Shown here one piece after another: positions 1 to 35,108 of a stretch of 35,108 nt of DNA (within the stretch, counting starts at the first letter, position 1; every line of letters begins with the position of its first letter). Under the pieces are notes generated by a model. The model did not search any database, was not told the DNA's origin, and saw nothing but the letters and a program-made list of their open reading frames with translations. The stretch is taken from the IMG/VR virus record IMGVR_UViG_3300020060_000009; one strand, 5' to 3'. Source of the DNA: a virus (Duplodnaviria; Heunggongvirae; Uroviricota; Caudoviricetes). The position numbers and the translations under genes were made by a program.

Positions 1-1152
1 AGCAGCATTTAACTGCATACCGAATAGTTCTTCTGCTGATAGTTCATCAAGTGCGTCGCTTTTAGCTTTTTCAGCTTCGGCAATAGCACGGAACTCAGGA
101 GCTTGAGCAGACTTGTCAAGGGCGTTCTTAGCGTCAGCTTTAGCTGTTGCTAGTTCTTCTTGAATAGGCTTAAGAGCAGCAGCGATGGCATTAGCAATAA
201 CTTCTGCTTGTTCTTCTTTAGTCATTTGGTTTTCCTTTTTGTTTAATTCTTCTTGTTTTGCAGCTTCTTCGGCTTCTTCCTTAGCTTTCGCTTCGGCAGC
301 TTCTTCCTCTGCTTTTTTGTCAGCTTCTGCTTTCGCTTGGGCTTCTTCGGCAGCTAGCTTGTCAGCAGCTTCCTTTTCTTCGGCAGCTTTTTTATCAGCT
401 TCCTCTTTAGCAGCTTTTTCTTCTGCTTCTTTTTTCTCTGCTTCTTCTTTTTCGGCTAATTCCTTAGCTTCTTTTTCAGCAGCAAGTTTTGCTTCTTCTG
501 CATCATTAGCGACTTTCTCGGCAGCTAATTTCTCAGCTTCAATCTTAGCAGCTTCTTCAACAGCGAGTTTTTCTTTTTCTTCTTTTGTCATGCTTTCTTC
601 CTCAACGGCATTTTTGATACTGGCTTCGATGCCTGTAACGTCCATACCATTTGACTTAGAGCGTTCAAGTGAATTATGAACAATCTCGTTAAATTGATTT
701 GCAACAGCGTTATAGTTATTTGGTAATACTACCTGTGATAATCCTACAAGCTCAGCGTTATAAAAGATTCTATCTTGTTCATCGGGATATGGCCCCATTG
801 TTTCAATACTGAATGCGTTTGAGAAACCTCCTACAAATAGGTCATAAGCCAATTTGGCATATGCGTTCTCTTTAACAGCGTATTGAATAGCTGAGACAAT
901 AACGCGATTTCCTTGCTTAGCGACACCAATTGCTTTACCAATTAAGTTGCCAAGTGAATCTACGTGGTCAGCAGTAATCTGCTTTCCGTACTGGTTGATG
1001 TCCATCGAGTTGATGTCATACTTTGTACCATTGCGCTGGACAGAATCATCAGTAATAGTTAGACCACCAGGGAAAGAAATTAATCCATCACCCTCGTCCG
1101 TAAAACTGTTCTTAGAAACTGAGACTTGTAATTGGTTTTTGTTTTTTTCCAT
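1..1152 (-). CDS. Prohead protease (HK97-like) followed by E/K/A-rich scaffold linker, probably continuing into major capsid protein; 3'-truncated by window edge
   Basis: Hand translation from ATG at 1152 is open to base 1: MEKNKNQLQVSVSKNSFTDEGDGLISFPGGLTITDDSVQRNGTKYD...ITADHVDS...GFSNAFSIETMG...AELVGLSQVVLPNN. This resembles the HK97-type protease pattern (D..D, xDH, FSI, ELSxV). About 120 aa of E/K/A coiled coil follow. Absent from the ORF track because no stop is in the window. Confidence 0.75.
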   Translation of the reverse strand, partial: MEKNKNQLQVSVSKNSFTDEGDGLISFPGGLTITDDSVQRNGTKYDINSMDINQYGKQITADHVDSLGNLIGKAIGVAKQGNRVIVSAIQYAVKENAYAKLAYDLFVGGFSNAFSIETMGPYPDEQDRIFYNAELVGLSQVVLPNNYNAVANQFNEIVHNSLERSKSNGMDVTGIEASIKNAVEEESMTKEEKEKLAVEEAAKIEAEKLAAEKVANDAEEAKLAAEKEAKELAEKEEAEKKEAEEKAAKEEADKKAAEEKEAADKLAAEEAQAKAEADKKAEEEAAEAKAKEEAEEAAKQEELNKKENQMTKEEQAEVIANAIAAALKPIQEELATAKADAKNALDKSAQAPEFRAIAEAEKAKSDALDELSAEELFGMQLNAA

Positions 1153-1308
1153 TTACTTCTTTCTCGTTTTCTGTTTCTGTATTTTTTTAAGGTGTTTTTG
1201 TTTAATGGTTATCATATCTTGGTACTTTAACTAGTCTCTGGATACCTTCATTTGTTATTATACACGAAATGCTTTTTTGAAACCTTTAAGTAATAAAGCA
1301 AGCTAACC

Positions 1309-2568
1309 CTAGTAAGTCGTAGTTACCCAGCTAGAACCGTTCCACCTCTTTACAGGTTTGGTTACCCAAGCACTACCATTCCATACTTTAACAGGTTTTG
1401 CAACAAAAGATGAGCCATTATAAACCTTGATCTTTCCAGATGCGCTAGGGTAATAAACAACCATAGCAGCCATAGCAAGTACCCATAGATCAGGAGTACT
1501 ATCAGCGTCAGTGTTCGCAACACCAATCTGTGCATTGTCTATAGAGTTTGTACCTGTTGCAGTCCAAGCGACACCAGTGGTAGGGTCTGTTTCGGAAACA
1601 AGAGGCAACCCAAAAGCAGTTGTACCATTTGGGTTAGTACGAGGGGTTGTGTTACCAGCATCAACCGATGATGTTGAAGTTACTGTACCTCCCGATGCTG
1701 ATTTAATACGCAACTGGTAACTAGATGTCCCAGCAGCTTCCTCGCGCACACGCGCCAATACGAACACCCCTGAAATAATGTCAGAAGACCCTATACCAGC
1801 AGTCGATGAATCTGTCACGTTGTAATCAGCAATATCACCATTGTTATCTAGCTCAATCATTGTGCTACCAGATGTAGCTGTATCAGTAGGAGGTAACTCG
1901 TTGATATATGAATAAACACCAGTAGTAGCAGCATTGTCACCAGCAGCAGTAGGTAGTAAAATAGCAACCTTTGAGCCAACAGGAGCATACGTGTTATTCA
2001 CCGAACCTGAGCTGTCATTAACAATAACATTGTCAAAACGTAGGTCACAAGTACCGGAATCAATAACACCTAAACGAATAACATTCATGTCCATTGTTAC
2101 ACCTGTTGCGCCAGATGCGAATGCAACACCATTTATTGTTCCTTCACAAGTACCAGCAGCACGGTTATAGCGAAGTCCAACCTGATAAACTGTGCCTGTT
2201 GTAAGAGCAGAGCTATCTGAACCGCGCTGTATTGGACCCTGCGCATCAAAAAGACGCAAAGTATTATTGCTGTTTAATTGAATCATTGGACCATTGCCGT
2301 TAACATTGTCCCTGAATAAAGCAATAGTTATCGTACCAGCTGGGGCACTAACGATCTTAAGGTTAAATGTGAAGAAACGATCAGTTGCTACGGCAGTGGC
2401 CATGTATGTGTGCGTAAATGAGGGGGTAGTTGCGGCTGCATTGGCTCGTATTTCAGAACCTCCTGTGATAGGGGTTGTACTGTTAACCGTTATACCACCT
2501 GTTGAAGTTTCCCATTCAAAACCAGCAGTTGCGATTTTCCATTCCGCACCAGTAGCATATTTCAACAT
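1309..2568 (-). CDS. Virion receptor-binding/minor tail protein with ConA/LamG-like lectin domain and C-terminal KVWNGSxW repeats
   Basis: 419 aa, T/S/G/A-rich. N-terminal beta-sandwich-like pattern (..LRFDNVIVND) and three terminal KVYNGSSF/KVWNGSAW/KRWNGSSW repeats. Start overlaps the tailspike stop. Confidence 0.6.
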   Translation of the reverse strand: MLKYATGAEWKIATAGFEWETSTGGITVNSTTPITGGSEIRANAAATTPSFTHTYMATAVATDRFFTFNLKIVSAPAGTITIALFRDNVNGNGPMIQLNSNNTLRLFDAQGPIQRGSDSSALTTGTVYQVGLRYNRAAGTCEGTINGVAFASGATGVTMDMNVIRLGVIDSGTCDLRFDNVIVNDSSGSVNNTYAPVGSKVAILLPTAAGDNAATTGVYSYINELPPTDTATSGSTMIELDNNGDIADYNVTDSSTAGIGSSDIISGVFVLARVREEAAGTSSYQLRIKSASGGTVTSTSSVDAGNTTPRTNPNGTTAFGLPLVSETDPTTGVAWTATGTNSIDNAQIGVANTDADSTPDLWVLAMAAMVVYYPSASGKIKVYNGSSFVAKPVKVWNGSAWVTKPVKRWNGSSWVTTTY

Positions 2569-5500
2569 TAGTTAGTGTCCACCCAAAGATCACCTGTAGC
2601 AGGGCTAGAAGGGGCAGATGTACCCTGGCTTATTTTAGCTACAGTTGTTGAGGCAACATAATCAGTACCAGCGACTGCTGCTGTAAATGCGCTTGTACCG
2701 TTACCTTTCACAAGACCTGTAAGTGTTGATACCCCAGTACCTCCATCAGCAACAGTTAGGTCGGTTATACCTGTAATTGAACCGCCAGTAATTGTAACGC
2801 TTGATGACGCTTGGGTAGCGATACTTCCAAGCCCTAGTGTAGTTCGTTGCGCAGCAGCATCAGCATCATCCACTAATGCGCGCCCAGCTGTAGTAAATGT
2901 CGCAAGACTGGCTGTACCAGAACCTGTGAAGTAAGGCAAAGTATCTGCCGCTGATGTAAGACCAGCAATTGCAGTTAATTCACTGTCGAGTGGTTGTAGA
3001 GTTTCTATTTTATCTCTTACGGCATTCTTAGTAGGGACTTCTAATGAAGCGTTCCAAGCTGTTGCATCATAAGCTTCATCTGGAACTACAACATCAGAAG
3101 TGAATGTAGCAGCAGTTGTAGATAGATCTAGGTATTTTGTACCACCAAGTGCAAAGCCAAGATTAGACGCACCAATACGATACATACCCGTGTTAATCTC
3201 GGATGTAAATCCGTAAGATACAGCAGATGTTGAACCGTTATTTACATACCAGTTACCACCACTGTTCATGTAAGCAATAGCTGTGCCAGCACTGTTCTGC
3301 GCCTCTATATAGCGACCAGACTGAGAAGCAAATCCCTTTAAGGTAACTAGTTTGTCGGCAGCAGCTGTAGACAAAACATTGAACGGGAACTTACCCACTG
3401 TTGTGCTAACATCGTTTGTAGCATAGTTTACAAGCGTATCATAGATAACTCCTGATGGGATTGTACCACTTATCATTACATCAACACTGTTAGCATGAGT
3501 ACGTTCTTCTTTCCATGCTCTGTTACCAGTCCCTACAGCAAACACATTGCCAATAATTGTAATATCATTAGTTGCCACAGTTGCAGTATCTTGTAGTCTT
3601 ATAGCGTTTGTAGCTGTATTAAACTCACAGTTTACAATGTGAATCTTATTGCTTGATTTAAGGTTAATCCACGTTGATACAGTTGTGCCTGTGAACCAAC
3701 AGTTAGATATCCAACATTGAGTTTGGTATTGAAGATCAATACCAATTCCAGATGTAGATGATACGTTACACCAATCTAGGTAAATTCCTCCAGGAATGGT
3801 GGCAGCAGTAGGGTCGGACGATGAGTCCCAAACAGTAACAAGTGCATTCGTTGATTGCACAAAACGACAGTTTCTAAATTTAACTGTATCTTGGTTGGTT
3901 AGCTTGACATTGTTTGTAGTCGTATTGTTACCGTCAAAGGTAATATTTTCGAATACAATATCGTGTTTAAGATCAGCGTTTGTACTAGGGTTTGTAGTCC
4001 CAGTAATTTGAACCATATCAGTAAGAGTCACTGATGCAGATGTTTTGAAAGTTACTCCCCCAGATGACTGGCGAGCCATGCGTTCACCGCGAACGGTCAC
4101 ATTCTCTGGAACCGTTAGAGTAGCCGCAATTCTATAAGGGTTAGTCCCTGCAAGAATTTCAACTACACCACCACCAGCAGTGTTTACAGCATTAATAGCG
4201 GCTTGAATTTCAACATCGTCAGCTGTCCCATCGGCAGTATAATCGGCAACTCTTGTATTATCTCTGGTAACAGTTTGTCTCACTGTTCTTTTAATTTTAG
4301 GAGAGCTAATTGTTCCGCCGATATCTCCACCAATTTGAACCTTAGTATCTAAAGCTGTCTGTTGAAGAGTTGAAATAGGCTTTGAGGCGTCGGAGGTATT
4401 ATCAACATTCCCAAGTCCAACATCACCTTTGACGATACCAGTTGGAGTGTTGATGACTGGTGAAGTAAGTGTCTTATTAGTAAGTGTTTGTACCCCAGCA
4501 AGCGTAACATCTCCCTGCGGAGCAGCCGCAACTGCTTTAAGCACAATTTCCTGAGCTCTTCTACCGGATATCGCACGTGATACTGAACTTGTTCCGGCTG
4601 TAATTTCAGCAGACGGTATTTCAGCATAACTCGTATCAGGAGGAGTTTGCCACTGACCATCACCGCGAAGGTAATTACCAGCTCCAGGCGTACCAGTAGC
4701 AGCAATAGCAGCAATAGCAATATTAGATATAGTATTGCTTGCACCTGAAATAGTTTTGTTGGTTAGAGTTACAGAAGCCGCATTTTTAGTAGTGTCACTA
4801 GTATTGTCAACATTACTAAGACCAACAGCAGCTTTGTTCAATGGCTGGAATGTTTTGTCGCCACGGTAGTAGTCCGCAGTCGTCGTTGCGGTAATTGTTG
4901 CTTCTTTACCACTCAACGCCATAGATGTTGCTGTAGAGACTGGTTTGCTTGCGTCGGAAGTGTTATCTACATTGCTGAGGCCTACATCACCTTTAGCTAA
5001 GGCACGTGATTGCCACCCGTTTAATATGTCATATACTATAGAATCGCCATTAGAAACTGAGGCAAATGATGAAAGGTCTAAATCTGTTCCGGCTAAAGCT
5101 CTCGCATTCCATATACCGTTATTAGGGTCTACACTTAAAGCGACATTAGGAAAGTCACTGTTATCTACATTTATAATACCGTCTCCAGATATAGATTGAA
5201 CGCCATCCGAATCTACTGGGAAATTGTTTGCACCTTGATTATCCTGAATAATCGTATCTGAACCATCGTTATCAACAGCAGTAGTAAAGAATGTGAATGC
5301 GTTATCTGTGATAAGAGTAGCTTCTGCACCAGAAGAAACATGGACACCCGTTGCGAAACCAGCAATAGAGTTACCAGAAATAATACCCTTATCTTGTCCT
5401 CCTCCAACTGTTACACCAACAAATCCAACTTGTGGCGCTTGAGTAGCGGGGGCAGAACCCACACTTGAGATGCTATTTCCAGTTACTGTAGTAGCGAACC

Positions 5501-6752
5501 CAGGAGTTGTGCCATTCATCAGCACGGCTGAACCCTGATAGTTTAAGTAAATAGTGTTCCCACTAACAATATCACCATCAATAGCTGTTACAGCATTACC
5601 ACCAGCTTGGAATACAGAGTTACCTGTAAATGCAGTCCTATAGTCCATAGAACAAGCTTCACCATTTTTACAGAAGAATGAGTTACCTGCAATAGAACAA
5701 TGCTCGCCAATTGTGTGAATTAGTGGTCCACCGCCATTATTAACAGCGAATGCATAAACAAAGTTACCGGAAAATGATACATTTTGGTTTAATTCAATAC
5801 CACCAGCGACTGTATGAGGCACGATAAAGTGGCTACCAGTAACTCTACCTCTTGAACCAATGATAACCTGTCCACTACCGCTAGAGGCTTCAATTCTGCT
5901 TGCAATAACGTCAGTATAAAGACCCGTTGTGAAGAACCCAGATGTTGTTCCATTTTTTACATAACAGTTCTCAATAACACTATATTGTCCTGATATTGTT
6001 AAATTTTTACCTGAATTTGTATTTACAGTAACATCTTTGAATGTAAGGAGCTCGCCAGACAGTGTTAAGCTATTGCTTAATGTCAAGATTGTGTTACCAC
6101 TACCAGCACCGTGAATAGAAATACCAGTGAGAGCGAATGTTCCCCCTGTTTCTGTATAACTACCTGATTTTACGAAGATAGAATCCCCGTTTGAGGCCGC
6201 ATTTAGAGCATCTGTAAGAGTCGCATAGTCATCAGGAACAACTGCATCATAAATTTGTGGCGCAGTTGAACCAATTGAGGATACTACAGGGTTACGAGGG
6301 TCTGTATTATCTACAGTTACATTTGTACCAGCAATAACAGCTTGTACTGCACTGTCAGCCTTTGTTCCTTGAGTAGCAGTAGCAAATTCGTTAAATTCGT
6401 GAGAAGCTACAGAGCCTAACGTAGGTTTGCCTGTAAGGTCATTGTATGCCCCTGAAAGAGCTACCGACGCTAAACTAGAGATATTAGCTTTTAAGTTAAG
6501 AGCTGTTTGTGTTGCTGTGCTTACGGGTTTGTTGATATCAGAGGTGTTATCAACACTGGAAAGTCCGATATCAGTCTTGTCGATGATAACTACACCTTGC
6601 TTACCATTTACGCTAGTAACAAGATTAGATGCTGGAGGCCCGACAGGTCCCTCTGGGCCTACTTTGCCTGTGTGTTGTAATCTAATATTATGAGTGCGAT
6701 TGACAACTTTAATAGTCTTCTCGCGCTTATTGAGAATAATTCTTTGTGCCAT
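2568..6752 (-). CDS. Tailspike/tail fibre with two pectate-lyase-like right-handed beta-helix domains
   Basis: 1394 aa. Beta-helix start caps [28 protein letters not shown] (~6250) and [28 protein letters not shown] (~4230), each followed by ISGN/FTGN repeats. Collagen-like GPEGPVGPP, four GLxxVDNTSDxxKPxST fibre repeats, terminal [15 protein letters not shown]. Confidence 0.8.
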
Positions 6753-7087
6753 TACGATACCTCTATTTGATCAAGAGCTTCACAAACTTCGAATATTGGG
6801 AACTCTGATTCACAACCATCACAATCACCAGATGGAGATGGGTATTTAGCTGGTTCACCAACGGTTCCTGTAACATTGATCTGATAATAATATGTCCCCA
6901 GAGGAATTTCAGTCTCTGCGCCAGTAAAGAAAAATACTCCCTCGCCATCCGTAAGAGAAATGCTCTGTGTAAGAACATAAGCCTGTCCAGGCTTTCCTAT
7001 AAAAATAGCAGCAGTTACAGCGGTAACATCTGCGGCGTCAAGTGGAAGCGTTACGCTTTCCCCATATCTAATACTAATCGAGTCCAT
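6752..7087 (-). CDS. Small Ig-like virion adaptor (BppU N-terminal-like), first gene of tailspike operon
   Basis: 111 aa, [11 protein letters not shown]...[10 protein letters not shown] pattern typical of baseplate-upper Ig-like domains. Start of the tailspike overlaps its stop. Confidence 0.45.
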
Positions 7088-7212
7088 ATTTTCCTTCGGT
7101 AAGTCTAAGTTTTTGCAACATCGTTTCCATCGCTAGGAAACTTAGACACCTTATCATGAAAGCCTTACCACTTCCGAAGGAACGTTGCACTAATCGCTAG
7201 GATTTTGTGTCT
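7088..7212 (-). promoter_or_regulatory. Structured 5' leader with RBS-sequestering hairpin and a mutually exclusive alternative helix
   Basis: Perfect inverted repeats 7174-7182/7091-7099 (covers SD GAAGGAA) and 7138-7147/7103-7112. Alternative bulged helix 7179-7189/7114-7128. 10-nt direct repeat at 7129-7138 and 7193-7202. Confidence 0.7.
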
Positions 7213-7218
7213 AAACTA

Positions 7219-7229
7219 AGTATAACAGA
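7219..7229 (-). promoter_or_regulatory. Putative late promoter TCTGTTATACT (extended -10), copy 1
   Basis: Identical 11-mer at 7219, 7518 and 12151, each intergenic and upstream of a morphogenesis-region gene. Matches TGnTATAcT. Confidence 0.6.
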
Positions 7230-7481
7230 CTAGATTGCTTGGACTCTTACGCCTGTTTGAATTTGTGCATCTTCATCAGCACCAAATAGGAAATTAAGCC
7301 CACATTTGCGACAACGAGCTTCTCCACCACTGTTTGGAGTTACTTTAACACATAATGAGTTGCATTTATATAGTTTTTGATCAGACTTGCTAATGCGTTC
7401 ATACGGGCAACGCACTTCTAAAAGCACAGTTGAAGCCTGTGGCAATGCGTTTGAGTCTTTTAAGGGGTTTTCTTTTTGCAT
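7230..7481 (-). CDS. Mu Com-like zinc-finger protein (putative RNA-binding translational regulator)
   Basis: EVRC...KCNSLCVKV...GEARCRKCG aligns by eye with recalled Mu Com SIRCKNCNKLLFKA...IEIRCPRC, with an insertion between the first two Cys. Confidence 0.65.
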   Translation of the reverse strand: MQKENPLKDSNALPQASTVLLEVRCPYERISKSDQKLYKCNSLCVKVTPNSGGEARCRKCGLNFLFGADEDAQIQTGVRVQAI

Positions 7482-7517
7482 GTAATCTCGTTTGGATTTT
7501 TATTTATATCTTCCTTT

Positions 7518-7528
7518 AGTATAACAGA
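7518..7528 (-). promoter_or_regulatory. Putative late promoter TCTGTTATACT, copy 2
   Basis: Exact 11-mer just downstream of a terminator and upstream of the Com-like gene. Confidence 0.6.
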
Positions 7529-7531
7529 AAC

Positions 7532-7595
7532 AAAAAGGCAAAAAACAAGCCCCACAGCGAGACTTACTGTGGGGAATGGGGATTTGTGCCTTTTT
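7532..7595 (-). terminator. Intrinsic terminator closing the small-gene cassette
   Basis: CCCCACAG-9nt-CTGTGGGG (7550-7574) followed by CTTGTTTTTT on minus, plus an outer AAAAAGGCA/TGCCTTTTT pair. Confidence 0.75.
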
Positions 7596-7619
7596 CTTGT
7601 TAAAACGGCTTAGAGAGGC

Positions 7620-7883
7620 TTAGAACGCGTCAGAGGGATGTTCTAAGCGTGGTGCAGACACCTTATCATTGATAGTTGGGATATCACCTGTTTCTTTTTT
7701 AGGCACATTCTTGTTAATCACAGTTGCAGGGATATTTTTCTCGTAGTTGCTGCCATTGGCTTTCACTCGGTCGGTACGTTCCGACTTCTTCGATAAAAAA
7801 TCATCTAGACGCTTCTGCTCTTCACTACTAAGTTTGTAGTAGGGATTGTTTCTTAGCTCAAGTAATTGTTCTATACTTTTCAT
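7620..7883 (-). CDS. Hypothetical protein
   Basis: 87 aa ORF, SD GAAGGAA upstream. Confidence 0.65.
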   Translation of the reverse strand: MKSIEQLLELRNNPYYKLSSEEQKRLDDFLSKKSERTDRVKANGSNYEKNIPATVINKNVPKKETGDIPTINDKVSAPRLEHPSDAF

Positions 7884-7884
7884 T

Positions 7885-8007
7885 TTATTTCCTTCTTCTT
7901 GCTGCCAATATATCTTGCAGTAAGTATTCTGATTCTTCTTTTGTAAACTTTATTTTAATGCCTTCGAGATAAGAGGCCATGATTTTAGTTACAATATCGT
8001 GAATCAT
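7885..8007 (-). CDS. Small hypothetical protein (40 aa, MIHDIVTKIMASYLEG...)
   Basis: Hand translated. ATGA overlap with upstream stop and fills the gap exactly. Confidence 0.55.
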   Translation of the reverse strand: MIHDIVTKIMASYLEGIKIKFTKEESEYLLQDILAARRRK

Positions 8008-8225
8008 TTAATTTCCTTTAATTGTGTTTCTACTAACAAGTATACATCTTCTTCTGGCTTATCTAGGTAACCAGCAAGGTCGCCAGCAGCAATCTTCTTG
8101 ATGTTTTCTAACACTTTCTCGTTTATAGTTGTGCCAGCATCACGGGCATTTTCAAATAGTTGAATGACTACAAGCATACCCATCATCTGGCCATGTCCGT
8201 AGTCATCACTTGGTTTTGGTGGCAT
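8004..8225 (-). CDS. Hypothetical protein (start reassigned to MPPKPSDD)
   Basis: ATG at 8225 avoids an 83-nt overlap with the upstream gene. Confidence 0.6.
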   Translation of the reverse strand: MPPKPSDDYGHGQMMGMLVVIQLFENARDAGTTINEKVLENIKKIAAGDLAGYLDKPEEDVYLLVETQLKEIK

Positions 8226-8238
8226 GTTTGTTTTTCCT

Positions 8239-8442
8239 TTAGCGTGTTGGGAAGATAGGACAAGTCTTAATCCAAAGCTCTTCATATGCTTCATCATATA
8301 GATCGGCAAGTTCAGCAGCATATTCTATCATTGCATCAAGACGCTTTGGTTCATCAGGGTTGTCGAACTTATCCATCACATGGAACTTGTAGGCTCCATG
8401 TAGCTTGTACTTAAGAATCGTTAGGCTTTCTGATTCTCCCAC
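8239..8442 (-). CDS. Hypothetical acidic protein
   Basis: 67 aa, TAGTG coupling to upstream gene. Confidence 0.55.
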   Translation of the reverse strand: MGESESLTILKYKLHGAYKFHVMDKFDNPDEPKRLDAMIEYAAELADLYDEAYEELWIKTCPIFPTR

Positions 8443-8618
8443 TATTGTGCTGCCTCTAGAACGGCTTTGATAAGTTCTTTATCTTTAATCTTAGGAAGAC
8501 CCTTCTCATCTGAGAAGACTTCTTTCTTTTCTACATCTACAAAATACTGTTTATCATTAAGAGTTACTTTCAGTAACGGGGTATCTTTCAGTGTTCCTAC
8601 CATGTATTCTTTAATCAT
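8442..8618 (-). CDS. Hypothetical protein directly downstream of MuF-ART (candidate immunity protein)
   Basis: 58 aa from ATG 8618 with GGAGAG SD, first gene after its own promoter. The immunity role is inference only. Confidence 0.55.
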   Translation of the reverse strand: MIKEYMVGTLKDTPLLKVTLNDKQYFVDVEKKEVFSDEKGLPKIKDKELIKAVLEAAQ

Positions 8619-8638
8619 AAACTCTCCATTCAATCTCT

Positions 8639-8667
8639 ATTATGCTCTTTTTTTGCTAAAAACACAA
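8639..8667 (-). promoter_or_regulatory. Early-type sigma70 promoter TTGTGT-N17-CATAAT
   Basis: One of nine copies with exact 17-bp spacing. Confidence 0.8.
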
Positions 8668-8669
8668 GC

Positions 8670-10709
8670 CTAATTTAGCTCTGCATACACAGTATCACCA
8701 TCAATCTTAGTGATTGTGAGGACAGAATCGCTGGGCATTAACACCTCTGCTTCGCCCATTGTAATCCCGCGCTTACCATAAGTAACATAGTCAGGGACGA
8801 TCACTTTCTGTCCCTTTTTAGCTGTGATTACAAACATAGAACCATCCTTAGGTTGGAATTTACCAGCTATCTTCTTATCGACACTAGTACTTACAAAGCT
8901 ACGAGCACTCACTACCTCTCCAACATCAAGAAGTTGGTGGTGTGGAATCTCTGTACCTCTATAAACAAGTACCTTGCTACTCAATGACATGTTAGCAGCA
9001 GCATTAATGTTATCAATAACTTCACCGTAAGTACTCTCATTACCGTAGAAGGTAAGAGGGTCATCTAGCATTTGGCTACGAGCATGTATGTTAATGGCAT
9101 CATAGAAGTGACCCTGATAAGCACGGACACTATCTGTTACGTCTTCGCTGTGATGGCCCATAGAACCCTCAAAGTAAGCAGTTTCAATCATCTTGTTGAA
9201 GTCTTTAACATTATCTATAGCAGATAGGTCGAGGTCTTTTACCCCTGCTTTCTTAGCGAACTTGCCATCCTTATCGCGCTTGTGCTTCTTTTCCTCAAAG
9301 GCAACCTCATTAAGGACCTTACCATCGTAGGTGTTGAAGAATGAACCATCATCCTGCTTAATGAGAAGTTCATAACGACAGTGACAGTTTACATGTATGT
9401 GACCGCTCTGTAGCTTCTCGTAGTTGGCGGTGAACTTATATGTCTTACCGTTGTCTTTAACAGTAATAGTCTTACCAAATGGAACAAAGTCCTGTGTGAA
9501 TGGAATAGGTTCAGCAGCAGTCTTGTCGATGATGTACTTACAAATAGCTTCTGGGTGTCCTGTATTGCTTACTAGACGCTTATAAGCTTTTGGTGTTAGT
9601 TTATTCTGGGCGAGGAATTGCTGGTCTGCATCGAACTGGCTCATAGTGAAGACACGATTAGCCTCATTGCCAGCAATTACATTAGCGCGTTTCTTCCCTA
9701 TTTCCGAGAAGTTTTCCTGTAGCGCCTTAATAACAGATTGACGAGTTTCCCCACGAAGAATAGCGTCACGGGCGAAAGCATAAATCTCTGTATTGGATTT
9801 AACTTTCGTGACGAAAGCTTTACCATCTTTGTCTGCTGTTTCTTCATATTTGTCCTTTACTTGTGCCTCAATAGATGGGTTAGTCAACTGATCGTCGATA
9901 GCATCATCTAATGAGTTCTTAATATCCTTAGCAATTGTACGAACATGCGATTCTGCACCGCGCTTTGCTTGCAGACGTAAATCATTCTCTGTTTTGTCAG
10001 TACGAGCAAATACAGTGTGTAGCCCAAACTGACGGAATAGAGCACTAATACGTTGACGTGCGTAGAGAGGAAGCAGGATAACCCCAATAGTCAAAAGTGC
10101 GAACATAAGAGTATTAGTCTGCTGTGATTCAATTGCATTGGCTAGAATCGCCTCTGCCTCGGCATAGTCCCCATTCTGTACGGCTTGTACATACATGTTA
10201 AGAATCTGATTGTCTACTCTTTGAACACTCTGCTTGAATTGTTCTGTAGCTAAGTCTATTTGACGCTGTTCATCGGGAGTTATTTTAGCATTAACTTCTT
10301 TAATGATTAATCCATTAAACCCTACATTTTCATCATGTTCTGCATCATCTTCTTTTTCTTTTGCGTTGTCGCAAGGGTTTGGACCAGCATAGTCACGGTC
10401 TAAACCACTAGCATCACAACCATAACATTCTGCGCCAGTATCATGTTCACCCTTACCACCACAACAACGGCAATTACCACCATTCTCTGGAACGGCACGA
10501 TCTTCTGAATCAATATCAAAGAAGTTCGCTACAGGCTCTCCCCTGAGCTGTTTTAAGAGCTTTTTAGCGTCTTTAAGAGCAGAAGCTACCTTTGCTTCAT
10601 TCTCCTCTGGAGTGACTAGATGCGTCTCCTGAGCGAGCTTTAATGCTTCCTTTAATACAGATAAAGTGTCTTTCTTTGGCTGTGGAGTGGGTTGAGTAGT
10701 CTCGGCCAT
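8670..10709 (-). CDS. MuF / SPP1 gp7-like head morphogenesis protein fused to C-terminal VIP2-like ADP-ribosyltransferase
   Basis: MuF terminus HIHVNCHC after IAGNEANR. Linker FEEKKHKRDKDGKF. ART motifs VYRG, FVSTS, GEAEVL (R-S-ExE). Located directly downstream of portal. Confidence 0.85.
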   Translation of the reverse strand: MAETTQPTPQPKKDTLSVLKEALKLAQETHLVTPEENEAKVASALKDAKKLLKQLRGEPVANFFDIDSEDRAVPENGGNCRCCGGKGEHDTGAECYGCDASGLDRDYAGPNPCDNAKEKEDDAEHDENVGFNGLIIKEVNAKITPDEQRQIDLATEQFKQSVQRVDNQILNMYVQAVQNGDYAEAEAILANAIESQQTNTLMFALLTIGVILLPLYARQRISALFRQFGLHTVFARTDKTENDLRLQAKRGAESHVRTIAKDIKNSLDDAIDDQLTNPSIEAQVKDKYEETADKDGKAFVTKVKSNTEIYAFARDAILRGETRQSVIKALQENFSEIGKKRANVIAGNEANRVFTMSQFDADQQFLAQNKLTPKAYKRLVSNTGHPEAICKYIIDKTAAEPIPFTQDFVPFGKTITVKDNGKTYKFTANYEKLQSGHIHVNCHCRYELLIKQDDGSFFNTYDGKVLNEVAFEEKKHKRDKDGKFAKKAGVKDLDLSAIDNVKDFNKMIETAYFEGSMGHHSEDVTDSVRAYQGHFYDAINIHARSQMLDDPLTFYGNESTYGEVIDNINAAANMSLSSKVLVYRGTEIPHHQLLDVGEVVSARSFVSTSVDKKIAGKFQPKDGSMFVITAKKGQKVIVPDYVTYGKRGITMGEAEVLMPSDSVLTITKIDGDTVYAELN

Positions 10710-10710
10710 A

Positions 10711-12093
10711 TTAACTTACCGTATTAGACAGGTCTTCATTTTGAGAAGTGCCAATAATCTGTGCTATCTCTTCCGGAGTTGCACCCGCCTTCACAAGAGC
10801 GGCAGTAAGAGCATCAGTTTCAGATAATTCAGCTTCTAATGTAGGCATACCAAGAGCATGCATATCAATTTCACCCATAACAAACTGGGTAGCGATATCT
10901 TCCTCGTAGCCAGCAGCAATAAGAGTGTTCTTAAATGCTAATTGTGACTGGTTAAGCTCTACTTCTTTAAGTTTGTTTTCAAAGTCTTTAGATAGAGGGT
11001 TTTTAAGAGCAATCTCAAATCCAGTAGTCTTAAATTCATCTGGATAATAACGCTTATAATCCATGTTAAGTGCGCCGATCATCTTCTTAACCATAGGCAT
11101 AACAGCATTCTCTGTGAAGTCATCCTTCTGTACTGCTGCTGTTTCACGACCTGTGCCAGCTTGGTCTAGGCCGATTTGGTTCTTGCTTGTACCACCAACA
11201 GAAATAATCTGATCGCGGTTATCAGAGTTAACCGTGCTTAGAGCAGATTTGTTTAAGTCAACAGAGGTATCGTGGTAGGCAATAGCAGATGGGCCATTAC
11301 CAAATAATGGTTCACCTTGCGTGTGTTCTTTAACACGTTGCTTGAAGTTCTCAAACTCGTAGTCTTCCATGATAATGTCAGATGTAATAAGGCCAGGAGC
11401 ATTGATATTATTTCTAATGCTTTTACGAGTATAATCAGCAGCCTGTTTAAGAACGAACTGCGCATCACTGGCAGCATCACTTAGAGAGAAACTCTTCTTA
11501 CGATTTACTGGGTTCTTCTTAATAACCTCAATAATCATTTCTTTAGGAATATCACGAACCATGCCGTCACGCTGTTCAACATACCCACCAAGTTCACCCT
11601 TAGAATCGAATACACGACGTACTTGATAAGGGTTAAGAATCTCCATGCTTTGTATTGCACCGACCTTCTTATAACCATTGCTTGTAACACGGTCAGTTAC
11701 TGCACGAACTGCAAGAACATAATGTACACCCTCTAAATCCATGTAACGAGAGTATTCATACCAGAAGTCCTCAGCCGTGAAGTCAAGGGAATCATTAATT
11801 AGTTTAAGATAAGGGTGTTCGCTCGAGCTACCATCTTTTTTAGTACTCTTTGTGTAAGTGTACTCAGTACCGAGGATGACAGCACGGTTAGCACGACGCT
11901 CGATAATGACAAAGCCATATCCCGAGTAGAAGTCTTCATCTGTTAATACGGGGTCGTCAATTAGTAGTCCCATTTTAGGGCGCGCACCGAAGCGCAGGAA
12001 CTCATTTGCAATTGTGGAGTTGTTCGTCTTGACAGCGTATGGCTCTTTAGTGAAGGCTCTAACTGCGTTACGAACTCTTTGGAGTGGGTTCAT
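10711..12093 (-). CDS. Portal protein
   Basis: 460 aa between TerL and MuF. HK97-portal-like features (MDLEGVHYV, ILNPYQVRRV, IPKEMIIEV, NINAPGLIT). Confidence 0.85.
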   Translation of the reverse strand: MNPLQRVRNAVRAFTKEPYAVKTNNSTIANEFLRFGARPKMGLLIDDPVLTDEDFYSGYGFVIIERRANRAVILGTEYTYTKSTKKDGSSSEHPYLKLINDSLDFTAEDFWYEYSRYMDLEGVHYVLAVRAVTDRVTSNGYKKVGAIQSMEILNPYQVRRVFDSKGELGGYVEQRDGMVRDIPKEMIIEVIKKNPVNRKKSFSLSDAASDAQFVLKQAADYTRKSIRNNINAPGLITSDIIMEDYEFENFKQRVKEHTQGEPLFGNGPSAIAYHDTSVDLNKSALSTVNSDNRDQIISVGGTSKNQIGLDQAGTGRETAAVQKDDFTENAVMPMVKKMIGALNMDYKRYYPDEFKTTGFEIALKNPLSKDFENKLKEVELNQSQLAFKNTLIAAGYEEDIATQFVMGEIDMHALGMPTLEAELSETDALTAALVKAGATPEEIAQIIGTSQNEDLSNTVS

Positions 12094-12150
12094 ATATGTG
12101 TGTTTTTCTCTGTTTTTAGGCTATACTCTACGGTATTGTTATCTAATATA

Positions 12151-12161
12151 AGTATAACAGA
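12151..12161 (-). promoter_or_regulatory. Putative late promoter TCTGTTATACT, copy 3
   Basis: Exact 11-mer between TerL stop and portal start. Confidence 0.6.
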
Positions 12162-12168
12162 ACAACAG

Positions 12169-13590
12169 CTATAATCCCAGCCTGTTCATGTTATGTTTAT
12201 CATCTTTAATTTTACCATGAAACTTACTATGCATTCGTACTGCAATAGAGAAGGAGTCAGCATAGTCAGGAGAGCGCCCAAGAATCTCTTTAATCTTGTC
12301 TTTCTTAGTTACTTTCTCCACCCCATCCACCATATCTGTCTCGTGAGCACTAATCTCTCTCCATAATTCATCATCATGTCCTCTATAAGACTCCTTCTGT
12401 AAGACTTGGACTTCCCCTTCGTCTAAGGCTCTACGCATATTCAGCATTGTTTCGTTGCGCGACTTACCTGTAGCGGTATATTCGTCTATGTGCCAGCCCA
12501 GTACTTTCATACCATCACGCATGGCTGTACCAACACCATTCACCTCTAGGCTTATTTGTCGCGCTTGTCCCTTGTTGAATCCTTTACTCTCTGCGAAAGC
12601 AATTAACTGTTGTGCTAATAAATATCCCGTGGGACGACTATCTATATCTGAGTTAAGACCGTATTGACGTTCTGGTAGTTTAAGTTCTCTTTGTTCTGTA
12701 AGCACTCCATACTCTATAAGGGATAGGACTGTAGCATCTGGACCATTGTCACTCACATCGACTCCAATGACCTTGTCAAGCTTGTAACGTGGGTCTCTGG
12801 GGATTATTTGCCCATGTTCATCACGTTCTGGCTGAGGGAGATGGAATATGCCAGCCTTCTCCCAGAGATAACCGCTAATAAGAGCATGATCTTCATCTAG
12901 ATAATTCCAGTTATTCTTTAGGTAGCGTTCTACCCACCATTTAGGCTTGCTTTTAATAAGAGAATTAATATCGGAATCACTCTGCCATGAATCTTGCAAG
13001 GTGAACTCAATCACCATAACATTAGCTGGCAGCTCTCCCTTTTTCCATTTATCATAATAACGACTCTTAGTCCAACCGTTATTTGGGTTCATTGTAAGGA
13101 TGTTAATGGATGGTTGGCCATTTTGGTTAGCACGTCCCTTACGACTCATTACCATGTCAACTGCATCCTCTATAAACTCATTGCTCTCTTCAATCTGATT
13201 AGCTGTAATGTCTAGGCCCTTAATCTTGTTCTGATCACGGTCTTTAGTAGCATCTGCTTCGGCAAAGGTAACAATACTTTTATTAGGGAACTCAATAAGG
13301 AGAGAACCTTCGTTAAGGTGATAATGCTGCTCTTCGATCATATTCATATCGGTAAGCATCTTTTTATAAGTACGCCAGATTGTCTTACGAGCAGTGGAGA
13401 AGTTCTTACGCCATACAAATACCTGAGTCATCGGAAAAGCTTCACATATAGAAATGAACACATGGGCTGCGAGTGCAGACTTACCAACACCAGTCGGACC
13501 GATAAGGACTATTTCATCAATCTCTGGTCGGTCATTGATAATATTGATAACTTCTTGCTGCTTAGACTTAAGTAGCAGAGCCATCTTCAA
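12169..13590 (-). CDS. terL: Terminase large subunit (PBSX-like)
   Basis: Walker A GPTGVGKS, Walker B-like QIEES, coupling motif TMNP, RNase-H-like nuclease GVDVS and SPDYADS. Confidence 0.9.
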   Translation of the reverse strand: MKMALLLKSKQQEVINIINDRPEIDEIVLIGPTGVGKSALAAHVFISICEAFPMTQVFVWRKNFSTARKTIWRTYKKMLTDMNMIEEQHYHLNEGSLLIEFPNKSIVTFAEADATKDRDQNKIKGLDITANQIEESNEFIEDAVDMVMSRKGRANQNGQPSINILTMNPNNGWTKSRYYDKWKKGELPANVMVIEFTLQDSWQSDSDINSLIKSKPKWWVERYLKNNWNYLDEDHALISGYLWEKAGIFHLPQPERDEHGQIIPRDPRYKLDKVIGVDVSDNGPDATVLSLIEYGVLTEQRELKLPERQYGLNSDIDSRPTGYLLAQQLIAFAESKGFNKGQARQISLEVNGVGTAMRDGMKVLGWHIDEYTATGKSRNETMLNMRRALDEGEVQVLQKESYRGHDDELWREISAHETDMVDGVEKVTKKDKIKEILGRSPDYADSFSIAVRMHSKFHGKIKDDKHNMNRLGL

Positions 13591-14008
13591 CCTCTTTCGG
13601 TTCTATAATCTGTCCCTCTATGAAGTTACGAGGTTTAATATCGCTAATCACAATAGGTTGCATTTTAATTGTTTCACCACCGCTCGTGATGTCTATCTTA
13701 TCGCCAAAACCCGTCTTGCGCAGCCACTCAGCAGAGAAATGAGAACCACCCATTGCTTTTAACACTTGAGCAATAGTGACTGCTTGCATAAGAGTTTTAG
13801 TGCCAGTAGATTCTAACCACTGTGGTTTATTCTTTAGATTCTCGGTAAGCTTCGTAAAGAGTTCTTCATCGTCTAATAACTCTTGGACTACTGTAGACCA
13901 GTTCTTGCTTCCTTTAGGCCGACCGCCTAGTTTACCTGCTTCACTTGGGTCTAACAAGTTAGATAGTTGTTTTTCCCTCTTTTCGGGGTCTGGTGATAGT
14001 CCTGGCAT
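13568..14008 (-). CDS. terS: Terminase small subunit
   Basis: GGRPKGSKNWST motif and KIDITSGGE tail. Directly upstream of and overlapping TerL. Confidence 0.8.
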   Translation of the reverse strand: MPGLSPDPEKREKQLSNLLDPSEAGKLGGRPKGSKNWSTVVQELLDDEELFTKLTENLKNKPQWLESTGTKTLMQAVTIAQVLKAMGGSHFSAEWLRKTGFGDKIDITSGGETIKMQPIVISDIKPRNFIEGQIIEPKEVEDGSAT

Positions 14009-14087
14009 TTGTTTTTGCTCTCTTTTTATATATATTTAGCCGAACGACTCGGCTTTATTTGGGTTATAGCCCTATTATACAACAATA

Positions 14088-14116
14088 TAAAAAATATGCC
14101 CACCGGGACGCAATAT
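14088..14116 (-). terminator. Probable intrinsic terminator separating early genes from packaging genes
   Basis: Imperfect hairpin ATATTGCGTCC-CGGT-GGGCATAT then T run on minus, followed by TGTATAAT (14074-14081) upstream of terS. Confidence 0.45.
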
Positions 14117-14130
14117 ATTTTAGAAATACA

Positions 14131-14487
14131 CTATTTAATGCTTAAGAACTGCTTACTATACTTACCAGCTCTTGTATCTGAATTAAACTTATAATAACGA
14201 TACTTTAGATTTGGAGTATTTTTATGTCTTTGGGCGAGCTCATACTTCCTATCTGGATTGTGCCAATAAAGACAGGCAACATATTCATCGCCTTTAGGGT
14301 TCCTAATAACCTTAGCCACTTCAAAACCATGCATAGCTATTTCATTCTCCATTATTCTCATAAGGAGAGCTTGATCCGTACTAAAGAAAAGGTATTTACC
14401 GTCTAGATTACCATCAAAACTACTACTCTGATATGGGTCACCCAGTCTCATCCAGGGGTCGTTATCAGTTTGCCTTCCCCACTCCAT
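14131..14487 (-). CDS. DUF1917 / eIF4E-like-fold (Bles03-like) protein
   Basis: Motif series GKYLFF...FEVAKV...YVACLY...YKFNSDTRAGKYS resembles recalled GKWxxF..AKV..VICVY..YKxDxxTxxGxY. Confidence 0.45.
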   Translation of the reverse strand: MEWGRQTDNDPWMRLGDPYQSSSFDGNLDGKYLFFSTDQALLMRIMENEIAMHGFEVAKVIRNPKGDEYVACLYWHNPDRKYELAQRHKNTPNLKYRYYKFNSDTRAGKYSKQFLSIK

Positions 14488-14488
14488 G

Positions 14489-14713
14489 CTAGTAAGTTCT
14501 TATCTTATTAAGCCAACTTTTAATAGCCTCATGGGCGATATCATATTTCTCATCAGGTACGGTAATAGCTATACGATAGTCAGAATAAGTTAAATGTTTA
14601 TTTTCAATTATCTCTATAGCATAATTTTTCAACCAGCAATAATCCTTTAAATTCTTAACAAAAGAAGCTTTTAAGATTGCTCCTACTGTAGCTGTTAATC
14701 TTATAGTAAGCAT
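14489..14713 (-). CDS. Hypothetical protein
   Basis: 74 aa ORF in tight operon. Confidence 0.6.
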   Translation of the reverse strand: MLTIRLTATVGAILKASFVKNLKDYCWLKNYAIEIIENKHLTYSDYRIAITVPDEKYDIAHEAIKSWLNKIRTY

Positions 14714-14715
14714 GA

Positions 14716-14958
14716 TTATGCCATTATACCTTGAGACGGAACTGTCTCTTCAATATATTTAAATGCCTCAGCTCTATTTTTACACACTTTAGTGTCTGAT
14801 ATAGTACCGTGATCAATAATTACCGCCACTTGACCGGACTGTGAATAACCATTTTTACTCTTAACTAACAAATCTTGGTCATGTTTATTGCCGAACGAAT
14901 CAGCACCATACAAGATACGTCCATTGAATTTAATAACTGATTCTACTAAAGTTTTCAA
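14716..14958 (-). CDS. Hypothetical protein
   Basis: 80 aa, TTG start behind TAAGAAAGGCTT leader. Confidence 0.6.
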   Translation of the reverse strand: MKTLVESVIKFNGRILYGADSFGNKHDQDLLVKSKNGYSQSGQVAVIIDHGTISDTKVCKNRAEAFKYIEETVPSQGIMA

Positions 14959-14992
14959 AGTAAAGCCTTTCTTATGTGTTTTACTAAGTTTA

Positions 14993-15021
14993 ATTATGCT
15001 CTTAAATTGCTAAAAACACAA
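14993..15021 (-). promoter_or_regulatory. Early-type promoter TTGTGT-N17-CATAAT
   Basis: Exact motif and spacing. Confidence 0.8.
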
Positions 15022-15029
15022 GGGCTTTC

Positions 15030-15260
15030 TTAGCCAATATAATCAAAACTTCTACCGAACTCATCTCTCACATTCTTAATAGCCCATGACCAACTCTTTC
15101 CGCTAACAGACTTCTTCTTAATCCAAGTAACAATCCAGTAGGTATCACAACCGTGGCAGTGATAGATATATTTGTCATTAACCCGTGTCTCTACGAGGAC
15201 ATCATACCCAAGATGTGTATTATCTATCGGGCACGGTACTTTGCGTCTTGTCTTACTCAT
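15030..15260 (-). CDS. Zinc-ribbon protein
   Basis: CPID...HCHGC, 76 aa. Confidence 0.55.
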   Translation of the reverse strand: MSKTRRKVPCPIDNTHLGYDVLVETRVNDKYIYHCHGCDTYWIVTWIKKKSVSGKSWSWAIKNVRDEFGRSFDYIG

Positions 15261-15678
15261 GTAACCCCTTGTCGTGTTCGCCCTTTAGTTTTCCTATTAG
15301 ATTACTCGTAACTGACTTGATGAATTTATTTCGGGCGAAATTATCCACATACCTTAACTCATAATCCACATGAACAAACGACATTCTCCTACAGCCCATC
15401 TCTGGGCACATTGCCTGTACAAACTCTGGTCTAAGTCGCTCATTAGCGCTACCACCTCTTAGCCCATCTATAAACACCTGTAATTCATTTTTCCCTATCC
15501 AGCCTGGGCTCTTTATCCCTCTACTGGATAACAAATCATCGCGGTATTTTTGCAGCTCTGATGCTACTTCATTACGAGTGGTGTCCTTCCTACTTTCTAT
15601 ATAATCAACAAGCTCTTGATATTGGTTGGATGTTAATTCGTCTAGAGGAAGACTACTAAGAAATTTTTTAGTCTCCAT
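15253..15678 (-). CDS. Hypothetical protein
   Basis: 141 aa, coupled on both sides. Confidence 0.6.
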   Translation of the reverse strand: METKKFLSSLPLDELTSNQYQELVDYIESRKDTTRNEVASELQKYRDDLLSSRGIKSPGWIGKNELQVFIDGLRGGSANERLRPEFVQAMCPEMGCRRMSFVHVDYELRYVDNFARNKFIKSVTSNLIGKLKGEHDKGLHE

Positions 15679-16130
15679 TACGCTGCTCCGTCTAATGGGA
15701 TGTTTTTAAGGTGGGCGAAGTGCCCTAAGTCTATGATTGTTTTGCGCGAAATGCCCTGTGCCACGATAGGACGCTGTAACTCCATAGCCCTAATAACTAA
15801 GTCTCCTAACTCTACATCTAACTCTCTGTTGCGCGGGTGCATTGTAGCCTCTTGGACAAGGAACATATAGGTGTCTATAGATTGTAGGGGGTCTTGTGGA
15901 TTCAATGGGCGACGCTTTCTCATACCGGAAACGACTCGAGAAGCATTATGAAAATCTAAAACCGGAACTATATTCAACTCTCTATGTATTTCATTATGGC
16001 TATCTACATCTATCAATGCTTGCATACCCATGTTGTTACGCAGTAACTTAGTTGGACCCATAGCTTCATGGAGAGCTCTAGGGAACAGAAGGTGATGATT
16101 ATTGGCGGTATTCTGAAAAGTCTCGGACAT
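15678..16130 (-). CDS. His-Me finger (HNH-like) protein
   Basis: NNHHLLFPR...LRNN...HNEIH resembles a degenerate HNH core. Confidence 0.4.
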   Translation of the reverse strand: MSETFQNTANNHHLLFPRALHEAMGPTKLLRNNMGMQALIDVDSHNEIHRELNIVPVLDFHNASRVVSGMRKRRPLNPQDPLQSIDTYMFLVQEATMHPRNRELDVELGDLVIRAMELQRPIVAQGISRKTIIDLGHFAHLKNIPLDGAA

Positions 16131-16154
16131 AGTATTCGCCTCTTTTGTTAGTTA

Positions 16155-16280
16155 TTATGCAAGGAAGATTGTTAGGATGATTGTTAGTAACAGATTATCG
16201 CCGAACCATTGCCATAGGAGCACAGCATCGTGCACTCCCAATGATTGTAAAATTCCAGTTAAGATTAAAACTATTATCAC
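16155..16280 (-). CDS. Small membrane protein (41 aa)
   Basis: Hand translated from GTG in a TAGTG overlap; hydrophobic. Confidence 0.45.
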   Translation of the reverse strand: MIIVLILTGILQSLGVHDAVLLWQWFGDNLLLTIILTIFLA

Positions 16281-16459
16281 TACATTAACTCCTTTGTTTT
16301 ATATAAAGCATTTAAAGCTCTTCGGCGACCAATAAGGCAAGCGATTAAGGCCAAAACATAGAATATTATCCAAAATAACCAAGCAAGAATAATGAATGGT
16401 ATTGAGATTATAAAAAGTAAAACATTATTGTACTTACTTACATTTTTCAGATCACTCAT
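16280..16459 (-). CDS. Small membrane protein (59 aa)
   Basis: Hand translated MSDLKNVSKYNNVLLFIISIPF...; long hydrophobic stretch, start overlaps upstream stop. Confidence 0.5.
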   Translation of the reverse strand: MSDLKNVSKYNNVLLFIISIPFIILAWLFWIIFYVLALIACLIGRRRALNALYKTKELM

Positions 16460-16673
16460 CTAATGCCGCCTGTTCTTGGTTATAATTTTCTATCTTCTCT
16501 TCTATATCATTATACTGCGTTTGAAGAGCGTAAGCAAGATTATAAGCATTTTCCATTTCTATCTCGAGTGCATCACGTTTCTTCACCGCTAAATCATATT
16601 CGACGTGGTTCTTTATAAAATGATCATTCATTTCTGCCTGAGCTTCTGTTATTGCTTTACCTAATAGACTCAT
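16452..16673 (-). CDS. Coiled-coil hypothetical protein
   Basis: 73 aa ORF. Confidence 0.6.
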   Translation of the reverse strand: MSLLGKAITEAQAEMNDHFIKNHVEYDLAVKKRDALEIEMENAYNLAYALQTQYNDIEEKIENYNQEQAALDE

Positions 16674-16900
16674 TACTTAGCCTCAAACTCTTTTATGTAA
16701 CCGTTAATGACTTCGTTAATTTGCTCTCTCACATCTTCCAGCCTTGTACCATCGTCAGCAATACCCGTCTGCGAACAATCATCGCATGGGTCACCACCCG
16801 GATTACTAGGAGACTGCCCACGTATAGCACTACCATCACACCTATAACAAGCTGCGTTACTAAACACTCTGTTGATTCGCCTTTGTAGTTCTGGGGTCAT
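16673..16900 (-). CDS. CxxC zinc-finger protein
   Basis: CYRCDGS...CDDCSQTG. Confidence 0.55.
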   Translation of the reverse strand: MTPELQRRINRVFSNAACYRCDGSAIRGQSPSNPGGDPCDDCSQTGIADDGTRLEDVREQINEVINGYIKEFEAK

Positions 16901-17070
16901 TTCTCTAGGCTCCTTTTATAGTCTTCTAACTCTTTTTCTTTTTGGGCGCGATACTTACGGGCATCTGCTTTCCAATCATAAGGAGGGTGTTTAACGGCTA
17001 ACCACTGTAAGAAAGTAATAGAACCCAAGAACAGTAAAATGCCAATAATTGTCCCTATGATTTCACCCAT
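16897..17070 (-). CDS. Small single-TM protein (57 aa)
   Basis: Hand translated MGEIIGTIIGILLFLG...; ATGA overlap. Confidence 0.55.
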   Translation of the reverse strand: MGEIIGTIIGILLFLGSITFLQWLAVKHPPYDWKADARKYRAQKEKELEDYKRSLEK

Positions 17071-17073
17071 TAT

Positions 17074-17406
17074 TTATTCCTGTTCCCCTGACAACTTACC
17101 TAAGCTAATAGTCTTACCCCCATATAAGACACTCAATTCTGTTCTGTCTGAATAATAACCATTCTGCCTTGAACGCGCTTGGCACCACTTAGGAAGTCCA
17201 TCAGATGCATTAAGACCAAAGCCATCACCTTTCAGGTTTACGGCGTCAAAGAACTCACCTGCGGTCATTGTTGGAAACTCTTGCCCAACTTCGAATTGCG
17301 TAAAATCAAGATAATTATGGGCGCAACAATCAGTATCACCTTCCCCCGCTATGACTAATCCGTTATCGAACTCTAATAAGCTCTCTTCTGATTTAATCAC
17401 TTTCAT
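17074..17406 (-). CDS. Phage hypothetical protein (DCC...QNGYYS motif)
   Basis: 110 aa, motif familiar from phage hypotheticals. Confidence 0.6.
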   Translation of the reverse strand: MKVIKSEESLLEFDNGLVIAGEGDTDCCAHNYLDFTQFEVGQEFPTMTAGEFFDAVNLKGDGFGLNASDGLPKWCQARSRQNGYYSDRTELSVLYGGKTISLGKLSGEQE

Positions 17407-17654
17407 TACTTATTTCTCCCCCTTAGAACTGACTTAATTCTCGGTTGCACTTTATAAGCATCGTGATGGAGATCATCACACGCAATAAATTCATTACTAT
17501 CGCCTATTACTTTATCCGCATGGGCGATCTTTTGCTCTTTAATAATAGTTAGTAAACCATCTAATTCACCTTGATTAACTTGACCATCACTATACCTCAA
17601 CTCAAAGCTTCCAACCTCGGTTGCTAATTCGCTATCACTTAATAGTTTAAACAT
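17406..17654 (-). CDS. Hypothetical protein
   Basis: 82 aa ORF, coupled. Confidence 0.55.
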   Translation of the reverse strand: MFKLLSDSELATEVGSFELRYSDGQVNQGELDGLLTIIKEQKIAHADKVIGDSNEFIACDDLHHDAYKVQPRIKSVLRGRNK

Positions 17655-18014
17655 TTATTCTTTCCCCTTTTCGCGTCTTCCAATTTTTAGTTTTTCAAAC
17701 ACTTCCTCAAAAGACATACTAACTGATTCACGGTTTAATAGAGAGGTTCTCAGGTTGCCAATACGACTAACATATATTCTATTCATGCTACCTTGGATTG
17801 TGGGAAACGACATAAATACATTCAGCCACTTTTCATCAGGTTGAGTACCATCTTTATTTGTCTGACAAGCTAGACTATCTTGGCCTTTTGTATAAACATC
17901 ACAAAGAAATATAACAATCTTCTCAAGTTCTTCTGTATATTCTTTATCACTCATTCCGTTATCAGCTTCCAGATCATAACGCCAAAAAGAACTGTCACTA
18001 AAATAAGAAGCCAT
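17655..18014 (-). CDS. Hypothetical protein
   Basis: 119 aa ORF. Confidence 0.6.
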   Translation of the reverse strand: MASYFSDSSFWRYDLEADNGMSDKEYTEELEKIVIFLCDVYTKGQDSLACQTNKDGTQPDEKWLNVFMSFPTIQGSMNRIYVSRIGNLRTSLLNRESVSMSFEEVFEKLKIGRREKGKE

Positions 18015-18045
18015 ATAATAATAAAATTAAATAGTTTTTGGCTCA

Positions 18046-18297
18046 TTACCTTAAACTCCCATTTATTATTAACGCCCATTTATCAATCTTAAAAGCCATA
18101 GCCTCTAAACTTCCGTCTTCTTCAAGAACTCCATTTTTATCAATAAGGACTCTACTCTGTTTTCCATTAGTAGTTTGGATTTCAAATACAGCATGTTCTT
18201 TGTTGATTTGTTCTTGAGCATATTCAGTTAAGTTAGTATCTTTCCACCACTTAGTGCCCTCCGGGTTAATAAAATCCGGTTCTTTTCCATCAAGCAT
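18046..18297 (-). CDS. Hypothetical protein
   Basis: 83 aa ORF. Confidence 0.6.
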   Translation of the reverse strand: MLDGKEPDFINPEGTKWWKDTNLTEYAQEQINKEHAVFEIQTTNGKQSRVLIDKNGVLEEDGSLEAMAFKIDKWALIINGSLR

Positions 18298-18568
18298 GGC
18301 TCTTCTCCTCCCCTTCGCGCTCTATCTCACGAACCCTTTGCGTAATAGAATAACCTGTAAGCCTATAGGTGTCGGTTATGTCGTACCCTGCGCGTTCTCT
18401 AATACCATTGACCTCAGATATTCTAACATCTTTAACAGCTTCTTTAAGAAACGCCCAAACATCTACAGCAGATAGCATAGCGTTGCCACTCTCTTCTATC
18501 TTCTCGCCATCAAGCATATTAGCCTCAAAGCGTTCACGTAGATCACGATTGTTTTTTATAGAACTCAT
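18290..18568 (-). CDS. Hypothetical protein
   Basis: 92 aa, GAGGAG SD. Confidence 0.6.
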   Translation of the reverse strand: MSSIKNNRDLRERFEANMLDGEKIEESGNAMLSAVDVWAFLKEAVKDVRISEVNGIRERAGYDITDTYRLTGYSITQRVREIEREGEEKSHA

Positions 18569-18580
18569 ATCTGTTGCTCC

Positions 18581-18736
18581 TCAATTTGCATAAGTAGTGT
18601 TTACGTCGCCAATTAATTTCTTAAAGTAAATACGGGTTACAGGTTTAGTCAGTTTTGCCCCACAAGAACAGCGAGTTTTTTGCGAAACTGTTCCAAGAAC
18701 GGCTATATTTTGATATAAAACATGTATTTTCCTCAT
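18581..18736 (-). CDS. Small hypothetical protein (51 aa, RCSCG)
   Basis: Hand translated; ATGA overlap. Confidence 0.45.
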   Translation of the reverse strand: MRKIHVLYQNIAVLGTVSQKTRCSCGAKLTKPVTRIYFKKLIGDVNTTYAN

Positions 18737-19224
18737 ACTTGCTCCTTACTATCCCATATATATGCACGTTGACGTTGTTTGGCTCTCAACCGATTCTCAT
18801 CATGACCGTCGGGATTGTACGGGTTTGTTTTATCATCCTCACCGATAATATAAGCATCACGTTTGGTGTCACGATCTTTGATAGCTTTTTCAGCTAACTT
18901 AAGAACAAAATCCTTACTGATAGATTGGTCTGGGAACTCACCTTTTAACTGTCCATGGTCATACACCCATTTCAGTAGGGCTCTTAGGTTTTTGCCTTTT
19001 AAGGTTTCAGACAATTCATGTCTCTTTAATTCTTCATCGTGGGGCGAAATATCCATAGGCACAAAGAATCCAGCACCACTTGGCCAAAGAGCGCCACACT
19101 CGCAACCATGGTTACCGTTATGGCCTTTTTCATCTACACAGATACAGTCATGACCAGCCCCTATTGCTGCACCACCATTATTAGCGCATTTCATTTTTAA
19201 GCTCCTTAAAATATCTACCTTCAC
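18733..19224 (-). CDS. Hypothetical protein with Cys/His-rich N-terminus (start uncertain)
   Basis: HDCIC...GNHGCECG motif. Confidence 0.55.
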   Translation of the reverse strand: MKVDILRSLKMKCANNGGAAIGAGHDCICVDEKGHNGNHGCECGALWPSGAGFFVPMDISPHDEELKRHELSETLKGKNLRALLKWVYDHGQLKGEFPDQSISKDFVLKLAEKAIKDRDTKRDAYIIGEDDKTNPYNPDGHDENRLRAKQRQRAYIWDSKEQV

Positions 19225-19393
19225 CCGTATTAGAATCTATACAGTCTGCACCATATTTCTGTGAATAATGCCAAGAATATCCAAACTGTTCTTTACACTT
19301 TTGCTCTCTACCGTCATTAAGATTACCTGTTAGCCAGATTGTAAACCAAACAAGTAGCCCTAAAAATATAATAACTGCTATGGTATGTTTCAT
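19181..19393 (-). CDS. Single-TM protein with two Cys
   Basis: N-terminal TM, CKEQ...ADCID. Confidence 0.55.
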   Translation of the reverse strand: MKHTIAVIIFLGLLVWFTIWLTGNLNDGREQKCKEQFGYSWHYSQKYGADCIDSNTGEGRYFKELKNEMR

Positions 19394-19563
19394 TACTCTA
19401 CCCCCATAAGTAGGGCGGCAACTAGGAATAAGAAAGTACTAGCCCGCATAAAGCGTTGGCTAGTTTTTTTATCTTGGGTATGTTCTTCATAAGAAGCTAT
19501 CATAAAGAATACGCCTATAAATATCAACAAAACCGACGAGAAATGTAATAAATTGATAGCCAT
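19393..19563 (-). CDS. Small 2-TM protein (56 aa)
   Basis: Hand translated; TAATG coupling at both ends. Confidence 0.55.
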   Translation of the reverse strand: MAINLLHFSSVLLIFIGVFFMIASYEEHTQDKKTSQRFMRASTFLFLVAALLMGVE

Positions 19564-19844
19564 TACCTTGTCCTCCAGTTTAGTGCGTCTTCGCCTAGTT
19601 CTTTTACAATAATGTCATTTAGTGTTTTTGAGTTTACAGTAAGATAGTTATTTTTCTGGTTGGGCGACTTCATTGTGGGGAGTTTTACTCCTGCTCGGCG
19701 CAAACCGCTGGCGCGAGCTGACACCTGACCGTATTGCCAGTCCTGCTGTTTCACAAGCCCCATAAGACCAATCTCATCTTTGTAGGCAGCAACCCATAGT
19801 TCTACGAACTTTTCGTTGCTAGTATCATTAACATTTTTACTCAT
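19563..19844 (-). CDS. Possible HTH protein (start reassigned to MSKNVND)
   Basis: VSARASGLRRAGVKL recognition-helix-like segment. Confidence 0.45.
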   Translation of the reverse strand: MSKNVNDTSNEKFVELWVAAYKDEIGLMGLVKQQDWQYGQVSARASGLRRAGVKLPTMKSPNQKNNYLTVNSKTLNDIIVKELGEDALNWRTR

Positions 19845-19846
19845 AA

Positions 19847-20188
19847 CTATGATAATTCCTTCTCGAGCCTTAAATGATAAGCGCACAATAAACCAGTATA
19901 TCCTTTACCAACAATAAACTTGTCTTTTTGTTTTCTCCTAGTTATTATACCGACAGGTTTAAGGCATGTCACACAAATATGAACATTCTTCTTACCAGCA
20001 TATGATGTATGTTTATGAGAAAACAATTTATCAATATTCTCACGAAACTCTGTGTCATTTCTCAAATCTTCTGTATGGCTTGTAGCGCCCCATGTTTTTT
20101 TGCCCCTAGCATTATTACCTGCTGCATACTTTTGAGCAACATGTGAGTTGTTAGTGCCCTGCTTTTCTCTATATTCTGCGTAGTTCAT
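19847..20188 (-). CDS. Hypothetical protein with CxxC...CxxH (start reassigned to MNYAEY)
   Basis: TAATG coupling at 20188. Confidence 0.55.
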   Translation of the reverse strand: MNYAEYREKQGTNNSHVAQKYAAGNNARGKKTWGATSHTEDLRNDTEFRENIDKLFSHKHTSYAGKKNVHICVTCLKPVGIITRRKQKDKFIVGKGYTGLLCAYHLRLEKELS

Positions 20189-20649
20189 TACGCTACCTTC
20201 TTCCATGTAAGCCATCGTAGTTTAAGGAACTCAATCTCCGCGTCTAGGCTCTTAATATTTTTCTGACATTCTCGCACTCGTTTACTAAACTCCATCCAGT
20301 ATCCTTCGCCAAAGCCCCAAGAACCTTTTTCCATTGCTTTTTTAGAGTCAAAGTTTTCAGGTCGGACGAAAGTTTCATTCTTCCCGTAACTGCTCATAGC
20401 GAAACGAGTAATAGTTGCAGGAGGATTAGCCATGTAATCTGTTTCTGCCTCAATATTATTTTGTCGATACTTTTTATAGTTCTCAACTACTTCTGGAATA
20501 CGATCACGGCTTTGCTCATAAGGAAGATACTTAGCGCCTTCACAACTAGAGGTTTGTCCCCAGCCATTACCAGGGCGTAAAAAACCATGGTGGGCTATAG
20601 TGCCAGTATTGGATTTTATCTCTCGAGCGCAAATTTGACAATGACTCAT
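20188..20649 (-). CDS. Hypothetical protein, N-terminal CQIC...HHG...C zinc-binding motif
   Basis: 153 aa ORF. Confidence 0.6.
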   Translation of the reverse strand: MSHCQICAREIKSNTGTIAHHGFLRPGNGWGQTSSCEGAKYLPYEQSRDRIPEVVENYKKYRQNNIEAETDYMANPPATITRFAMSSYGKNETFVRPENFDSKKAMEKGSWGFGEGYWMEFSKRVRECQKNIKSLDAEIEFLKLRWLTWKKVA

Positions 20650-20729
20650 TATAGCGCTCCGTTGATGACAAAGAAGAACAATACAAAAAGTACTATTCCT
20701 TCAACCAAGTTTTGTTTTTTAGTACTCAT
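20649..20729 (-). CDS. 26-aa membrane peptide
   Basis: Hand translated MSTKKQNLVEGIVLFVLFFFVINGAL; behind TAAGAAAGGCTT leader; TAATG coupling. Confidence 0.55.
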   Translation of the reverse strand: MSTKKQNLVEGIVLFVLFFFVINGAL

Positions 20730-20764
20730 TTTTCTAAAGCCTTTCTTACTGTCTTTATATTTTA

Positions 20765-20793
20765 ATTATGCTCTCTTTCATTTGAAAACACAA
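20765..20793 (-). promoter_or_regulatory. Early-type promoter TTGTGT-N17-CATAAT
   Basis: Exact motif and spacing. Confidence 0.8.
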
Positions 20794-20817
20794 GCTTTTT
20801 CATAAAGATTCTTCAAA

Positions 20818-20842
20818 GAAAATAGACACTATCTCTAGTGCC
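20818..20842 (-). terminator. Intrinsic terminator
   Basis: GGCACTA-GAGA-TAGTGTC then TATTTTC on minus. Confidence 0.55.
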
Positions 20843-20861
20843 TACCTTACAACAACTGTAA

Positions 20862-21221
20862 TTAAAGTTCGTGTTTATCTTTTATGGATTGCACATACTG
20901 ATCAAGTATAGTTTCTGAATCTTCTTCACTACCATTAAACATTTCACAAAATTCATTGTTCTTATCCATAAATTCCGTAAGAGCCTCTGATAATGTATCC
21001 CCATAGCCAACATAATCCGGACAATCTAATTGATGAACACCGTCAAAATCATCAAGATTATCAACCCCTGCCATGACCTTCTGCACTTCTGGCATAAATA
21101 GAGAATACTCTACCCACGAAACATCAAATAGACCGCCACCAACTGATATAATTTCCATACTTACACCGTTATTGAGCAAAAACGCCAATTCAGCGCTCTG
21201 TCTACTACTTAAATCAGACAT
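20862..21221 (-). CDS. Acidic hypothetical protein
   Basis: 119 aa ORF. Confidence 0.6.
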   Translation of the reverse strand: MSDLSSRQSAELAFLLNNGVSMEIISVGGGLFDVSWVEYSLFMPEVQKVMAGVDNLDDFDGVHQLDCPDYVGYGDTLSEALTEFMDKNNEFCEMFNGSEEDSETILDQYVQSIKDKHEL

Positions 21222-21681
21222 CTTTCAACAGTTCCTTTATCTCTTTATCTACTTCTTCATAGCTTGCTTCTACACCATAGATTTTAGCGCGCATTTCACG
21301 TTTCTTCTCAGCAAGAACACCCTCAATACGAATAGTTTCTTCACTGTAGATATTTAGTTCTGGAAATACTTTGTAATCATTTCTGTAACCGCAATAAACA
21401 CTAAGAGCTGGAACTTTGGTGATATAGTCGCTAGTACTAACACCGTTCTTGTCGAATTTAGGTTTAAGTTTTTGTGCAAGTTCAAAGAACTTCTTTCCTG
21501 CTTCAAGATAAGCTTTAACTTCTTTATCTTTTGCAAATTCTTTTAAGAGTTTATCGGTAAGAATTGATTTTCCTCTTTCGCGCTCGTCCAAAATAGTCTT
21601 CTCACGCTTTTTGAATTGCTCTGTGTAGATTTCATCCAGCATTTTACGCTGCATACCATTTAAGTTCTTTTTAACTTCCAT
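21214..21681 (-). CDS. Helical hypothetical protein
   Basis: 155 aa ORF, first gene behind the ~430-nt structured leader. Confidence 0.65.
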   Translation of the reverse strand: MEVKKNLNGMQRKMLDEIYTEQFKKREKTILDERERGKSILTDKLLKEFAKDKEVKAYLEAGKKFFELAQKLKPKFDKNGVSTSDYITKVPALSVYCGYRNDYKVFPELNIYSEETIRIEGVLAEKKREMRAKIYGVEASYEEVDKEIKELLKDV

Positions 21682-21697
21682 TATAACCCTTCTTTTA

Positions 21698-22104
21698 AAT
21701 TAAAAACACATTGCTGGCGAGGTACACGTCACATAAGGCGACACAATACGACACAACTTTTTTACCGAATGACGTTTCAGTTGGAGACCTGCATACCTCA
21801 CCAATAGTGTGTTTTTAATTGTTAATGTTCTAACTATTCATATAGTTACATGGGCTAGTAGCAATAACGCACCACAAGGCGGTTAATTAGACCTGTTAAT
21901 TTCCCTTGCTTTCTTGCTACTAGCTTTGGTCTACATAAGGCGCTTCATCGTTAGCCATCGCTGATAGGGCTTTCTTTACACGGTGACTTATGTAGCCATG
22001 AAGAACACACAAGCTGTCTAGAATTGCTCTTTCGAGAGAACGTACCCGTCGGTTTTTCAACTTCTCTTGTGTGCCCATGTAACTGTACGAATTGTCAAAG
22101 TTCT
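21698..22104 (-). ncRNA. Structured leader/ncRNA: two boxA-like motif + hairpin units
   Basis: Stems 21836-21855/22073-22092, 21856-21864/21914-21922, 21931-21939/21987-21995, 22006-22013/22066-22073 and 21698-21724/21794-21820. No ORF of 60 aa or more. Confidence 0.65.
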
Positions 22105-22114
22105 TCTACAATTA

Positions 22115-22143
22115 ATTATGCTCTTTTTCGGCGAAAAACACAA
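22115..22143 (-). promoter_or_regulatory. Early-type promoter TTGTGT-N17-CATAAT
   Basis: Exact motif and spacing; drives the structured leader. Confidence 0.8.
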
Positions 22144-22147
22144 GCGT

Positions 22148-22465
22148 TTAGTTGTGTAATTTTTCAGCAATTTTGGGGTCTATTAAATAACCATTAGCCG
22201 TTGGAGTTACGCCGGAAGCATACTCAATTTCTCCACCTGTTTTACTACAAAACGGGCATTTATGTTGGTAATAAAGGATATATTCCCCTTTACTATCTGC
22301 CATTAATGCTCTAGGAAGTTTTGTATCCTTGCCTAGAGCCGGGCAGTCATGGTAATAAACTGGTGTAGCTTCTAATTCTTGTGTCAATTGAACTCCTCTA
22401 TGCATTAATGTACATGGTGTTGGTATGTGCGGTTCGTTATGATAATGTAGGCGTGGGTCGCTCAT
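22148..22465 (-). CDS. Hypothetical protein (HDCP...HKCPFC zinc-binding)
   Basis: 105 aa ORF. Confidence 0.55.
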   Translation of the reverse strand: MSDPRLHYHNEPHIPTPCTLMHRGVQLTQELEATPVYYHDCPALGKDTKLPRALMADSKGEYILYYQHKCPFCSKTGGEIEYASGVTPTANGYLIDPKIAEKLHN

Positions 22466-22670
22466 CTTTTATCTCAATCGTTGTTTCTTCTATGAAAGTG
22501 ACTTGAGGGATATTTATAAGAATACTATCTTTACCTTTAGTAAAGAAATAATAATTGCCATTACCAACTGCTCTTTGATAATTCTCTATAAATGTTGGTA
22601 CATGATCTCCGCTTAATTGCAAACTATCACGTCCTGTAAAATGTACTCGTATTACTCGTTCTGTTTTCAT
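22437..22670 (-). CDS. Hypothetical protein
   Basis: 77 aa ORF. Confidence 0.6.
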   Translation of the reverse strand: MKTERVIRVHFTGRDSLQLSGDHVPTFIENYQRAVGNGNYYFFTKGKDSILINIPQVTFIEETTIEIKDERPTPTLS

Positions 22671-22954
22671 TATTTTATCATCTCTATTTTATAGTGTTTA
22701 GCTATTCGTCTTGCCCAAGCCTTGTCTCCATCATCAACAAAAGCCCAACCCTCATTATTAACATACCTTGTACCTTGGTTAGAAAATAACGACATAGTCT
22801 TCATTCCGTCACTCCATAATATTTCTTCGCCTACATATAGACGGTACCTGAACTCAGCCTTAGAATCGTTCCATTCTTTAACGACTTTATAAACTTTTTT
22901 AGTATCAACGATATCGCGTTGAGGTTTTTTATCTTTTTTGGAGAACCACATCAT
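22670..22954 (-). CDS. Hypothetical protein
   Basis: 94 aa ORF, coupled. Confidence 0.6.
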   Translation of the reverse strand: MMWFSKKDKKPQRDIVDTKKVYKVVKEWNDSKAEFRYRLYVGEEILWSDGMKTMSLFSNQGTRYVNNEGWAFVDDGDKAWARRIAKHYKIEMIK

Positions 22955-23304
22955 TTATTCTTTCTGATTTTCATTACTCTATCACCTGTTTGCGTAGCGT
23001 CGCTTTTCTTACCGACCACCTCAACTTTTAATTTAACACCATCAGTCAGTTTGCGCACCATTTCTTTTTTAATATAATCGTCTAATTTATCTTCGCTCTC
23101 GTCCCAAAACCAGTTATTCTCATTAATCTTTTGTTCTATAGCGTGATCGACAAGATGCTGAACATTTAGCTTATCGCGTAAGAGTACATCTACCCGACGC
23201 TCAACAACCTTTTCAACAGTGGATTCAACAATTTCCCTTATTTCCTCTTTGGTAATCTTTAGGGTATTATGAACGTGATTCTTCAAGTCTTTATATGTAC
23301 TCAT
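22951..23304 (-). CDS. Hypothetical protein
   Basis: 117 aa ORF, ATGA overlaps. Confidence 0.6.
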   Translation of the reverse strand: MSTYKDLKNHVHNTLKITKEEIREIVESTVEKVVERRVDVLLRDKLNVQHLVDHAIEQKINENNWFWDESEDKLDDYIKKEMVRKLTDGVKLKVEVVGKKSDATQTGDRVMKIRKNK

Positions 23305-23498
23305 TTTATTTCCTTAGTCCTTTCTATAAAATTTTCAGCTGCTCCTCTGGCGTCTCTTGGGGTTTCCCAATCGTTTGAATAGAACATTGCAACTCTTTTT
23401 ACTTTTAATCGTTTTAAGAATCTTGTTAGATAGGCGTATTCTACATAGCAAATAGTTCCATCCGGACTCCATCGCCAATATAATTCATTTAATTTCAT
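23301..23498 (-). CDS. Hypothetical protein (start reassigned to MKLNELY)
   Basis: ATGA overlap with upstream small ORF. Confidence 0.55.
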   Translation of the reverse strand: MKLNELYWRWSPDGTICYVEYAYLTRFLKRLKVKRVAMFYSNDWETPRDARGAAENFIERTKEIK

Positions 23499-23656
23499 GC
23501 GTTCCAAGCCCATTTAATAAATTGAATGAGTCCAAATAAGCATACTCCTATAAAGCTAAACCATACTACCATGAATACAATATACATCGCTAAAGTTAAT
23601 TTCATATGTCTTGCTCGCCACATTGCATTCTTGTATGGCCTATAATCTTTTGTCAT
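23495..23656 (-). CDS. Small single-TM protein (53 aa)
   Basis: Hand translated; TAATG and ATGA coupling. Confidence 0.55.
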   Translation of the reverse strand: MTKDYRPYKNAMWRARHMKLTLAMYIVFMVVWFSFIGVCLFGLIQFIKWAWNA

Positions 23657-23907
23657 TACAATATCTCCAATTCAAAACAACTAAGACGAAGAACAAGATT
23701 ATTACCTGATATATATTTCTTAGAATTACGTGTATAATTCTTTACCATAAAATCAGAAGCGTATAAGCCATTAGCTCCACCAGTTGTGCTTTGAAGAAGA
23801 TGGAAAATCTCAATTGAATCTCCTTCTTTAATATCCTCAAAGAATTTAGCTTTAGTCGGTTTGATTATCTTCTTTACCCTTAGCTCACCACTTGATAGTT
23901 TAATCAT
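23656..23907 (-). CDS. Hypothetical protein
   Basis: 83 aa ORF. Confidence 0.6.
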   Translation of the reverse strand: MIKLSSGELRVKKIIKPTKAKFFEDIKEGDSIEIFHLLQSTTGGANGLYASDFMVKNYTRNSKKYISGNNLVLRLSCFELEIL

Positions 23908-24182
23908 GATTTACCTTTCTCTTCTAAAAATTTAATCATTAATTTATCAAAACATGAGGCGTGAAAGTCATACAAAATCCAATCTCCACGCACCTTGTTC
24001 TCCTTTGGCTTTAACCAAGAAAAAACTATATGAATAACATTGTACTTATGATGATTAATAGTCGTACCATCACTCGACTTCATGTAATGGTAGCAGTATC
24101 CGTCTACTTTTGTGTCAATTTCTGTGTCGCAAAACTCACATATAGTAGCTTGAACCAATTTACTTATCTCTCGTTTACTCAT
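23904..24182 (-). CDS. Zinc-binding hypothetical protein
   Basis: CEFC...FHASC. Confidence 0.55.
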   Translation of the reverse strand: MSKREISKLVQATICEFCDTEIDTKVDGYCYHYMKSSDGTTINHHKYNVIHIVFSWLKPKENKVRGDWILYDFHASCFDKLMIKFLEEKGKS

Positions 24183-24183
24183 A

Positions 24184-24468
24184 TTAGCTCATATCTACTT
24201 TCCAATAAATTCTACATTTAGTACACCATTGTGTCACATCACTACCGGATGGAGTATGTTGCACACTTTTCCAAACATTAGGAAAAGCTGAATAATAATT
24301 ATGTGCTTCATTAATACAATGTCTGTATTCTGGGAGTTTATCTGCTGTTACATTCCAACCTAAGAACTTATACCCTTGGAATATGAGATTCTCTTCTTCC
24401 ATATATAAAGTTCTATTTGTATAAATGTCTTGGTATGGACCATATCCATGTTCGTATGGTGATTTCAT
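24184..24468 (-). CDS. Hypothetical protein (HC...H...CxxC)
   Basis: 94 aa ORF. Confidence 0.55.
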   Translation of the reverse strand: MKSPYEHGYGPYQDIYTNRTLYMEEENLIFQGYKFLGWNVTADKLPEYRHCINEAHNYYSAFPNVWKSVQHTPSGSDVTQWCTKCRIYWKVDMS

Positions 24469-24962
24469 ATCGCATCTCCTAGCAAGGCGTGTATGTTCGG
24501 GACTAAGCTTCTTGTTATCTCTGAACCGTATACTCTTCTATTTGTTAGTTTTTTCATTTGGGCGCGACGCTTTTCTAACTCTTCATCAGATACAAGCTTA
24601 TGCCCTTTACCATTATTACATGAATCGCACATTGGTTGTTTATTGTCAAGAGACTCAATCATTTCATCTGACCAACCAAGTTCTTTACAGACCTTTTTAG
24701 GAATAATGTGGTCTACTGTCATAAGTACAAAGTCATCGGTATAAAGGTCTATATGGACGCGCCCATGAGATTTTCGTTTCCGAGTGTACTTTGCGTCACC
24801 TGTCTCTCTACCTAGCGCTAGAAGCGTTCCTACGCGTCCACAGGCCACACATTCTCTTCCCTTTTCGACGAATACTTGCAATCGTTCATGGAACTGATAC
24901 TCTGTGTACAGTTCTGCTAGTGGAAGAAAGCTAAGAAGCTCTTTGCCATGTGGCAGTTTCAT
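24465..24962 (-). CDS. HNH endonuclease
   Basis: CVACG...TVDHIIPK...NKQPMCDSCNNGKG. Confidence 0.85.
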   Translation of the reverse strand: MKLPHGKELLSFLPLAELYTEYQFHERLQVFVEKGRECVACGRVGTLLALGRETGDAKYTRKRKSHGRVHIDLYTDDFVLMTVDHIIPKKVCKELGWSDEMIESLDNKQPMCDSCNNGKGHKLVSDEELEKRRAQMKKLTNRRVYGSEITRSLVPNIHALLGDAI

Positions 24963-26230
24963 TACTTAACGACCTTCGGAACTGGTATTAATGCAACCGC
25001 AAGGCTTATAATGTAGTCCTGAAACGCTCTTGTGTTATCTGAATAGCCAGACTTAGTATGGGCGATCTCTTCAAACAGGATTGCTGTTCTTTGGTCGTCA
25101 TTCATACCTTCTAAGGCTTCGCTTAAAAGTATTAAGCCATTTTCGGTATCCGCCAAACCCTGTACGTCGTTATCCTTAAATTTAGCTAACTTTATGTCTT
25201 CTAGTGGGTGTGTAAAACCAACACTAGCCAATCTTGTCATAGCAGGTTGCATGAAGTCAACGCGCTTGTCAATAATTATATATGCTTCCTTGCTAGAACC
25301 CATAATAGTAAGACGATCTTTAAACTGATTGTAAAGGTGTTTACAAAGTGTCTCTGGCAGAACTACACTGGATGGCGTAACACCGTAAAAACCACCATAT
25401 TCTTGAGGGACTATCCTCTTATCTTTAAGAGCTTCGTACCATGTTTCTGAAAATTCTCCAAAAGAATCATCGAAAATATAGTTCCAGAAGTTAGAATCTT
25501 TTTCAATATTATGTGCGCCAGAATGAAGGAAGTGATTAATTGCTTCTAGGTTATCGCAAGTAGCTAATATCTCGGCGCAGCGTTGCCTTGCTTCATAGTC
25601 ATGTTCGGCCACACGGCTCTCATTAATGCTTAGTGTCCTCGTATCATAGTCGAATACTGATTGTGTTCTATTTGTGTACGCACGAATACCCATTCTAAAT
25701 ACGGTCAAACTATCTATGTTATTCTTCTGCAAAAGAGTGTTGCCATTATGTTCTGAGAGTATGCTTCGAGTATTACTAAAGTACTGTGACCAGTTATCAA
25801 TTAAATCTTTAAGCTTCTCGTTACGCTCAATGTAAATCTTAGTTGAACCCGATTCTGGGCTAACAGAGGTGACTAATTTCATAGTTCCGTTTTCGTCTAA
25901 GTTATTGCTATATATCTCGCGGATAGCGAACCATGTCTCCCAGTTAATACCAGCTTCGATGGTGATGCTTGTCTTTTCACCATTAACGGTAATAACTGTA
26001 ACTATTTGATCGAGGAACTTAGACTTGCGAGTACCTATTTTTATCTCATCGTTACCTGAGAACACTTTGAAGTCGATACCTTCACGAAGAAGTACGGCCA
26101 AGGCATACTTAAGCCCTGTGCCAAAGTAACCAATCTTTGTTGAATCGTTACGCTTTGAACTGGCTCCTAGTAATTTAAAAGCATTTACTGGAACTTCACC
26201 TGTGTTGCTGAACTCTAGATAATCACTCAT
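24962..26230 (-). CDS. GHKL-type ATPase with permuted motif order and C-terminal zincin-like EExxH domain
   Basis: KIGYFGTGLKYA G-box near the N-terminus, IREIYSNNLDE N-box later, LFEEIAH...GYSDNTRAF at the C-terminus. Confidence 0.65.
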   Translation of the reverse strand: MSDYLEFSNTGEVPVNAFKLLGASSKRNDSTKIGYFGTGLKYALAVLLREGIDFKVFSGNDEIKIGTRKSKFLDQIVTVITVNGEKTSITIEAGINWETWFAIREIYSNNLDENGTMKLVTSVSPESGSTKIYIERNEKLKDLIDNWSQYFSNTRSILSEHNGNTLLQKNNIDSLTVFRMGIRAYTNRTQSVFDYDTRTLSINESRVAEHDYEARQRCAEILATCDNLEAINHFLHSGAHNIEKDSNFWNYIFDDSFGEFSETWYEALKDKRIVPQEYGGFYGVTPSSVVLPETLCKHLYNQFKDRLTIMGSSKEAYIIIDKRVDFMQPAMTRLASVGFTHPLEDIKLAKFKDNDVQGLADTENGLILLSEALEGMNDDQRTAILFEEIAHTKSGYSDNTRAFQDYIISLAVALIPVPKVVK

Positions 26231-26231
26231 T

Positions 26232-26831
26232 TTATTTACTCCCCTTATTTAAGTGTTCGGTTACTGCTTTAGCTATCTTTTGCGTTAAGCCGAACTCGGT
26301 AGTTGTCTGGAAAAAGTTCGGAAGTTGCGATTCAAGCATGTCGCTATTATCGTCAAGGATAGCATATCGAGCATCTTCGCAATTATTATCTTTAAGCCAT
26401 TTTTGAATCTCTTCACCGCGCGGTACATTGCCTAAATCAGGCGTAATGTCAATAAATTCCACAACCTGTTTGCGCACATCTTCTCGTGCATTCTTCCATA
26501 AGCGCCAAGTGCTGGAAAGAACAACCTCACATCCAGTATCTAATACAATCTTCCCTAGTAAAAAAGCAGGATATGGGTCTATACCAAGAACCCCGCGAGA
26601 CTCAGATACAACTGCATAGTGTTGACTATTAAGAACGCCATCTACATCAAGAAAAATAAGCTTTTTCGGTATCTTTTCTAATTGATGAGAGAAAAAACTT
26701 GATTGCCTACCGTCTGAAAATTCCAAGCTAAACATACTTAAGTGAGGAGCTACTTCATTAACCTCTTGTAATACGCCGAGCTGACCATTGTGTTCATTCT
26801 CTTCGTCAACAATTTTATAAAGATTATGCAT
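26232..26831 (-). CDS. HAD-family phosphatase (Swiss-army-knife RNA-repair-like HAD) with N-terminal SH3-like extension
   Basis: FLDVDGVLNS, VVLSSTWR, RGEEI, YAILDD. Confidence 0.8.
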   Translation of the reverse strand: MHNLYKIVDEENEHNGQLGVLQEVNEVAPHLSMFSLEFSDGRQSSFFSHQLEKIPKKLIFLDVDGVLNSQHYAVVSESRGVLGIDPYPAFLLGKIVLDTGCEVVLSSTWRLWKNAREDVRKQVVEFIDITPDLGNVPRGEEIQKWLKDNNCEDARYAILDDNSDMLESQLPNFFQTTTEFGLTQKIAKAVTEHLNKGSK

Positions 26832-27051
26832 GTTTCCATTTCCCCTTTCTTAATATGTAATCAACATTGTCATAACAAAATGGCTCAGTGTCATAGTTAA
26901 ACACCCACATAGAACTTGCAAAACCTATACTTGTGACTGTCTTACTCATAATTCTAGGATTATGGATTTCATCTTCCTGAGGTAGGCCAATTCTACTAAT
27001 ATAAACAATAACAATGTCGCCGATTACAAGTTTTGGCTTTTCGGTAATCAT
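26824..27051 (-). CDS. Hypothetical protein
   Basis: 75 aa ORF. Confidence 0.55.
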   Translation of the reverse strand: MITEKPKLVIGDIVIVYISRIGLPQEDEIHNPRIMSKTVTSIGFASSMWVFNYDTEPFCYDNVDYILRKGKWKHA

Positions 27052-27242
27052 TGCTTTGACCTTTCGATTGTTTCTTTGGTCACACCTGAGGTTTCTAAGA
27101 AAAGATCATACTTAAAAGCTGGGTTCTGTTTCTGCATTTCATTCGCTATCATATCAGCGACATAGAGCAGCTCATCTTGAGTGAGTCCACCAGCACACTT
27201 AGCCAGCGAACCTGCTACTAATAAGTAGTCTCTTCTTGTCAT
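27048..27242 (-). CDS. Hypothetical protein (MTRRDY...NPAFKYDLFLETSG)
   Basis: 64 aa; MTRKDY...NPxF.F pattern is common in phage hypotheticals. Confidence 0.6.
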   Translation of the reverse strand: MTRRDYLLVAGSLAKCAGGLTQDELLYVADMIANEMQKQNPAFKYDLFLETSGVTKETIERSKQ

Positions 27243-27254
27243 GGTTCTTTACCC

Positions 27255-27767
27255 CTATAACTTAGTAATATTTTGTGATGTATCGACGTTTAGCTCGTCA
27301 CCGATGTTCTTTTCTGAACGGCAGTCTTGATAACCTTTCTTGACACAATCTTCTCTTGTGTTTGTAGATTTAGTAAGCTTAATATTTACCCCACAACCAT
27401 CTTCTTGGTTAATAACTGTTCCTTCACTTCCTACAAAGGGGCCATAGGTAACGGCTACTTTATCATCTTTCTTAACAACAACAGAACAGTCGTGCGGATT
27501 GTTTGGGTCTACTTTCTTTGGAGGAACTGAAGCAATACCCCAAATAGCAAAGGCAACAACTGCACCCACAGCAATACCAGGAAGTACGAAACTAGCCACT
27601 TTCTTAACCGATAATGGCGCTGGGTTCCTGCGCTCGTAGTCTTCAAAACTATAGTGGGCGTAACTACTGGTTGCATTTCTTGCCTTAACCCATCTCTGTC
27701 CTTGTTCTCTCCACGCATCAACTTTTGCCTTTCGGTTCTCTAGTAATGACTCAAAGACAAAAATCAT
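27255..27767 (-). CDS. Membrane-anchored protein with KOW-like motif
   Basis: Central TM helix followed by KDDKVAVTYGPFVGSEGTVI. Confidence 0.6.
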   Translation of the reverse strand: MIFVFESLLENRKAKVDAWREQGQRWVKARNATSSYAHYSFEDYERRNPAPLSVKKVASFVLPGIAVGAVVAFAIWGIASVPPKKVDPNNPHDCSVVVKKDDKVAVTYGPFVGSEGTVINQEDGCGVNIKLTKSTNTREDCVKKGYQDCRSEKNIGDELNVDTSQNITKL

Positions 27768-27768
27768 G

Positions 27769-28107
27769 TTATTTAAGCTCTTTTATCTTTTTTGTAATGT
27801 CCGTGATGGCGTAGTACTTAGGGTTACCGAGTAATTGAATAGTGCCGTAGAAGAACGGTAGACTTGCAGCAATAGGAATAATTCCCCAATAACCAACAAG
27901 TGTGCAAAGGAAAGCTCCTGAGCCTACCAATACTAGTGCGGTGAACAATTCTGTCAGACCTTTAACAACATACTGTCGTACGAAGATTGACCATAGTTCA
28001 ATCGCGGCAACCCCAAGACCTTTAGCAAGAGCTTCTATTCCAGCTTTCACGCTTGCTGGGATTTTAGATTCTATTACGGCCTTTTGCGCATCTTTAGTGC
28101 TTGGCAT
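27769..28107 (-). CDS. Multi-TM membrane protein
   Basis: 112 aa, 2-3 hydrophobic helices. Confidence 0.6.
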   Translation of the reverse strand: MPSTKDAQKAVIESKIPASVKAGIEALAKGLGVAAIELWSIFVRQYVVKGLTELFTALVLVGSGAFLCTLVGYWGIIPIAASLPFFYGTIQLLGNPKYYAITDITKKIKELK

Positions 28108-28196
28108 TACAATTCCTCCAGAACGTCTGCGATTGCGCCAGAAACGTCTTCAATAATTACGAATGGAAGTGCTACTACATCCCCGAGAAAACCCAT
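28107..28196 (-). CDS. 29-aa amphipathic peptide
   Basis: Hand translated MGFLGDVVALPFVIIEDVSGAIADVLEEL; TAATG coupling at both ends. Confidence 0.55.
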   Translation of the reverse strand: MGFLGDVVALPFVIIEDVSGAIADVLEEL

Positions 28197-28423
28197 TAGA
28201 AGACATCCTTTTTCTTTTTCTCGTCGATCACATGTCCAACAAGACCACCAAGAACGGCTGTGATAAGACCTTCATTTTTCTTAACTGTATCAGCTAAAAA
28301 ATAGCCAAGAACTGCGCCAATTGCAGCACCTTTATTTTCTTTTACAGCATTTGGTAAGTCTTTTGTGACTCCATCAATTACTCTACTAACTGTTTTCTTT
28401 ATATCTTGTTTCTCTGTTGCCAT
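28196..28423 (-). CDS. Glycine-zipper membrane protein
   Basis: GAAIGAVLGYFLA and AVLGGLVGHVI. Confidence 0.6.
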   Translation of the reverse strand: MATEKQDIKKTVSRVIDGVTKDLPNAVKENKGAAIGAVLGYFLADTVKKNEGLITAVLGGLVGHVIDEKKKKDVF

Positions 28424-28454
28424 TACTATACCCTCGCTTATTACTTATGGTTTA

Positions 28455-28483
28455 ATTATAGGTCTTTTCGTGCGAAAACACAA
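28455..28483 (-). promoter_or_regulatory. Early-type promoter TTGTGT-N17-TATAAT
   Basis: Same -35 and spacing, consensus -10. Confidence 0.8.
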
Positions 28484-28488
28484 GCGTT

Positions 28489-28722
28489 TTATTTTACAAC
28501 TTTGTTTAATATATCGCTTACTTGTAACGCAACATCTTCTGCTGGTTTCCCAACATTTTCACTTATATCTACATACCCACTTTGGGCTATTTTTTCAAGA
28601 AAAGCTTTTAACGTAGGAGATATTTCACCAGCATACGACTTTAAAATAAACTCTGCAAGCGCAAGTTCTCCTACGCTACAGCCTTGTTTATGGGCTTTAC
28701 TTAACATATCTTTAATTTCCAT
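28489..28722 (-). CDS. Hypothetical protein
   Basis: 77 aa, AGGAGG SD. Confidence 0.6.
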   Translation of the reverse strand: MEIKDMLSKAHKQGCSVGELALAEFILKSYAGEISPTLKAFLEKIAQSGYVDISENVGKPAEDVALQVSDILNKVVK

Positions 28723-28847
28723 TACTTTTTCCTCCTTTTAGTCTTCCTATTTTCGTAACGACCTACTAACCAAACAGCAATACAAGCTATAATAAGAAAA
28801 ATAACAGTAGCTGTAATAGAAAATGTTAAAGCATCTCTTAGACTCAT
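28722..28847 (-). CDS. Small single-TM protein (41 aa)
   Basis: Hand translated; TM plus basic tail; coupled. Confidence 0.55.
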   Translation of the reverse strand: MSLRDALTFSITATVIFLIIACIAVWLVGRYENRKTKRRKK

Positions 28848-29092
28848 GGACGCCTCTTACTAATAAATATCTTAAGTGTCCTACCGTCATCTTGGATTGA
28901 TGTTTCAATCTGTTTGCGTGGATTGATAAACACAACTGTGCGACCATTCGTACCTAAACCGTGACAATTTGGGCATTCTAACGAGTCTACTTGTCCAGAT
29001 ATGATAACACGACCGACACCCTTACAAGATTCACAGTTAGTATGATCTATAAGTTCTAGCCGAGTAATATTTACAAGGTCTATTTTATTCAT
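28844..29092 (-). CDS. DnaJ-type CxxCxGxG zinc-finger protein
   Basis: CESCKGVG...CPNCHGLG. Confidence 0.6.
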   Translation of the reverse strand: MNKIDLVNITRLELIDHTNCESCKGVGRVIISGQVDSLECPNCHGLGTNGRTVVFINPRKQIETSIQDDGRTLKIFISKRRP

Positions 29093-29535
29093 TATTTCAC
29101 TCTCGTTAATCTTAACATTACATTTTGTATTTCACGTTTATTCATGGCCATGTGCTTAATCTCATAATCGTGAGAATGATGACCAACAGTTCCTTTATCT
29201 TGCAGGTTCCATCCCCCAGGGATTCTAGTACCTTCTTTTAACATATCTTGAACATGTTTACGGGCCGATGTGACAGCTGCCCCCTCAACATGAACACTAG
29301 AGTCCATTACATCAAAGACCATAGTAGCTTTACCACGAGTAATTTCTATTCCCGTGTGAAGAGCTTTATTCTTAGTGATAAAACCACGATCTTTAAGTTC
29401 TCCTTGAACTGCGTGTAATTGCAAATCTAAACGAGGACTATCATTCTTTCGAATCTGTCCGTATAAACGATTGCGTAGAGTGATCAGTTCATGTTCTGTC
29501 ATTTCTGCAACGGTTAGAAGAGTACTGCTACACAT
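29092..29535 (-). CDS. Hypothetical protein
   Basis: 147 aa ORF, coupled. Confidence 0.6.
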   Translation of the reverse strand: MCSSTLLTVAEMTEHELITLRNRLYGQIRKNDSPRLDLQLHAVQGELKDRGFITKNKALHTGIEITRGKATMVFDVMDSSVHVEGAAVTSARKHVQDMLKEGTRIPGGWNLQDKGTVGHHSHDYEIKHMAMNKREIQNVMLRLTRVK

Positions 29536-29813
29536 TACTCATTCCAACTTTTCTTGAGACGAGATTGATGAGCAGTACGGCTCATGCCAGTTTGGGCTTT
29601 GGCCATACCTTCTAATTCGTTTTCCCATTCTTTATCGTCCATAAACTCTTCTTTAACAAGTCGTTTAACCTGCTTAACTTGAATTTTATACGGGCGATTA
29701 ACTGGTTCGTGGCGAACGATTGCGCTTTTGTAGCCCATAGCCTTAGCTTCTGCTAGGGTTTTTATAACTACATTTTCTATTGTTGGATATTCTACTGTTA
29801 TTTGAGTTTTCAT
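29535..29813 (-). CDS. Hypothetical protein
   Basis: 92 aa behind TAAGAAAGGCTT leader. Confidence 0.65.
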   Translation of the reverse strand: MKTQITVEYPTIENVVIKTLAEAKAMGYKSAIVRHEPVNRPYKIQVKQVKRLVKEEFMDDKEWENELEGMAKAQTGMSRTAHQSRLKKSWNE

Positions 29814-29849
29814 TTTGTATAAGCCTTTCTTATTTCACTTATACTATGA

Positions 29850-29878
29850 ATTATGCTCTCAATCGTCGCAAAACACAA
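29850..29878 (-). promoter_or_regulatory. Early-type promoter TTGTGT-N17-CATAAT
   Basis: Exact motif and spacing. Confidence 0.8.
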
Positions 29879-29893
29879 GCGTTTTGTTGAACT

Positions 29894-30064
29894 TTAAAGT
29901 CTGCCCCTTCTATTAAGATAAATTGCTACAGCGGTGTAAATTAAAGCCACACAAAGAGGGGCAATTATAAAGATTGTAAATAACACCCAAGTAAGTGTTT
30001 CATAATATTCATGTTGTGCCTGAGCGTACAAAAGATACTGATTATATGCTTCTTGAGTTTTCAT
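29894..30064 (-). CDS. Leaderless single-TM protein (56 aa)
   Basis: Hand translated MKTQEAYNQY...; ATG lies 7 nt after the -10 hexamer. Confidence 0.55.
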   Translation of the reverse strand: MKTQEAYNQYLLYAQAQHEYYETLTWVLFTIFIIAPLCVALIYTAVAIYLNRRGRL

Positions 30065-30071
30065 AAGACTT

Positions 30072-30100
30072 ATTATGCTCTTTTCTCAGGAAAAACACAA
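30072..30100 (-). promoter_or_regulatory. Early-type promoter TTGTGT-N17-CATAAT
   Basis: Exact motif and spacing. Confidence 0.8.
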
Positions 30101-30200
30101 GGGCTATGCGTTATCAGGCATGTGCAAAGCTATATAAATAAATAATATAATTGCAATTAACCAGAAGATGACAAGAAAAAGACTGACTTGTAGTTCACGG

Positions 30201-30404
30201 TCACTGAGTATTTCTTTTAGTCGTTTCATCTGGTTTTTCCTTTATAGACTTAATAATTTCACTAGCAATTTGCATTCCATTATAAGAACCAAACCTGAAC
30301 CATTTGACTTTACTCTCATCTTGTACATCAATGTCGAGCTTTTTAACATCAACCATCTTTAACATTTCTAATAATTCATTTTTTTCTGTCTTAGTTAACT
30401 GCAT
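30201..30404 (-). CDS. Hypothetical protein (start reassigned to MQLTK)
   Basis: GAAGGAA SD upstream of ATG 30404. Confidence 0.6.
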   Translation of the reverse strand: MQLTKTEKNELLEMLKMVDVKKLDIDVQDESKVKWFRFGSYNGMQIASEIIKSIKEKPDETTKRNTQ

Positions 30405-30428
30405 TTTTAGTTCCTTCAATATGTTATA

Positions 30429-30457
30429 AGTATAAGCTATTTCTAAGAGTTTAGCAA
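30429..30457 (-). promoter_or_regulatory. Sigma70 promoter TTGCTA-N17-TATACT
   Basis: Near-consensus hexamers with 17-bp spacer, just after a terminator. Confidence 0.65.
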
Positions 30458-30461
30458 GGGT

Positions 30462-30489
30462 AAATAAAAAACACCCCGCTAAAGGTGTC
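30462..30489 (-). terminator. Intrinsic terminator of ncRNA candidate
   Basis: GACACC-loop-GGTGTT then TTTTATTT. Confidence 0.6.
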
Positions 30490-30780
30490 TTCTACTTTTC
30501 GAAGGATGGTCATCCCTCTTGAACGCGGTTGTGGGTTGGGATTCTGTTTCCAGAACTTTACCAACATGCGGACGCCCTGACTAGTTTCGAAGTAAATCTT
30601 TGCTAGGTTTTGGTAATGCGTCCGTTTAACTCCATAGGAACCTTGCCCTGCTGGTGTAACCCAGAGGTTTTCAGTTCATTGCCAACGGGCTCTTGGTTAC
30701 TTCCCGATGTGCGCTACTATTTCTAGCCTATTAGGTGCTTTAGCCGTCAGGATGCTTATTAAGCTACCACAAACGCTCAT
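30465..30780 (-). ncRNA. Candidate ~310-nt structured ncRNA with pseudoknot
   Basis: Own promoter and terminator, longest ATG ORF seen is 27 codons. Closing helix 30767-30778/30521-30534, GNRA hairpin, and crossing stems. Confidence 0.6.
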
Positions 30781-30786
30781 ATATTT

Positions 30787-30815
30787 ATGATATCACACCC
30801 TGTTCAACCTGTCTA
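30787..30815 (-). promoter_or_regulatory. Sigma70 promoter TAGACA-N17-TATCAT with TGn extension
   Basis: Hexamers and 17-bp spacing read directly. Confidence 0.65.
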
Positions 30816-30841
30816 TGATTTAATGATGTAGAATAATCTAC

Positions 30842-30929
30842 AAGGAAAGAGACACCAATTAAGGTGTCTCCTAAGAAAGGCTCGTCTAGTGATTCTCCTG
30901 CGTATTTGCGACGCATTCTACCACTACGC
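30842..30929 (-). ncRNA. Candidate ~88-nt trans-acting sRNA (hairpin - AGCCUUUCUUA seed - terminator)
   Basis: Begins at the expected +1 of promoter 30935-30963 and ends at GAGACACC/GGTGTCTC + TTTCCTT terminator. Seed is complementary to four leaders. Confidence 0.6.
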
Positions 30930-30934
30930 TTTTA

Positions 30935-30963
30935 ATTATGCTCTTTTTATTGTTAAAACACAA
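30935..30963 (-). promoter_or_regulatory. Early-type promoter TTGTGT-N17-CATAAT
   Basis: Exact motif and spacing; overlaps the ninG stop. Confidence 0.8.
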
Positions 30964-31492
30964 CCCCTTTATATAAATCTATAACCTCCCGTATATCTGC
31001 TTGACTGACCTTCTTGCCAGATCGAGCGAATTGTTTAAGCTTATCTATTTCTAAGTCTCCATAATCTCTTCTTAATAATACTTCGTATACTATTAAGTTA
31101 CCATGCTTGTCTACATTGCATTCATTACACTGCGGATGACAATTTATTTCATCCCATCTGGTCTTTAAGAATCGACGAGACATAAAATGTCCACATTGGA
31201 GTTCATCTATTGGGAATTTTCTGCCACAAGTATAACAATGATTATCGGAACCATCACTATCTCTTTGCCTAATATATAGCGAGAAGTATTTATCTGCCCA
31301 GCCTATTAGCTGGCTACGTTCAGAACTGCCCTTGTAAGCTAATCTAAGCTCGTCTGAGGGCTTCTGACGCAAAAGTGGCACATTTGTACGTTTCTGTATA
31401 AAACCGTCAGGGAGAGCCTGTTTTTCGCGTTTTGGACATTTGTTCTTGCTGTGCCAAATTGAGCTACACCATTTACATGGCTTTGGGCTCAT
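30953..31492 (-). CDS. ninG: NinG/Rap-like recombination endonuclease
   Basis: FSLYIRQRD...CYTCG...QCGHFMSR...RWDEINCHPQCNECN...GN. Confidence 0.85.
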   Translation of the reverse strand: MSPKPCKWCSSIWHSKNKCPKREKQALPDGFIQKRTNVPLLRQKPSDELRLAYKGSSERSQLIGWADKYFSLYIRQRDSDGSDNHCYTCGRKFPIDELQCGHFMSRRFLKTRWDEINCHPQCNECNVDKHGNLIVYEVLLRRDYGDLEIDKLKQFARSGKKVSQADIREVIDLYKGVVF

Positions 31493-31626
31493 CTATGCAT
31501 AATCTCATGGATAAGCTTATATTTTAGTTTTGTGCGCTCTTTACCGTTGCCAACTCGTTTATGAGGTTTACATAGTCCGCAAGAACGACTTGCTTTATAA
31601 TTTGCTTTACGTTTGTGATTTGCCAT
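31489..31626 (-). CDS. Small basic peptide MANHKRK...CGLCKPHK (45 aa)
   Basis: Hand translated; ATGA overlap with ninG. Confidence 0.55.
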   Translation of the reverse strand: MANHKRKANYKASRSCGLCKPHKRVGNGKERTKLKYKLIHEIMHR

Positions 31627-31643
31627 AGTCCTATTATATAGGA

Positions 31644-31835
31644 TTAATTATCACCTGAACAGTGTCCGCAAGCATCCCGATTATAATCATTCATTACTTC
31701 ACGTTTTTTACCACAATTATCACATTTTTCTTTGTGCCAATGCCAATGAGATTCGCTATCATCTTTAGTGCCGTCATATTTCCAAAAGTGAGCACAGGTA
31801 AGTTGTTCCCAAAATCGTTTAAGTATTCCTAACAT
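31644..31835 (-). CDS. Zinc-ribbon hypothetical protein
   Basis: CAHFW...CDNCG. Confidence 0.55.
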   Translation of the reverse strand: MLGILKRFWEQLTCAHFWKYDGTKDDSESHWHWHKEKCDNCGKKREVMNDYNRDACGHCSGDN

Positions 31836-32022
31836 CGTCTTTCTTCCCTTTAGCCCACCGCTTGCTTACGTTAGTTAATATTGTGTCTAAAGATATTTGC
31901 AAATTTCTTAATTCAGTTATTTCCTCCGAACTAATATTACCCATCATCTCGATTGTTTCAATCGTATCATTCAAGTCCCAGTAGTAATCTACTAACTGCC
32001 CCACCAAAACTTTCTTAGCCAT
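31819..32022 (-). CDS. Hypothetical protein
   Basis: 67 aa ORF. Confidence 0.55.
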   Translation of the reverse strand: MAKKVLVGQLVDYYWDLNDTIETIEMMGNISSEEITELRNLQISLDTILTNVSKRWAKGKKDDVRNT

Positions 32023-32026
32023 AAGC

Positions 32027-32335
32027 TTAGACCCCTAAGAGCTCTTTCATACTACGAAACGAGATATTCTCTTTGGTTTTCTTATCATAATGGCCGAAGC
32101 CTCCGATAAACCATTCATTCTCTTTCTGGCGACGAATCTTTTTGTCATTGAAGATAGTGGCAACAGTGCCATCTTCGAACTTAAAAAGCCAACGCTCAGT
32201 AATACGTTCGCCTTCAAGGTTGATAGGCTCACCAAATCGCTTGACTAATTCTTCTCGAGAGATGATAACAGAACCACATAATGCGCTACCACCAAAATCC
32301 ATATCATTCCATTTGCTAACAATTTCAAACTTCAT
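32027..32335 (-). CDS. Phage hypothetical protein (FGEP...W...FEDGTVATI..W.IGG)
   Basis: 102 aa; motif familiar from phage early proteins. Confidence 0.65.
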   Translation of the reverse strand: MKFEIVSKWNDMDFGGSALCGSVIISREELVKRFGEPINLEGERITERWLFKFEDGTVATIFNDKKIRRQKENEWFIGGFGHYDKKTKENISFRSMKELLGV

Positions 32336-32523
32336 TAGACTGTTACCTTCTGTGACAATTTGAGATAAATTTCAATGAACTCTTCCGGTGTATTGCCCAT
32401 AGGATATTCTTTATGTTCTTCACAAACATCTATCTTTGTATGTCCAGTATAACCACGGCGATAAACTGATTCAACTATCTTATTTTCTTTAAGTTTGTGG
32501 ATGTCGCAAATTGAAATTTTCAT
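32335..32523 (-). CDS. Hypothetical protein (CDIH...DVCEEH)
   Basis: 62 aa behind TAAGAAAGGCTT leader. Confidence 0.6.
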   Translation of the reverse strand: MKISICDIHKLKENKIVESVYRRGYTGHTKIDVCEEHKEYPMGNTPEEFIEIYLKLSQKVTV

Positions 32524-32555
32524 AGTAAGCCTTTCTTATTGATTTACTAAACATA

Positions 32556-32584
32556 ATTATGCTCTTTTTTACAGGAAAACACAA
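32556..32584 (-). promoter_or_regulatory. Early-type promoter TTGTGT-N17-CATAAT
   Basis: Exact motif and spacing. Confidence 0.8.
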
Positions 32585-32609
32585 GCCCTTTTATGTACAA
32601 TAGTAATAT

Positions 32610-33008
32610 ATGTTTATATACAAGAGTGGTGGCGCATGGGTCAAGACAACTAAGAAGGAAATGCAGATTGTATCTCCGTCTACTCTTAAACGTAAACGCG
32701 ATGCGTTCGAGCGCAAAAAACTAACTCCTGGATTTAAAAGATGGCGAAGCTATCAGTATCGTAAGCAAGGAGGTAAATGCTTCTACTGTCTCCACCCAAT
32801 TGACGGTGCTTGGCATACCGATCATTTCATCCCACTTGGGAGATTTTACGGCACTTCCGCTTATAAAAATCTCCGAGTCTGCTGTAGCCATTGTAACTAT
32901 TATAAGTCTGTCCAATATCCAACAGCGAGGATACTCTTGGAACTTCGCTCTGGCATAGCTTGTAGGCAATATCACAGAGTCTCTAGAATCTCGGTTTTAA
33001 AGACATGA
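32610..33008 (+). CDS. HNH endonuclease, only convincing plus-strand gene
   Basis: CFYC...HTDHFIPL...NLRVCCSHCNYYK. Confidence 0.85.
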   Translation: MFIYKSGGAWVKTTKKEMQIVSPSTLKRKRDAFERKKLTPGFKRWRSYQYRKQGGKCFYCLHPIDGAWHTDHFIPLGRFYGTSAYKNLRVCCSHCNYYKSVQYPTARILLELRSGIACRQYHRVSRISVLKT

Positions 33009-33733
33009 TTATTTAACCGTAGTTCCCATGTACCTTTGCCCTTGCTCTGGTAAACTTTGCAATATTGTGGGTAGTTAAAGGCTAGAAGTTTAGCAGCTCT
33101 TTCAATTATTAAGGCCGTGCGACGCTCCTGCATCCCACCTGATTCTTTGTAATAAGCAGTGTTCACAGTAATATAATCCATTCGAATCATTCCACCCTCT
33201 TCGGCGAATACTTGGAACCCTCGGCGATAGTCTTCCTTCTCATCTGTGGTGACATGGTGATAATCTGCGCCAGTGTTAATTAAACCGTAACAGCTACCAA
33301 CCTGTAAGAATAAACCCTTAGTAATTCTCGGCTTCATAAAGAAAGCATTGCGAGCTGCATAAATTCCCCAGGTTGTCAGGCCTTCTCTCTCGCATAATTC
33401 AAAGCCTTTTCGGGCAAAGTCTAGGTTTGTCTCTACAAGCTTCTTGCCGTCCTTAGATAGCTTCTCAAAGGACTTAATATCATCATCAACAAATAGAATG
33501 TGTGTTCCCTTTGGATAATAGTTCATTATAAAGCTTAAATTCTTGCTTTTAGTAGGAACAGAATCAACGATCTTCACCATGTTACCTACACCGTCAACAT
33601 AGGCTTGGTGTTCGCTTGGGTCACTAATGAAGACTGTCACATCAGCAAGATTAGCCCCACTACGAATAAGTGAGGCTATGGTTAGTTCGAATATTTTATC
33701 TGCGCGACGATAACTAGGAATTGCTATCTGCAT
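32972..33733 (-). CDS. TET-associated glycosyltransferase (TAGT/GREB1-like, GT-A fold)
   Basis: IAIPSYRRA, ILFVDDDI (DxD), WGIY...NAFFM, EKEDY, GGMQ. Directly downstream of the dioxygenase. Confidence 0.8.
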   Translation of the reverse strand: MQIAIPSYRRADKIFELTIASLIRSGANLADVTVFISDPSEHQAYVDGVGNMVKIVDSVPTKSKNLSFIMNYYPKGTHILFVDDDIKSFEKLSKDGKKLVETNLDFARKGFELCEREGLTTWGIYAARNAFFMKPRITKGLFLQVGSCYGLINTGADYHHVTTDEKEDYRRGFQVFAEEGGMIRMDYITVNTAYYKESGGMQERRTALIIERAAKLLAFNYPQYCKVYQSKGKGTWELRLNNHVFKTEILETL

Positions 33734-34577
33734 TTTTCTGCCTTTCCTCGTCGATCATTCTAAGCAACTTTTCAAGTTTGCGGTCTTCCGCCTTTTTAGC
33801 GTTAGCTACTTCGAGCGAAGTTTCAAGACAGTTCCACATTTGAACAAGCGAGTAGAACACGATTGTGAAGCGATAAGATTTATCAGTTGTACCCTTCATA
33901 GGGGTCACGCCGTGGACGAAACGCTGCCCATCGAACATAGAAAGTGAACCATTACTAATCTTTAGATTAACTTTCAGCTCTGGGATATGGAGATAACCAC
34001 CTTTGATATCTTTCTTCAACCCAAGCATGATAGAGAACACATCTTTAAAGTTACCTGTGTCCATATGATATTTGAGTGGATTGTTCTTGTTAATAATTCC
34101 ACTGGTAAAATGAGTCTCTGGCATGAGATATTCACCACGAACATTAGTGGCAAGTTCAGAGTGGTTCTGGTAACGAGATGGCGCAAACTCGGAGTACAGC
34201 CCCTCGGCGAGATGGGCGACTCCAAATAGTTCATCTTCAATACTCTTGTATTTATTCCCAAAAGCAGTCTTAGAGCAGGTCTTCTTACCTGCAAGACCAA
34301 CCATACGGGGACGATAGCCAATAATTTCAGATTGAGTAACAAGTCCGTTCGTGCGACGATTGACTGAGAACTTGACCTTGCTCAAAGCCTCAATCATACC
34401 TGTTGTATCAATGCTCTTTTCGGTGTCTTTGTAAATAAGGAGCGTTTCGCCAGACACCTCATCAATAATAACAGTATCCTCCGAGATGATAGGGTCATCA
34501 TTCTCGAAGGCTTTTTGGCTTAGAAGTTCTTTAGTATTCTTAGGTGTTTCAGATAGATTAACGTATAGCGTCTTCAT
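33714..34577 (-). CDS. TET/JBP-family 2OG-Fe(II) dioxygenase
   Basis: FTSGIINKN...YHMDTGN (HxD)...GGYLHIPE...FDGQRFVHGVTP (distal H)...RFTIVFY (2OG Arg). Confidence 0.85.
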   Translation of the reverse strand: MKTLYVNLSETPKNTKELLSQKAFENDDPIISEDTVIIDEVSGETLLIYKDTEKSIDTTGMIEALSKVKFSVNRRTNGLVTQSEIIGYRPRMVGLAGKKTCSKTAFGNKYKSIEDELFGVAHLAEGLYSEFAPSRYQNHSELATNVRGEYLMPETHFTSGIINKNNPLKYHMDTGNFKDVFSIMLGLKKDIKGGYLHIPELKVNLKISNGSLSMFDGQRFVHGVTPMKGTTDKSYRFTIVFYSLVQMWNCLETSLEVANAKKAEDRKLEKLLRMIDEERQKNADSNS

Positions 34578-35108
34578 ATTTTTCCCTCACAGCTTGCACG
34601 ATTGCATCTGTAACGGTATCAACACCATAAAGTTCACGGAAGTAATTTGCAAATGTCATAAATTCTACAAATGAAGCTTTATCAAATGTAAGAGATACGC
34701 TCATGCTATCACGGAGTTCTGTGTCAGATAGCGCATCACCTGGAGTACGACCGTCTTCCGGAACGCTCTGTACTTCTTCACCAAGTTCATAGAAACGGAT
34801 GCCATCAAAGTTAGTAAGTTCAAAAACTTCTAGTTCTGGAAGCTCATAAGTAGCAATAAAGTTATCAATACCCTCTTGCGTGATCGTACCGTACTGGCTT
34901 GTAATTTGAAGAAGGCGAGCCATAGCTGCATTCATATCAGGCGCTTCAAGAAGCATATAAGGAACTGGTTCATTCCAACCCTCTCTCAATAGAACATGTT
35001 GGCGTTGGTGACCATCAAGGAGCCATTTCTGGCCAGTTTCATCTACCCAAGCTACAAGAGGGATATCAAAACCGTTCTTTTCAATAGCTTTCTTTAGCTT
35101 TGTGTAGT
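34558..35108 (-). CDS. ParB/Sulfiredoxin N-terminal domain protein (5'-truncated by window edge)
   Basis: The frame of ORF 34558-34989 stays open to the edge: YTKLKKAIEKNGFDIPLVAW...LLDGHQR. Confidence 0.8.
   Translation of the reverse strand, partial: YTKLKKAIEKNGFDIPLVAWVDETGQKWLLDGHQRQHVLLREGWNEPVPYMLLEAPDMNAAMARLLQITSQYGTITQEGIDNFIATYELPELEVFELTNFDGIRFYELGEEVQSVPEDGRTPGDALSDTELRDSMSVSLTFDKASFVEFMTFANYFRELYGVDTVTDAIVQAVREKYEDAIR

Follow-up and report, generated by a model that had tools for sequence, protein, structure and literature searches.

The window discussed here is the whole 35,108-nt stretch of DNA that was analysed, and it reads along the reverse strand of a 99 kb phage genome with direct terminal repeats. 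The '-' strand of the window is the mRNA sense, every gene near the leader described below lies on that strand, and all features are given in window coordinates on it. For the region, for the zinc protein and for the portal, DNA and protein searches of INPHARED returned no relative among named phages. The portal gene (12093-10711, an ORF call) is followed by the gene for a MuF-like head protein (10709-8670), and several small ORFs separate the latter from a strong intrinsic terminator (7550..7574), a 9-bp stem with a T-run that closes this upstream small-gene unit. The terminator hairpin is also kept 5' of the zinc gene in three other loci (L002, L003 and L004).

Beyond the terminator, a motif match places a promoter with the extended -10 element TGTTATACT (7518..7526) ahead of an ORF for an 83-aa cysteine-rich, zinc-ribbon-like protein (7230..7481). 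The 5' UTR of this gene contains a short hairpin, AAUCC-AAAC-GAGAUUA (7483..7498), which resembles the P2 hairpin of the leader and whose 3' arm stops 1 nt short of the ATG (7481). A spacer of 142 nt that contains the leader separates the 83-aa ORF from the 111-aa gene (6752..7087), the first of the tail-fibre module, whose Shine–Dalgarno sequence (SD) GAAGGA (7092-7097) and start codon (7085-7087) together occupy 7085..7097, with 4 nt between the end of the SD and the ATG. Next comes the gene for a 1394-aa tail fibre or tailspike (2568..6752), whose ATG is overlapped by the stop codon of the 111-aa gene (TAATG); the protein has a collagen-like N-terminus and a beta-helix, and it matches Beta_helix in Pfam and tail-fibre families in PHROG at E ~1e-34. 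The 111-aa product is modelled with confidence (pLDDT 85.5) as an Ig-like beta-sandwich; Foldseek gave it weak matches to Ig V domains and Wzt carbohydrate-binding domains (E ~1e-3, TM up to 0.59), and PHROG gave weak tail-fibre hints.

The leader family and its conserved fold

The leader appears to have a promoter of its own. A second copy of the extended -10 element TGTTATACT (7219..7227) starts 2 nt past the stop codon of the zinc gene and is followed by a TAGACA start-site motif (7208..7213) that marks the probable 5' end of the RNA. Of 19 upstream sequences examined, 18 have TGnTATAAT or TGnTATACT 5 nt ahead of TAGAC, the exception (L151) having GTGTATAAT and a 6-nt spacer. Given that the combined motif TGTTATAMT-N5-TAGAYA occurs before the zinc gene and elsewhere in the genome (positions 5030, 66840, 71473, 71772 and 91376), the conservation of TAGACA can be ascribed to promoter function, and the conserved -10 element with its spacing indicates that the leader begins its own transcript at about 7212. 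As judged from these motifs, it is a separately promoted 5' leader RNA of ~125 nt (7213-7088).

Leaders from independent contigs, 16 at first and then 17 distinct, were aligned and used to build a covariance model (R1), against which the 17 score 89-132 bits. All 17 directly precede the 111-aa gene at the head of the tail-fibre module, and homologs of that gene carry a conserved upstream region of ~130 nt regardless of which gene comes before it. One copy per genome was found in the four leader-bearing genomes that were searched whole. Among prokaryotes, 185,579 species genomes searched by DNA pattern and model contained no leader, all 20 pattern matches failing the covariance model. A loose pattern (TAGACA..AAATCC..GATTA) was discarded, the matches listed for it being mostly due to chance, and a corrected pattern returned only the leaders already found together with chance matches in coding sequence.

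The fold held in common by these leaders consists of a P2 hairpin, a three-way junction formed by P3, P5 and P4, and a pseudoknot that joins loop L5 to a CUUACC strand beside the SD. P2 (7192..7204; AAUC/CUAGC/GAUU, 7204-7201 with 7195-7192) changes in a compensatory manner to AGUC/GACU in L137/L175 and L146. The junction is closed by P3 (UGCAAC, 7189-7184, with GUUGCA, 7119-7114), which is paired in 98.6% of alignment cells, has two pairs with compensatory change, and covaries between GCGA/UCGC in most homologs and ACGA/UCGU in L148. P5a (CCUU/AAGG, 7180-7177 with 7152-7149) is paired in 93.7% of cells and changes from C:G to U:A in five sequences, and compensatory changes affect six of the six stem pairs in the adjoining P5b hairpin (7158..7175; GGAAGU/GCUUUC, 7175-7170 with 7163-7158), whose loop L5 reads GGUAAG (7164-7169). 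The 3' strand of P5a (7149-7152) and the near-invariant junction sequence UGUCUAA (7142-7148) occupy 7142..7152. P4 (7123..7141; GUUUCC/UAGCGAU/GGAAAC, 7141-7136 with 7128-7123) is paired in 100% of cells, and three of its pairs show compensatory changes.

The pseudoknot (GGUAAG/CUUACC, 7169-7164 with 7103-7098) was left out of the model that made the alignment and is nevertheless paired in 90.6% of cells. It switches from GUAAG/CUUAC to ACGAG/CUCGU in L138, L148, L112 and the incomplete L150, and to UGGG/CCCA in L137/L175. Its 3' strand ends 10 nt before the AUG in this phage, and 9-13 nt (usually 10) before it across the family.

In the model-derived alignment the nested helices and pseudoknot together are paired in 91.6% of cells, against 31-46% in controls whose partners were slid by 1-3 columns, compensatory changes are present in 18 of 31 pairs, and none of 500 shuffles reached the observed values. 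The structure-blind MAFFT alignment behaves in much the same way (86.1% paired against 31-48% when slid, with 16 compensatory pairs), and RNAalifold recovered the pseudoknot helix and P4 unaided. As far as compensatory change can tell, then, the leader is a conserved structured RNA. Its conserved fold is not the minimum free energy (MFE) structure of most homologs under nearest-neighbour folding, the gap being 1-15 kcal/mol.

Near-invariance, far above the conservation of the stem sequences, extends to three stretches: UGUCUAA in the junction, YAGYGAY in the loop of P4 and CAAUNU in the linker from P4 to P3. A 10-nt repeat, UCCUAGCGAU, of which the 35-kb window has exactly two copies (7202-7193 in P2 and 7138-7129 in P4), corresponds to the similar loops of these two hairpins, and this likeness is found throughout the family as the consensus YCYAGNGAY. 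Such invariance among unpaired nucleotides suggests recognition by a factor, or else tertiary packing; since the family is small (17) and fairly close, some of the loop and junction invariance may also reflect limited divergence.

The leader matched no Rfam 15 family (cmscan over 6900-7700 with permissive filters), the best score being 17.4 bits (E = 5.1) for RsaH, a family with a gathering score of 50, and ARAGORN found no tRNA or tmRNA in 6800-7700. Several other candidate structures and reading frames were considered and set aside. A P1 helix (UAGACAC/GUGUCUA, 7213-7207 with 7149-7143), in which TAGACA would pair with 7143-7148, had no covariation and two uncompensated changes in the family alignment. 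An HDV-ribozyme-like topology built from P1 and P3 was rejected for want of an Rfam match and of the defining core features. A 38-aa GTG ORF (7190-7074) and the frame from GUG 7149 have starts and stops that are not conserved; because the compensatory changes of P4 alter residues of the latter frame, they speak for an RNA structure and not a peptide.

Helices predicted to sequester the Shine–Dalgarno sequence

The preliminary description of this locus, made from the one sequence, had proposed that the leader switches between an OFF fold that buries the SD and an ON fold that excludes it. The pairings on which it drew, and the 10-nt repeat, are all present in the sequence. The OFF helix joins UUCCUUCGG (7182-7174), without a mismatch, to CCGAAGGAA (7099-7091), the stretch that covers GAAGGA, and a 10-bp helper helix, equally perfect, joins GUCUAAGUUU (7147-7138) to AAACUUAGAC (7112-7103). 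The two 3' strands fall within 7091..7112, and the helices are specific to this phage. The core of the 5' strand that was taken for an anti-SD is the CCUU of P5a.

The energetics of this one leader favor the proposed OFF state. ViennaRNA, folding the RNA of this phage with no pseudoknot, gives an MFE of -36.8 kcal/mol with both OFF helices included, and its partition function makes the SD-burying fold dominant (helix probability about 1.0), with pair probabilities of 0.95-1.0 for seven of the nine OFF pairs and 0.77-0.94 for the 10-bp helix. The conserved fold, when imposed as a constraint, reaches -24.4 kcal/mol, to which the pseudoknot adds about -5.7, as compared with the -36.8 of the OFF-containing structure. 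The fold energy of the 160-nt sequence is ordinary for its composition (z = -1.44, with 15 of 200 shuffles folding at least as well). A nascent RNA that ends at the 3' strand of P3 (7114) has the conserved junction as its MFE; once the SD region has been added, the OFF fold takes its place, at -31.2 for an RNA ending at 7091 where shorter RNAs had reached about -23. Taken together, the energies and the folding order make a two-state system plausible for this one phage.

It does not follow that the switch is general, and comparison with the homologous leaders argues that it is not. Across the 17 leaders the OFF and 10-bp helices do no better than shuffled controls: 60.1% of their cells are paired, where shuffles average 59.9% and slid controls give 37-56%. 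An alignment-free search for the best anti-SD/SD duplex gave -14.4 kcal/mol here and -0.6 to -7.3 in 15 other leaders. The predicted partner of the SD varies as well, being the P5a strand only in this phage and an arm of P2 in L152, L138 and L112; in other homologs the SD is predicted to pair in local hairpins or with nothing. The ON helix fared better, in part: its core, GCAAC/GUUGC, is P3 and covaries, whereas its proposed extension, GUUCC/GGAAAC, clashes with P4 and has no covariation. On the alignment evidence, sequestration of the SD by an alternative fold is not a family trait and the OFF helices are specific to this lineage, and what evolution appears to keep is the junction-pseudoknot fold, not the helices that dominate thermodynamic prediction here. 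The case illustrates how a plausible switch model built on a single sequence can be overturned by comparison of homologs.

Probable control of the tail-fibre module

There is reason to think that the leader acts on translation. Separately promoted as it appears to be, it belongs to the 111-aa gene and the tail-fibre module, and its most likely role, to which we would attach a probability of roughly 60 per cent, is to set the use of the first start codon of the module. Its sequence and alignment describe a pseudoknotted leader RNA, backed by covariation and so far uncatalogued, that belongs to a phage tail-fibre module. To our knowledge, few phage structural operons have a structured leader RNA that covaries clearly, and none has been catalogued for tail-fibre genes. 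Such a leader could reveal how a phage controls the quantity, or the timing, of receptor-binding protein synthesis, and its compact size (~125 nt), its promoter, the position of the pseudoknot by the ribosome binding site and the natural compensatory variants should make it tractable by reporter and probing experiments.

Translational control, the identity of the ON state and any effector are features that we infer, and they might fit together as follows. In the conserved fold a UUCCUU tract that is able to pair with the SD would be held in P5a by an SD-like AAGG, while the SD and AUG would be unpaired immediately 3' of the pseudoknot, in a strand rich in A; this may represent the translatable state. 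In this phage the long anti-SD/SD helix and the 10-bp helper helix would provide a competing closed state, which is the predicted ground state only after the last ~25 nt have been made. With such a competing closed state, output in this phage would depend on the partition between the two folds, and this partition may be set co-transcriptionally, and possibly by a factor that recognizes the invariant junction together with the like loops of P2 and P4.

Pseudoknotted translational operators are familiar from the leaders of T4 gene 32 and of E. coli rpsO (S15). The present leader resembles them in having a 5'-UTR pseudoknot near the ribosome binding site and an SD and AUG in an A-rich single strand, and in that output could be matched to assembly needs; it differs in that its pseudoknot is part of a larger three-way junction, in the lack of any sequence relation and in having no known binding protein. 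By analogy, the leader could be an operator at which another trans-acting protein, of phage or host and possibly dimeric, represses or activates translation through sites in the P2 and P4 loops and the invariant junction. Two hairpins with near-identical loops throughout the family would suit such a protein, as would the conservation of UGUCUAA, the P4 loop and CAAUNU, so far in excess of that of the stems, and the way in which the pseudoknot abuts the ribosome binding site. Against this stand the want of a candidate protein and the nature of the 111-aa product, whose Ig-like beta-sandwich gives no indication that it binds RNA; the likeness of the loops could also serve tertiary contacts within the RNA instead. 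We regard this explanation as tentative and on balance unlikely.

More speculative still in its scope, and to be held just as tentatively, is the idea that the leader represents a new class of sensor RNA, riboswitch-like or factor-bound, that tunes synthesis of the receptor-binding apparatus to a cellular signal by way of the junction and the SD-proximal pseudoknot. The P2-type hairpin, which the leader has in common with the mRNA of the zinc gene, would then be a second regulatory handle.

A narrower proposal is a riboswitch for a small molecule or ion, in which the junction and pseudoknot form the aptamer, the ligand sets access to the SD, and fibre synthesis is tied to the physiology of the host. 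SD-proximal pseudoknots are found in the preQ1-II and SAM-II riboswitch classes. The leader is like these in its aptamer-like architecture, in which helices that covary surround invariant unpaired nucleotides and a pseudoknot strand reaches the SD, and in that control, if any, would act at the initiation of translation, as would be expected of an RNA that has no terminator. The lack of a match to any known Rfam class cuts both ways: it would be compatible with a new riboswitch, and it separates the leader from preQ1-II and SAM-II, from which it differs further in that the SD lies outside the pseudoknot, the structural tail-fibre context offers no hint of a ligand, and only a small group of uncultured phages is known to have the element. 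The narrow, phage-only distribution of the family, with no copy in the prokaryote genomes searched, and the absence of any consistent alternative helix that might be conserved among homologs as an expression platform also count against a riboswitch, and we consider it improbable.

The leader might instead act on transcription or on the fate of the RNA, either by processive antitermination of the HK022 put type or as a 5' stabilizer or processing element. It does lie where transcription of a very long operon begins (111 aa, 1394 aa and more), its hairpins are near the promoter, and a P2-like hairpin also follows the promoter of the zinc gene. Yet the tight spacing of 9-13 nt between pseudoknot and AUG points to the ribosome binding site, the downstream region 6500-7088 contains no strong terminator, having only one weak 6-bp stem within coding sequence, and known elements of this type gave no Rfam match; an action of this kind is accordingly quite improbable.

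The zinc-ribbon protein

The 83-aa protein had been labelled Com-like and cast, together with the leader, as an activator-target pair of the com/mom type that controls the tail-fibre operon. It belongs to a family of about 87 small cysteine-rich proteins (68-84 aa) from metagenomes, whose members all lack an informative name and a precomputed Pfam domain. Five cysteines (C25, C40, C44, C57 and C60) are invariant in an alignment of 41 members, lie in the middle of the protein and give the pattern C-x14-C-x3-C-x12-C-x2-C, which has only one CxxC. Com, as described (PMC6483171), has about 62 aa, with a CCCC finger at the N-terminus and a C-terminal tail that is disordered, and the cysteine pattern of the present family is unlike that finger.

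Nor did searches by sequence and fold turn up a relationship to Com. The Com family of Pfam was matched neither by the 83-aa protein at E <= 10 nor by the 41 family members at E <= 1 (hmmscan), and the matches that did appear were to generic zinc ribbons below threshold: Zn_ribbon_4 at E = 0.03, under its cutoff, for the 83-aa protein, and Zn_ribbon_4 (best E = 0.0096) and Elf1-like (0.041) for the 41 members. PHROGs held nothing for the 83-aa protein, and a family profile search of PDB sequences found nothing below E = 0.18. The AlphaFold2 model (mean pLDDT 79, about 89 over residues 21-70) has an all-beta core at residues 21-77 and a low-confidence N-terminus. With Foldseek it had no match at E <= 0.001 in PDB and BFVD, libraries that were not confirmed to include a Com model, and the best viral match was an uncharacterised 'Cysteine-rich protein' (E = 0.027). 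As far as sequence profiles can tell, the protein is not a relative of Com, and the label is not borne out.

The distribution of the zinc gene is equally informative. Its homologs at 15 viral loci all stand at the head of tail-fibre genes, and at L002, L003 and L006-L015 the next gene abuts or overlaps the zinc gene with no leader between them. Only 2 of the 17 leaders, in this window and in L004/L138, have the zinc gene directly upstream. The genome G001 (100% complete, 104 kb) has an intact leader that scores 123 bits and, by protein and profile search, no zinc gene, whereas five genomes that are 99-100% complete (G007-G011) have the zinc gene abutting tail-fibre genes and, by a search of the whole records with the leader model, no leader. 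The same model found leaders in G000, G001, G004 and G005 at E < 1e-16, which serves as a positive control for that negative result. Both elements occur in G004 (56%) and G005 (87%), with the zinc gene 4.6-5 kb upstream of the leader and a whole tail-fibre gene, for 745-954 aa, between them. This independence across genomes argues that gene order accounts for their being neighbours here, and that the two are not a functional pair. By these comparisons the zinc-ribbon gene is unrelated to the leader, and appears to mark the start of the tail-fibre region in many phages.

With no Com homology, OFF pairings that are not conserved, and a zinc gene and leader that are not linked, com/mom coupling is not supported. 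A structured RNA directly before the tail-fibre operon, as the preliminary description supposed, is borne out by the covariation; its control by a zinc finger is not. There are points of likeness to the com-mom system of Mu, in that a leader which is able, in this phage, to bury the next SD comes directly after a gene for a small cysteine-rich protein, and in that the loop motif selected in vitro as the target of Com, 5'-CC(N)2-3GAG-3' (PMC6483171), resembles the P2 loop of most homologs (CC-YA-GAG). In this window, however, the P2 loop has GCG and not GAG. Moreover, complete genomes may have either the protein or the leader by itself, the conserved RNA of ~125 nt is a junction and pseudoknot where com-mom has a hairpin beside one inhibitory stem, and the target is a structural tail-fibre module where com-mom has a DNA-modification gene. 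That the zinc protein binds the leader, opens an SD-burying fold and so turns on tail-fibre synthesis in the manner of Com is very improbable, for all that the two adjoin here and the OFF fold is predicted to dominate. Binding of the zinc protein to P2-type hairpins keeps a small probability, and the distribution argues against its being required. The P2-like hairpin of the zinc gene itself (7498-7483) is absent ahead of distant homologs of that gene; in four close relatives it covers the gene's own SD, which counts for the Com-type model, and it is kept in L002, L003 and L004.

Zinc-ribbon genes and the tail-fibre region

The Cys-rich zinc gene upstream of the leader RNA belongs to a zinc-ribbon family of ∼87 members that is always the first gene of tail-fibre regions (loci L002, L003, and L006–L015), and in these loci a fibre gene usually abuts it. 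The phages that carry this arrangement are otherwise different, with genomes ranging from 72 to 104 kb. The zinc-ribbon protein may have a role in fibre assembly or be a component of the virion.

In the related genomes G004 and G005 (zinc-gene and leader loci L002/L175 and L003/L112, respectively), an extra tail-fibre gene of 745–954 aa, together with its neighbours, separates the zinc gene from the leader; the counterpart interval in the window (7230–7087) contains no extra tail-fibre gene. The difference suggests that fibres are gained or lost as cassettes, with the promoter-plus-leader unit marking a module boundary.

Promoter-like motif and leader-related hairpin

A promoter-like motif that combines TGTTATA(A/C)T with TAGA(C/T)A ∼5 nt further downstream recurs in the phage genome, with copies on the reverse strand of the window at 7518–7526, 7219–7227, and 12151–12159, and at positions 5030 and 91376 of the full genome (G000). 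It probably represents a middle or late promoter class of the phage, and it accounts for the conservation of TAGACA at the leader's 5′ end.

The 5′ UTR of the zinc gene contains a hairpin, AAUCC-N4-GAGAUUA (7483–7498, reverse strand), that is homologous to the leader's 5′ hairpin P2; the probable SD, GAGA, falls partly within its 3′ arm. The hairpin is kept in L002, L003, and L004 and is absent upstream of distant zinc-gene homologs. It may serve in autoregulation or represent a leader module common to both genes.

Other features of the window

The leader also contains a 38-aa GTG ORF (7074–7190, reverse strand) whose end overlaps the beginning of the 111-aa gene. This ORF shows no conservation among homologs and is unlikely to be a real gene. 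The MuF-like head protein (8670–10709, reverse strand) has a C-terminal region (residues 518–632) matching a PHROG annotated as Alt-like RNA polymerase ADP-ribosyltransferase (E = 1e-4). The stored genome record and the window differ at 1 base out of 35,108, at window position 113.

What the first reader, a model, noticed from the sequence alone, without database searches (positions are those of the whole stretch)
30465..30815. Stand-alone ~310-nt structured non-coding RNA with a closing helix and H-type pseudoknot
Seen: own promoter (TAGACA-N17-TATCAT) and terminator, no meaningful ORF. The 5' end (30778-30767) pairs with 30534-30521. Other helices: 30700-30690/30666-30656 (10 of 11 bp); CGGACGC/GCGUCCG (30624-30618/30575-30569), crossed by UUACCAA/UUGGUAA (30616-30610/30564-30558) to give a pseudoknot; UUCUG-GAAA-CAGAA GNRA hairpin (30555-30542). 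It does not match tRNA, tmRNA, SRP, RNase P or group I cores as I recall them. Inference: an uncharacterised phage ncRNA class.
Basis: partly seen in the sequence, partly recalled or inferred. Interest (0 to 1): 0.72.

Follow-up and report, generated by a model that had tools for sequence, protein, structure and literature searches.

The report
New structured phage RNA gene
An uncultured 99-kb phage and 13 relatives carry a separate gene for a ~315-nt RNA that folds into an elaborate, evolutionarily maintained shape matching no catalogued RNA family; its job is still unknown.

Summary
The RNA gene is real. On the minus strand, about 30782-30466, it has its own sigma-70-type promoter and an intrinsic terminator, and it holds no conserved ORF. 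I found 13 homologues, 45-86% identical to one another, always downstream of a NinG gene in uncultured phages. Across the 14 copies a 70-pair structure is 91-95% paired, against 35-43% when partners are slid, and 47-49 pairs show compensatory changes.

The proposed H-type pseudoknot and the 30700/30666 helix are not conserved. The real pseudoknot is a 6-bp kissing pair between CCUGAC (30751-30746) and GUCAGG (30581-30576); it contains the strongest covarying column pair in the alignment. A further helix carries a motif like the 11-nt GAAA-tetraloop receptor.

All 4227 Rfam models, ARAGORN, and searches for Ro60 and reverse transcriptase gave nothing. Every copy is followed by a separate promoter for the next operon, so it is not a leader.

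Function is unknown. My best guess, held weakly, is a trans-acting scaffold or decoy that works through the near-invariant loop GAGUAACCAAGG. No expression data could be obtained. The scan had noted only the neighbouring small RNA before.

The parts
30787..30815 (-). Promoter: -35 TAGACA (30815-30810), 17-nt spacer, TG-extended -10 TATCAT (30792-30787). The transcription start is inferred at about 30782-30779.
   Evidence: One search gives 10 of 12 consensus matches with TG present. Homologues carry TTGACA or TAGACA plus TGnTAnnAT at the same distance from helix P1. The start site is inferred, not measured.
30466..30782 (-). The RNA gene, about 315 nt from the inferred start to the end of the terminator U-run.
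   Evidence: Covariance model R1 scores 301.9 bits over 30465-30785. There is one copy in the 99-kb genome. Thirteen homologues were found.
30521..30778 (-). P1 closing helix: GAGCG-UUGUGG (30778-30767) pairs with CCACAA-CGUUC (30534-30521).
   Evidence: 11 pairs, 7 with compensatory changes, 86-92% paired.
30737..30764 (-). P2/P2a hairpin: GCUU/AAGC and AGC/GCU, with the invariant internal loop AAUA and a 9-nt loop L2.
   Evidence: both helices are 100% paired in all 14 copies. Pair U-A switches to A-U in 6 sequences.
30746..30751 (-). 5' strand of the kissing pseudoknot, CCUGAC, inside loop L2.
   Evidence: Its central column, paired with the matching column of the 3' strand, scored highest of all column pairs in the alignment (GC 8, AU 4, CG 1, UA 1). 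The helix is 100% paired in 14 of 14, and 3 of 6 pairs are compensatory.
30576..30581 (-). 3' strand of the kissing pseudoknot, GUCAGG, lying directly 5' of the P6 3' strand.
30728..30735 (-). Px 5' strand, CCUAAUAG. With 30637-30632 it closes an inner four-way junction (P3, P4, P5). It resembles one half of the 11-nt GAAA-tetraloop receptor.
   Evidence: Px is 93-100% paired. The distant copy L021 keeps a helix here with different letters (CUC-UUA-UCC / GGA-U-GAG), and its own MFE fold predicts that helix. The canonical receptor is CCUAAG/UAUGG (10.1101/2024.03.11.584472).
30632..30637 (-). Px 3' strand, CUAUGG, which contains UAUGG, the other half of the receptor-like motif.
   Evidence: The sequence is identical in 12 of 14 copies.
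30716..30727 (-). P3 hairpin, GCUA-GAAA-UAGU.
   Evidence: The loop is GAAA in 12 of 14 copies and GUAA in one. The inner two stem pairs are compensatory.
30681..30712 (-). P4 hairpin with the 13-nt loop L4, AAGUAACCAAGAG (30702-30690; family consensus GAGUAACCAAGGA).
   Evidence: Six of 9 stem pairs are compensatory. The loop is nearly invariant even in L021. No complementary partner exists in the phage genome.
30638..30677 (-). P5, GAACU/GGUUC, with a variable inner hairpin P5a. In short versions it is capped by GAAA.
   Evidence: All 5 pairs are compensatory and 100% paired in the model-fitted alignment. The length variation is visible.
30569..30624 (-). P6, CGGACGC/GCGUCCG. It encloses a variable loop and an inner CUAG/CUAG hairpin (30606-30603 with 30584-30581).
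   Evidence: Six of 7 pairs are compensatory and 96% paired. CUAGU is invariant in all 14 copies. A 5' CUAG or ACUA partner was seen in every copy by eye.
30535..30565 (-). P7 (GUUGG/CCAAC) and P8 (UUCUG-GAAA-CAGAA), abutting the P1 3' strand.
   Evidence: P7 is 100% paired with 4 of 5 pairs compensatory. P8 is 94% paired in the fitted alignment with 4 of 5 compensatory. Loop L8 is GAAG in 10 copies and GAAA in 3.
30501..30518 (-). P9, a hairpin of variable sequence between P1 and the terminator.
   Evidence: Present in the single-sequence folds. It is not alignable across the family.
30466..30494 (-). Intrinsic terminator: a stem whose loop contains the conserved UUAGCG, followed by a U-run.
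   Evidence: All 7 pairs are compensatory. The loop UUAGCG is kept in 12 of 14 copies. It is the only hairpin of this kind in the genome.
30429..30457 (-). Separate promoter of the downstream operon, TTGCTA-N17-TATACT. It is not part of the RNA but shows the RNA is not a leader.
   Evidence: An equivalent CTTGYG-N17-TATAAT, CATAAT or TATACT follows the terminator in the homologues.

Best explanation
This is an independent gene for a ~315-nt structured non-coding RNA. It belongs to a family not in Rfam and has been seen so far only downstream of the NinG gene in a small clade of uncultured phages.

Shown here:
- It has its own sigma-70-type promoter and an intrinsic terminator.
- A closing helix P1 holds a five-way junction of P1, P2, Px, P6 and P7/P8.
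- Px in turn closes an inner four-way junction of P3, P4 and P5, and carries a motif like the 11-nt GAAA-tetraloop receptor.
- A 6-bp kissing pseudoknot ties loop L2 to the P6 loop next to the P6 stem.

Inferred:
- It is transcribed early by host RNA polymerase and acts in trans as a compact folded particle.
- Most likely (about 0.3-0.4, weak) it is a scaffold or decoy that binds a protein or RNA of the phage or host through the near-invariant exposed loop L4 (GAGUAACCAAGG). The tertiary contacts would serve only to hold that loop in place.

The confidence given here refers to the gene, the fold and the family being uncatalogued. It does not refer to the mode of action.
For: Conservation:
- 13 homologues were found through DNA motifs and NinG relatives.
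- Pairwise identity is 45-86%, median 63%, and no pair exceeds 90%.

Fold:
- On the MAFFT alignment, 90.9% of cells are paired against 35-43% when partners are slid.
- There, 47 of 70 pairs are compensatory and 0 of 500 shuffles reach any measure.
- On the model-fitted alignment the figures are 94.7% and 49 of 70.
- In an unbiased scan of all column pairs, 14 of the 20 best belong to this structure, and the best of all is the pseudoknot pair.
- The distant copy L021 folds into the same architecture on its own.

Strand and coding:
- In paired positions there are 80 G-U pairs against 22 A-C, so the fold belongs to the minus-strand transcript.
- No ORF is conserved.

Independent unit:
- The promoter and terminator are conserved.
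- A further promoter follows every terminator.

Uncatalogued:
- Rfam gives nothing and ARAGORN gives nothing.
- blastn finds nothing in 50,697 phage records.
- Model R1 finds only the 14 copies in 452 kb of fetched DNA.

Loop L4:
- It is nearly identical in L021, whose other joints differ.
Against: - Expression and the RNA's ends are therefore inferred.
- Nothing points to a partner for L4. There is no complementary site of 9 nt or more in the phage genome and no match in the phage's 26 tRNAs.
- L4 could instead be an internal tertiary contact.
- The family has only 14 known members from related phages, and no phylogeny-aware covariation test such as R-scape could be run.
- Px rests on compensatory change in a single lineage, L021.
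- One relative, L020, has a different RNA in the same slot, so this RNA is dispensable for the clade.
Confidence: 0.8

Rival explanations
1. It is a ribozyme. The ornate, pre-organised core (multi-way junctions, a kissing loop, a tetraloop-receptor-like contact, invariant joining nucleotides) would form an active site that cleaves, ligates or modifies itself or another RNA, for instance in this tRNA-rich phage that also carries RNA-repair genes.
For: The structural complexity and the many invariant unpaired nucleotides (99 columns at 13 of 14 or better) are typical of large ribozymes and riboswitches. The phage has 26 tRNAs.
Against: No known ribozyme family matches. No processing site is visible. 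No substrate is suggested by complementarity. Most bacterial RNAs of this size without a known function have shown no catalysis; that last point is from my own knowledge.
Confidence: 0.12
2. It is a cis-acting leader: a riboswitch, or a put-like antiterminator RNA, that decides whether polymerase reads through the terminator into the downstream operon.
For: The layout of promoter, large aptamer-like fold closed by P1, terminator and then genes is that of a transcriptional riboswitch. A five-way junction with a loop-loop kiss recalls the lysine riboswitch (from my own knowledge).
Against: Every one of the 14 copies has a separate promoter between the terminator and the next ORF. The next gene differs among copies: a 72-aa protein here, a T4_Y16D-family protein in most, and a 160-aa protein before the terminase in L021. 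L020 has the same downstream gene as the window but lacks this RNA. A variable hairpin and spacer separate P1 from the terminator, and I saw no conserved alternative pairing by eye. No riboswitch family matches.
Confidence: 0.08
3. It is an RNA that works as a homo-oligomeric assembly, like the phage-associated GOLLD and ROOL RNAs. The kissing pair, the GAAA loops with the receptor-like motif, or the palindromic CUAG elements would then act between molecules.
For: GOLLD, ROOL and OLE form RNA-only homo-oligomers (PMC12286853). GOLLD and ROOL occur in many phage genomes (PMC7567579). This RNA has several GAAA loops (L3, short P5 caps, some L8), one receptor-like motif and an invariant palindrome ACUAGU/CUAG. 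Covariation cannot tell intra- from intermolecular pairing.
Against: It is much smaller, about 315 nt against the ~800 nt quoted for a GOLLD-sized transcript. It does not match those Rfam models. It does not lie near the tRNA genes. Every contact can be satisfied within one molecule.
Confidence: 0.08
4. It is a diverged member or remnant of a known RNA class (group I intron, RNase P RNA, tmRNA, Y RNA or retron msr) that the models miss.
For: It shares a building block, the GAAA/11-nt-receptor-like motif, with group I and II introns and RNase P (my own knowledge, plus for the motif sequence).
Against: There is no Rfam hit even at E<=10 for the window or at E<=5 in 8 homologue loci. ARAGORN is negative. 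The genome has no Ro60/TROVE gene and no reverse transcriptase. No interrupted host gene flanks it; NinG ends upstream and the next ORF starts after its own promoter.
Confidence: 0.03
5. It is a DNA-level element (replication origin, packaging site) or a small protein gene, and the RNA fold is incidental.
For: It is a long stretch without a gene in an early region. The cumulative GC skew flattens around 29.4-30.7 kb.
Against: Compensatory changes keep RNA pairs, including many G-U pairs that would be A-C on the other strand (80 against 22). The promoter and terminator bracket it exactly. No direct-repeat pattern was seen by eye. ORF starts and lengths are not conserved.
Confidence: 0.02

Closest known systems
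GOLLD and ROOL large ornate RNAs (Rfam families; PMC12286853; PMC7567579)
   Same: They are stand-alone, elaborately folded non-coding RNAs found in phage genomes, and their function is unknown.
   Different: They are much larger (a GOLLD-sized transcript is quoted at ~800 nt; this RNA is ~315 nt) and usually lie near tRNA genes. They are shown to form homo-oligomers. This RNA matches neither model, sits after NinG, and has a different architecture.
The most abundant ICP1 (Vibrio phage) transcript, a ~800-nt non-coding RNA (PMC7567579)
   Same: It is a phage-encoded non-coding transcript from a stretch without ORFs, of unknown role.
   Different: blastn found no similarity in the phage collection that should hold ICP1. 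The size and genome position differ. ICP1's RNA is known from RNA-seq, whereas this one is known only from comparative analysis.
11-nt GAAA tetraloop receptor (CCUAAG/UAUGG) of group I and II introns and RNase P
   Same: Px carries CCUAA on one strand and UAUGG on the other. GAAA loops are conserved in the same RNA.
   Different: The closing G-U is replaced by U plus an A-U pair, giving CCUAAUA/UAUGG, which amounts to a one-nucleotide insertion. Docking is untested. This is a shared building block, not evidence of kinship.
Lysine riboswitch and other junction-plus-kissing-loop aptamers
   Same: They have a P1-closed multi-helix junction stabilised by a roughly 6-bp loop-loop interaction (from my own knowledge).
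   Different: There is no model match. The RNA has its own terminator and is followed by a separate promoter. It is about twice the size, and no ligand is suggested.
phi29 pRNA (Rfam Phage_pRNA)
   Same: It is a phage-encoded structured RNA that uses loop-loop pairing.
   Different: There is no match. pRNA belongs to phi29-like phages and acts on the packaging motor. Only in L021 does this RNA lie next to terminase genes.
Candidate structured RNAs of IMG/VR (Fremin, Bhatt and Kyrpides 2023, PMC10690425)
   Same: The data source is the same; three members of this family are IMG/VR records. The logic, covariation in intergenic regions, is also the same.
   Different: Those candidates are 29-151 nt and unnamed. 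Their lists were not available to me, so an overlap with part of this RNA could be neither shown nor excluded.

Membership tests
Any Rfam 15 family (4227 models, including group I/II introns, RNase P, tmRNA, SRP, 6S, GOLLD, ROOL, OLE, raiA, HEARO, pRNA, riboswitches) | A score at or above the family's gathering threshold. | tested here: not met
   There are 0 matches over the whole window. At E<=10 over 30300-31000 the only hit is a plant 5'UTR model on the opposite strand at 14.9 bits against a threshold of 54. Eight homologue loci give nothing at the RNA.
tRNA / tmRNA | A cloverleaf, or a tRNA-like domain plus a tag reading frame. | tested here: not met
   ARAGORN finds 0 genes in the window. 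The same program finds 26 tRNAs elsewhere in the genome.
Riboswitch / cis-regulatory leader | It lies in the 5' UTR of the regulated gene with no promoter in between, and the regulated gene family is conserved. | tested here: not met
   A promoter follows the terminator in all 14 copies. The downstream genes differ.
Riboswitch / cis-regulatory leader | Alternative pairing between the aptamer's closing helix and the terminator. | tested here: inconclusive
   Inspection of the alignment showed none. I made no systematic search.
Y RNA (Ro60-associated) | A Ro60/TROVE protein gene in the same genome. | tested here: not met
   PF05731 gives no match in the 99-kb genome, while the controls responded.
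Retron msr-msd / DGR template / other RT-associated RNA | A reverse transcriptase gene in the genome. | tested here: not met
   PF00078 gives no match at E<=0.01, while the controls responded.
Group I intron | Insertion in a host gene with flanking exons, plus a conserved P3-P8/P7 core. | tested here: not met
   The flanks are a complete NinG ORF and a promoter-led next ORF. There is no Intron_gpI hit.
11-nt GAAA tetraloop receptor (a motif, not a family) | CCUAAG opposite UAUGG within a helix, and a GAAA loop in the same RNA. | tested here: inconclusive
   CCUAA and UAUGG are present in 11-12 of 14 copies, but the closing position differs (CCUAAUA). L3 is GAAA in 12 of 14. Docking cannot be tested with these tools.
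Stand-alone bacterial or phage ncRNA gene (generic) | Own promoter and terminator, no conserved ORF, and structure maintained by compensatory change. | tested here: met
Stand-alone bacterial or phage ncRNA gene (generic) | A discrete transcript detected. | not testable with these tools

The most novel reading that the evidence does not exclude
The RNA founds a new functional class. It could be a phage-encoded ribozyme. It could instead be a folded decoy whose invariant loop imitates a piece of the translation apparatus, soaking up a host defence factor or redirecting a host enzyme. That loop has an AGUA...GAC outline with an ACCA/GCCA tip, which recalls bulged-G (sarcin-ricin-type) modules and the NCCA end of tRNA; this resemblance is from memory only.
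Probability: 0.15. Interest if true: 0.85.

Novelty: categorically new. Interest (0 to 1): 0.62.

Why it matters
Structured RNAs of this size and complexity are rare in bacteria and phages. The features that mark it out are two nested multi-way junctions, a covariation-proven kissing pseudoknot, a receptor-like motif and dozens of invariant unpaired bases. Earlier RNAs of this kind turned out to be ribozymes, riboswitches, RNP cores or, recently, self-assembling RNA cages.

This one sits in a phage 'RNA slot' behind NinG, next to a second small RNA. One relative has a different RNA in the same slot, which suggests that phages trade RNA genes as accessory modules, much as they trade protein morons.

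The report provides a defined alignment, a covariance model and a base-pair map with named mutations to test. That makes the RNA ready for chemical probing, cryo-EM and pull-down experiments.

The limits are plain. There are only 14 copies, all from uncultured phages, with no expression data and no functional clue. As it stands this is a well-founded new orphan RNA class rather than a new mechanism.

Tried and rejected
Searches that found nothing:
- Rfam at gathering score and at permissive E-values, for the window and for 8 homologue loci.
- ARAGORN.
- blastn 'distant' against 50,697 phage records.

DNA-pattern scans:
- Four patterns in IMG/VR returned only the two known relatives plus two chance hits, L022 and L023.
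- The metagenome scan gave one true member, L011, and one chance hit in a coding region, L012.
- The scan of 185,579 species genomes gave 38 hits. All were chance by nhmmer and by model R1.
- More distant NinG-bearing viral contigs L004-L008 lack the RNA.

- The H-type pseudoknot was rejected.
- The 30700/30666 helix was rejected.

My own ideas that failed:
- L4 pairing with P7, with the P6 loop or with the P5 3' strand is incompatible with the proven helices, or is not kept in L013 and L014 (by eye).
- Antisense targets of the conserved single strands in the phage genome turned up only the gene's own opposite strand.
- L4 against the D-loops of the 26 phage tRNAs gave nothing.
- Duplex prediction between the upstream small RNA and this RNA gave long, meaningless duplexes and was dropped.
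- Ro60 and reverse transcriptase as partners are absent.
- The terminator loop UUAGCG pairing with GCUAA of P2 shows no covariation (by eye).

Untested resemblances:
- L4 looks like 16S rRNA GUAACAAGG and like the sarcin-ricin loop. Both are recalled from memory, were not tested, and carry no weight in the verdict.

Not available:
- The supplementary lists of PMC10690425, which are not held.
Full report
**Where it is.** The window is part of a 99,006-bp IMG/VR phage record with direct terminal repeats. The finding lies in a gap between ORFs on the minus strand. Upstream is a NinG/Rap-family gene, 30953-31492 (Pfam PF05766). Downstream is a 72-aa ORF, 30201-30419. An earlier agent described a separate small RNA at 30842-30929 (e1-5427778). 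The element studied here begins after that RNA's terminator.

- The promoter scan gives TAGACA-N17-TATCAT with a TG extension at 30815-30787, minus strand. It matches 10 of 12 consensus positions and is the best site in the 1.8 kb scanned.
- The 326-nt transcript folds at -97.5 kcal/mol with a z-score of -3.8, and none of 100 shuffles does as well. The fold ends in a hairpin plus U-run at 30494-30466.
- G+C is 0.45-0.485, against 0.30-0.37 in the flanks.
- The ORFs inside are short.

**Relatives.**
- blastn against cultured phage genomes found nothing.
- The NinG protein led to two IMG/VR contigs. Their DNA downstream of NinG aligns with the element at nhmmer E-values of 1e-77 and 1e-44.
- A two-motif DNA pattern found one more contig in metagenomes, L011. 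It also hit L012, a chance match inside a coding region.
- NinG homologues of 50-68% identity, looked up on their contigs, gave ten more copies.
- That makes 14 copies in all. Over the core, pairwise identity is 45-86% with a median of 63%, and no pair exceeds 90%.
- L021 is the outlier. Its NinG is 50% identical, the RNA lies just upstream of the terminase genes, and the phage shares only a few genes with this one.
- Further pattern scans of IMG/VR added no member.
- A scan of one genome for each of 185,579 prokaryote species gave 38 hits. All failed both the nhmmer profile and the covariance model.
- The RNA is single-copy in its genome.
- It is absent from the more distant NinG-bearing viral contigs.
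- One relative, L020, whose NinG is 57% identical, keeps the upstream small RNA but has a different ~199-nt promoter-terminator unit in this slot.

**Structure.** RNAalifold on three sequences, and then on fourteen, gave a consistent set of helices with many compensatory changes. I added helix P4, helix Px and a pseudoknot by inspection and from a scan of all column pairs. In window coordinates, minus strand, the model is:
- P1: 30778-30767 with 30534-30521.
- P2/P2a hairpin: 30764-30737.
- Px: 30735-30728 with 30637-30632. It encloses the next three hairpins.
- P3: 30727-30716, with a GAAA loop.
- P4: 30712-30681, with the 13-nt loop L4.
- P5: 30677-30638, variable in length.
- P6: 30624-30618 with 30575-30569, with an inner CUAG/CUAG hairpin.
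- P7: 30565-30561 with 30539-30535.
- P8: 30555-30542.
- A variable hairpin P9, then the terminator.

P1 therefore closes a five-way junction, and Px closes an inner four-way junction.

**Statistics.**
- On the plain MAFFT alignment, the 70 pairs are standard pairs in 90.9% of cells.
- When the 3' partners are slid by 1-3 columns, only 35-43% of cells pair.
- 47 pairs show a change on both sides, and none of 500 shuffles reaches any of the five measures.
- I built a covariance model and refitted the 14 sequences to it. The figures then rise to 94.7% and 49 pairs. That alignment leans towards the model, so one search is the fairer number.
- In the unbiased scan of all column pairs, 14 of the 20 top scores belong to the model.
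- Paired positions hold 80 G-U pairs against 22 A-C, so the fold belongs to the minus-strand transcript and not to the DNA or the opposite strand.
- The distant L021 sequence, folded alone, gives P1, P2, Px, P5, P6 with its inner hairpin, P7 and P8.

**The pseudoknot.**
- Its UUGG is the 5' strand of P7, which is 100% paired with four compensatory pairs.
- The highest-scoring column pair in the whole alignment links the middle of loop L2 to the P6 loop: G-C in 8 copies, A-U in 4, C-G in 1, U-A in 1.
- It sits at the centre of a 6-bp helix, CCUGAC (30751-30746) with GUCAGG (30581-30576).
- That helix is paired in 14 of 14 copies with three compensatory pairs.
- It abuts the P6 3' strand and overlaps the inner CUAG hairpin by one or two nucleotides, so the three helices probably stack.

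**The receptor-like motif.**
- Px reads CCUAAUAG opposite CUAUGG. The classic 11-nt GAAA-tetraloop receptor is CCUAAG opposite UAUGG, and insertion variants can still bind (10.1101/2024.03.11.584472).
- Here the closing G-U is replaced by an extra U and an A-U pair.
- GAAA caps P3 in 12 of 14 copies and caps P5 in the short versions. L8 is GAAA in 3 copies and GAAG in 10.
- L021 has neither the receptor letters nor a GNRA loop on P3, yet it keeps a helix at Px.
- This fits a tetraloop-receptor contact, but it rests on one lineage and on motif resemblance only.

**What stays unexplained in the fold.**
- Loop L4 (consensus GAGUAACCAAGGA) is almost invariant, even in L021.
- The joints UA, AGUUNAA, NAU and UAAAG are conserved.
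- The palindrome CUAGU is invariant.
- The terminator loop UUAGCG is kept in 12 of 14 copies while its stem covaries, and it is the only such hairpin in the genome.
- L4 has no complementary site of 9 nt or more in the phage genome or in its 26 tRNAs.

**What it is not.**
- It matches no Rfam family at any useful threshold.
- It is not a tRNA or tmRNA.
- It is not coding: start codons and ORF lengths are not conserved.
- The genome has no Ro60 gene and no reverse transcriptase, which removes Y-RNA and retron-type readings.
- It is not a leader. A promoter of the type CTTGYG-N17-TATAAT, CATAAT or TATACT lies between the terminator and the next ORF in every copy. The next gene also differs among copies.
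- A DNA-level role such as an origin does not explain strand-specific compensatory pairing.

**How it probably works.**
- Shown: an independently bracketed gene and a compact fold held by a closing helix, two nested junctions and a kissing pseudoknot.
- Inferred: early transcription by host polymerase and action in trans.
- My preferred mode, at about 0.3-0.4, is a scaffold or decoy that presents L4 to a protein or RNA partner.
- A ribozyme (0.12), a cis regulator (0.08) and a self-assembling RNA like ROOL or GOLLD (0.08; PMC12286853) remain open.
- No transcript data could be had.

**Comparison and novelty.**
- The nearest things in kind are the orphan phage RNAs GOLLD, ROOL and the abundant ICP1 non-coding RNA (PMC7567579). 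This RNA shares neither sequence nor architecture with them.
- It shares a building block with group I and II introns and RNase P, and a general layout with junction-plus-kissing-loop riboswitches. It fails every membership test I could run.
- A survey of IMG/VR listed thousands of unnamed 29-151-nt candidates (PMC10690425). I could not check whether a fragment of this RNA is among them.
- I rate it a new RNA family of unknown function: solid as an object, open as a mechanism.

Noticed in passing
L020:2962-3160 (+): A relative whose NinG is 57% identical keeps the upstream small RNA. In the slot of the 315-nt RNA it has a different ~199-nt unit with its own promoter and terminator. That unit matches neither model R1, nor Rfam, nor any other fetched DNA. 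The NinG-downstream slot seems to exchange RNA genes.
   Followed up: partly
L021:3540-3740 (+): A second unit driven by the same ATAGACAGCC...TGTATAAT promoter type lies just upstream of the L021 copy of the RNA. The gene caller made it a 76-aa ORF, but it may be another non-coding RNA. No relatives were found among the fetched loci.
   Followed up: partly
window 30466-30494 (-): The terminator's loop sequence UUAGCG is conserved in 12 of 14 homologues although the stem letters change. It is the only TTAGCG-loop hairpin with a T-run in the 99-kb genome. UAGCG also recurs at the P3/P4 joint in 9 of 14 copies. It could be a protein-binding or processing signal.
   Followed up: partly
window 30429-30457 (-), and after each homologue's terminator: A recurring promoter type, CTTGYG-N17-TATAAT, CATAAT or TATACT, heads the upstream small RNA and each following small operon; L020 shows four copies within 900 bp. 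The 315-nt RNA instead uses TAGACA or TTGACA with a TG-extended -10. The two promoter classes may differ in timing.
   Followed up: no
window 30842-30929 (-): The neighbouring small RNA noted earlier (e1-5427778) is present upstream of the 315-nt RNA in the close relatives, and also in L020, which lacks the 315-nt RNA. The two RNAs are therefore separable modules.
   Followed up: partly
window 32610-33008 (+): An HNH-type ORF on the opposite strand is about 60% identical to the HNH gene of the otherwise distant L021 phage. That is much closer than their terminases, which are 32% identical, and hints at a mobile homing-endonuclease gene.
   Followed up: no
G000:C1:2884-15957 (outside the window): ARAGORN finds 26 tRNA genes in the phage genome. 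They lie far from this RNA, unlike the usual tRNA-adjacent position of GOLLD and ROOL.
   Followed up: no
window 30471-30488: The terminator scan listed this hairpin only for the plus strand, with a poor T-tail, and not for the minus strand, where the U-run is. The minus-strand terminator assignment rests on the folds and on covariation, not on that scan.
   Followed up: yes

Follow-up and report, generated by a model that had tools for sequence, protein, structure and literature searches.

What is known of post-transcriptional control in virulent phages concerns proteins almost exclusively, namely RegA, RegB, gp32 and gp43 of T4 (PMC12197685, PMC3014915). RegB cuts the GGAG Shine-Dalgarno (SD) sequence of early mRNAs, and RegA occupies AU-rich start regions (PMC3014915). 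The phage small RNAs (sRNAs) that have been described are mostly those of temperate phages, and their action is directed at one phage target or at host genes (PMC12197685, PMC3014915). One of them is c4, an antisense RNA of phages P1 and P7 (Citron and Schuster 1990), which prevents translation of a phage mRNA by base-pairing with its ribosome-binding region (PMC12197685); in the account given there, c4 serves temperate-phage immunity, is processed from the very transcript that it regulates and directs two loop sequences against two sites, with the icd/ant operon as its one target. A full-text literature search returned no described virulent-phage sRNA that acts on a ribosome-site cassette common to several of the phage's own operons.

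In enterobacteria, DapZ and MicL derive from a 3' UTR and are transcribed from a promoter of their own within the coding region upstream; both are host RNAs that depend on Hfq, serve host regulons and usually carry the seed near the 5' end. GcvB is a multi-target host sRNA with experimentally verified targets, in which one conserved single-stranded seed meets a short motif common to many translation-initiation regions. The locus described here encodes an RNA of ~88 nt that shares features with each of these. That it is an RNA gene, and that its complementarity to a set of phage leaders is conserved together with them, is solid on comparative sequence grounds; that it acts in trans, blocking the ribosome site of about six operons of its own phage, we consider somewhat more probable than not.

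The stretch of DNA that was analysed (the window, 35,108 nucleotides) is the reverse complement of positions 43891-78998 in a 99,006-bp IMG/VR record, which has direct terminal repeats and a G+C content of 39.8%; nearly all genes of the window lie on the minus strand. The phage is apparently virulent, judging from the direct terminal repeats and from a gene content in which no lysogeny genes were seen. Its terminase is only about 27% identical to terminases of Bacteroidota phages, and blastn of the sRNA locus against GenBank phages gave no match, so that it stands without a cultured relative or host assignment. The features on which the argument turns are the following, in window coordinates.

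30935..30963, minus strand: promoter of the sRNA, with the -35 box TTGTGT at 30963-30958, a 17-nt A-rich spacer and the -10 box CATAAT at 30940-30935.
30886..30929, minus strand: 5' domain, in which an outer stem (30926-30920 with 30893-30887) encloses a hairpin at 30915-30899.
30872..30883, minus strand: seed GAGCCUUUCUUA, unpaired, complementary to the leader motif UAAGAAAGGCUU with 11 Watson-Crick pairs and 1 G-U pair.
30842..30871, minus strand: 3' hairpin and tail, with the stem 30870-30863 paired to 30856-30849, the loop UUAAUU and the tail UUUCCUU.
32521..32584, minus strand: predicted target 1, with its promoter at 32584-32556, motif at 32538-32527 and start codon ATG at 32523; cofold gain -14.2 kcal/mol.
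29811..29878, minus strand: predicted target 2, with its promoter at 29878-29850, motif at 29832-29821 and start codon ATG at 29813; cofold gain -13.2 kcal/mol.
20727..20793, minus strand: predicted target 3, with its promoter at 20793-20765, motif at 20748-20737 and start codon ATG at 20729; cofold gain -15.6 kcal/mol.
14956..15021, minus strand: predicted target 4, with its promoter at 15021-14993, motif at 14974-14963 and start codon TTG at 14958; cofold gain -14.7 kcal/mol.

The sRNA unit (window 30929-30842, minus strand) is composed of a closed 5' stem-loop, the unpaired seed, a GC-rich hairpin and a U-rich tail, and no credible gene lies behind the promoter copy at 30963-30935. Folding of 30929-30838 returned the 5' stem-loop, the unpaired seed and a 10-bp hairpin (MFE -29.7 kcal/mol, z = -2.8). 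The RNA probably starts near G30929. The 3' hairpin is presumed to be an intrinsic terminator shared with the upstream NinG operon, and no other terminator was found between the NinG-like gene and this hairpin. The U tract that follows it is interrupted (UUUCCUUGU) and weak, being nearly absent in two of the homologous loci described below, L060 and L065, and a generic terminator scan did not call the hairpin; some read-through towards the next RNA gene is therefore possible. A search of the locus against Rfam gave no match, even at E up to 10, by which membership in any Rfam family was rejected, and ARAGORN reported 0 genes for tRNA or tmRNA at the locus, by which a tRNA-like identity was rejected.

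The promoter belongs to a class, TTGTGTTTT-N11-GAGCATAAT, that a generic scan did not flag and that occurs ~21 times in the 99-kb genome, on whichever strand is coding; the sRNA shares its promoter class with ~20 other copies. An earlier note on this DNA, made from the letters alone, had described a fifth promoter of one class that drives no open reading frame and is followed by a hairpin, a seed and a terminator. This layout holds, and the arrangement is kept in 13 of 13 loci; the class has 8 copies in the window and not five, and the terminator is one with a weak U tract. The NinG-like gene (30953-31492, minus strand; NinG family PF05766) lies directly upstream, and the -35 box of the sRNA promoter falls inside its last codons (G-V-V-F-stop, window 30953-30965, minus strand). 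At the same place in the 12 relatives, the NinG C-terminus Gly-Val/Leu-Val-Phe-stop overlaps the sRNA -35 box. As the last NinG codons are at the same time the -35 box, the protein C-terminus and the promoter constrain each other.

The RNA thus has the layout of a 3'-UTR sRNA, its -35 box overlapping the last NinG codons in 13 loci and its presumed terminator being shared. Like DapZ and MicL, it has a promoter in the 3' end of the preceding gene, a shared terminator and a short conserved seed directed against ribosome-binding sites in trans, the last of these being a prediction here. It differs from them in a seed placed immediately upstream of the terminator hairpin, in a structured and variable 5' domain, and in predicted targets that are leaders of the phage's own operons.

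Homologous loci were collected with the NinG-like protein as anchor. Twelve further loci were gathered from IMG/VR, NCBI, ENA and Logan assemblies, with NinG proteins 52-68% identical to that of the window, which brings the comparison to 13 loci, all from uncultured phages. All 13 keep the same order, namely the promoter, a variable 5' domain, a CUUUCUU seed, a spacer of 0-4 nt and a hairpin with a U-rich tail. The 5' domain measures 27-123 nt in the relatives, and its sequences are unrelated and always closed by a stem. The core CUUUCUU is invariant in all 13 loci, and the full seed 9-mer is GCCUUUCUU in 11 of them, the exceptions beginning ACC in L061 and GUC in L064; the seed is unpaired in the minimum free energy fold of 10 of the 12 homologues. 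Scans of IMG/VR with two patterns, one for the seed and hairpin and one for two blocks of the neighbouring RNA, returned only two relatives, both already known, and of the 16 matches in one metagenome pattern scan 15 were chance matches and one was a truncated homologue without the sRNA. A more distant NinG locus, L069, has no sRNA element, which makes the sRNA specific to this clade.

The stem of the 3' hairpin varies by paired substitutions (GAGACACC, GAGCCAC, GACCCCCC, GACCACC, GGGUAGCC and GAGUCG). An alignment of the seed and hairpin module by MAFFT and RNAalifold was structurally misaligned and uninformative, and was replaced by a covariance-model alignment, which recovers 10 of the 12 loci, L064 and L065 falling below threshold. 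Across these ten loci all 88 cells are paired (100%), as against 46-64% in controls in which the partner column was slid, and four of the nine pairs have changed on both sides; the covariation score is 0.353 compared with 0.164 for shuffled alignments, and none of 500 shuffles reaches the observed value. These compensatory changes, together with the self-closing variable 5' domain, bear out the RNA-gene part of the earlier proposal of a phage-encoded trans-acting sRNA, the trans action itself being carried here as a prediction. The sRNA is kept in L068 even though the large RNA adjacent to it has been replaced.

As for the leader motif, TAAGAAAGGCTT occurs exactly four times in the window, all on the minus strand (14963-14974, 20737-20748, 29821-29832 and 32527-32538), so that the identity of four leaders stated in the earlier note was found at all four places, and a copy with one mismatch, TAAGAAAGGCTC, lies on the plus strand at 30872-30883. 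These five matches compare with 0.35 expected, and none of 100 shuffles reaches five. Each minus-strand copy stands 17-20 nt after a -10 box and 3-8 nt before the start codon. Genome-wide, the exact 9-mer is found in five leaders, in the RNA gene itself and at one intragenic site. Only about a third of the promoters in the class carry the leader motif, and one such promoter heads the structural operon. Promoters of the class whose leaders have no motif include those at 30100-30072 and 8667-8639.

The four leaders in the window head the following transcription units. The operon of target 1 extends through the NinG-like gene and the sRNA itself. The first product of target 2 has 92 aa, and its N-terminus, MKTxITVEYP, is conserved in the relatives. 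Behind the leader at 20737 the first gene is a 26-aa hydrophobic peptide (20729-20649) and not the 153-aa open reading frame; the peptide (window 20649-20729, minus strand) begins MSTKKQNLVEG and continues as a stretch rich in Phe, Val and Leu, and the stop codon at its end and the start codon of the 153-aa gene overlap (TAATG). The operon headed by target 4 extends to the terminase and portal genes, and the label "early", which the earlier note had given to all four, is therefore an assumption. Neither Pfam nor PHROGs gave a match to the first gene of any of the four target operons.

The same association is seen in the relatives. In each of the 12 phages examined, AAGAAAGGC is retained in leaders close to a promoter, of which there are 33 altogether and 5-7 per near-complete genome, and L068 has two more motif leaders beyond these 33. 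In two partial relative genomes 8 and 9 copies of AAGAAAGGC were counted, against 1 and 3 for a reversed control pattern. Nearly all copies in the relatives follow a promoter of this class and are closely followed by a start codon, and some precede orthologous genes, for example those whose products begin MKTxITVEYP and MNEPVHIDEND. Co-conservation of the seed and the leader motif in related phages had been named in the earlier note as a check, and the seed is indeed kept wherever the leaders are (13 loci, 33 leaders).

Two further observations concern the leaders. Outside the window, at ~1458 and ~326 of G000, two more leaders that follow promoters of this class differ from the motif by a single letter (AAGGAAGGCTC and GAGAAAGGCTT); these would pair slightly less well with the seed and may represent graded targets. 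The motif leaders themselves (32549-32521, 29843-29811, 20758-20727 and 14986-14956, minus strand) can fold so that UAAGAAAGG is placed in the loop of a short 5'-terminal hairpin, the stems of which differ in sequence yet remain complementary (UAUAAG/CUUAUA, UAGUAA/UUACUA, UAAAG/CUUUA, UAGC/GCUA and UGUAA/UUACA). The longest helix measures 4.6 bp against 3.2 for shuffled and 3.65 for cross-leader combinations, with marginal stabilities of -0.1 to -3.6 kcal/mol; the stems covary somewhat, and the hairpin is a weak feature.

The seed was said in the earlier note to pair with all four leaders, by 11 Watson-Crick pairs and 1 G-U pair across the SD sequence, and this pairing was recovered. When each RNA is paired with the leaders of its own phage, duplexes of 10-13 bp are predicted with a mean of -16.5 kcal/mol, compared with -5.5 kcal/mol for shuffled seeds, and only 0.06% of seed shuffles reach the observed mean duplex energy. 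Cofolding of the full-length RNA with the four window leaders yields a net gain of -13 to -16 kcal/mol against -1 to -10 kcal/mol for seven control start regions, with the intermolecular helix the same as that predicted for the seed and stacked on the 3' hairpin. A genome-wide RNAduplex scan at a loose energy cut-off recovered mostly bulged chance duplexes and gave no discrimination. The variant seeds keep the pairing: in L064 (GUC) a G-U wobble is retained and the other end is extended by four A-U pairs, in L061 (ACC) one terminal pair is lost and two are gained at the opposite end, and in the L010 phage CUAAG faces CUUAG. Lineage-specific co-evolution of seed and leader was rejected as a line of evidence, own-phage duplexes being only 0.7 kcal/mol better than cross-phage duplexes, which is no usable signal. 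Since both the motif and the seed hardly vary, true covariation between the two is slight, and the evidence is one of co-conservation.

It is very unlikely that the only conserved unpaired stretch of the RNA is by chance a 9-nt complement of the most conserved leader motif, the probability being estimated at ~1e-5 (4^-9 times a few registers). The AAGAAAGG share of the complementarity would be expected anyway if the motif is an SD sequence for a 16S tail CCUUUCU and the seed resembles that tail. The complementarity exceeds, however, what an SD match to 16S rRNA needs, since the leader has GGCU(U) where a 16S match wants GGAGG, and the seed supplies (G)AGCC.

Some of these features could also be accounted for without an sRNA that acts on leaders in trans. 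No terminator parts the NinG-like gene from the element, so that transcripts of the operon must enter it, and the leader of that operon itself carries the motif; the element could hence be the 3' UTR of the upstream operon (promoter 32584-32556), pairing with the leader motif at the 5' end of the same mRNA and silencing its first gene, with the internal promoter secondary. Its likeness to the 5'-3' UTR pairing of the icaR type is the pairing of leader and 3' end within one molecule. We hold such a cis role as the main function to be improbable, given that a promoter of the standard class is kept before the element in 13 of 13 loci, at the cost of fixing the last NinG residues, and that each genome has at least five other leaders with this motif, on transcripts distinct from that of the operon. 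The cis and trans readings can coexist: with the promoter in the NinG 3' end and the terminator shared, the mRNA of the upstream operon also has the anti-motif at its 3' end, and a cis variant is thus compatible with an RNA acting in trans. The 16S rRNA offers a different partner. CCUUUCU is the 16S 3' end of many bacteria, and the seed core CCUUUCU equals that tail. The RNA could then mimic the tail, either as a broad competitor for host and phage SD sequences, AAAGG, AAGG and AGGA being common before phage starts, or as a decoy that diverts a tail-binding or tail-cleaving factor, and the match to the leaders would be a by-product. We give this little weight, since the complementarity runs past any SD/anti-SD match (GGCU(U) against GGAGG) and AGAAAGG or longer is found in only 3-5 of 153 crude start regions, so that a broad effect would have to rest on 5-nt matches.

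The existence of an independent sRNA may be questioned as well. Weak U tracts, all but missing from L060 and L065, and a conserved structured RNA within ~60 nt in 12 of the 13 loci would suit a leader or attenuator with a second promoter for that downstream RNA, or a mere operon terminator. U-rich tracts before terminator hairpins are Hfq-binding modules, and the U-rich tract could in such a case be a chaperone or protein module. This seems unlikely: in every locus the RNA downstream is preceded by a conserved extended -10 promoter of its own, L068 has swapped that RNA for an unrelated one while the sRNA stays, and a chaperone site needs no exact 9-11-nt complement of the most conserved leader motif, for which the chance is ~1e-5. 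The window also holds two open reading frames from which a small protein could come, one of 43 aa on the minus strand (30916-30785) and one of 31 codons on the plus strand, starting with a GTG (from 30889) 8 nt after the GG of the motif, for which the earlier note had considered that the motif might serve as the ribosome-binding site. That role fails, as the 31-codon frame is unconserved in 12 loci, and both frames were rejected on comparison of these loci, where the starts are absent or shifted, the lengths range over 0-39 codons and the peptides are unrelated on either strand. Insertions of up to ~100 nt occur within the region; the plus-strand frame is antisense to the promoter and to the NinG 3' end, and no plus-strand promoter was seen for it. 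The occasional GTG after the plus-strand motif is the complement of CAC in the closing stem of the 5' domain. A coding function is, in sum, scarcely credible.

We therefore return to an sRNA acting in trans, for which the following course of events is proposed. Transcription of the sRNA would begin at a sigma-70-type promoter of its own, which lies within the 3' end of the NinG-like gene, and would stop at the hairpin that also closes the NinG operon, while the structured 5' domain, free to evolve in sequence, may serve as a stabilising cap. The single-stranded seed of 9-12 nt, (G)AGCCUUUCUUA, would pair with the SD-containing motif UAAGAAAGGCU(U) near the 5' ends of about six mRNAs made from the same promoter class, of which the window has four and the rest of the genome two or three. 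This duplex of 10-13 bp would cover the ribosome-binding site, so that the 30S subunit could not load and the first gene would be down-regulated; the genes downstream may follow through coupling or mRNA decay. A stable RNA accumulating against short-lived messages would give delayed negative feedback, which is the natural dynamic to infer where a regulator is made from the same class of promoter as its targets. What we infer from the features described above comprises transcription of the RNA, the position of its ends, the pairing in vivo, the direction of the effect (repression) and the timing.

The predicted system has partial counterparts among those mentioned at the outset. Like c4 as described (PMC12197685), it is phage-encoded, exposes a short complement to a phage ribosome-binding region and uses structure to present the pairing bases. 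It differs in coming from an apparently virulent phage, in having its own promoter and one linear seed, and in being directed, by prediction, at a leader cassette on about six operons. A comparison with c4 showed no sequence similarity and no Rfam match; it would thus resemble c4 in its mode of action without belonging to the family. With RegB and RegA of T4 it would share a coordinated post-transcriptional shut-down through a common feature of translation initiation, but those are proteins whereas the reader here would be an RNA, and the analogy is functional only. With GcvB it shares a single conserved unpaired seed matched to a short motif of many translation-initiation regions, although GcvB is a host RNA with verified targets and the targets here are predicted.

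The wider proposition is that a virulent phage runs a self-directed RNA regulon, in which one sRNA made from a standard promoter reads the ribosome-site cassette of about six leaders, that of a packaging and structural operon included, and sets their translation jointly. We put this tentatively, at a little short of an even chance. If true, it would be a simple example of one-to-many RNA control in a lytic programme, and it would explain why an 11-nt leader motif is invariant across phages whose proteins are only about 55-68% identical. A seed of 10-12 nt and a portable leader of 30 nt would also make a compact, orthogonal translational switch.

Directly downstream of the sRNA lies a structured non-coding RNA of ~310 nt (window 30465-30815, minus strand; L009 4650-5010; L010 4640-4965). 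It has its own conserved extended -10 promoter (TGnTAnnAT), a strong terminator, a helix that closes the 5' and 3' ends, and hairpins with GNRA caps and compensatory changes. Twelve of the 13 loci contain it, as does one truncated metagenome contig (L054), and it gave no Rfam match even at E up to 10. In L068 (2990-3330) the slot is taken by an unrelated non-coding unit of ~250-300 nt, likewise without a match in Rfam, which has its own TATAAT-type promoter and terminator; this replacement makes the position look like an exchangeable cassette. Just past the sRNA hairpin there is a 16-nt palindrome, TGTAGA-TTAT-TCTACA (window 30827-30842, minus strand), and the relatives have a TCTACA or TACTACA box at the palindrome site, with the -10 box of the following RNA gene ~40 nt downstream.
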